DNA from: Candidatus Heimdallarchaeota archaeon
Lineage (GTDB): Archaea > Asgardarchaeota > Heimdallarchaeia > Heimdallarchaeales > Heimdallarchaeaceae
Assembly (NCBI GenBank): GCA_030668875.1
Contig: DAOVER010000003.1
Location: forward strand, 78,673 to 110,672
DNA: 32,000 nucleotides
Direction of reading: 5' to 3'
Both the position numbers and the translations under genes were made by a program. Below are positions 1-32,000 of the stretch, piece by piece. The notes under the pieces were generated by a model. The model was not told where the DNA came from. It saw only the letters and a program-made list of their open reading frames with translations, and made no database searches. Positions within the stretch are counted from its first letter, which is position 1. Every line of letters starts with the position of its first letter.

Positions 1-2
1 TG

Positions 3-575
3 GCGGTTTATGATAAATGCGACATTTGTTCAGGTTATAAGGAAATTCCTTCATTAGAGAACCGCAGCATCATCCTTTCAGAACTTAAGGAGATGTATAC
101 TCAACTTTCAACACATCCTACTTTCTATAAATGGGTGCCAGAAATAGGTTCACAATTAGCGCAATCTGATGAAAAAGCTAAAGATTTAGATGACATTGCT
201 AGTTATCCTGGAAGAATTATTAAGGTAAAAGAAAAAATTGTAAAAGTAAGCGATCCTGAATTTGGATCTTCGAAAACAATGTCTTCATTATTGCTATGGT
301 TAAGAGAAAAGCAATCAGATATACGATGGGTTCTGAGTTTTAAAAACAAATCAGAATTATTCAAAAAGATAAAAAATCTAAAAATCCCATATGTCTCCAC
401 TGAATCATTAGATTCTAATTGGGAACATACTCTAGACCAAATAGCAAAAACCCCCATAGTATTCAATATGAGAATTCTTTTAGATAGTGGAAGTTCTGGG
501 TATGAAGCAATAGGCTATATATTTGCTAGAACATCTGAAGAATTGCTTGATCTAATAAATAGGATTTTCAATTAG
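3..575 (+). CDS. thiR: ThiR-like regulator, ThiN (thiamine-phosphate-synthase-like) ligand-binding domain; 5'-truncated by the window edge
   Basis: The frame is open from base 3 (AVYDKCDICSGYKEIPSLENRSIILSELKEM...). ThiN-like motifs WVPEIGSQLA, DIASYPGRI, PEFGSS and DSGSSGYE are present, preceded by a CxxC (CDIC) linker as in HTH-ThiN fusions. It lies directly upstream of thiBPQ. The HTH itself is outside the window. Confidence 0.7.
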   Translation, partial: AVYDKCDICSGYKEIPSLENRSIILSELKEMYTQLSTHPTFYKWVPEIGSQLAQSDEKAKDLDDIASYPGRIIKVKEKIVKVSDPEFGSSKTMSSLLLWLREKQSDIRWVLSFKNKSELFKKIKNLKIPYVSTESLDSNWEHTLDQIAKTPIVFNMRILLDSGSSGYEAIGYIFARTSEELLDLINRIFN

Positions 576-609
576 TAGATATAGCCCCCCTATATAGTAA
601 AGCTAAGAT

Positions 610-634
610 TTAAAATTATAACATACTATTTTAA
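610..634. promoter_or_regulatory. Imperfect palindrome upstream of thiB; candidate ThiR operator/promoter
   Basis: TTAAAAT-tataacatact-ATTTTAA has 7-bp perfect arms and ends 10 nt before the thiB ATG. It is AT-rich, so it could be chance. Confidence 0.3.
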
Positions 635-644
635 TTTGACTTAA

Positions 645-1859
645 ATGAAAAGAAGTGTCTTTATTCTACTATTTATCATATTATTTACAAGCTCTATTTT
701 CGGATCAACCAATGCCATAGAAGTTGAAGTAGATGATTATGAATTGACAATATATTCATATGAATCTCTACTTGCAGATCCTGGTTATGATTTTGTGGAA
801 GGTTACTCCAATTACAGTGGTATCCCTAAAGAAAACATTCGTCTCATTCTTGTTGAGGATGCAAATACAATAGTAACACAAGTTGTGCTAGAGAAAAACA
901 ATCCTATTGCAGATGTTTTGATTGGTATTGATAATGTTCTAATCCATACAGCTAAGAAAGAAGATATTTTAGTTCCATATTCTTCCCCAAGTTTAGAAAA
1001 TATTTCGGAGGAACTAATTGATAATCTGGATCCAGATCACTATCTACTTCCATATGATTATGGTATAATTGCTCTCTGGTATGATATTAGTAGAATCAAT
1101 TCATCCACTATACAAGAGATTAACAATCTAACACTTGAAGACATAATCTCTCTTGAATTAGATAAAAAACTTGTAATAGAGGATCCTACACTTAGCTCAC
1201 CTGGTTTAGGATTTTTGTTGTGGACGATTGCTGTCTATGGTGATCCTTCAATAAATTTTGATGGATTATTAGGTCAAGATTGGAGAGATTGGTGGAACAA
1301 AGCTTCAGATAATTTGAGAATCACTTCAAGTTGGGGAGCAGCTTTTGATGTTTATAGCTCAGAAGAAGGAAACCGTCCAATCATGGTTTCTTATGGAACT
1401 AGTCCAGCTTATGATATATGTCATCCTCTCTGGGGAGTTGGTACAGAAGTTGATCCCCCCTCAGCTGTTTTTTTAAGTCATGAAAACGGACTTGATAATG
1501 CTTGGTTACAGATCGAAGGGATTGGTCTTGTAAATGGAGCACCAAATGAAGAAAATGCTAAGGATTTCATAGATTGGTTTCTAAGTGAAGAACCTCAAGA
1601 AGAAATCCCATTGAACAACTGGATGTATCCTGCGAATAATCGAACAGAAATTGATAACTGCTTCCTTGAATCAGCTATAAACCCGGATGATGTTGACATC
1701 CTAAATTATTTAATCCCTCCAAATATGTTAAACGAAAATCTAGATTACTGGAAATCGGAATGGGAATTGGAGATAGTTGAATTCAGTTCTATTGTTGTGG
1801 TAATTTTAGCAGTTTCAGTTGGAGCAATCTCATACAATTTCGCAAGAAAAAGAAAGTAA
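645..1859 (+). CDS. thiB: Thiamine ABC transporter substrate-binding protein
   Basis: N-terminal signal peptide; motifs LTIYSYES, ADVLIGIDN, LPYDYGIIAL, EDPTLSSPGLGFLLWT, SWGAAF, VSYGTSPAY, QIEGIGLV and IPLNNWMYP are typical of ThiB/TbpA; C-terminal TM helix plus basic tail. Confidence 0.9.
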   Translation: MKRSVFILLFIILFTSSIFGSTNAIEVEVDDYELTIYSYESLLADPGYDFVEGYSNYSGIPKENIRLILVEDANTIVTQVVLEKNNPIADVLIGIDNVLIHTAKKEDILVPYSSPSLENISEELIDNLDPDHYLLPYDYGIIALWYDISRINSSTIQEINNLTLEDIISLELDKKLVIEDPTLSSPGLGFLLWTIAVYGDPSINFDGLLGQDWRDWWNKASDNLRITSSWGAAFDVYSSEEGNRPIMVSYGTSPAYDICHPLWGVGTEVDPPSAVFLSHENGLDNAWLQIEGIGLVNGAPNEENAKDFIDWFLSEEPQEEIPLNNWMYPANNRTEIDNCFLESAINPDDVDILNYLIPPNMLNENLDYWKSEWELEIVEFSSIVVVILAVSVGAISYNFARKRK

Positions 1860-1863
1860 TTCG

Positions 1864-3699
1864 ATGTTGAATAGCATGTTTAGCACTACTCTCAAGAGAA
1901 GAGCGAAAGTGGATTCTATCTTAAACAGATCCATAATCATTTTAGTTATACTTGCTTTTGGTTCATTCTTGATATTGTTTTTTTATGCTCCTTTGTCCAA
2001 AATATTTCAGTTTGCTTTTTCTGATGTTAACTATTATAATGCGCCCTTAAACGCACAGTATTTCAGCCAATCCATAATATCTTTGATATTTTTTTCTGAT
2101 GGTAACCAACTTACCTTTAGTTTTATTATAGAAACTATCACTGATCCACTAAATATCTCATTTTTACTTTTCACATCTTCTCAAGCTATATTATCAATGC
2201 TAATCTGTCTGATTCTAGGAATTCCTGCGGGGTATTTCTTCGCAAAATACAAATTTAGAGGAAAAAAACTCTTACTTAATCTAATGACAATTCCTTTTGT
2301 ACTTCCAGCTATTGTGGTGCTACTAGGGTTTATCGTTACATATGGTGAATCAGGATGGGTTAATAGTATATGGACTGGTTTAACTGGTATTGATTCTCCT
2401 ATCATTGAGATTTTTGGTACATTTGAAGGAATACTTATTGCTCATGTTTTTTATAATTTGTCAGTCATTATTCGAATGTCTATTCCTGCGTGGAAAAGTG
2501 TTGACACAGAGCAGATTGACGTGGCTAAATCTTTAGGAGCGAGTAATTGGTTAATTCTGCGTAAGATTATATTTCCTCAAATTGTGAATTACATTGTATC
2601 TGCAGCTCTACTAGTTTTTATCTATACGTTCAATAGTTTTGCAATTGTTCTCTACTTGGGGGAAATTAAGTTTCAAACCTTAGAAGTAAGAATTTATAAG
2701 CTCATGAAGGCGTCACTCGATTTTAATGGAGGAGCAACTTTAGCTTTGATTCAACTAATATTAAATACAATCATAATTATTCTATACCTCTTCTTTGAGA
2801 GTCGTACAAGACAAATGGCAGAAGGAAAAGAAAGCATATTTACTAGTGAAAAAATATCATTTTCTAAAAACAATTGGAAGAAAAACATAATTATGTCTTT
2901 GTTTATATTGTTCATTCTTATATTGATGATTTTCACCTTCAGTCCAATAGTAGCTATAGTGTTAGAATCTTTCCAACCTTATGCTGATGGAATATCTCAT
3001 TTTTGGGGGTATCAACAGCTGTTTTCTAATGAATATATGCCTTTGCTGGGCAATTCTCCCCTTAGATTGTTGCTAAACACATTACTGTTTGCATCTCTAA
3101 CAACAGTACTAACACTAATTCTATCCGTTTTACTCGTTTTTGTTCTACGAAATAGATATCAAAGCTTAAAAAAATACAAAGTTTCTTTTTCAGAAAATTT
3201 TGTTTCCTATATCATAATTTTACCAATGGCAACATCCTCAATAACCCTTGCAATTGGAATGTTTCTGATGTTCAACAACTCAGTAATTTATTTAGAGTAT
3301 GTATGGGTATTCATAGTGTTGACTCATGTTTTAATCTGTATCCCCTTCGCATCAAGATCTATACTCTCAGCATATAATCGGATAGATGTAGAAATGCTAA
3401 ATGTAGCTTCTACATTAGGAGCTTCTCGATTCAGGATTTTTACGAAAATAGAACTTCCGTTCATTTACAGAGGTATTATTGTAGGGGGGATTTTTGCTTT
3501 TGCAATAAGTTTAGGGGAATTTGCTGCAACAAATTTTCTAGTTAGAGGAGAATATGGAACATTGTCGATTGGCATTTCAAAACTAATTGAAACCCAAACT
3601 TTACAACTACCTGCTACAATGGCAAGTATTCTTGTAATTATCACTGTTATTTGTTTCCTAGTTATACAAAAATTCGGAGATATAGAATTAAAGGTGTAA
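1864..3699 (+). CDS. thiP: Thiamine ABC transporter permease (two fused permease repeats)
   Basis: Multi-TM protein with two EAA-like loops (DVAKSLGAS and NVASTLGAS) and the motifs IPFVLPAIVV and SLGEFAAT. The ATG at 1864 is preferred over the TTG at 1819, which overlaps thiB. Confidence 0.88.
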   Translation: MLNSMFSTTLKRRAKVDSILNRSIIILVILAFGSFLILFFYAPLSKIFQFAFSDVNYYNAPLNAQYFSQSIISLIFFSDGNQLTFSFIIETITDPLNISFLLFTSSQAILSMLICLILGIPAGYFFAKYKFRGKKLLLNLMTIPFVLPAIVVLLGFIVTYGESGWVNSIWTGLTGIDSPIIEIFGTFEGILIAHVFYNLSVIIRMSIPAWKSVDTEQIDVAKSLGASNWLILRKIIFPQIVNYIVSAALLVFIYTFNSFAIVLYLGEIKFQTLEVRIYKLMKASLDFNGGATLALIQLILNTIIIILYLFFESRTRQMAEGKESIFTSEKISFSKNNWKKNIIMSLFILFILILMIFTFSPIVAIVLESFQPYADGISHFWGYQQLFSNEYMPLLGNSPLRLLLNTLLFASLTTVLTLILSVLLVFVLRNRYQSLKKYKVSFSENFVSYIIILPMATSSITLAIGMFLMFNNSVIYLEYVWVFIVLTHVLICIPFASRSILSAYNRIDVEMLNVASTLGASRFRIFTKIELPFIYRGIIVGGIFAFAISLGEFAATNFLVRGEYGTLSIGISKLIETQTLQLPATMASILVIITVICFLVIQKFGDIELKV

Positions 3700-3702
3700 A
3701 TT

Positions 3703-4770
3703 ATGGCAAAACTCTCTATGAAAAAAATTTCTATGAAATATGAAAAAAAGCTGATTCTAGAAGATTTAGACTTAGAGGTTAAACATGGTGAATTGTTGGT
3801 TCTACTTGGTGAATCAGGTTGTGGAAAAACAACCTTGTTAAAAATAGTTGCGGGAATAATTCAACCAGACAAAGGAAAAATTTATGTCGATGATATAGAA
3901 ATTTCCAATCTCTCTCCACAAGTAAGACAGATTGGGTATGTTCCACAAGCCCAAGTTCTCTTTCCCCATATGAAAGTAACACAGAACATTGCTTTTGGTC
4001 TGGAAGCTAGGAAATTGACAAAAGAAACAATAGAAGAGAAAATTAATTGGATAGTAGATCTAGTAGAAATTTCTGATTTACTAGACAGATATCCTCGAGA
4101 GTTAAGTGGAGGACAAAAACAGAGAGTAGCCTTAGCACGGGCAATGGCAATTGAACCGCACATTCTTCTTTTGGATGAACCTCTTTCTAGCATTGATGCA
4201 ATAGGGAGGGAAGCTTTAGCTTTGACTATAAGACGTATTCAGAAAGAAACTTCTACTACTACACTCTATGTTACTCATAATGGAGATGAAGCTAGATTGA
4301 TTAGCGATAGAGTAGCGGTGATTTATGATGGTAAGATTCAACAAGTTGGAAAAGTGCTAGATGTTGAACAACATCCAAGAAATTACCTTATTTCCAAAAT
4401 TTTAGGGTCTCCAAATATTTGGCCAATTCTTTATACAAAAAAGAAAGAAAAAACAAAGCTTTTTACTTCTATTTGTGACATTCCTATTCAAGGAGAAATA
4501 AGCTCAAAAATTACAGGAATAAAGATTCCTCCCTCAATTATTTCAATTTCAAAAGATCGAATTGAAGACCCCAATCTTGTGGCTCTAGAGTGTTACGTGA
4601 AAACAGTGATTGAAAAGAGTGAAGATGAATATCGGTTGATATTAGATCTAAAAGATAATCCTTCCGAATATATCAAAGTTGATTGCTCAAAGTCTGATTA
4701 TGAAGAAAATATCAACCAGAATAAAGAAATCACCATTTACTTTAATCCCTCGGAGGTTATCCTACTTTGA
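3703..4770 (+). CDS. thiQ: ABC transporter ATP-binding protein (thiamine/PotA-like)
   Basis: Walker A GESGCGKT, signature LSGGQ, Walker B LLLDE, H-loop YVTHN and a C-terminal TOBE-like region; starts 3 nt after thiP. Confidence 0.85.
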   Translation: MAKLSMKKISMKYEKKLILEDLDLEVKHGELLVLLGESGCGKTTLLKIVAGIIQPDKGKIYVDDIEISNLSPQVRQIGYVPQAQVLFPHMKVTQNIAFGLEARKLTKETIEEKINWIVDLVEISDLLDRYPRELSGGQKQRVALARAMAIEPHILLLDEPLSSIDAIGREALALTIRRIQKETSTTTLYVTHNGDEARLISDRVAVIYDGKIQQVGKVLDVEQHPRNYLISKILGSPNIWPILYTKKKEKTKLFTSICDIPIQGEISSKITGIKIPPSIISISKDRIEDPNLVALECYVKTVIEKSEDEYRLILDLKDNPSEYIKVDCSKSDYEENINQNKEITIYFNPSEVILL

Positions 4771-5579
4771 TAAATGAAGAGCTAGTGAGGGAAATAGATG
4801 ATAATTTAATGGTAGAATTTGAGTTATCTTCGAAATTAATATGGGAGAAAATAAACGAGGGTTATACAAATGAAAATTACACAATAAAGAAATCGAATGG
4901 TTCTCCTCTTGCAGTTTGTAAAATATTCACAGATGATGAGATTTACCTTCGTAAAGAAAGATTTGAACGAGAAGTTTCTGCATTGGAAAAATATTCAGGA
5001 AACATTGCTCCACAAGTCCTCTATCAGAAAAATTCAAAGATATTGATTTACAATTATGTAGAAGGTACTGGACTCCATAAACTTTCCCCCAAACTTATTG
5101 ACATTAGTTATGTTAAAGATACACTGGACACACTACATTCAGCTCCAATCTCAAAAGATAAGACATTGAAATCTGACGTTATATCATTTTATAAAACCAT
5201 AGCACTAAGATATCAAAAATCTAAATTCGCGTATCCACAAAAACTAATAAATTCTCTCCTAACCCTTGCTCATCGACAGGAAGAGCTTCTAGATACTTAT
5301 ACTGAATTCTTAACTTATGTTCATGGAGACTTAGTCCCCCCGAATTTAATATATAGAAATAGCAGCATTACACTTATAGATTGGGAATTTTCTAGACCTG
5401 AATTGGTTTTCTTTGATTATCAGTATCTCAATTATTATGCAAAAGCTCACAATCTGTCAATAGAAATTGAAATTGAAAAAGATTTACAATTATTTTATGA
5501 CGAATTAATCGATATTCTTGAACGTTTATGGAGGTACGGTTATTTGTTAAAAAACAAAAAAATAGATTACAGTATATGA
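4767..5579 (+). CDS. APH/choline-kinase-family phosphotransferase; candidate thiamine kinase
   Basis: AVCKIF (ATP-binding Lys), REVSAL...APQVL, Brenner motif HGDLVPPN and IDWEFS. The TTG start overlaps the thiQ TGA (TTGA), with GGAGGT at 4752-4757. Confidence 0.8.
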   Translation: MINEELVREIDDNLMVEFELSSKLIWEKINEGYTNENYTIKKSNGSPLAVCKIFTDDEIYLRKERFEREVSALEKYSGNIAPQVLYQKNSKILIYNYVEGTGLHKLSPKLIDISYVKDTLDTLHSAPISKDKTLKSDVISFYKTIALRYQKSKFAYPQKLINSLLTLAHRQEELLDTYTEFLTYVHGDLVPPNLIYRNSSITLIDWEFSRPELVFFDYQYLNYYAKAHNLSIEIEIEKDLQLFYDELIDILERLWRYGYLLKNKKIDYSI

Positions 5580-5930
5580 CTTTGTTGTTCTATTTCTGAC
5601 GGATATGAAGTTTAATAGTAAATTTCAACAATAGTTACTTGACATATAGCTTCTTTTAGAGTTGTGTTAAAATTGTTGGGTAAGTGGAATTAACAAGGAT
5701 ATCGATGCTAGTGTGTGTAGATGGGTGTATGAACCTAGTTCTCTAGAATTCTCTGGATTTCGTGGCAATCATATTCACCTTCCACAAGATTCTCGAGTGA
5801 TTAATAGCCCTAAATACTAGAAAAATTTCTGGATATGTTTGTAAAACCAGTATTATGTAATTCTTGAGACAACATTTTTAATGAATGTAACGTATTGTTT
5901 ACAGTTTTATCAAAATAAATAGTGGTTTCA

Positions 5931-6491
5931 ATGGATAACCAAGAAGAAGGAAAAATAGAAATATTCTTGTCGTCTAGTGATTTGCTTCAGATAATTGGAG
6001 ATTGGTTCAAAGCAAAGAGAATTTTCTACTCTGATGAAATGTTTAATGATTATCATAATAATGTAAGTGATAAACTAAATGAAACAAATGAGATGACAGA
6101 GTATCTTAATATTAAACTTCAAGAGAAGGTTTTCCAATGGTTAAGTACTCATCATTCCAATCGAAAAGATGTATATCAATCAGTTGAGGAAAAGGATGAA
6201 GAACTCGTCCCTGCATGGTTTTTGCAAGAGAGATTCAAGGAAATTGAGATGATGATTTCTTCTAAATTTTTCAGCTATGGTTTCAAAGATATTGCTATGG
6301 AATACGATAGTGCTTTGAAGCATTTTATAGTCTCTCTCTTTTCAAATAAAGAAATGGATGAAATGTCATTAAGTGTCCTTTCAAGTGATATTCAAGCCTA
6401 TTTGGTAAATCAACTAACATTACTAAAATTAGAAAAAGCTAAACTGCATGAAAAAAAGCAGATAGAGTTTGTATTTTCTCTTATTTGGTAA
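5931..6491 (+). CDS. Hypothetical acidic, helical soluble protein
   Basis: ORF of 186-189 aa with host-like codon use (GTG 5922 or ATG 5931). No recognisable motif. Confidence 0.6.
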   Translation: MDNQEEGKIEIFLSSSDLLQIIGDWFKAKRIFYSDEMFNDYHNNVSDKLNETNEMTEYLNIKLQEKVFQWLSTHHSNRKDVYQSVEEKDEELVPAWFLQERFKEIEMMISSKFFSYGFKDIAMEYDSALKHFIVSLFSNKEMDEMSLSVLSSDIQAYLVNQLTLLKLEKAKLHEKKQIEFVFSLIW

Positions 6492-6499
6492 AGAAAACA

Positions 6500-7636
6500 T
6501 CATTTGGTGTCATTTTTTATTGTTTTTTGTTCAGTCGTTTTAGCTTTCTCATTTTCCTTTGTGTTGATATAGGACAGCATAGAAACTGTTACAAGTAATA
6601 TGCCCGCACCGATTATCTGCAATGTGGTTAGACCATAACCCAGGAAGAAATAATTTACAAAAATTGCTAGTAGTGGAAAAGCTAATTCTGCGAGTCCAGC
6701 AATTGTAGCTTTTGATCGTTTCAAACCAAAGTAGTAGAGTGCTAAAGGTAGAACTCCTCCTGTTAAGAACGCTGAGTAAGCAATACAGGCAATTACAGGC
6801 CAAAAACCATTGTACACTTGTGGATAAACACTTATTCCATTAGTAAGAAATACATAATGTGAAACATCGAATAATCCTGGAGAAACGTAGATACCAGCAA
6901 ATAGAAACTCAAAATAGGTACTGTTGTATGTCAAAAGGATACCATTAAAGACTAATAAGAAGAAAAATCCACCCACATATCTTAGAAATGTCAAATCCCA
7001 ATAGTTTAATTTTTCTGTTAAACGCCTTCCAAATACTGTTGATCCACCCCACATTGTGGCTGCTAATAATGAACATAATACTGCAATAAAGCCTACCCAA
7101 TTGAAGGGTTGACCAGATTTAATTAATTCTTCAAAGACTATGAGAAATACCCCTATCAGCGAAAGTGAAAGGGCGACATAATACTGCCAAGTTGGCTTTT
7201 CCTTCAAAATAGCTGCAGCAAAAGCTAATGTAATAAGAGGTTGAGTTTTTTGAAGAAGAATAGCCACAGTTGGATTACCCATTCCTAATGAAATTAGGAA
7301 GAAAAACAATCCAAGAGCTGATCCTCCCATAGATACGTATATTAATGCAAACCAATCTTTTTTTTCAAATTCTTTCAAGGTTTGGAAAATCTGTTTGAAA
7401 CCTCTTCGAACTAGAATTATTGGTGCTAGAATAATGATGCCAAAAAAGTGTTCTATTAAACTTATAAATGCTGAAGCTCTTGGCATTGCTAAATAATTTG
7501 TAGTTCCCCATGAAAATCCTGGAGATTGGATAAGTAAAGGGTTTCTTACAGGTGCATCAAAAGCACGAGCAGCATTTGCTAAAGAAACTAGTGCAGGACC
7601 AAATTTATTGTCAACTTGCTTTTTTACATCAGACAT
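6500..7636 (-). CDS. DMT/EamA-family transporter
   Basis: About 10 TM helices in two EamA repeats; motifs LLQKTQPLIT...ILKEK, MWGGSTVFGR and LYYFGLKRSKATIAGLAELAFPL. Confidence 0.88.
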   Translation of the reverse strand: MSDVKKQVDNKFGPALVSLANAARAFDAPVRNPLLIQSPGFSWGTTNYLAMPRASAFISLIEHFFGIIILAPIILVRRGFKQIFQTLKEFEKKDWFALIYVSMGGSALGLFFFLISLGMGNPTVAILLQKTQPLITLAFAAAILKEKPTWQYYVALSLSLIGVFLIVFEELIKSGQPFNWVGFIAVLCSLLAATMWGGSTVFGRRLTEKLNYWDLTFLRYVGGFFFLLVFNGILLTYNSTYFEFLFAGIYVSPGLFDVSHYVFLTNGISVYPQVYNGFWPVIACIAYSAFLTGGVLPLALYYFGLKRSKATIAGLAELAFPLLAIFVNYFFLGYGLTTLQIIGAGILLVTVSMLSYINTKENEKAKTTEQKTIKNDTK

Positions 7637-7749
7637 CTTATTCCTCTTCTACTCTAAATTGGTAACCGATTATTCTGCTGGTGTAACATTTTTAAGTTTT
7701 ATCGTGCAAAAATGAGTAAGAGCACATCTATTTTGTAAATGTGATTTTC

Positions 7750-9591
7750 TCAAGACATAGTAAGGTCGGATAATAACATCTTTTCATACACTTCTTGATA
7801 CATGACTCGAATAGATTCTGAAGTAAGATCCTTTTCAAACTGTTTTTTCATCCTTTCTTGTTCACTTCTTCGAGTCACAATTCTTTTCCCTATATTGTAG
7901 ATAGATTTCAGAAGTGACCAAATGAGTAGTGGAATAAAGAGTAAAATTTTCAGTAGAAACTTACCAAGTTTCTGGAATATTTTCTTGAAGTCAACATCAA
8001 GATCTTTTTTGTAATTAAGCTTTCTTCCCCTTTTTGCTACGGTTAAGTAGGCATCTGATAAAGTTGAAAATATTTCAAAAAATCTCTGTTTAAAGAAACT
8101 TCCTGGTCTAAATTTACCTAAATCAACAATAGCTTTCCCAACCATGATTATTATGTGTTTGATATAATTATAAATTGCTATGATAAGCGTAAAGATTGGC
8201 ATCAAAGGAGCAATGAATAAGTAAGCAAGCTTTTTACCATATTTTTTGTACCATGGTTCAGTAGTAAATTTGTCTTTCAAATATTGTTGAGCCCCCAATG
8301 CTAAAGCAATAGCTAATTTGTTATATTCGACATCTGAGATTATTTGATCATATTTTTCTTCTTGTTGAGCTATTCCTTTAAGAGCTCCTGTAATCATGAC
8401 TGAGGAGAACAAATCATGACTCAAATAACCTTCTTCTATTTTCCTTAATATTAGTTGTAAGGATTCTGTAGCTTCTTTCTCTGACATCTTATTGTCTCTC
8501 GCAAAACTTTCTAAAGCTTCATCCTTTCTCCATGGAAAAATCGATGATTCCTGAGACCAAATCAATAATGCAAATGTTCTTGCAGTCTTGCTTTTTATAG
8601 TAGAAATGTCCAACTTACTTAGAGGAATTTCTGCTTTGTTTAGTAAACTTTCCAATTGCTTTTTTGATCTTTCAGGTACAAACTTATTTTCCAATGCTAA
8701 TAGATCTTGAACCCTGTCCTTCATCTCGTCTAATTCCTCCATCATTTCCAGTTTAAAGTCTTGATAAGTCTCGGTTGAAATTGGTGGAGCATCAAAGAAA
8801 CTAAATGAAGATTTTGCTAAGAAATATGGAAGAGAAAAGAAGTTCTCTACATCTTGATAGAAAGAAGCCCATCTATATGCACCCATTCTCATCATATATA
8901 CACTGCATTCATGGAATAGCGCGTAAGTGGGTCCAAAAATTGTTGCTATCCATGAAGCCATTAAAAGACCTGTTCCAAACAAGATCAAGGCAATTGCGCT
9001 TACAGTACTTGAATGAGCATTAAAGACCCCCCATTGACCGTACACTGAATCTGCTATTGTATAGTTAAACTGATCGAAATAATAACCGTATGGGAGATGA
9101 GCAATTTGTTCTACGAAATTTCCAATTAGTTGTAGAAGATCCTCTCCCCAGATGGCTGTTGGAATTAAGAAGAATACAATGGGAGTAACAGCTAAATTGA
9201 TTGCTTCACCAAGACCACGTCTGATAGGATAATTTTTGATCATTTTTGATTCTCTTACTCTAATATCCTCTAATTCCTTTGAAACCTCCAGAATCTCTTT
9301 TGATTTCTTCCCTGCTAAAAATTCTGAAGTTGTTACAAAATATTTTCTGTACATTTGAAGTAACGGAACTAATTCTCTTAATCCACTTGGAACTAAAATA
9401 TCAAACAAATTGAGTAATAATTTCCCTAATGTGGAAATAAGAGTGAATAAACCGGCTAGTAGTACAAAAACTACCTTCATCACTCCTGGAACTTTTTGTT
9501 CGTCTATCTTTTTAGCACTCTTCTTTACATCTTTTTTGTTCTTCTTGTTCTTTTTAGGAGAGTGTTTATTAGAGTCATTACTAGATACCAT
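7750..9591 (-). CDS. Unknown polytopic membrane protein, paralogue A (paralogue of 27115..28803)
   Basis: 613-aa ORF with a Lys-rich N-terminus, about 3 N-terminal TM segments, a soluble core of about 250 aa and 2 C-terminal hydrophobic segments. It shares long gap-free blocks with the ORF at 27115. Confidence 0.8.
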   Translation of the reverse strand: MVSSNDSNKHSPKKNKKNKKDVKKSAKKIDEQKVPGVMKVVFVLLAGLFTLISTLGKLLLNLFDILVPSGLRELVPLLQMYRKYFVTTSEFLAGKKSKEILEVSKELEDIRVRESKMIKNYPIRRGLGEAINLAVTPIVFFLIPTAIWGEDLLQLIGNFVEQIAHLPYGYYFDQFNYTIADSVYGQWGVFNAHSSTVSAIALILFGTGLLMASWIATIFGPTYALFHECSVYMMRMGAYRWASFYQDVENFFSLPYFLAKSSFSFFDAPPISTETYQDFKLEMMEELDEMKDRVQDLLALENKFVPERSKKQLESLLNKAEIPLSKLDISTIKSKTARTFALLIWSQESSIFPWRKDEALESFARDNKMSEKEATESLQLILRKIEEGYLSHDLFSSVMITGALKGIAQQEEKYDQIISDVEYNKLAIALALGAQQYLKDKFTTEPWYKKYGKKLAYLFIAPLMPIFTLIIAIYNYIKHIIIMVGKAIVDLGKFRPGSFFKQRFFEIFSTLSDAYLTVAKRGRKLNYKKDLDVDFKKIFQKLGKFLLKILLFIPLLIWSLLKSIYNIGKRIVTRRSEQERMKKQFEKDLTSESIRVMYQEVYEKMLLSDLTMS

Positions 9592-9646
9592 CTATAATAA
9601 TAGAATAATCATCTATTTTTAAAATTGTGATAGTATCCGTTCTTAC

Positions 9647-11620
9647 CTATTTCTTTAGATGTAGTTCTACATAACTTGTAATGAACTCAATTTCTTCAGT
9701 GTTACAACCATAGATTTGAAAGATTTTGCTATCTATCAGATCATCTATTTTCTGCCTATTTTCTTTATCTATAGAAGATAAAATCTCATTTACATGATCA
9801 CTAATTTGAATAATGTCTTCCAAAGATGGTACAAGAATAGGTAAATCATGAAGAAACATAGGTAGATAATGCAGATACCGTCCCATTATTTCTGTTCCTG
9901 CGTACATAGTAGCATAGAGAAAGCTGAATAATTTACTATTCAATGTAGCCAGAATTAACTCTAAATTTACATTCAGTTTTTCAGATTTTTCTTTAAGATG
10001 TCCCAATAGAAAAATGTCTTTGCTTACATAAGATTCTCTGTCTAGTGTGGCTCTAATCCTTAAGGAATGTTGACATAGGAAGATTTTTTCATCTGTAAAA
10101 AAATTAAGGTTTTGAAAATTGTTTAGCAATCCCTTAGCTTTTTCTCTGTCATAATCTATCCAATAACCTCTCCAATTTATTCCATATCTTTCAACTTCTC
10201 TATTTCCACCAAATTCTCTTCCGCCAATAAACTTCATTGGATATTTGCCTTGAGCTTCACGCGTTACAAACTTCTTTCGTAATCCTTTCCTATGAAATGA
10301 AACTGACCATCTAAATCTTATCAAATCGCTCATGTTGAAATTTGAAATATCGAACACTCTTTGAACAATTTGCAGAGATAGCCTCTCTAGAAAAAAAATA
10401 GTCTTGTTTAGTGTTCTTTCATAAGTATGTGATTCTACAGCAATTTTCTTATTATCTAAGTTTTCTAGAAGAAGTTCATCTATTGAAACATCTGAGACCA
10501 TACTTATTTGGTCTTTATGTCCCCGCTTATTATCAAGAATCAATATGATAGGATAAACTGCTGGTCTGAATACCTTTTGATGTGCAAGATCGACTATTTG
10601 ACTTATGATATTATTTTTTAAAAAGCTCTCCCTTAAGCTTTTACCATACCTAGAAATAAGAAATTTGTTAGGTATAATATAACCCAATTGTCCTTTCTTA
10701 TTGAGTAATTGTGAACCATAATCTATGAAACAATTGTACAAATCAAAACTGCCCAAAACAGCGTTAGGGAAATTTGTTCTGCAGATAAACTTTGTATTTG
10801 CATCCATCCTTTTTGATTCTATGTATGGTGGGTTACCTACAACATAATCAAATTTCGATGATTTTAAGTTCTTGACTACTTGTAAGTCACTCTTCGACTT
10901 CTTTTCAAGAGAATTTGTTTGGAAAATCTTTAAATCCAGAATATGATTTATTGGATATTTTTCTTGTAATTCAGATATGATTGTTCTTGCAATATTTACT
11001 TTGGTTAGGAATACCGCTATAGGATCTATATCGAAGCCATGTATTGTTTTTTCTATATAACTAATTATTTCCTGAGGTTTTAATTGAAGGTGTTTTGCTT
11101 GTCTTATTATTCTTTTAACAGCAGTTGTAAGAAAAAGTCCAGAACCACATGCTAAATCAATCATTTTCCCATAAGAAGTAAACTCATCGGAATTAGGGTA
11201 ATTCATTTGATTTAGAATATATTCAATGATCTCAACGGGTGTAAAAACAATTCCCTTTCTTTGCTTAATAGACTTTGTCAAAATGTCTTGATACAAGTTA
11301 CCTAAAGGATCATCTATCTCTTTTATTCCCTTTTTCAGTGGATAGTTGTCAATAACGCTATAGTGTTTAGAAATTTCCTTTTGACTACAGTTCTCAAAAC
11401 AGAAGGGAAAAAAACTATGAAGTAATGATAATTTACCTTCGAGTTGAAGATTATGAGACATCAGGTTAAATTCTCCCATTTCTTCCATTAATAATGCAAT
11501 AGAGAGAATTTGGAAATTCGTCATGTTAAAAAGTTGCTCCTTTGTTTTCAATTGCACACTTATTATTTCTATTTCATTAAGAAGTGTTTGAAAAATTGGC
11601 TCTTCTAACATTTTGATCAT
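9647..11620 (-). CDS. N6-adenine DNA methyltransferase, gamma class (M.TaqI/Eco57I-like) with C-terminal target-recognition region
   Basis: GIVFTP (motif X), IDLACGSGLFL (motif I), GFDID (motif II), VVGNPPY (motif IV), GYIIPNKFL, and a TaqI-C-like tail (LATLNSKLFSFLY). Confidence 0.9.
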   Translation of the reverse strand: MIKMLEEPIFQTLLNEIEIISVQLKTKEQLFNMTNFQILSIALLMEEMGEFNLMSHNLQLEGKLSLLHSFFPFCFENCSQKEISKHYSVIDNYPLKKGIKEIDDPLGNLYQDILTKSIKQRKGIVFTPVEIIEYILNQMNYPNSDEFTSYGKMIDLACGSGLFLTTAVKRIIRQAKHLQLKPQEIISYIEKTIHGFDIDPIAVFLTKVNIARTIISELQEKYPINHILDLKIFQTNSLEKKSKSDLQVVKNLKSSKFDYVVGNPPYIESKRMDANTKFICRTNFPNAVLGSFDLYNCFIDYGSQLLNKKGQLGYIIPNKFLISRYGKSLRESFLKNNIISQIVDLAHQKVFRPAVYPIILILDNKRGHKDQISMVSDVSIDELLLENLDNKKIAVESHTYERTLNKTIFFLERLSLQIVQRVFDISNFNMSDLIRFRWSVSFHRKGLRKKFVTREAQGKYPMKFIGGREFGGNREVERYGINWRGYWIDYDREKAKGLLNNFQNLNFFTDEKIFLCQHSLRIRATLDRESYVSKDIFLLGHLKEKSEKLNVNLELILATLNSKLFSFLYATMYAGTEIMGRYLHYLPMFLHDLPILVPSLEDIIQISDHVNEILSSIDKENRQKIDDLIDSKIFQIYGCNTEEIEFITSYVELHLKK

Positions 11621-11712
11621 CTACTACTTTATGTTGTTTCTTAAATCTAATCAGTAAAAAATCTTTAGTATTTTGGAGAAATTATTAGTCAACGTTTTGA
11701 AATATTATACTT

Positions 11713-12204
11713 TTACACGTAACGTATCTTAAGTCTCTGATATCTTATTTGGCATGTTTTACATAGTAACGATGGCTTGTGAATCAACATTTCGAAGTTC
11801 TCAGTCTCCCTCATTATGCAATTTTCAGAACATCTTTTCAATCCTAGTACCCTTCCCACATGAAAAGCAACTTCTTTAGCAATCAAAGTTTTAGTAGCTA
11901 GCTTTGATGTTGTGACAATTGAACCTTTCAGTGATTCTGCATAACCATAAACATTATTTTGATCTACTATCAGAGGTTTGTCAATCAACAAAGTAAAATA
12001 AGATAAATTATCTCTCCTCATATTACTCAGTAATACTTTTGCATCAAAGGAATGCTTTGAATCATTCCAACAATCTTGTCTAGGAATTCTTACACCCACG
12101 ATTCTAAATGACAGATCAAAAATGTCTTTTAAGAGTATTTCAACGTGATCTACAACGTCATCTGGGACATTTTCACTGTGATAAATTTTGAAATCTCTTA
12201 GCAA
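11713..12204 (-). CDS. Archaemetzincin homologue with degenerate zinc-binding motif (predicted pseudoprotease)
   Basis: NVYGYA...IVTTSKL, then KEVAFHVGRVLGLKRC-x3-CIM...K-x3-LCKTC, which aligns to the AmzA KEAxHExGHxxGLxHC-x4-CVM...FCxxC pattern. Confidence 0.7.
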   Translation of the reverse strand: MLRDFKIYHSENVPDDVVDHVEILLKDIFDLSFRIVGVRIPRQDCWNDSKHSFDAKVLLSNMRRDNLSYFTLLIDKPLIVDQNNVYGYAESLKGSIVTTSKLATKTLIAKEVAFHVGRVLGLKRCSENCIMRETENFEMLIHKPSLLCKTCQIRYQRLKIRYV

Positions 12205-12299
12205 TAGAATCTAATGCATAATTTCTCTTTATTACCAATAAACTTTATGATAATATCATCAGCAGTTATTCATTAGAAAAATCTCAAAATGGTAAAAAA

Positions 12300-12749
12300 C
12301 TAGTGCTTTTTACGATATTCCGCCTCACTAAAAATTTGCTGCCTTTCACCCATTTTGAGCAAGAAAGCTAAGCTGTTATCATCCTTACCTTGTGTTATTT
12401 CACGAACTATTTTCATGTTGGGAGGTAAATTGTAACCGTGTTCAAAAATAATGCTTATTTTCATTCTCGAACCTTCTTCTAGTAATTCAACATTGCTTGA
12501 TTCCACATAACCATCGGTATTGAATATTATACACTTGATTTGTTCTTGTGTTTTGTCAAAGAACAAGTATAAACTTTCTAGAAGTTTTTCTTTTTTTTCA
12601 AGAATTTTTGTTATTTCTAGAACATGTATATCAAAACCATAACTTCTCCATTTTATACTCGATTCATATTCTATCTCATTTTCAGTTATTGTTCCTTGCC
12701 AAGTACCAAGGAACCATTTGAGTAATGTGATCGGATTATCAAAGTCCAT
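12300..12749 (-). CDS. Lipocalin/nitrobindin-like beta-barrel protein
   Basis: N-terminal LKWFLGTWQG motif followed by alternating beta-strand patterns. Confidence 0.5.
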   Translation of the reverse strand: MDFDNPITLLKWFLGTWQGTITENEIEYESSIKWRSYGFDIHVLEITKILEKKEKLLESLYLFFDKTQEQIKCIIFNTDGYVESSNVELLEEGSRMKISIIFEHGYNLPPNMKIVREITQGKDDNSLAFLLKMGERQQIFSEAEYRKKH

Positions 12750-12822
12750 CTTAAGAATCTACAGACAAATGTATTTAAAAACCCTACTTTGAATTAATTT
12801 TCAAGCTGTGTGTGATATTTGT

Positions 12823-13536
12823 ATGTCAAGCTTTGAAAAATCACTTTTAGAAGATTGGAAAGTTGAGAAAGAATTACTAGATGTAGCTTTTACTCACCCC
12901 AATCAAACTAATGAACATTCCGAGAATGAAAATTTTGAACGTCTAGAATATCTGGGAGATGCAGTTTTAAGTCTTTTAACTGCTGAATGGTTGTATGAAA
13001 ATATCGATGAAGATGTAGGTATTCTCTCTATGTTAAGATCACTGCTTGTACAAACAAACACTCTAGCTGATATCGGAAATGACCTTGGATTAAAGAAACA
13101 CCTTATTACAACTCCCAAATACAAAATAACAAAAACTGACATTGAAGACTGCTTAGAAGCCATCTTTGGAGCTGTTTATCAATCAACTAATATTGAAAAA
13201 ACAAAGGAATTTTATTATTTCTTGTTTAAACAACGACTAGAACATTTCAAAAAAGAAATATCTACTGAAAAAGGTAAAAAGAAGATTCTAAAACAAACAG
13301 TGTGTGAGCATAACCCAATTAATCAACTGCAAGAGTATTTCCAAAAAAAAGGTTTAGATTTACCTGTGTATTCACTTGAAAAGAAGAAAGGAAAAGAACA
13401 TGATCCTATCTATTTTATTCTCTGCAAAGTAGTAATTGATGGAACTGAAATTTCTACAATTGGTAAAGGAAGAAACCGTAAAAGCGCTAGAAAAAATGCT
13501 GCAGAAAAAATCTTGAAAAAAATAGGAAAGATATGA
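12823..13536 (+). CDS. rnc: Ribonuclease III (RNase III domain + dsRBD)
   Basis: AFTHP, signature ERLEYLGDAVL, EDCLEAIFGAVY and a dsRBD (NPINQLQEY...HDP...GKGRNRKSARKNAA). The ATG at 12823 is preferred (GTGA upstream); GTG 12808 is possible. Confidence 0.93.
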   Translation: MSSFEKSLLEDWKVEKELLDVAFTHPNQTNEHSENENFERLEYLGDAVLSLLTAEWLYENIDEDVGILSMLRSLLVQTNTLADIGNDLGLKKHLITTPKYKITKTDIEDCLEAIFGAVYQSTNIEKTKEFYYFLFKQRLEHFKKEISTEKGKKKILKQTVCEHNPINQLQEYFQKKGLDLPVYSLEKKKGKEHDPIYFILCKVVIDGTEISTIGKGRNRKSARKNAAEKILKKIGKI

Positions 13537-13554
13537 AATAGAATAACTATATCT

Positions 13555-14418
13555 TTAATCTATGTGAGGTAAAACCGTTATTTGAATGCTGTTTGTACCT
13601 AATGAGTGAATTACAACTGGTGCAGTTCCCCAATGTAAAACATCCTTAACTTTCACTAAACTTTTCACTTTATTTTCAGAATAATTAAAGAATTTAGTAC
13701 TACCAGCTTCACATAAAATCAAATCATATTCGATATCCTTGGGCATATTTTCGTCTATTTTAGCAATAGCTTTGTTTAAAGCACCTTTGAAACCCGAACT
13801 AGCACCTATGCCTCTAGCTCCTTCATGCAGAACTATCTCAAACATTGGTTTGAGATGTAATACTTTGGACATTATATTCAAGCCTATCTTTTTCTGAATT
13901 TTACCAGTTTTGAACAACTGATCAAAAGAAGCTGAAGCTCCCACTGTATAGACTTGCTGTCTATATTTATCCATCTGTTTGATGATATTTGAAACAGATT
14001 CACCTTTCTTACTAAGCTTCCAAGCTAAATAAATCAAAGCCCCCTGGCTTGTAGTAGATAAGCCTGATTCATAAAGTGTAATTTTAGCTTTATTCTTCAA
14101 TTTCTTAGCTGCGATTTTTGCTGAGTTGATTTGACTTGAAAGTTTTGGAGAAACACCAATGTATAGAATCTCTTTATGGCCTTCTTCTATTGCTTTCTCA
14201 AATACTTCCATTGCTTCAGCAGGACTTCCATAAGCAGTTTTCGGGTAAGGATTGAATTTGCTTAATTCTTTTATGAAGTCTTCTCGATTTATATCAGTAA
14301 GTTCTTTATAATCCTTACCATCAATAATCATTTTTTGTTGCAAATACCCAATCCCCTCTTTATCCATGAATTCTTTCGGTATATTGGCTGAGGAATCGCC
14401 AACTAATTTGAGTGTCAT
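13555..14418 (-). CDS. DegV-family (FakB-like) fatty-acid-binding protein
   Basis: VGDSSANIP, PKTAYGSP, IGVSPKLSS, ESGLST and LFKTGKI; length is typical of DegV. Confidence 0.88.
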   Translation of the reverse strand: MTLKLVGDSSANIPKEFMDKEGIGYLQQKMIIDGKDYKELTDINREDFIKELSKFNPYPKTAYGSPAEAMEVFEKAIEEGHKEILYIGVSPKLSSQINSAKIAAKKLKNKAKITLYESGLSTTSQGALIYLAWKLSKKGESVSNIIKQMDKYRQQVYTVGASASFDQLFKTGKIQKKIGLNIMSKVLHLKPMFEIVLHEGARGIGASSGFKGALNKAIAKIDENMPKDIEYDLILCEAGSTKFFNYSENKVKSLVKVKDVLHWGTAPVVIHSLGTNSIQITVLPHID

Positions 14419-14612
14419 GAAGTAAATTTAATAGACTTCTTTATAAGTTTTAACAAACTTTTTGTTTAGCTATAATTACAATTTCATATAATTAGAATTA
14501 GACACTGTTGAATATGCAGGTTTAGAAAACATGTGTGTGTTTCGAAAGTTTTGAATGTTTTACTAGCTTGTATTTTTAGAGTAATACTTAAAACAATCTT
14601 TTCTATTTTCCA

Positions 14613-15542
14613 GTGATGATAATCGACGGGCACACTGATGTATTATATGCTCTTTTTAGACAACAGAGAGAATTTCATATTGAGTCTCCTCATGGTCATG
14701 TGGACCTTCCCAGACTTAGGAAAGGAGGAGTTATAGCAGCTTTTTTTGCAATATTTCCTGCATGGAGTGATTATGATATTGCAAGAGGTGTAGATGCATG
14801 GTTCAATTTAGTAGAAAACCCAATAAATTCTCTTGTGCACATAAAGAAAGTTGAAGACATAGCAAAATGTAAAAGTGAAGAAAAAATAGGTGCAATTCTA
14901 CATTTTGAAGGATCTGGGGGTGTTGATGAAGACTTCTATAAATTAAGATCATATCATCGATTAGGGTTAAGAAGTATGGGGTTAAGCTGGTCTAACCTAA
15001 ACAAATTTGCTACAGGAGTTGGTACAGGGGATAAAGAACGGGGTCTAACTTATTTGGGCAAAGAATTGGTTGCAGAAATGGAAAAACTTGGTATTATAGT
15101 TGATGTAAGTCATCTAAATGAGAAATCTTTTTGGGATGTTGTTGATGTCACTAAAAAACCTTTCATTGCTTCTCATAGTAATTCATTTTCAATAAGTGAT
15201 CATGAACGTAACTTAAAAGATGACCAAATTTTAGCAATTGGAGAGGCAAATGGGACAATAGGGATCAATTTTTGCGACCTATTCCTATCAACTAAACTCA
15301 AAAATGAAGAAATTGGTTTTGATACAATAAAGAATCACATCGACAAAATAGTTGAACTCGCAGGTATCGACAATGTAAGTTTAGGTTCTGATTATGATGG
15401 TGCTACAGTACCAAAAGTTGTGAAGGATGTAAGTTACTTTCCAGAACTTATAATATATCTAGAAGAGAATGGTTACAACAAGCAAGATTTGGTAAAAATA
15501 ACTCATAGCAATTTCCTTAGAATTATGAAAGAATGTTGGTAA
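14613..15542 (+). CDS. Membrane/renal dipeptidase family M19 (amidohydrolase fold)
   Basis: IIDGHTD, HVDLPRLRKGG, ILHFEG, IVDVSHL, ASHSN, RNLKDDQI and LGSDYDG. Confidence 0.92.
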   Translation: MMIIDGHTDVLYALFRQQREFHIESPHGHVDLPRLRKGGVIAAFFAIFPAWSDYDIARGVDAWFNLVENPINSLVHIKKVEDIAKCKSEEKIGAILHFEGSGGVDEDFYKLRSYHRLGLRSMGLSWSNLNKFATGVGTGDKERGLTYLGKELVAEMEKLGIIVDVSHLNEKSFWDVVDVTKKPFIASHSNSFSISDHERNLKDDQILAIGEANGTIGINFCDLFLSTKLKNEEIGFDTIKNHIDKIVELAGIDNVSLGSDYDGATVPKVVKDVSYFPELIIYLEENGYNKQDLVKITHSNFLRIMKECW

Positions 15543-15548
15543 ACTATT

Positions 15549-16229
15549 CTATTGGACTGGAATAGAGAAATCAAGGTACCCAAACAAATGTGGAAACATT
15601 ATCTGTTGTTGCCATCTAATTTGCATTTGTAGAGTCAGAAGAAGTTCCGTTTCTTCATTTTTGTTTATCTGAAGATCTGCAGGGGTGTTGTTATTAGTAC
15701 TAGTGAAGAAAGGTATTTGGAAGAAATCGCTGCCTTGAGCATTAAAAGTTTTGTTTCCGATATCTGTATCTGCGATTATTTCTCTTTCATAATAAAAATG
15801 CAAGGCGGAGTATTGACCCTCAGGTAGAGCAAAGGCACCGAATAAATCAATAGTGTTGTTTATTGATTTCAAATCAATTATTATTGGATTCTCTACTAGT
15901 TCAATTAGAGTTTCAGTTCCTTGTTGCTTAATCAGTATTTTATTAATTATCAAGTATATGTGATAGATATCATATGCAGGAGGAACAAGTTTTATTCCAT
16001 CTAAAGGAATAGTAGCTGTTTCGTTTTCATACATATCGCTTGTAATATAAAGATGAAGATTCCCTTGATCTTCGTTAATTGGAGGTTCCCAAGTAAATGG
16101 ATCATCTATGAAATTCTGAAAATCTGTTACAATAGTGCTTGAATCTTTAACTGTGATTAAACCAGCTATTATTGCACTAGATATAATAATTGTTGAAAGA
16201 ATTAGTGTGATTTGATTCCTTTTGTGCAT
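15549..16229 (-). CDS. DUF4382-like membrane-anchored extracellular beta protein
   Basis: N-terminal TM helix; LHLYITSD, IYHIYLII, IIDLKSI and LPEGQYSALHFY resemble DUF4382. Confidence 0.6.
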   Translation of the reverse strand: MHKRNQITLILSTIIISSAIIAGLITVKDSSTIVTDFQNFIDDPFTWEPPINEDQGNLHLYITSDMYENETATIPLDGIKLVPPAYDIYHIYLIINKILIKQQGTETLIELVENPIIIDLKSINNTIDLFGAFALPEGQYSALHFYYEREIIADTDIGNKTFNAQGSDFFQIPFFTSTNNNTPADLQINKNEETELLLTLQMQIRWQQQIMFPHLFGYLDFSIPVQ

Positions 16230-16317
16230 TTCACTTATGACCTCTTATGATTTATGTTCTTCTTGGGTTATTTTTATTCTTCTTATTTAAATTTTTAAAG
16301 TTCATTCTGAAGTTCTA

Positions 16318-17157
16318 TTAAGTTATCATTAGATAGATATAATCAATCATTATTAGAATTAAAGCTAATATCACAGATTGATAGTTTTTACTCTTTGTTG
16401 ACATATTGATTCCTTGGATTACAAACAATGTCGAATAGATCTTGCATATGATAAATACTATATTTAAAATTACACCCACCCAATTATCAATCACAGCTTC
16501 TGTATAATGTAAAATGCCCACTGGTATTAAATATACGAAATATGGGATTATTCCAACGAACACGCCTATCCAGAGTTCTTTGAACTTATACTCTATTTTC
16601 ACTATTTTGAGTGACATGAAGATGATGAATAGGTAGAGATACCAATGAGCGAACGAGATAATCCCGTTTACTATTGCTCCACCTGAAAGGATAGATTCTA
16701 CTGAGCTGAAATAGCTGTTTGACACACCGAACAACCATGCTGTTATAAGAAGAAGAACATTCAATTCTATCAAACTTCTTGATGGATCGCCAAAGAAGAA
16801 ATAGAATAAATCTGGAAAAGTAATCTTATCGATGAACCATTCCTTCTTCTCTTCAACAGCTTCTGGAACTGAAACTTTGTGAATTAATGTGTCTATAACT
16901 ATTTTACCTTGTTCACTCAATTTATAGAAATTTTGACTATCTTTTTCTAGTAGTTCTGAGAGGCTTTTTAGATGATAAAACAAACTACCATCAGTTAAAC
17001 TTAGTTCTTCTTTTATATTTGTAAACGAGATAGAACCTTGTTCTGATACTAAATTCAATATACCTTGCCTGATAGGATTTGAAAGAACTTTCAAATATTT
17101 ATTACTTCCATTATCCATATCAGTCAAACTCATTAGAGATATACTTACGACCTCCAA
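16318..17157 (-). CDS. Winged-HTH (ArsR-like) domain fused to a C-terminal multi-TM domain
   Basis: LKVLSNPIRQGIL...ISFTNIKEEL...GSLFYHLKSL...YKLSEQG, followed by about 5 hydrophobic helices. The start is uncertain (TTG 17157 or a downstream ATG). Confidence 0.8.
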   Translation of the reverse strand: MEVVSISLMSLTDMDNGSNKYLKVLSNPIRQGILNLVSEQGSISFTNIKEELSLTDGSLFYHLKSLSELLEKDSQNFYKLSEQGKIVIDTLIHKVSVPEAVEEKKEWFIDKITFPDLFYFFFGDPSRSLIELNVLLLITAWLFGVSNSYFSSVESILSGGAIVNGIISFAHWYLYLFIIFMSLKIVKIEYKFKELWIGVFVGIIPYFVYLIPVGILHYTEAVIDNWVGVILNIVFIICKIYSTLFVIQGINMSTKSKNYQSVILALILIMIDYIYLMIT

Positions 17158-17169
17158 TATATAATTTTA

Positions 17170-17201
17170 ACTTTAGAACAATACTTTAGAAAATTAAAGT
17201 A
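17170..17201. promoter_or_regulatory. Palindrome TACTTTA-n6-TAAAGTA (17182-17201) plus an extra ACTTTAGAA half-site (17170-17178)
   Basis: Read directly from the sequence. It lies in the 111-bp divergent gap between the wHTH-TM gene and the surface-protein gene. Confidence 0.45.
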
Positions 17202-17268
17202 AACAATTCATAGAAGTAAATAAACAGCTATTAAAAATCAGATTGCGATGGTATGCCGGTGAAAAATT

Positions 17269-18258
17269 TTGAATAGAAAAACCACAATTATCGGATTAAG
17301 TATGATAACTCTTATGCTAATTAGTATGAGTGTTAACGCAGCTCCAGACATTGGTATTGAGTATGAGTATACAAATGGAATAGCGACAATCACAACTGCA
17401 AACATAACTGTAAGTGTGAATGCACCTGGAAATGTTCCAACACTACATTTCAAAACAGAATCAGGTTTGGAATATAATGTCATGTTTAAACAGCTTCTAG
17501 AATACGAAGATTTGAATGAAGATGGTGCATTTCAATACAACGAAACAATCGAAGGATTTCCTATGGTATCATTGACTAGCCTCCAATGGTTGTTCAGTGG
17601 TTTCGTAACTGACGAAGTTGATGGAGAAATCCAAGCGATACACTTTAACTTCACTTCAGATGAAATTGTAGGGATGATCAGCCCTGATTTGGAAGTAAAC
17701 ATTGCTATGCATCTGTATCTTGAGGATCAAATTATTGATGGATATGAACTTCTTGGTGGAGCAGAATTTAAGTTTGACTTATTCATTAGTGGTTGGGACT
17801 GGGCTAATAATGATACACTTTTAGCTCTAAGATTTGATATAACACCTGGTGAAGGTTATGAAATCAAAAACCAAAATAATCAAACAGTAGATACTACGAT
17901 AAATACAACCAATGAAGAAGAAAAAGTTACTCCATTAGCGGATCTAATAAAGCAAAGATTTAGTATAGAAAATGATGAGAATGGAGCTTTCTTTGGGTAT
18001 GCAAACCAATCTAAAATAATGAAAGAAGAGCAACTTAGCTATGGTTCCGTTAATGCATCTGTATCTACTACAGGTGATGGTTCCATGCAACTATTCCTAA
18101 GTTTTGAACAGTTTGATGAATTGCATTATGATCCTTCCTTAGGAACAGACGATTCTAGTGATTCAGATTCAGTTCCTATATCTTGGGTAACCTTCATTAC
18201 TTTACCATTAGTTGCAGCTGTAGCTTTGTTGATATCAAAACAATCTAAAAAGAAATAA
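17269..18258 (+). CDS. Secreted/surface protein with signal peptide and C-terminal membrane anchor
   Basis: Signal peptide ending SVNA; acidic, beta-rich body with several N-x-S/T sequons; Asp/Ser linker, VPISW, TM helix and KQSKKK. GGTGA at 17258-17262 precedes the TTG. Confidence 0.8.
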   Translation: MNRKTTIIGLSMITLMLISMSVNAAPDIGIEYEYTNGIATITTANITVSVNAPGNVPTLHFKTESGLEYNVMFKQLLEYEDLNEDGAFQYNETIEGFPMVSLTSLQWLFSGFVTDEVDGEIQAIHFNFTSDEIVGMISPDLEVNIAMHLYLEDQIIDGYELLGGAEFKFDLFISGWDWANNDTLLALRFDITPGEGYEIKNQNNQTVDTTINTTNEEEKVTPLADLIKQRFSIENDENGAFFGYANQSKIMKEEQLSYGSVNASVSTTGDGSMQLFLSFEQFDELHYDPSLGTDDSSDSDSVPISWVTFITLPLVAAVALLISKQSKKK

Positions 18259-18280
18259 TTATTTCTTCTTTTTTTTTCTT
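18259..18280 (+). terminator. Oligo-T tract, archaeal-type intrinsic terminator candidate
   Basis: TTATTTCTTCTTTTTTTTTCTT immediately follows the stop codon, between convergent genes. Confidence 0.45.
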
Positions 18281-18283
18281 GAA

Positions 18284-18751
18284 TTATTCTTCATCTTTTT
18301 CTAATGGAATAATTTCTATCTGTCTCCCAAAACCAAAGTCAATCTCTTGTAGTATTCCCTCTTTCATCATCTTATCAACTCTTTCTCTTACAATTCTTCT
18401 AGACGCTGTTCCTCTCTCTTTACGAACTTGTTCTGTTAATTGAGAGATATTCAATCTTTCTTTTCGTTCTAATGCAGCTAAGATGGACTTTGATATATCG
18501 TCGTGTTTCAAGAGTGGAAATCTTTCCACTAATCTATCTTTTAAGCTCAATGCCTGCGATAGTATGGCAAAAGGAGCTTTAGTGACTTGTAAAGACGTTG
18601 TGAGGATTTGTAGAAGACTCATCATTTGTTTAAGTTCAGGATTACTATCTGAAACTTTATGCTGAAGATTATTAATCTGTAGAATAACATAGTTAATTTT
18701 TTCCTCTAACTCTGTCATTCTATTTTCTAATATCTTATCTTCATTCGACAA
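18284..18751 (-). CDS. Coiled-coil + winged-HTH transcription regulator
   Basis: N-terminal heptad helix, then LNISQLTEQVRKERGTASRRIVRERVDKMMKEGIL and a wing. The AGGTGA RBS overlaps the upstream stop codon. Confidence 0.75.
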   Translation of the reverse strand: MSNEDKILENRMTELEEKINYVILQINNLQHKVSDSNPELKQMMSLLQILTTSLQVTKAPFAILSQALSLKDRLVERFPLLKHDDISKSILAALERKERLNISQLTEQVRKERGTASRRIVRERVDKMMKEGILQEIDFGFGRQIEIIPLEKDEE

Positions 18752-18761
18752 ATTGATTCAC

Positions 18762-19076
18762 CTAGTTTGGCATTGCTTCTATAATTTGATCTTCTATTAT
18801 TTCCTTAGATTTTTTTCTTCCTCTTGATAATCGAAATAGCTTTATACCTCTTCGAATACTTAGTATTTTTACGGAATTTTTGTAAGCTCTTCTAGTTACT
18901 CTCCGTATATCTCCAGGAACACCATACTTCTTTAATTCTCTATTCACTCTTCTTTTATTTACTTCTCTTTTTATTCCATTGGAGGAAAATACAAAGAAGA
19001 AATACCATGGAAATATAGTGAGCATGTAAAGAATGTACAAAGACGACATGAAAATCGCCCATCCTTTAGTTGCCAT
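18762..19076 (-). CDS. Small membrane protein (N-terminal TM, very basic C-terminal domain)
   Basis: TM at residues 5-30; RELKKYGVP motif; middle gene of an operon with 10-11 nt gaps. Confidence 0.7.
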   Translation of the reverse strand: MATKGWAIFMSSLYILYMLTIFPWYFFFVFSSNGIKREVNKRRVNRELKKYGVPGDIRRVTRRAYKNSVKILSIRRGIKLFRLSRGRKKSKEIIEDQIIEAMPN

Positions 19077-19087
19077 TTTTCCGTCAC

Positions 19088-19438
19088 TCAGTCTTCTCTA
19101 TCTTTGGCAACAGCTTGTTTGATCAGATCTGAATCTAAGGCTTTTCCTACAATATTGAATGATTCTGAGAACTTCATAACGATTTCTTTAATCATATCTT
19201 CAGGTAAACCTTGTTCATTCAACTGTTTGTAAAGGGCACCTATACCTTTTCCAAAGTTTTCTGCGATTTCGGGATCATATAAAGATGTAAATATATTCTT
19301 AACAAGCGCAGGAACCTCAGTTGATACAACTTGTAGTATCTCTCGTATTTCTTCTGGATCATCTACATCAGAACTGATTTTAACCTTTTTTTTGTCTTTC
19401 TTATCGATTTTTTCATCAAAGTTCATTTTTTTTGACAC
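19088..19438 (-). CDS. Conserved archaeal hypothetical helical protein
   Basis: DDPEEIREILQVVSTEVPALV...LYDPE...FGKGIGALYKQL...GLP pattern, recalled from archaeal hypothetical proteins found next to similar wHTH genes. The likely start is ATG 19426 (AGGTG RBS). Confidence 0.7.
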   Translation of the reverse strand: MSKKMNFDEKIDKKDKKKVKISSDVDDPEEIREILQVVSTEVPALVKNIFTSLYDPEIAENFGKGIGALYKQLNEQGLPEDMIKEIVMKFSESFNIVGKALDSDLIKQAVAKDRED

Positions 19439-19465
19439 CTCATTATTGTCTAAGTTTACATTACT

Positions 19466-19514
19466 TGGTCACAAGATTTCAAGCTACTGGCAAGAAGTGA
19501 CCAGAAAGTGACCA
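19466..19514. promoter_or_regulatory. Three TGGTCAC/GTGACCA boxes upstream of the wHTH operon
   Basis: TGGTCAC at 19466-19472; AAGTGACCA at 19495-19503 and 19506-19514 (11-bp period). Confidence 0.55.
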
Positions 19515-19563
19515 TTCGTATGTTAAAAAATAGTTTTAAGTTTTATTTAATCTTTATTATTAA

Positions 19564-20922
19564 TCAATAAACTCTCGTTTTTTGGTTCTTTCTGAATAGA
19601 AACATCAGAAGAATTGATAGTAGGAAAACTGTTACAGAAAATCCTACAACAATATAAAACATGACGAATAATCCTATTGAAGAATTATCTGCAGCTAATC
19701 CCAAGATTAATGAAGCTGAAACTGAGCCCAGCAATCCTATAGTGTTAAAGATTCCAAAAGCAGTTGCTCTTCTTTTTATTTCCGTATAAGTACCCACCAA
19801 ACCATATAGAAGTATGCTGAAAACCACATATGTTGGGAGGCTGTAAACAATTAGACTGAGTACTAAGTTCTCAGGAAATATTGCCATAGTAGAATATATT
19901 CCTATCTGCAAGAATGTCATAATTATTAGCATAAAAATCACCATCTTACTCTTTGTAATTCTACTAAAGACTAAAGAAAGGATAAAACCAGTAGTTGTAA
20001 CAATGATTAGAAAGTAGCTATACTGAACCCACAAAGCTCCTAGCTCTACTCTAAAATAGTATGAAGAATATACCCAAAAACCACCAGAACTTGCTTGTTG
20101 GAAGAAACCTATAATCAAAATTAAGATTAAAATTGGTCGATTTTTGGAGAATTTGATTTTAGATTCATTATTTTCTATTTTTTCTACTTCATACTTCTCA
20201 TCTTTAGTCTTTTCAATTGTCATATCGTTTTTCGCAAAGCTGACGATAGTAAAAGATACAATACATGCGATTACTGCAATAAAAAGTTGAATCGCCATAC
20301 CTGGATTTTCAACCAATTGCGAGGATATGATTCCAGAAGTTGAATCTAAGAATTGTCTCAAGAAATCTGGTTGGTTTAAACTTGTTATATTGTCTTGGAT
20401 GGTAGCAGCTATTGGACTACCTACAAGCCAAGCCAAACTGAAACTTGCAGCAATCTCTCCTAATATTCTTTCTTTTTTCCTTGTAGTTGATAGTGTGGCA
20501 TAAGCATAGAAATTAGCTGTTTGAGCAGAAATAAAAACATTACCTATTAGAATTCCGATTAAAAAAGCTAGAGGTGTTTGAACAAACATCAAGGCGAAAT
20601 ACATGAATCCTGAAGCGCCTATACCAAGCAACACAAATGGTTTTTTTCCGAATTTGTCAGCAAAAATTCCCCAAATCCAAGTCCCAAAAGCAATTACAAA
20701 ACTTGGTATGGCACCGACGAAACCTATTACGAAGTATGTTTCAACTCCAAAAAGCTCTTTTAACCATACTGGAGCATACGGAGCAAACATGGCTGTTGAA
20801 AGTCCTAAAAAGAAGAAACTGACCAGAATAAGAATCTCATTTCTGACGAAATTTAACTTGGGAGACTTCTTCTTCTCTTGTACAAGATGATTTTCTGGTA
20901 CAAAACCGTTTTCTCCAGCCAT
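19564..20922 (-). CDS. MFS transporter
   Basis: About 12 TM helices; motif A WGIFADKFGKKP; RATAFGIFNT in the C-terminal half. Confidence 0.9.
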   Translation of the reverse strand: MAGENGFVPENHLVQEKKKSPKLNFVRNEILILVSFFFLGLSTAMFAPYAPVWLKELFGVETYFVIGFVGAIPSFVIAFGTWIWGIFADKFGKKPFVLLGIGASGFMYFALMFVQTPLAFLIGILIGNVFISAQTANFYAYATLSTTRKKERILGEIAASFSLAWLVGSPIAATIQDNITSLNQPDFLRQFLDSTSGIISSQLVENPGMAIQLFIAVIACIVSFTIVSFAKNDMTIEKTKDEKYEVEKIENNESKIKFSKNRPILILILIIGFFQQASSGGFWVYSSYYFRVELGALWVQYSYFLIIVTTTGFILSLVFSRITKSKMVIFMLIIMTFLQIGIYSTMAIFPENLVLSLIVYSLPTYVVFSILLYGLVGTYTEIKRRATAFGIFNTIGLLGSVSASLILGLAADNSSIGLFVMFYIVVGFSVTVFLLSILLMFLFRKNQKTRVY

Positions 20923-21028
20923 ACACTCTGGATATTTAGGCTATTAAAAACATTTTACTTCTATCTAAAAAGCGAAAAGTTGATAATGTTCTAATGCTAA
21001 AAGCTCTTGAAAGAGTGTTCGATCATCA

Positions 21029-22201
21029 ATGAACGAAAATGAACCAACTAGTGTGAAAGATATTCTAATAGAAATGAAAACGCTCTCAGAGATATGCGTT
21101 GATCTTGCTTTTGCATCTTTACTATATTCAGATAAATTAGTAGCAGAGCAAGTTTTGGTGATAGAAGAAAAAATAGATGCTCTCTATAAAAAGCTTCTAG
21201 ACAGGCTTTCAGTTTCAATCAAGAGCTTGAATCAAGCAGAACAACTGAGAATTTATTATATCATAGGGGAAGCAAACAATATTATTTCAGATTCAGCAGC
21301 TGATATGGCTTCTTTAGTTTTAATGGATTATCAAATTAAAGATGAGATTAAACTTGTTCAGCAACATATGGATCAATTAGTAGATTTAATAGAAGTTAAT
21401 TCTACGTCAATTCTTTGTGGAAAATCGGAAGTCTCAGCAGATCTGCATGATTTGATCGGAATAGACGTAATTGCAATCATTCGTCCTGAAATAGGTGTGA
21501 TAACAGAATATGATGCTGTAATGGAATGTGGAGATTTGTTGATTTTCAGAGGACCATTATACAGTGTAATCGAATTTATTGCTTTAGCAAAAGGAGAGAT
21601 AAAAACAGTTGAAGAGGCAAGGGCACATATCATAGAACAAGGTGATGTTAAATCTGTACCCAAGCTAAAATATCACCAAGATCTTCTTGTAACTATGAAG
21701 GAAACAGCTGAATTAGTTGTTGATTTAGCTTATCTTTATGCTCTTGAGGATTTACCTGATGTTCAGAATCTTATAAGAGTAAATGAAGATAAAATCGATA
21801 AATTGCAGTTTGAGTTAATAGAGGAAGTTCTTAGGTTATTCAAGCAGGATTTGATGGGTCAAAAAACCCTGATGGCTTATCTTAGAATGGCAGATAGTTT
21901 TGAAGAGATAGCTGATGCAGCAATCAAGATTGCATTTGGAGTTACAGCTAGACATAAACCTTATACAATACTCGAGGCGGTAGTCGATGATTCATCAGAA
22001 TCAGTAGATTACATTCATATAACAAAGGATTCAGAATATGTAGGTAAGACTGTAAAAGAAGCAGAATATATGGATGATTTCTTCCAAATACTAGCTCTTA
22101 GAAAGCGAGGACAATATTTCTTCTTCCCAGAAGATAATGTTAAAATTAATGTTGGCGATGGACTATTCATCAAGGAATACTCTAGTCCTGATGATGAGTG
22201 A
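21029..22201 (+). CDS. Tandem (PhoU-TrkA_C)x2 protein, COG3273-like
   Basis: Internal repeat: MKTLSEICVDLAF / MKETAELVVDLAY, IEEKIDAL / NEDKIDKL, ISDSAADMA / IADAAIKIA. Each copy is followed by a TrkA_C-like segment (IDVIAIIRP...GDLLIFRG; ILALRKRG...GDGLFI). Confidence 0.8.
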   Translation: MNENEPTSVKDILIEMKTLSEICVDLAFASLLYSDKLVAEQVLVIEEKIDALYKKLLDRLSVSIKSLNQAEQLRIYYIIGEANNIISDSAADMASLVLMDYQIKDEIKLVQQHMDQLVDLIEVNSTSILCGKSEVSADLHDLIGIDVIAIIRPEIGVITEYDAVMECGDLLIFRGPLYSVIEFIALAKGEIKTVEEARAHIIEQGDVKSVPKLKYHQDLLVTMKETAELVVDLAYLYALEDLPDVQNLIRVNEDKIDKLQFELIEEVLRLFKQDLMGQKTLMAYLRMADSFEEIADAAIKIAFGVTARHKPYTILEAVVDDSSESVDYIHITKDSEYVGKTVKEAEYMDDFFQILALRKRGQYFFFPEDNVKINVGDGLFIKEYSSPDDE

Positions 22202-22215
22202 CCAGTAAACAACTC

Positions 22216-23046
22216 TCACAAACGTGCTGTTATCCATTTTGAGACATCATTGAATGCTTTTGCTCTTATCTCCTCTTTTTCTGTATAGACTTCATGTTTA
22301 GCATTCTTGTATACAATAAATTCTTTGTCTTCTGTCTTTAAATCCTCAAAGAGCTCCTTTTCACCTATTATCATTACATCATTACTTCCTTTTTGCATGA
22401 GAACAGGAATTTGTATTTTACCAATCTCATCCTTAATCTCACTGTAATGATTAATCATAGCAATACCCATTCCAATAGTTCCCGTTTTGTAATCTATCAA
22501 AGGATCATTCTTGTAATCTTCAACAGATTCTGGATCGGAAGAAATGTTATCAGGATTAATGCCAGCATCTCCTTTTAGTTTTGGAGCAAATTTTACCATG
22601 ATTTTCGCGAGTATTAATGATAATTTAGGAAATTTTGGTGGTGACGTACCACATCCAGAAAGAATCATCCCTTTTAACTCTTCATGGTACTTAATAGCAT
22701 ATCTTTGAGCAGCTAATGAACCCATAGAATGACCAATCAGAAACAATGGAATATTTGGGTAAGTCTTATTGATTTGTTCAGTCAGAATGTGAGCATCATC
22801 AACTAATGTATTCACAGTTGTAATATGATTTCGTGTTCCGTCACTCTTCCCATGACCTTTATGATCATGAATGAAAACTGCGAATTTTTCTTTAACCAAA
22901 TGATCAATTAGATTGGAATATCTTCTTGAATGTTCACAGAAACCGTGTAAAATTTGAATTACAGCTTTTGGTTTTTTTACTAACCAAGATTTAAAGAACA
23001 AGTTATAATCACCTATTCCTTGAAAATAACCCTCTGTTTGTTCCAT
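22216..23046 (-). CDS. Alpha/beta hydrolase, lysophospholipase/monoglyceride lipase-like
   Basis: HGFCEH, DHKGHGKSDG, nucleophile GHSMG, acid residue in GSND and His in AKHE. Confidence 0.92.
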   Translation of the reverse strand: MEQTEGYFQGIGDYNLFFKSWLVKKPKAVIQILHGFCEHSRRYSNLIDHLVKEKFAVFIHDHKGHGKSDGTRNHITTVNTLVDDAHILTEQINKTYPNIPLFLIGHSMGSLAAQRYAIKYHEELKGMILSGCGTSPPKFPKLSLILAKIMVKFAPKLKGDAGINPDNISSDPESVEDYKNDPLIDYKTGTIGMGIAMINHYSEIKDEIGKIQIPVLMQKGSNDVMIIGEKELFEDLKTEDKEFIVYKNAKHEVYTEKEEIRAKAFNDVSKWITARL

Positions 23047-23098
23047 AGTTAATAAAAAGAGTAGTAATCCTTAAAGATTTCCTACCAAATTACTCTGA

Positions 23099-23995
23099 TT
23101 ATATTTTTAGAAAGGATTTGATTTTGTCAGCTATACCTTTTATGATTTCTTGAATTGCCTGTACATCTTCACCATCATCCTCTATCTCAGAAACTGATAG
23201 TTTTTGTATCATAGCTGTGTTGAAGATATCGTTATAAGGTATTTTTGCAATAACTGTGTTCTTCCCTTGACAGAACTCCTCAATCTCTTGAGACACTTTT
23301 TCGTTAATATCAGATTTATTAATAACGATATATCCGGGTATTTGAAATTGGATTAAGAGTTCTAAAATTCTTTTTAGATCATGAAGGGCAGAAATTGTTG
23401 GTTCAGTTACAACAACAGCTAAATCACTCCCTGTAAGAGAACTAATTACAGGACAACCAATACCAGGTGAGCCATCAATCAAAACAAGCTTTTTCTTCTC
23501 TTCTTTTGCAACTTCTTCTGCGATTTTTCGTACCTGAGCAACAAGAAGACCTGAGCTTTCTTCACCTGGAATTAAGCGAGCATGAACCATTGTACCTATT
23601 CTTGTATCAGATTTCATATAATGTCCAGAAATCCTTGCATTCATTGAAATAGCTTGTTCAGGACATACATGATAGCAAAGGCCGCAACCTTCACATTTGA
23701 AATCATCTATCTGAATACCTTCAGTTATGGCATCAAATCGACAAGCATCTCTACATAATCCACATTTAGTACATAAATCTTCATCAATTTTGGCAAGTTT
23801 CAATCCCTCATATTCGTGTTTCTCTTTAACATCTGGAGTATAAATGAGATACAAATCAGCTGCATCAACATCTGCATCTGCAAGGATTATATCATCTTTC
23901 ATTAAATAAGCCAGAGAAGCTATCAACGAGCTCTTACCCGTTCCACCTTTTCCAGAAATTACCGTGACTTGTTTAACATCAGTACTTTCATTCAT
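23099..23995 (-). CDS. MinD-superfamily P-loop ATPase with inserted 2x[4Fe-4S] ferredoxin (COG1149-like), copy 2
   Basis: SGKGGTGKS, DADVDAADL, CTKCGLCRDAC, CEGCGLCYHVCP, GEESSG and DGSPGIGCP. Confidence 0.92.
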   Translation of the reverse strand: MNESTDVKQVTVISGKGGTGKSSLIASLAYLMKDDIILADADVDAADLYLIYTPDVKEKHEYEGLKLAKIDEDLCTKCGLCRDACRFDAITEGIQIDDFKCEGCGLCYHVCPEQAISMNARISGHYMKSDTRIGTMVHARLIPGEESSGLLVAQVRKIAEEVAKEEKKKLVLIDGSPGIGCPVISSLTGSDLAVVVTEPTISALHDLKRILELLIQFQIPGYIVINKSDINEKVSQEIEEFCQGKNTVIAKIPYNDIFNTAMIQKLSVSEIEDDGEDVQAIQEIIKGIADKIKSFLKI

Positions 23996-24830
23996 TTTTA
24001 ACCATCTCCTCTATGTTGGAATATAAATTCTGAAATTTACTTTCCCATTCGGGAAATCCTTTAACTAATGGAATGCCTACAGAGTTTTGTTTAGCAATTT
24101 CCATGTCAAACGGGATTTTCATCAATATAGGGACTTTATTCTCTTCGCAATATAATTCTAGTTCATTATTTCCCATGCCATCTTTATTAATTACAACTCC
24201 AAATTTCGTTCCAAGCTTATTAAGAGTCTCAACAACAATTTTCATATCTGACAGTCCAAAAGGAGTTGGTTCCCCTGCCAAAATAACAAAGTCTGCTCCA
24301 TGTATTGCTTCAACCATAGGACAAGCAGATCCTGGAGGAGAATCAACGATTACTATCTTGTCGTTTTTATCTATAGTTTTCATTAATTTACTAATAACTG
24401 GAGTAGCAAGTTCTTCTCCAACTATAAGCTCACCATAATGAAATATTATATGTTCGTTTTTACCTTCATAGATGTAACCCAAAGGTTTGTCTACTTCTGT
24501 AATAGCATTTTCAGGGCAAACGTAACTACATACGCCACAACCATGACATATTTTGTCAAATAGAAGAATTTGTCCAGGAAGATTTGCTAATGCATTGTAC
24601 TCACAACTGTCACTACATTTCCCACATAGGGTGCATATGTCTGTATCTATATCTGGTATAGGTACTGTTGCGGTTGCTATCTTTTTGATATATAAGTCTA
24701 GAAAAAGTGAACAATTGGGTTCTTCAACATCTGCATCAAGTAAATGAGATCCTTCTAAAGAAAGAGCTAAACTTGTTGCAATTAGTGTTTTACCTGTTCC
24801 ACCTTTGCCAGATGCTACTGCTATTCTCAT
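23988..24830 (-). CDS. MinD-superfamily P-loop ATPase with inserted 2x[4Fe-4S] ferredoxin (COG1149-like), copy 1
   Basis: SGKGGTGKT, DADVEEPN, CTLCGKCSDSC, CHGCGVCSYVCP, DSPPGSACP and EPTPFGLSD; 8-nt overlap with the downstream copy. Confidence 0.92.
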   Translation of the reverse strand: MRIAVASGKGGTGKTLIATSLALSLEGSHLLDADVEEPNCSLFLDLYIKKIATATVPIPDIDTDICTLCGKCSDSCEYNALANLPGQILLFDKICHGCGVCSYVCPENAITEVDKPLGYIYEGKNEHIIFHYGELIVGEELATPVISKLMKTIDKNDKIVIVDSPPGSACPMVEAIHGADFVILAGEPTPFGLSDMKIVVETLNKLGTKFGVVINKDGMGNNELELYCEENKVPILMKIPFDMEIAKQNSVGIPLVKGFPEWESKFQNLYSNIEEMVKNE

Positions 24831-24848
24831 CTTGAATTTTTCCTGATT

Positions 24849-25196
24849 TCAATGATCACAACCATCTTTTTGGTCAGCTCTTTTTAGCTTCCCAATCCTT
24901 AGAAGATCAATTGTTTCTTGTATAGTGCCAGTTGCTCCCACAAAAAGTATTACGCCTAGTTGAGTACAGAGATCAATTGCTCTTCTTCCAATTCCTTTGC
25001 AAATGATTGCTTCAGATTTGGTAGCTAGAAATTCTGCAGGCATGCCAACACCACCAAAATGATTACTCTCATTAGGTATAATTTCCAAAGAATCAGTTTC
25101 GTCATCCCAAATACCATAAAATGGCACTCTTCCAAAATGTTCTCCAACTAATGAGTTTCTATCATTATTGTCTATTACTGGAATTGCATATTTCAT
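24849..25196 (-). CDS. NifB/NifX-family (IssA-like, COG1433) protein
   Basis: VGEHFGRVPFY, HFGG.G, IICKGIGRRA, and a C-terminal GCDH; AGGTGA RBS. Confidence 0.88.
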   Translation of the reverse strand: MKYAIPVIDNNDRNSLVGEHFGRVPFYGIWDDETDSLEIIPNESNHFGGVGMPAEFLATKSEAIICKGIGRRAIDLCTQLGVILFVGATGTIQETIDLLRIGKLKRADQKDGCDH

Positions 25197-25205
25197 TTTA
25201 TCACC

Positions 25206-25535
25206 TTAGATTTTTTGTAATTGATTATTTTTCCATTTTTCAACCAATTCCTTCACAGAAATTGCTTTTCCTTGGAACACTTCAACATTGGCTCTTCTTA
25301 ATGCATTATCTGCATTTGGACCTAAATGTGGAGCAATAACAGCCTTGACATCCTTTGAAATGAGGAATTGTACAGCTTGAACACCCGCTCCTCCTCGTGC
25401 ATCAGAAGCAGGATTAGTAAAAAATTCATAACTGTCAGTATCAGCATCATAAATTGCGTAATAAACAGCTCGACCAAATCTTTCATGCATTATTGATTTT
25501 TCATCTTTAACTTCAACAGGTATAGCTAATTTCAT
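25206..25535 (-). CDS. NifB/NifX-family (COG1433) protein
   Basis: RFGRAVYY, NPA..ARGGAGVQAVQFL and APHLGPNA; ATGA overlap with DUF134. Confidence 0.88.
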   Translation of the reverse strand: MKLAIPVEVKDEKSIMHERFGRAVYYAIYDADTDSYEFFTNPASDARGGAGVQAVQFLISKDVKAVIAPHLGPNADNALRRANVEVFQGKAISVKELVEKWKNNQLQKI

Positions 25536-25852
25536 TTTTTCACCTTAGTATTATTGTCTTGTAAGTTTTCTATTGGTTCTTTCTCAAATAACAACGCCTT
25601 AACATCAAAGAGAGCAATAGCTATTTTTTTATGAGCAATAGCTAGATCGCGACTGAAAGATGCTTGTGATATACCCATTTTTTCAGCAGATTTTACTTGC
25701 CTATAACCTTTATAATCTGCATAATATATCGCTGTGATTTCTTCTTTGGTTAAATTCACATACTCAATATCCTTCAGGGGTATAGCTTGAGGTTTGAAAA
25801 TATGTCCATCAAAATCAACACATTTACGTTGTATTTTTCGTTTTTGAACCAT
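25532..25852 (-). CDS. DUF134-family HTH DNA-binding protein
   Basis: IFKPQAIP, LTKEEITAIYYADYKGYRQVKSAEKMGISQASFSRDL..AHKKIA.AL. Confidence 0.85.
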   Translation of the reverse strand: MVQKRKIQRKCVDFDGHIFKPQAIPLKDIEYVNLTKEEITAIYYADYKGYRQVKSAEKMGISQASFSRDLAIAHKKIAIALFDVKALLFEKEPIENLQDNNTKVKK

Positions 25853-25873
25853 GCTGAATCAATCTGCTTAACT

Positions 25874-25890
25874 GATAAATAAAAAGTTTT
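25874..25890 (-). promoter_or_regulatory. BRE/TATA candidate for the DUF134 operon (probably leaderless)
   Basis: Minus strand AAAACTTTTTATTTATC ends about 22 nt before the ATG at 25852. Confidence 0.4.
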
Positions 25891-25898
25891 AGGTGCAT

Positions 25899-25940
25899 AA
25901 TTATTCGTGGTCAATTATTCATGGTCAATTATTCATGGTC
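25899..25940. repeat. 3 x 14-bp tandem repeat AATTATTC(G/A)TGGTC
   Basis: AATTATTCGTGGTC, AATTATTCATGGTC, AATTATTCATGGTC, head to tail with one mismatch in total. Confidence 0.95.
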
Positions 25941-26013
25941 TTTTGTAAAAAAGACGTATAGAAAGTATCATAAATACCTCAAGATTCTTAAGTTATAAGA
26001 GCAGAGTGATGTT

Positions 26014-27021
26014 TTGTCTTTAAGAGGATATATTACTAGAAGAATATTGTATATAGTACCAGTAATGCTAGGTATAACATTGATGAATTTTTCTTTAATA
26101 AATGTAAGTCCTGGTGATCCAATAATAGTTCGTCTAGGCTTAATTCATTGTGAAACACCTGAATGTTACAACTCTGCTTATAATCGAGAAGCTTTGGAAA
26201 TGGGTTTACTTGATGAAGAAATGTATACTGTTCCATGGTTTGAAAGATATGTTTCTTTTGTAAATGATTTGTTACATTTCGACTTTGGTAAAAGCTGGTA
26301 TAACACGCAAGCTGGTGATGGGATACCCATTTCGGAAATTATAATGGATCATGCACCTTATACGCTGATTCTAAACATAATATCTTTCATCTTATCACTA
26401 CTAATGTCAACAGCAATAGGAGTTGTTTCAGCTACAAGACGAAGAAGTGTATGGGATAAAGGTCTTACAATAGCAATGTTGCTGGGGTATTCAATGCCTC
26501 TCTTCTGGATAGCAAAATTGCTGATGTTACTATCGTATGAGCTGTTTAATTTTACAGGAGTTACAAACAAGGACGCATTCATAACACCTATACTCCTTAA
26601 TCCAGCATTCTACAAGTACTTGATACTGCCGACGCTGGCGTTAACGCTAGGACATTTAGTGTTTATGGCAAGATTAATGCGATCACAGCTGTTGGAGATA
26701 CTAAGACAAGATTACGTAACAACGGCGAAAGCAAAAGGAGTATCTAATAGAGGAGTAATATACAAACATGCTTTCAGAAATGGATTGCTACCAATAGTAA
26801 CAATCATAGGTACCTCATTACCAGGATTACTAGGTGGAAGTGTTATGGTGGAATCAGTATTTGGATGGCCAGGATTAGGAACAATATTCCTAGAAGGAGC
26901 CCTGTTCCGAGATTATCCCATGATGATGGCTACGAATACAATCTTTCCATTCTTGTTCTTGGTAGCGAGATTACTGACGGATATAACGTATGTGTTTATC
27001 GATCCAAGGATCAAATATTAG
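26014..27021 (+). CDS. dppB: Peptide/nickel ABC transporter permease (DppB/OppB family), stand-alone
   Basis: YITRRIL, SPGDP, FDFGKSW, ARLMRSQLLEILRQDYVTTAKAKG, HAFRNGLLP, VESVFGWPGLG, RDYP and IDPRIKY. Confidence 0.92.
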   Translation: MSLRGYITRRILYIVPVMLGITLMNFSLINVSPGDPIIVRLGLIHCETPECYNSAYNREALEMGLLDEEMYTVPWFERYVSFVNDLLHFDFGKSWYNTQAGDGIPISEIIMDHAPYTLILNIISFILSLLMSTAIGVVSATRRRSVWDKGLTIAMLLGYSMPLFWIAKLLMLLSYELFNFTGVTNKDAFITPILLNPAFYKYLILPTLALTLGHLVFMARLMRSQLLEILRQDYVTTAKAKGVSNRGVIYKHAFRNGLLPIVTIIGTSLPGLLGGSVMVESVFGWPGLGTIFLEGALFRDYPMMMATNTIFPFLFLVARLLTDITYVFIDPRIKY

Positions 27022-27114
27022 AGATTCTTTTTCTCCTTCTTTCTTATTTTATATCCCAGTTTCAAAGTATCACAAGATTAAAAATGATTTTTGTATAATA
27101 CATATAATAGTATC

Positions 27115-28803
27115 ATGAAACCTTTCTGGAATAAGATTTATCACATCTTTGTTAACCCTGTTTTATTTGTTATAGGGATAATAATCTTTATTCTAGTAAT
27201 AGTTGCCAAGTTTGTTTTTCTTCTTTATGAAACACTTATCCCACGAGGTCTACGTGAAATTGTACCTCATATGGTTTTATGGCGAAAATATCTCCTTTAT
27301 GCTTCCAATTTGCTCGCTCCTCAAGAAGAGTTTGATGCTATTGAGGTTGAAGAAAAGGTTCATGAATTGATTAGCAAAGAGGACAAAATCAACAAAGCTT
27401 ATCCCATTCAGAGAGGTGTCGGTGAAACTTATGATCATGTTCTAATTTTTGTTTTAATCATAGTAGTTTCTATTGTAGCTATTGGTAGTGCAACTCCTAA
27501 CTTTGATGAATTTGTTGATGAAGTGCTTGTACGATTACATATTTCTAATCTAGAATGGTATGGTTATCTAATTATCGGAATTGTATTCTCTACTGTTATG
27601 GGTATGTTATCAACCATTGCAACCATTTTTGGTCCAGTTTATGTACTTTTCCATAAATCTAGCTTGCGGATGGTTCAAATGGGAGCTTACAGCTGGGGAA
27701 CAATTTATCAAAAACTGGAAAACTTATTCTCTTTACCTTATATTGCTTCAAAGGCTTCATTCACCTTTTTCGATGCCCCTCCTATCTCCGAGGAAACTTT
27801 CAAAGAATTCAAAGAGGATGTAATGGGAGACTTCGGGAAGATTACAAACCGCATTTCTTCAATTTTGAGTTCTTCCTCAATTTCTTTACCTGTTCAAACA
27901 AGAGAACTCTATGAAGAACTATTATCTACAGAATTAGAAGATAGACTTGATATGACGAAGGTAACTGATTCAACTTCTAGAGCATTCTCCTTACTTATCT
28001 GGCAAAGTGAAACAGCAGTCATCCCCTGGAGAAGGGAACCTGGTTTACTTGGTTTTGCTGAGAAAAACAATCTCAGTTACAAAGATGCAAAGAATACCTT
28101 TGTCTTTATAACAAAAAAACTAGAAGATGATTTTGTCTCTAAAACATTCTATGATTCTATTCTTCTTACCGGAGCTTTAAAGGGAGTTATCAATACTGAA
28201 ACAAAATATGAATTGAAATTGAATGATCTAGAATATAGCAAATTAGTATTTGCCTTAGCCTTAGGAACACAAAGATTCATTTTAGATCACTTTTCACAAA
28301 ACAAATTTAGCACACGTTTTAAAACAAAAATAAAAAATGTTCTTTTCGGATTTATAGTGCCAGTAGTTGAATTAACTTCAGTCTTTATCTCTTATTTTAA
28401 ACACATAGGAAGTAGTTTCAAGATGAATTTTTCAAAGGGATGGCACAACAAATTTGTGCGATTCTTTTATGAAAGATTCCGGGAGATTCAAACAGGATTA
28501 AGAGTAAAAGTATATGAAGACAAAGATGAAGAAGAAACAGAGTTTGAAGAAGGTAAGGAAAAACCCAGAAACATTTTCATCACAGGTTTATTTTTCATAT
28601 TACAAGTAATTCTTGCCCTACCTCTTAGTTTATTCTTCTTTGCAAAATTATTCTATTTGATTTTCCGAGAAATCTTTAGAAAGAAGAAATCAGAAGAAGT
28701 AAAAAGGAAGAAATTTGAAAAAGAAATAGCAAAAGAATCTCTCATTACTATGTATGATGAAATCTACTCTAGATTGGTTTTAGACACCTTCTATTATACA
28801 TAG
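27115..28803 (+). CDS. Unknown polytopic membrane protein, paralogue B (paralogue of 7750..9591)
   Basis: Same topology and conserved blocks as paralogue A. The ATG at 27115 is preferred over TTG 27091. Confidence 0.8.
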   Translation: MKPFWNKIYHIFVNPVLFVIGIIIFILVIVAKFVFLLYETLIPRGLREIVPHMVLWRKYLLYASNLLAPQEEFDAIEVEEKVHELISKEDKINKAYPIQRGVGETYDHVLIFVLIIVVSIVAIGSATPNFDEFVDEVLVRLHISNLEWYGYLIIGIVFSTVMGMLSTIATIFGPVYVLFHKSSLRMVQMGAYSWGTIYQKLENLFSLPYIASKASFTFFDAPPISEETFKEFKEDVMGDFGKITNRISSILSSSSISLPVQTRELYEELLSTELEDRLDMTKVTDSTSRAFSLLIWQSETAVIPWRREPGLLGFAEKNNLSYKDAKNTFVFITKKLEDDFVSKTFYDSILLTGALKGVINTETKYELKLNDLEYSKLVFALALGTQRFILDHFSQNKFSTRFKTKIKNVLFGFIVPVVELTSVFISYFKHIGSSFKMNFSKGWHNKFVRFFYERFREIQTGLRVKVYEDKDEEETEFEEGKEKPRNIFITGLFFILQVILALPLSLFFFAKLFYLIFREIFRKKKSEEVKRKKFEKEIAKESLITMYDEIYSRLVLDTFYYT

Positions 28804-29049
28804 ATGTGTCTCTGAGACAATTATACTTTTTTGTTAAATGTAGTGTTTTTATTCTTCTTAAGAGATGTTTCGTTATGAAGAGTTCTTATTTTTTTTCATT
28901 TTTTGCCTTCTCTTTAAATCATCTAATACTCTGATAGCCTTTTATCTTAAAGTCACATGTTATTACTAGAACAATTTGATTTAACACCAATACGTTTAAT
29001 TCTCCTTCCTACATACTAAAATTTAAATGAATTCAAGCTTTAGAATGAA

Positions 29050-31062
29050 ATGATGCAAAGTATCTTTGAATACTTCATTGAACGTTTTTCTCAACCATTA
29101 CAGATTCTTCTACAAGAATCGATAGAAGAACAAGATGAAGCTAATCCAAATGATAGATTGCAAAAGGGAGTAATATTAACTCTTGAGGATGTTATAAGAA
29201 ACAAGGGTAAATTTGGAGAAAAGGAGATTTTTGAATTAGCGAGTCTGAGTTGTTATTTAACTCAAAAGATGAAGGCTGATGAAGAATATCTTAAACTTCT
29301 GAAAGAAGTTAAACATCCCTATATTCAGATGTATGTAGTATATTTTGAAGAAGATCCATCTAACTATCTTGAATCTCTAGAGAAAATAGAAGAATTGACA
29401 ATATTAGTTGAAAAGAGAGAAGATTATTCCGATGAAATGAGAGCAAATGTACTGGAAATTCATAGTTGGGTTTATGGACAACAAAGCAACATAGCAAAAA
29501 TTAAAGAGATTTTTAAATATGTTAGAAACAGTATATCTGAAACTGAAAATCCTGTTGAGCAGTTTGGTTTGCAAGAAAGCTACATGAATTGTGCTTGGTG
29601 GTTTTTGCACTTCGGAGTTGAAATGGACTTTGATGAAATTTTCATCTTTATTGACCCTTATATTCAGAAATTCAGAATGTACAAAACTATAACAAGCTAC
29701 CTAAACGTCAAGGGTGGTGTAGAAAGTTTCATGGGTGATAATCATGAGGCAATCAAGAGCTTTGAGGAGTTAATTAAGGTTCATGAAGAATGCAATGATG
29801 ATTATCGACTCTCCATAGCTATTGGTAATCTTGCCGAAGTTCATATGGTAATGGGTAAATCAAATCTTGCAAAGGATATGATGGAGAAAGCTATCGATCT
29901 TTACAAGGAAAGTACTGGAAAATGGCCTTATCTTTATCTAACTGAGCTTGGAAACATGTACTATTTATTAGGTGATGATAGAGCTGAAGAATCATTTTTA
30001 CATGCATATGAAATTCAAAGAAAGGAAAAATCTCTGCACAAAGCATTAATCATGTATGAACTTGTACACTATTATCTCAGAATAGAGAATCTTTCTGAAG
30101 CTAAAAAATATCTAAAAGAATTAAGATCTCTATCAAAAGAACTAGAAGCACCTTCAATTAATGCTCAGGTAGATTATCTTCGAGGTTTCCTTGAGATGTT
30201 AAATCATAACTTATCAAACGCGGCTGAATATCTACAATCTGCTCTGGATCAAGCTAATCATACTAGAGATGTTGAATTAATCCTCTTTTGTAACATTCAA
30301 CTCTCTGTTGCTCATCTGTGGTATTATCGATTACTAGAAAACAAAGAATCTCTAAATCTTGCTTTAAGTTATATTGATACAGTAAGACAATTAGCAGTAG
30401 AAAATAATCACAATCAGATTTTAACTTCCAGTTTATTAATCTGTGCAGTCCTTTGCTCAGTTAATGGAGAATATGAGAACTCACTTGAGGATATCAAAAA
30501 AGCTCGCCAAGTTGGTAAAGATATCGATTTTGAAACACTAAAAAGAGATTTGGATAAAATTGAAACTAGTATCAAAAATGCTCAAAATACAGGATTATTA
30601 GAAGTTGCAGGACAAAATATAATTGAATATATACTCCCCCAATTTAAATCACTTCTATCTTTGAAGCTTCTTCAAACAAAAAGAAAGGATGTAGAAGTTC
30701 TAGGTCTTTTAATCATCTCAGAAAGTGGTATCCCTATTTTTTCAAAACTAAAAGATAAGTTGAAAGCAAATGACTTGCTACTATCTGGGCTTTTGATGGC
30801 TATAACTCAATTTGCGGAAAGCATTCTAGTGGGAAAGGAAATCGGAAGACTCAAGGATGTAAATTATGAAGATTTTTGTATAACTTTACAAGCTATAAAA
30901 AAAGGATTAGTTGCTGTAATTGCTTCTGAAGTGAGTTCAGAAATACGAATGTGGTCAATGGCTTTAGCCAATAGAATCAAAGAAATACCCCCCGTAGCTA
31001 CAAAGTTTGTTTCAGATATTCCAAACAAAATCGAAGATCTGTTAGAAGAAGTAAATCTATAG
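29050..31062 (+). CDS. TPR-repeat protein with C-terminal longin/roadblock-like domain
   Basis: TPR-like helices (LNVKGG...AIKSFEE; IAIGNLAEV...AIDLY; YLTELGNMY...AYEI). The C-terminus LLIISESGIPIFS...DLLLSGLLMAITQFAE...VNYEDFCITL...VAVIA has the beta-beta-alpha-beta-beta-beta-alpha longin-like pattern common in Asgard proteins. Confidence 0.75.
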   Translation: MMQSIFEYFIERFSQPLQILLQESIEEQDEANPNDRLQKGVILTLEDVIRNKGKFGEKEIFELASLSCYLTQKMKADEEYLKLLKEVKHPYIQMYVVYFEEDPSNYLESLEKIEELTILVEKREDYSDEMRANVLEIHSWVYGQQSNIAKIKEIFKYVRNSISETENPVEQFGLQESYMNCAWWFLHFGVEMDFDEIFIFIDPYIQKFRMYKTITSYLNVKGGVESFMGDNHEAIKSFEELIKVHEECNDDYRLSIAIGNLAEVHMVMGKSNLAKDMMEKAIDLYKESTGKWPYLYLTELGNMYYLLGDDRAEESFLHAYEIQRKEKSLHKALIMYELVHYYLRIENLSEAKKYLKELRSLSKELEAPSINAQVDYLRGFLEMLNHNLSNAAEYLQSALDQANHTRDVELILFCNIQLSVAHLWYYRLLENKESLNLALSYIDTVRQLAVENNHNQILTSSLLICAVLCSVNGEYENSLEDIKKARQVGKDIDFETLKRDLDKIETSIKNAQNTGLLEVAGQNIIEYILPQFKSLLSLKLLQTKRKDVEVLGLLIISESGIPIFSKLKDKLKANDLLLSGLLMAITQFAESILVGKEIGRLKDVNYEDFCITLQAIKKGLVAVIASEVSSEIRMWSMALANRIKEIPPVATKFVSDIPNKIEDLLEEVNL

Positions 31063-31124
31063 TGCCTGTGTTTTTTCTATGAAACATTTATTAATTTAAT
31101 TAACTATGATGGGTTTTTGTCATG

Positions 31125-31300
31125 CTGTCATATTAAGACACCAAGTTTAGCTAGTTTCTTAGAGTTCAACATATACAACTACAAGAGTTCTATACTCACT
31201 CTCTGTGGATACATCACGTATCCTCCTACCCCGTTCACATTGCGTTTAGGCAAGGCTTTCGGATCGCTTTTGACTAAGATATTGTATGCAGCATTAACAT
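31125..31300 (-). ncRNA. Predicted omegaRNA scaffold overlapping the tnpB 3' end
   Basis: TnpB omegaRNAs derive from the element's right end (established). A perfect hairpin GGATAC-n5-GTATCC is visible at 31207-31223, plus smaller stems near the stop. The boundaries are estimates. Confidence 0.5.
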
Positions 31301-32000
31301 CAGCATTGATTAAATAACCTTTAGAAGAATTGAACAGCCCTCGTTTGATTCGTTTACCTTTGTACTTCTTTCGATGTTTGGGGAATTCATTATCTAGGAA
31401 ACTGCTTTTGGAGGTGTATTGTTCAGGGATGGCCTCCACCTTTATTCCTTGTTCTGCTCCTTTATACTTCAAGATATTGATGATACGCAGGAAAGGGATG
31501 GTGACGAACATCTGGGTAACCTTCTTCCAGAAATGTAATCCTTGTTTCCATAATGGGTTGTAACCAATAACCACTTCGTGAAGACCTCGTTCGACCCATA
31601 TATCTATCAAGTAACTGGTGAGTTTATGGATCCCATCTTTCAGTTTCCTCCTCCACTTCTCCTTCAGTTTGTAGTAAGCTTGTCCATAGATCAATCTGTT
31701 CTTTCCTTTCAGCTGTTTTCTTTGTTGTTGTGCATACTGTAGCTGTAACTCTTTTTGTTTCTTCAAATAATATTGAGTAATGGATTTTATTCCTTTCCCT
31801 GCATCTTTGATAACAATCGGTTTTCCACCTTGGTTATCCACAAAAGCTGCAAGGTTATCCATCCCTAAATCGACACCACCTTTTCTTATCCTCTTCTTCA
31901 GGAGTTTGGATAAACTTTTCCTATATACTATCTCTAGTGTGTATCCTGGTCTGCGAGGGATGATTCTCACTTCTCTTAATTCTGTGTGCTCTGTTAGTCT
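31179..32000 (-). CDS. tnpB: RNA-guided endonuclease TnpB, rearranged RuvC-II type; 5'-truncated by the window edge
   Basis: The frame is open to base 32000 (RLTEHTELREVRIIPRR...). Motifs GVDLGMDNLA, VVIGYN..WKQ, FVTIPF, LKYK...GI.V...EQYTSK and INADVNAAYNI. Confidence 0.92.
   Translation of the reverse strand, partial: RLTEHTELREVRIIPRRPGYTLEIVYRKSLSKLLKKRIRKGGVDLGMDNLAAFVDNQGGKPIVIKDAGKGIKSITQYYLKKQKELQLQYAQQQRKQLKGKNRLIYGQAYYKLKEKWRRKLKDGIHKLTSYLIDIWVERGLHEVVIGYNPLWKQGLHFWKKVTQMFVTIPFLRIINILKYKGAEQGIKVEAIPEQYTSKSSFLDNEFPKHRKKYKGKRIKRGLFNSSKGYLINADVNAAYNILVKSDPKALPKRNVNGVGGYVMYPQRVSIELL

Follow-up and report, generated by a model that had tools for sequence, protein, structure and literature searches.

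How could an archaeon that encodes ThiL but lacks a thiamine pyrophosphokinase (TPK) make use of imported thiamine? We know of no enzyme that has been identified as allowing archaea with this gene complement to use free thiamine. The question is raised by an operon in the window analyzed here, a stretch of 32,000 nucleotides from a Candidatus Heimdallarchaeota archaeon. Between positions 3 and 5579 a thiR-like gene, thiB, a fused thiP, an ABC transporter ATPase gene and a gene for a kinase of the APH/choline-kinase fold follow one another, all on the forward strand. Genomic context alone leads us to regard the kinase as probably an analogous, undescribed candidate thiamine kinase, encoded in a proposed autoregulated vitamin B1 uptake-and-activation operon.

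The kinase gene (4767..5579, 270 aa, assigned by Pfam and NCBIfam matches) is the last gene of this thiR-thiBPQ-type operon and is translationally coupled to it, in agreement with a previous sequence-only reading of the locus. Its TTG start (4767-4769) overlaps the TGA stop of the ATPase gene (4768-4770) as TTGA, and a Shine-Dalgarno-like GGAGGT element, read from the sequence at 4752..4757, lies 9 nt ahead of the start. In loci L004, L006, L007, L014 and L016 the start and stop codons likewise overlap as xTGA, at an equivalent position in the alignment, and GGAGGT is kept at the matching position in L003, L006, L007 and L017. Since both features recur in relatives, the coupling is conserved and is not a chance reading.

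The substrate-binding protein (SBP; 645..1859), which carries a signal/anchor sequence, scores 175.8 bits against the TIGR01254 thiamine-SBP subfamily model, above the cut-off of 93.4. Its closest solved relative is the E. coli thiamine-binding protein 2qry (2.8e-25, with the next match at 5e-9), and the alignment of the two proteins conserves YxY(D/E)S, SxPG, W, SYxTSPAY and NWMYP. We take these motifs to be the ligand contacts of 2qry. The comparisons suggest that the SBP is a TbpA-like ThiB and that the transporter substrate is thiamine. The permease gene (1819..3699, with a likely true start at ATG 1864) encodes a single polypeptide with two permease domains, recognized as two BPD_transp_1 stretches. 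ThiP models, TIGR01253 included, head its list of NCBIfam matches at 4e-50, with scores of 159-171 bits that fall below the cut-offs of 395-679. The ATPase gene (3703..4770; ABC_tran 1e-36) had been called thiQ, a name that does not hold in the strict sense of orthology: the protein scores 178 bits against the ThiQ model TIGR01277 (cut-off 245) and higher on WtpC, PhnT, UgpC and PotA-type models, and at 355 aa it has a C-terminal extension relative to the ~230-aa ThiQ architecture. Judged by these matches it is a generic ABC ATPase in the thiQ position. E. coli ThiBPQ also imports thiamine monophosphate (TMP) and TPP, so a kinase beside such an importer is not strictly required.

The remaining genes of the thiamine pathway define the step that imported thiamine would have to pass. 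The host genome, a 99-contig assembly that is 92% complete, encodes a ThiL above cut-off and seven TPP-enzyme genes. Within this 92% complete assembly we found no TPK, ThiD, ThiE or ThiC, no ThiM or Thi4 above cut-off, and no catalytic ThiN; in an assembly of 99 contigs such absences are not proof. The sequence-only reading had proposed to check the genome for thiL and TPK; with thiL present and neither TPK nor de novo genes found, a kinase converting thiamine to TMP is the missing step for imported thiamine. As far as gene content can tell, the same gap is found across the class: among 82 Heimdallarchaeia genomes, ThiL is present in 75 and ThiB in 74, and none has a TPK or a ThiD above cut-off. 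A hidden TPK was also considered, and the weak PF04263 matches in relatives (20-27 bits) proved to be MptE-like pterin diphosphokinases adjoining PTPS.

The regulator gene at the start of the operon is truncated by the window edge, which leaves its 3' part at 3..575 (Pfam ThiN at 1.6e-29 on this fragment). The full gene (L010:1084-1995) starts 337 nt before the window and encodes a protein of 303 aa in which a Cys-rich linker connects an N-terminal helix-turn-helix to a C-terminal ThiN domain. The ThiN domain spans residues 140-298 at 101.5 bits, and the helix-turn-helix is recognized by several weak matches at residues 17-57 (E 0.02-0.09). The protein therefore has the two-domain architecture of the ThiR repressor; its closest solved relative is MJ0236, and its gene is the sole ThiN-domain gene in the host genome. 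In the gap between thiR and thiB lies the palindrome TATAGCCCCCCTATA (580..594), with the thiB start 51 nt downstream. The same pattern, TATAG-N5-CTATA with at most one mismatch, is found 20-95 nt upstream of thiB at 18 of 20 loci spread over four families of the class; in L003, L006, L007 and L017 it also precedes thiR. In genomes without an adjacent thiR, the gene is encoded 7-8 kb away. This distribution makes the palindrome upstream of thiB a likely ThiR operator, and the copy at 580..594 may overlap the promoter TATA element. Exact TATAGSNNNSCTATA sites number two in the host genome, and the second, at C40:2271-2285, has no thiamine link among its neighbouring ORFs.

Metallosphaera ThiR reportedly requires thiamine phosphate for DNA binding (Rodionov et al. 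2017, J Bacteriol 199:e00743-16). With no biosynthetic genes in the host for the regulator to control, the regulon appears to consist of uptake and kinase only; to our knowledge, described archaeal ThiR regulons include no kinase. As in the archaeal ThiR regulon, with its repressor of helix-turn-helix and ThiN domains, the regulator gene here sits beside thiamine transport genes and the palindrome occurs in promoter regions. Unlike archaeal ThiR, the regulator here is ~300 aa long and has the extra Cys-rich linker. For this comparison we have assumed the archaeal regulon to be as given by Rodionov et al. 2017 and Hwang et al. 2017.

The kinase belongs to a family with clear limits. Among 1.84 billion cluster representatives, a profile search returned 13 clusters at E <=1e-50 and one fragment at 5e-28, with the next match at 8e-14, and the named family members are all Heimdallarchaeaceae. 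Besides the host, 24 of 29 Heimdallarchaeaceae genomes encode a member of this family (f1), and none of the 52 other genomes of the class encodes one. By these sequence measures the kinase is a small, sharply bounded new APH subfamily, found only in Heimdallarchaeaceae. The synteny between thiBPQ and the kinase that had been proposed for checking recurs in every relative with enough context: SBP, permease and ATPase adjoin the kinase in 10/10 such loci, at kinase identities down to 32%, and thiR is directly upstream in five loci of the family. In one of the 10 loci, the kinase and the transporter genes are in divergent orientation. The nearest sequence outside the family, P0044, is encoded in a radical-SAM/PqqD cluster, and sequence neighbours are thus uninformative on kinase function.

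The catalytic core of the kinase is well preserved. HGDLVPPN occupies residues 186-193 (nt 5322-5345) and IDWEF residues 204-208 (nt 5376-5390). Across 21 family members, with identity down to 30%, K52, E69, H186-G-D188, N193 and D205 are invariant, and these residues correspond to the beta3 Lys, the alphaC Glu, the HGDxxxxN loop and the Mg-binding Asp of IDWE. W26, Y95, R210, D217, Y220 and Y244 are likewise invariant and might line the substrate pocket. An AF2 model (pLDDT 92, pTM 0.90) has the bilobal eukaryotic-like kinase fold. The alignment and the model together indicate that the kinase is intact and that its catalytic core looks active. The choice of substrate is another matter. In Pfam, the protein passes the gathering cut-offs of both Choline_kinase (PF01633; 37.8 bits, cut-off 29) and APH (PF01636; 36.6 bits, cut-off 23.2). 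The model superimposes on the structures of ChoK, LicA, APH(3') and APH(4) with Z scores of 17-19 over 222-265 residues, and its structural neighbours by Foldseek and VIA-align, choline kinases along with aminoglycoside, hygromycin and macrolide kinases, score within 1 Z unit of one another, such that the fold gives no substrate call. A PDB sequence profile search returned corramycin phosphotransferase alone (E 4.6e-4), and ESM Atlas features placed the kinase in generic APH clusters only.

The sequence-only reading had described the kinase as ThiK-type, a label that the sequence comparisons do not support. The kinase scores 32.7 bits against the ThiK equivalog model TIGR02721 (cut-off 299.45) and 21.8 bits against NF007620 (cut-off 206). 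The ThiK model is its second-best NCBIfam match, outscored by GntI (47.5 vs 32.7 bits), and no other protein in the host genome matches the ThiK model better. A comparison with E. coli ThiK by hhalign gave 51% probability. In the tree, the f1 kinases form their own clade (98 SH-aLRT), and E. coli ThiK sits on a long branch (2.68) with no supported partner. NCBIfam models, hhalign and the tree thus contain no sequence signal that ties the kinase to thiamine, and the scores, far below cut-off, set it apart from the ThiK family as an APH-superfamily analogue. By these scores, and with no ThiK grouping supported in the tree, it does not count as an E. coli ThiK orthologue and would perform the ThiK reaction by analogy.

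E. coli ThiK/YcfN is reportedly a thiamine kinase of the APH family (Melnick et al. 2004). The Heimdallarchaeal kinase is like the E. coli/Salmonella enzyme (YcfN, EC 2.7.1.89) in fold, in size (270 vs 274 aa) and in the HxDxxxxN and IDWE[YF] motifs common to both, and the same reaction feeding ThiL is predicted for it. In contrast, thiK of E. coli has lpoB and nagZ as its neighbours and lies away from thiBPQ, whereas the Heimdallarchaeal gene is coupled to the importer and is archaeal, restricted to a single family-level lineage. In structure, choline kinases come closest (LicA, 4r7b, and Plasmodium ChoK, 3c5i; Z 18.5-19.2 with 252-262 residues aligned); they share the Choline_kinase Pfam assignment and act on a small cationic alcohol, as thiamine is. 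However, sequence identity to them is 15-20%, and the context of the kinase is exclusively thiamine uptake, with no lic or phospholipid genes. The pairing of an importer gene with an enzyme that phosphorylates the imported vitamin resembles PnuT-TPK and similar vitamin-trapping pairs, although a primary ABC transporter takes the place of the facilitator, and the enzyme is a candidate monophosphate-forming APH kinase, not a pyrophosphokinase.

Two sister families carry separate kinase lineages beside thiB. In family f5, a different APH kinase stands beside thiBPQ and thiR at 5/5 loci (for example L029:12957-13853), and ThiK (up to 71.7 bits) and GntI are the NCBIfam models that it matches best. 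At 3/3 loci of family f7, a third APH kinase is found directly upstream of thiB (for example L024:7475-8536), with a weak match to the SrkA/YihE model. The one locus covered in each of families f3 and f4 has thiBPQ and thiR with no adjacent APH kinase. The f1, f5 and f7 kinases form separate clades interleaved with unrelated kinases, and a single ancestral thiB-linked kinase is therefore not supported by the sequence tree, although at such divergence one origin may still be the case. A broader proposal, which we hold tentatively and put at a little under an even chance, is that the class is auxotrophic for vitamin B1 and that its only route to TPP consists of ThiB-type import, an APH-fold thiamine kinase, ThiL and a switch formed by ThiR and TATAG-N5-CTATA. 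Under this proposal three families would each have recruited an unrelated APH lineage beside thiB to supply the kinase step, with TMP as the co-repressor that closes a feedback loop.

For the operon in the window, we infer both the kinase substrate and the binding of ThiR to the palindrome from context. External thiamine would be captured by ThiB and imported by the ABC transporter. The APH-fold kinase would then phosphorylate thiamine on its hydroxyethyl group, with ATP donating the gamma-phosphate, to yield TMP, and ThiL, encoded elsewhere in the genome, would turn TMP into TPP. The ThiN-domain regulator is predicted to sense thiamine phosphate, bind TATAG-N5-CTATA before thiB and shut the operon down; in relatives, it would also bind the palindrome before thiR.

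Other roles for the kinase need to be weighed against this one. The enzyme might act on a molecule that accompanies or resembles thiamine, such as an analogue or antivitamin to be detoxified or trapped, or a degradation product of the hydroxyethylthiazole type, in place of supplying TMP to ThiL. APH-fold kinases are often detoxifying enzymes, as many of the structural neighbours are, no sequence feature of the kinase specifies thiamine, and what the transporter brings in may already be TMP or TPP. However, the genome has no ThiD, ThiE, ThiM or catalytic ThiN with which to use precursors. Free thiamine would be useless without a thiamine kinase, yet ThiB and ThiL are kept class-wide, and three separate kinase lineages next to thiB are more in keeping with core metabolism than with an accessory function. 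We therefore consider a different substrate unlikely.

Less probable still is that the kinase is a generic choline/ethanolamine or housekeeping APH-family enzyme whose position reflects lineage-specific gene order and not function. Choline_kinase is indeed its best Pfam match, and the Plasmodium choline kinase its top structural match (Z 19.2), with LicA at 18.5. Yet the linkage has held at kinase identities down to 32% and through the rearrangement to divergent orientation, the 4-nt overlap is conserved, other families have different APH lineages beside thiB, and this kinase family is absent wherever this form of the operon is absent. The protein could also modulate the transporter or ThiR, either as a regulatory protein kinase or as a pseudo-enzyme. 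This role would find some precedent in APH-family members that phosphorylate proteins, for example SrkA/YihE, the model weakly matched by the f7 kinases. It is nevertheless very improbable: the compact 270-aa architecture is that of a small-molecule kinase, its IDWE[FY] motif is one also seen in choline kinases and ThiK, and the invariant catalytic residues show that the kinase is not a pseudo-enzyme.

Literature searches on thiamine kinases in Asgard or other archaea returned nothing relevant, and the view that no archaeal module of uptake plus kinase had been described stands, as we found no paper describing one. Read as a thiamine kinase operon, the locus supplies a concrete candidate for the missing step in archaeal B1 salvage. 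Additionally, the ThiR-like regulator and its conserved candidate operator form a small archaeal regulon that is open to testing. The three kinase lineages beside thiB illustrate the recruitment of APH-fold enzymes to new substrates; if the broader proposal is true, they would be the first thiamine kinases from archaea, and non-orthologous recruitment would have happened repeatedly. Together, the gene content of these genomes indicates a dependence on external vitamin B1 among the closest archaeal relatives of eukaryotes sampled here, which is relevant to their syntrophic lifestyle and to the design of cultivation media.

APH kinases recur beside thiB in the class Heimdallarchaeia. The kinase of the window (270 residues, 4767..5579, + strand, identified by Pfam) ends an operon whose genes are all on the + strand within the first 5.6 kb of the window (G000:C29:78673-110672; genome of 3.23 Mb, 99 contigs, 92% complete). 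A ThiN-domain, thiR-like gene (3..575), cut by the window edge, is followed by a gene for a substrate-binding protein (thiB, 645..1859; TIGR01254 thiamine-binding subfamily, 175.8 bits against a cut-off of 93.4), a fused double permease with ThiP models as best matches (1819..3699; likely start ATG 1864) and a 355-residue ABC ATPase (3703..4770). The sequence-only reading named the ATPase thiQ, a name we have dropped, as the protein is generic and scores under the ThiQ cut-off. With DNA upstream of the window added, the regulator is 303 residues long and combines weak HTH matches (residues 17-57) with a Cys-rich linker and then ThiN (residues 140-298), the architecture of ThiR. The proposed coupling of the kinase to the ATPase gene was borne out: the kinase TTG (4767-4769) overlaps the ATPase stop (4768-4770) behind a GGAGGT (4752-4757, +), an xTGA overlap is kept at the same aligned codon in five other loci (L004, L006, L007, L014 and L016), and the GGAGGT in four. 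After a 342-nt gap comes a 189-aa ORF with no Pfam match (5922-6491, +), with a counterpart at the same position in L017 (45% identity); in L007 and one JGI contig, an ORF of comparable length (187-198 aa) comes after the kinase. On the other strand, an EamA-family transporter gene (6500-7636, -) is a recurrent neighbor.

The kinase family is sharply bounded. When 1.84 billion cluster representatives were searched with a profile, 13 clusters came up at E <= 1e-50 and one fragment at 5e-28; no further match came until 8e-14, the level at which generic APH proteins start. All named members belong to Heimdallarchaeaceae, and one of them comes from the closed genome of Ca. Heimdallarchaeum aukensis; homologue names likewise put the window's genome in Heimdallarchaeaceae. 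Among 82 class genomes, the family occurs in the window's genome and 24 of the 29 others of its own family, and in 0 of 52 genomes of other families. The five own-family genomes lacking it are fragmented assemblies; two of these (G008, G027) also have no thiB match, and in another two (G012, G019) thiB lies within ~700 bases of the contig start. Linkage of orthologues to thi genes, set beforehand as a test, was found in 10/10 loci with enough flanking DNA, each with the binding protein, double permease and ATPase adjoining the kinase. These genes lie on one strand, immediately preceded by a ThiN gene, in the window, L003, L006, L007 and L017, and on one strand with no adjacent ThiN gene in L004/L005, L014 (H. 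aukensis), L016 and one JGI contig; in L015 the kinase and transporter genes are divergent. In L003 (5330-5520), the kinase frame extends upstream past the called ATG, back to the stop of the ATPase gene, and the aligned start position holds none of ATG, GTG and TTG. Probably, therefore, the public annotation of 221 aa is too short or translation begins at an unusual codon.

Ten thiB loci from other families of the class were also examined. In family f5 a different APH kinase (298-320 aa; top NCBIfam matches ThiK, up to 71.7 bits, and GntI) adjoins thiBPQ in 5/5 loci, upstream on the same strand or downstream and convergent, with thiR adjacent. In f7 a third APH kinase (~350 aa, weak homoserine-kinase-II/SrkA-like matches) is directly upstream of a lone thiB in 3/3 loci (L023:8071-9120, L024:7475-8536 and L027:7936-9003); no permease or ATPase gene adjoins this thiB-like gene. 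No adjacent APH kinase was present in the single locus examined in each of f3 and f4. The f3 genome G032 has a 331-aa ORF with no Pfam match (L025:4962-5957, -) that has a 4-bp overlap with the thiQ stop; standing where the window has its kinase, this ORF may encode a non-APH analogue or serve a further transporter-linked function. In a maximum-likelihood tree the window-family, f5 and f7 kinases form separate clades (SH-aLRT 98, 96 and 100) that do not join one another, and the best non-family relative is in an unrelated radical-SAM cluster. The pattern would reflect either repeated recruitment or extreme divergence. That such kinases recur next to thiB is an argument that they act on the transported vitamin.

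The window kinase belongs to the APH/choline-kinase superfamily and shows every defining feature tested. It scores above the Pfam gathering thresholds for Choline_kinase (37.8 bits) and APH (36.6 bits), and across 21 family members with identity down to 30%, K52, E69, H186-G-D188, N193 and D205 are invariant and the family-specific W26, G32, N35, P82, Y95, E207, R210, D217, Y220 and Y244 are kept. An AlphaFold2 model from this alignment (pLDDT 92, pTM 0.90) has as neighbors the choline kinases 3c5i (Z 19.2) and LicA (18.5), APH(3'), APH(4), APH(2'') and macrolide kinases. Residues and predicted fold thus indicate an intact small-molecule kinase; these neighbors span only ~1 Z unit, so the fold alone names no substrate. 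The label ThiK-type was not supported. Among NCBIfam models the kinase matches GntI best (47.5 bits), followed by ThiK (32.7 bits against a cut-off of 299.45), and hhalign to E. coli ThiK (from NC_000913) gave a probability of 51%, placing the kinase outside the ThiK equivalog family; E. coli ThiK joins none of the f1 (window-family), f5 or f7 clades. Whereas E. coli thiK is unlinked to thiBPQ, the window kinase gene overlaps the operon's ATPase gene, and the operon kinase is the ThiK model's top match in the whole genome.

A proposed check of the genome for thiL and thiamine pyrophosphokinase (TPK) found ThiL above cut-off (202 bits) and no match to TPK, ThiD, ThiE or ThiC in the 92% complete, 99-contig assembly; nothing reached the cut-off for ThiM or Thi4, and the sole ThiN domain is the regulator's. 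Seven TPP-enzyme genes show that the organism needs TPP. Across the class, ThiL is present in 75/82 genomes and ThiB above cut-off in 74/82, with ThiD and TPK each above cut-off in 0/82; as a control, the TPK search picks up the archaeal TPK of Sulfolobus. A hidden TPK in relatives was considered and rejected, as the weak matches are MptE-like pterin diphosphokinases adjoining a PTPS gene. This ~253-aa MptE-like 6-hydroxymethylpterin diphosphokinase (L018:829-1590 in G013, counterparts in 20/29 family genomes) has weak TPK_catalytic matches and could be mistaken for TPK. A partial ThiD-ThiN (ThiDN-like) fusion frame just under the ThiD cut-off (G068:C324:5-1093), the only one among the 82 genomes, makes G068 the only genome with signs of thiamine phosphate synthesis.

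The thiR-thiB gap contains the palindrome TATAGCCCCCCTATA (580-594), possibly overlapping a TATA element. Allowing one mismatch, TATAG-N5-CTATA occurs 20-95 nt upstream of thiB in 18/20 loci from families f1, f3, f5 and f7, against a background of roughly once per 10 kb (~340 kb scanned). Sites besides the window's are L003:1207, L004:3869, L006:2887, L007:2798, L014:3824, L015:7223, L016:3857, L017:1687, L021:10056, L022:9029, L023:9169, L024:8577, L025:10056, L026:8607, L027:9044/9057 and L028:8691. The motif is also upstream of thiR in L003, L006, L007 and L017, and genomes with no thiR at the thiB locus encode a ~300-aa ThiN protein 7-8 kb away. Exact TATAGSNNNSCTATA sites number only two in the window's genome (one for a reversed-pattern control). 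These observations make the palindrome a strong candidate ThiR operator. The second exact copy (G000:C40:2271-2285; L031:2271-2285) has the 18-mer ATATAGCCCCCCTATATA in common with the window site and is surrounded by small ORFs that match no Pfam model, near a 453-aa ArsR-HTH gene; no thiamine link was found among neighboring ORFs, and the site may be a further ThiR target.

Our literature search found no description of an archaeal thiamine kinase or a thiBPQ-kinase operon. Since ThiL is the only thiamine enzyme known here, free thiamine brought into the cell would be useless unless converted to thiamine monophosphate (TMP), and the kinase with the overlapping start is the obvious candidate for this step. 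Importers of the ThiBPQ type can bring in TMP and TPP as well, and the kinase has no substrate-specific sequence signal; both points weaken the thiamine-kinase reading. On gene context, the most probable reading, held with moderate confidence, is a kinase that works like ThiK in phosphorylating thiamine. Characterized ThiR requires thiamine phosphate for DNA binding, and thus TMP made by the kinase would be the feedback signal to ThiR.
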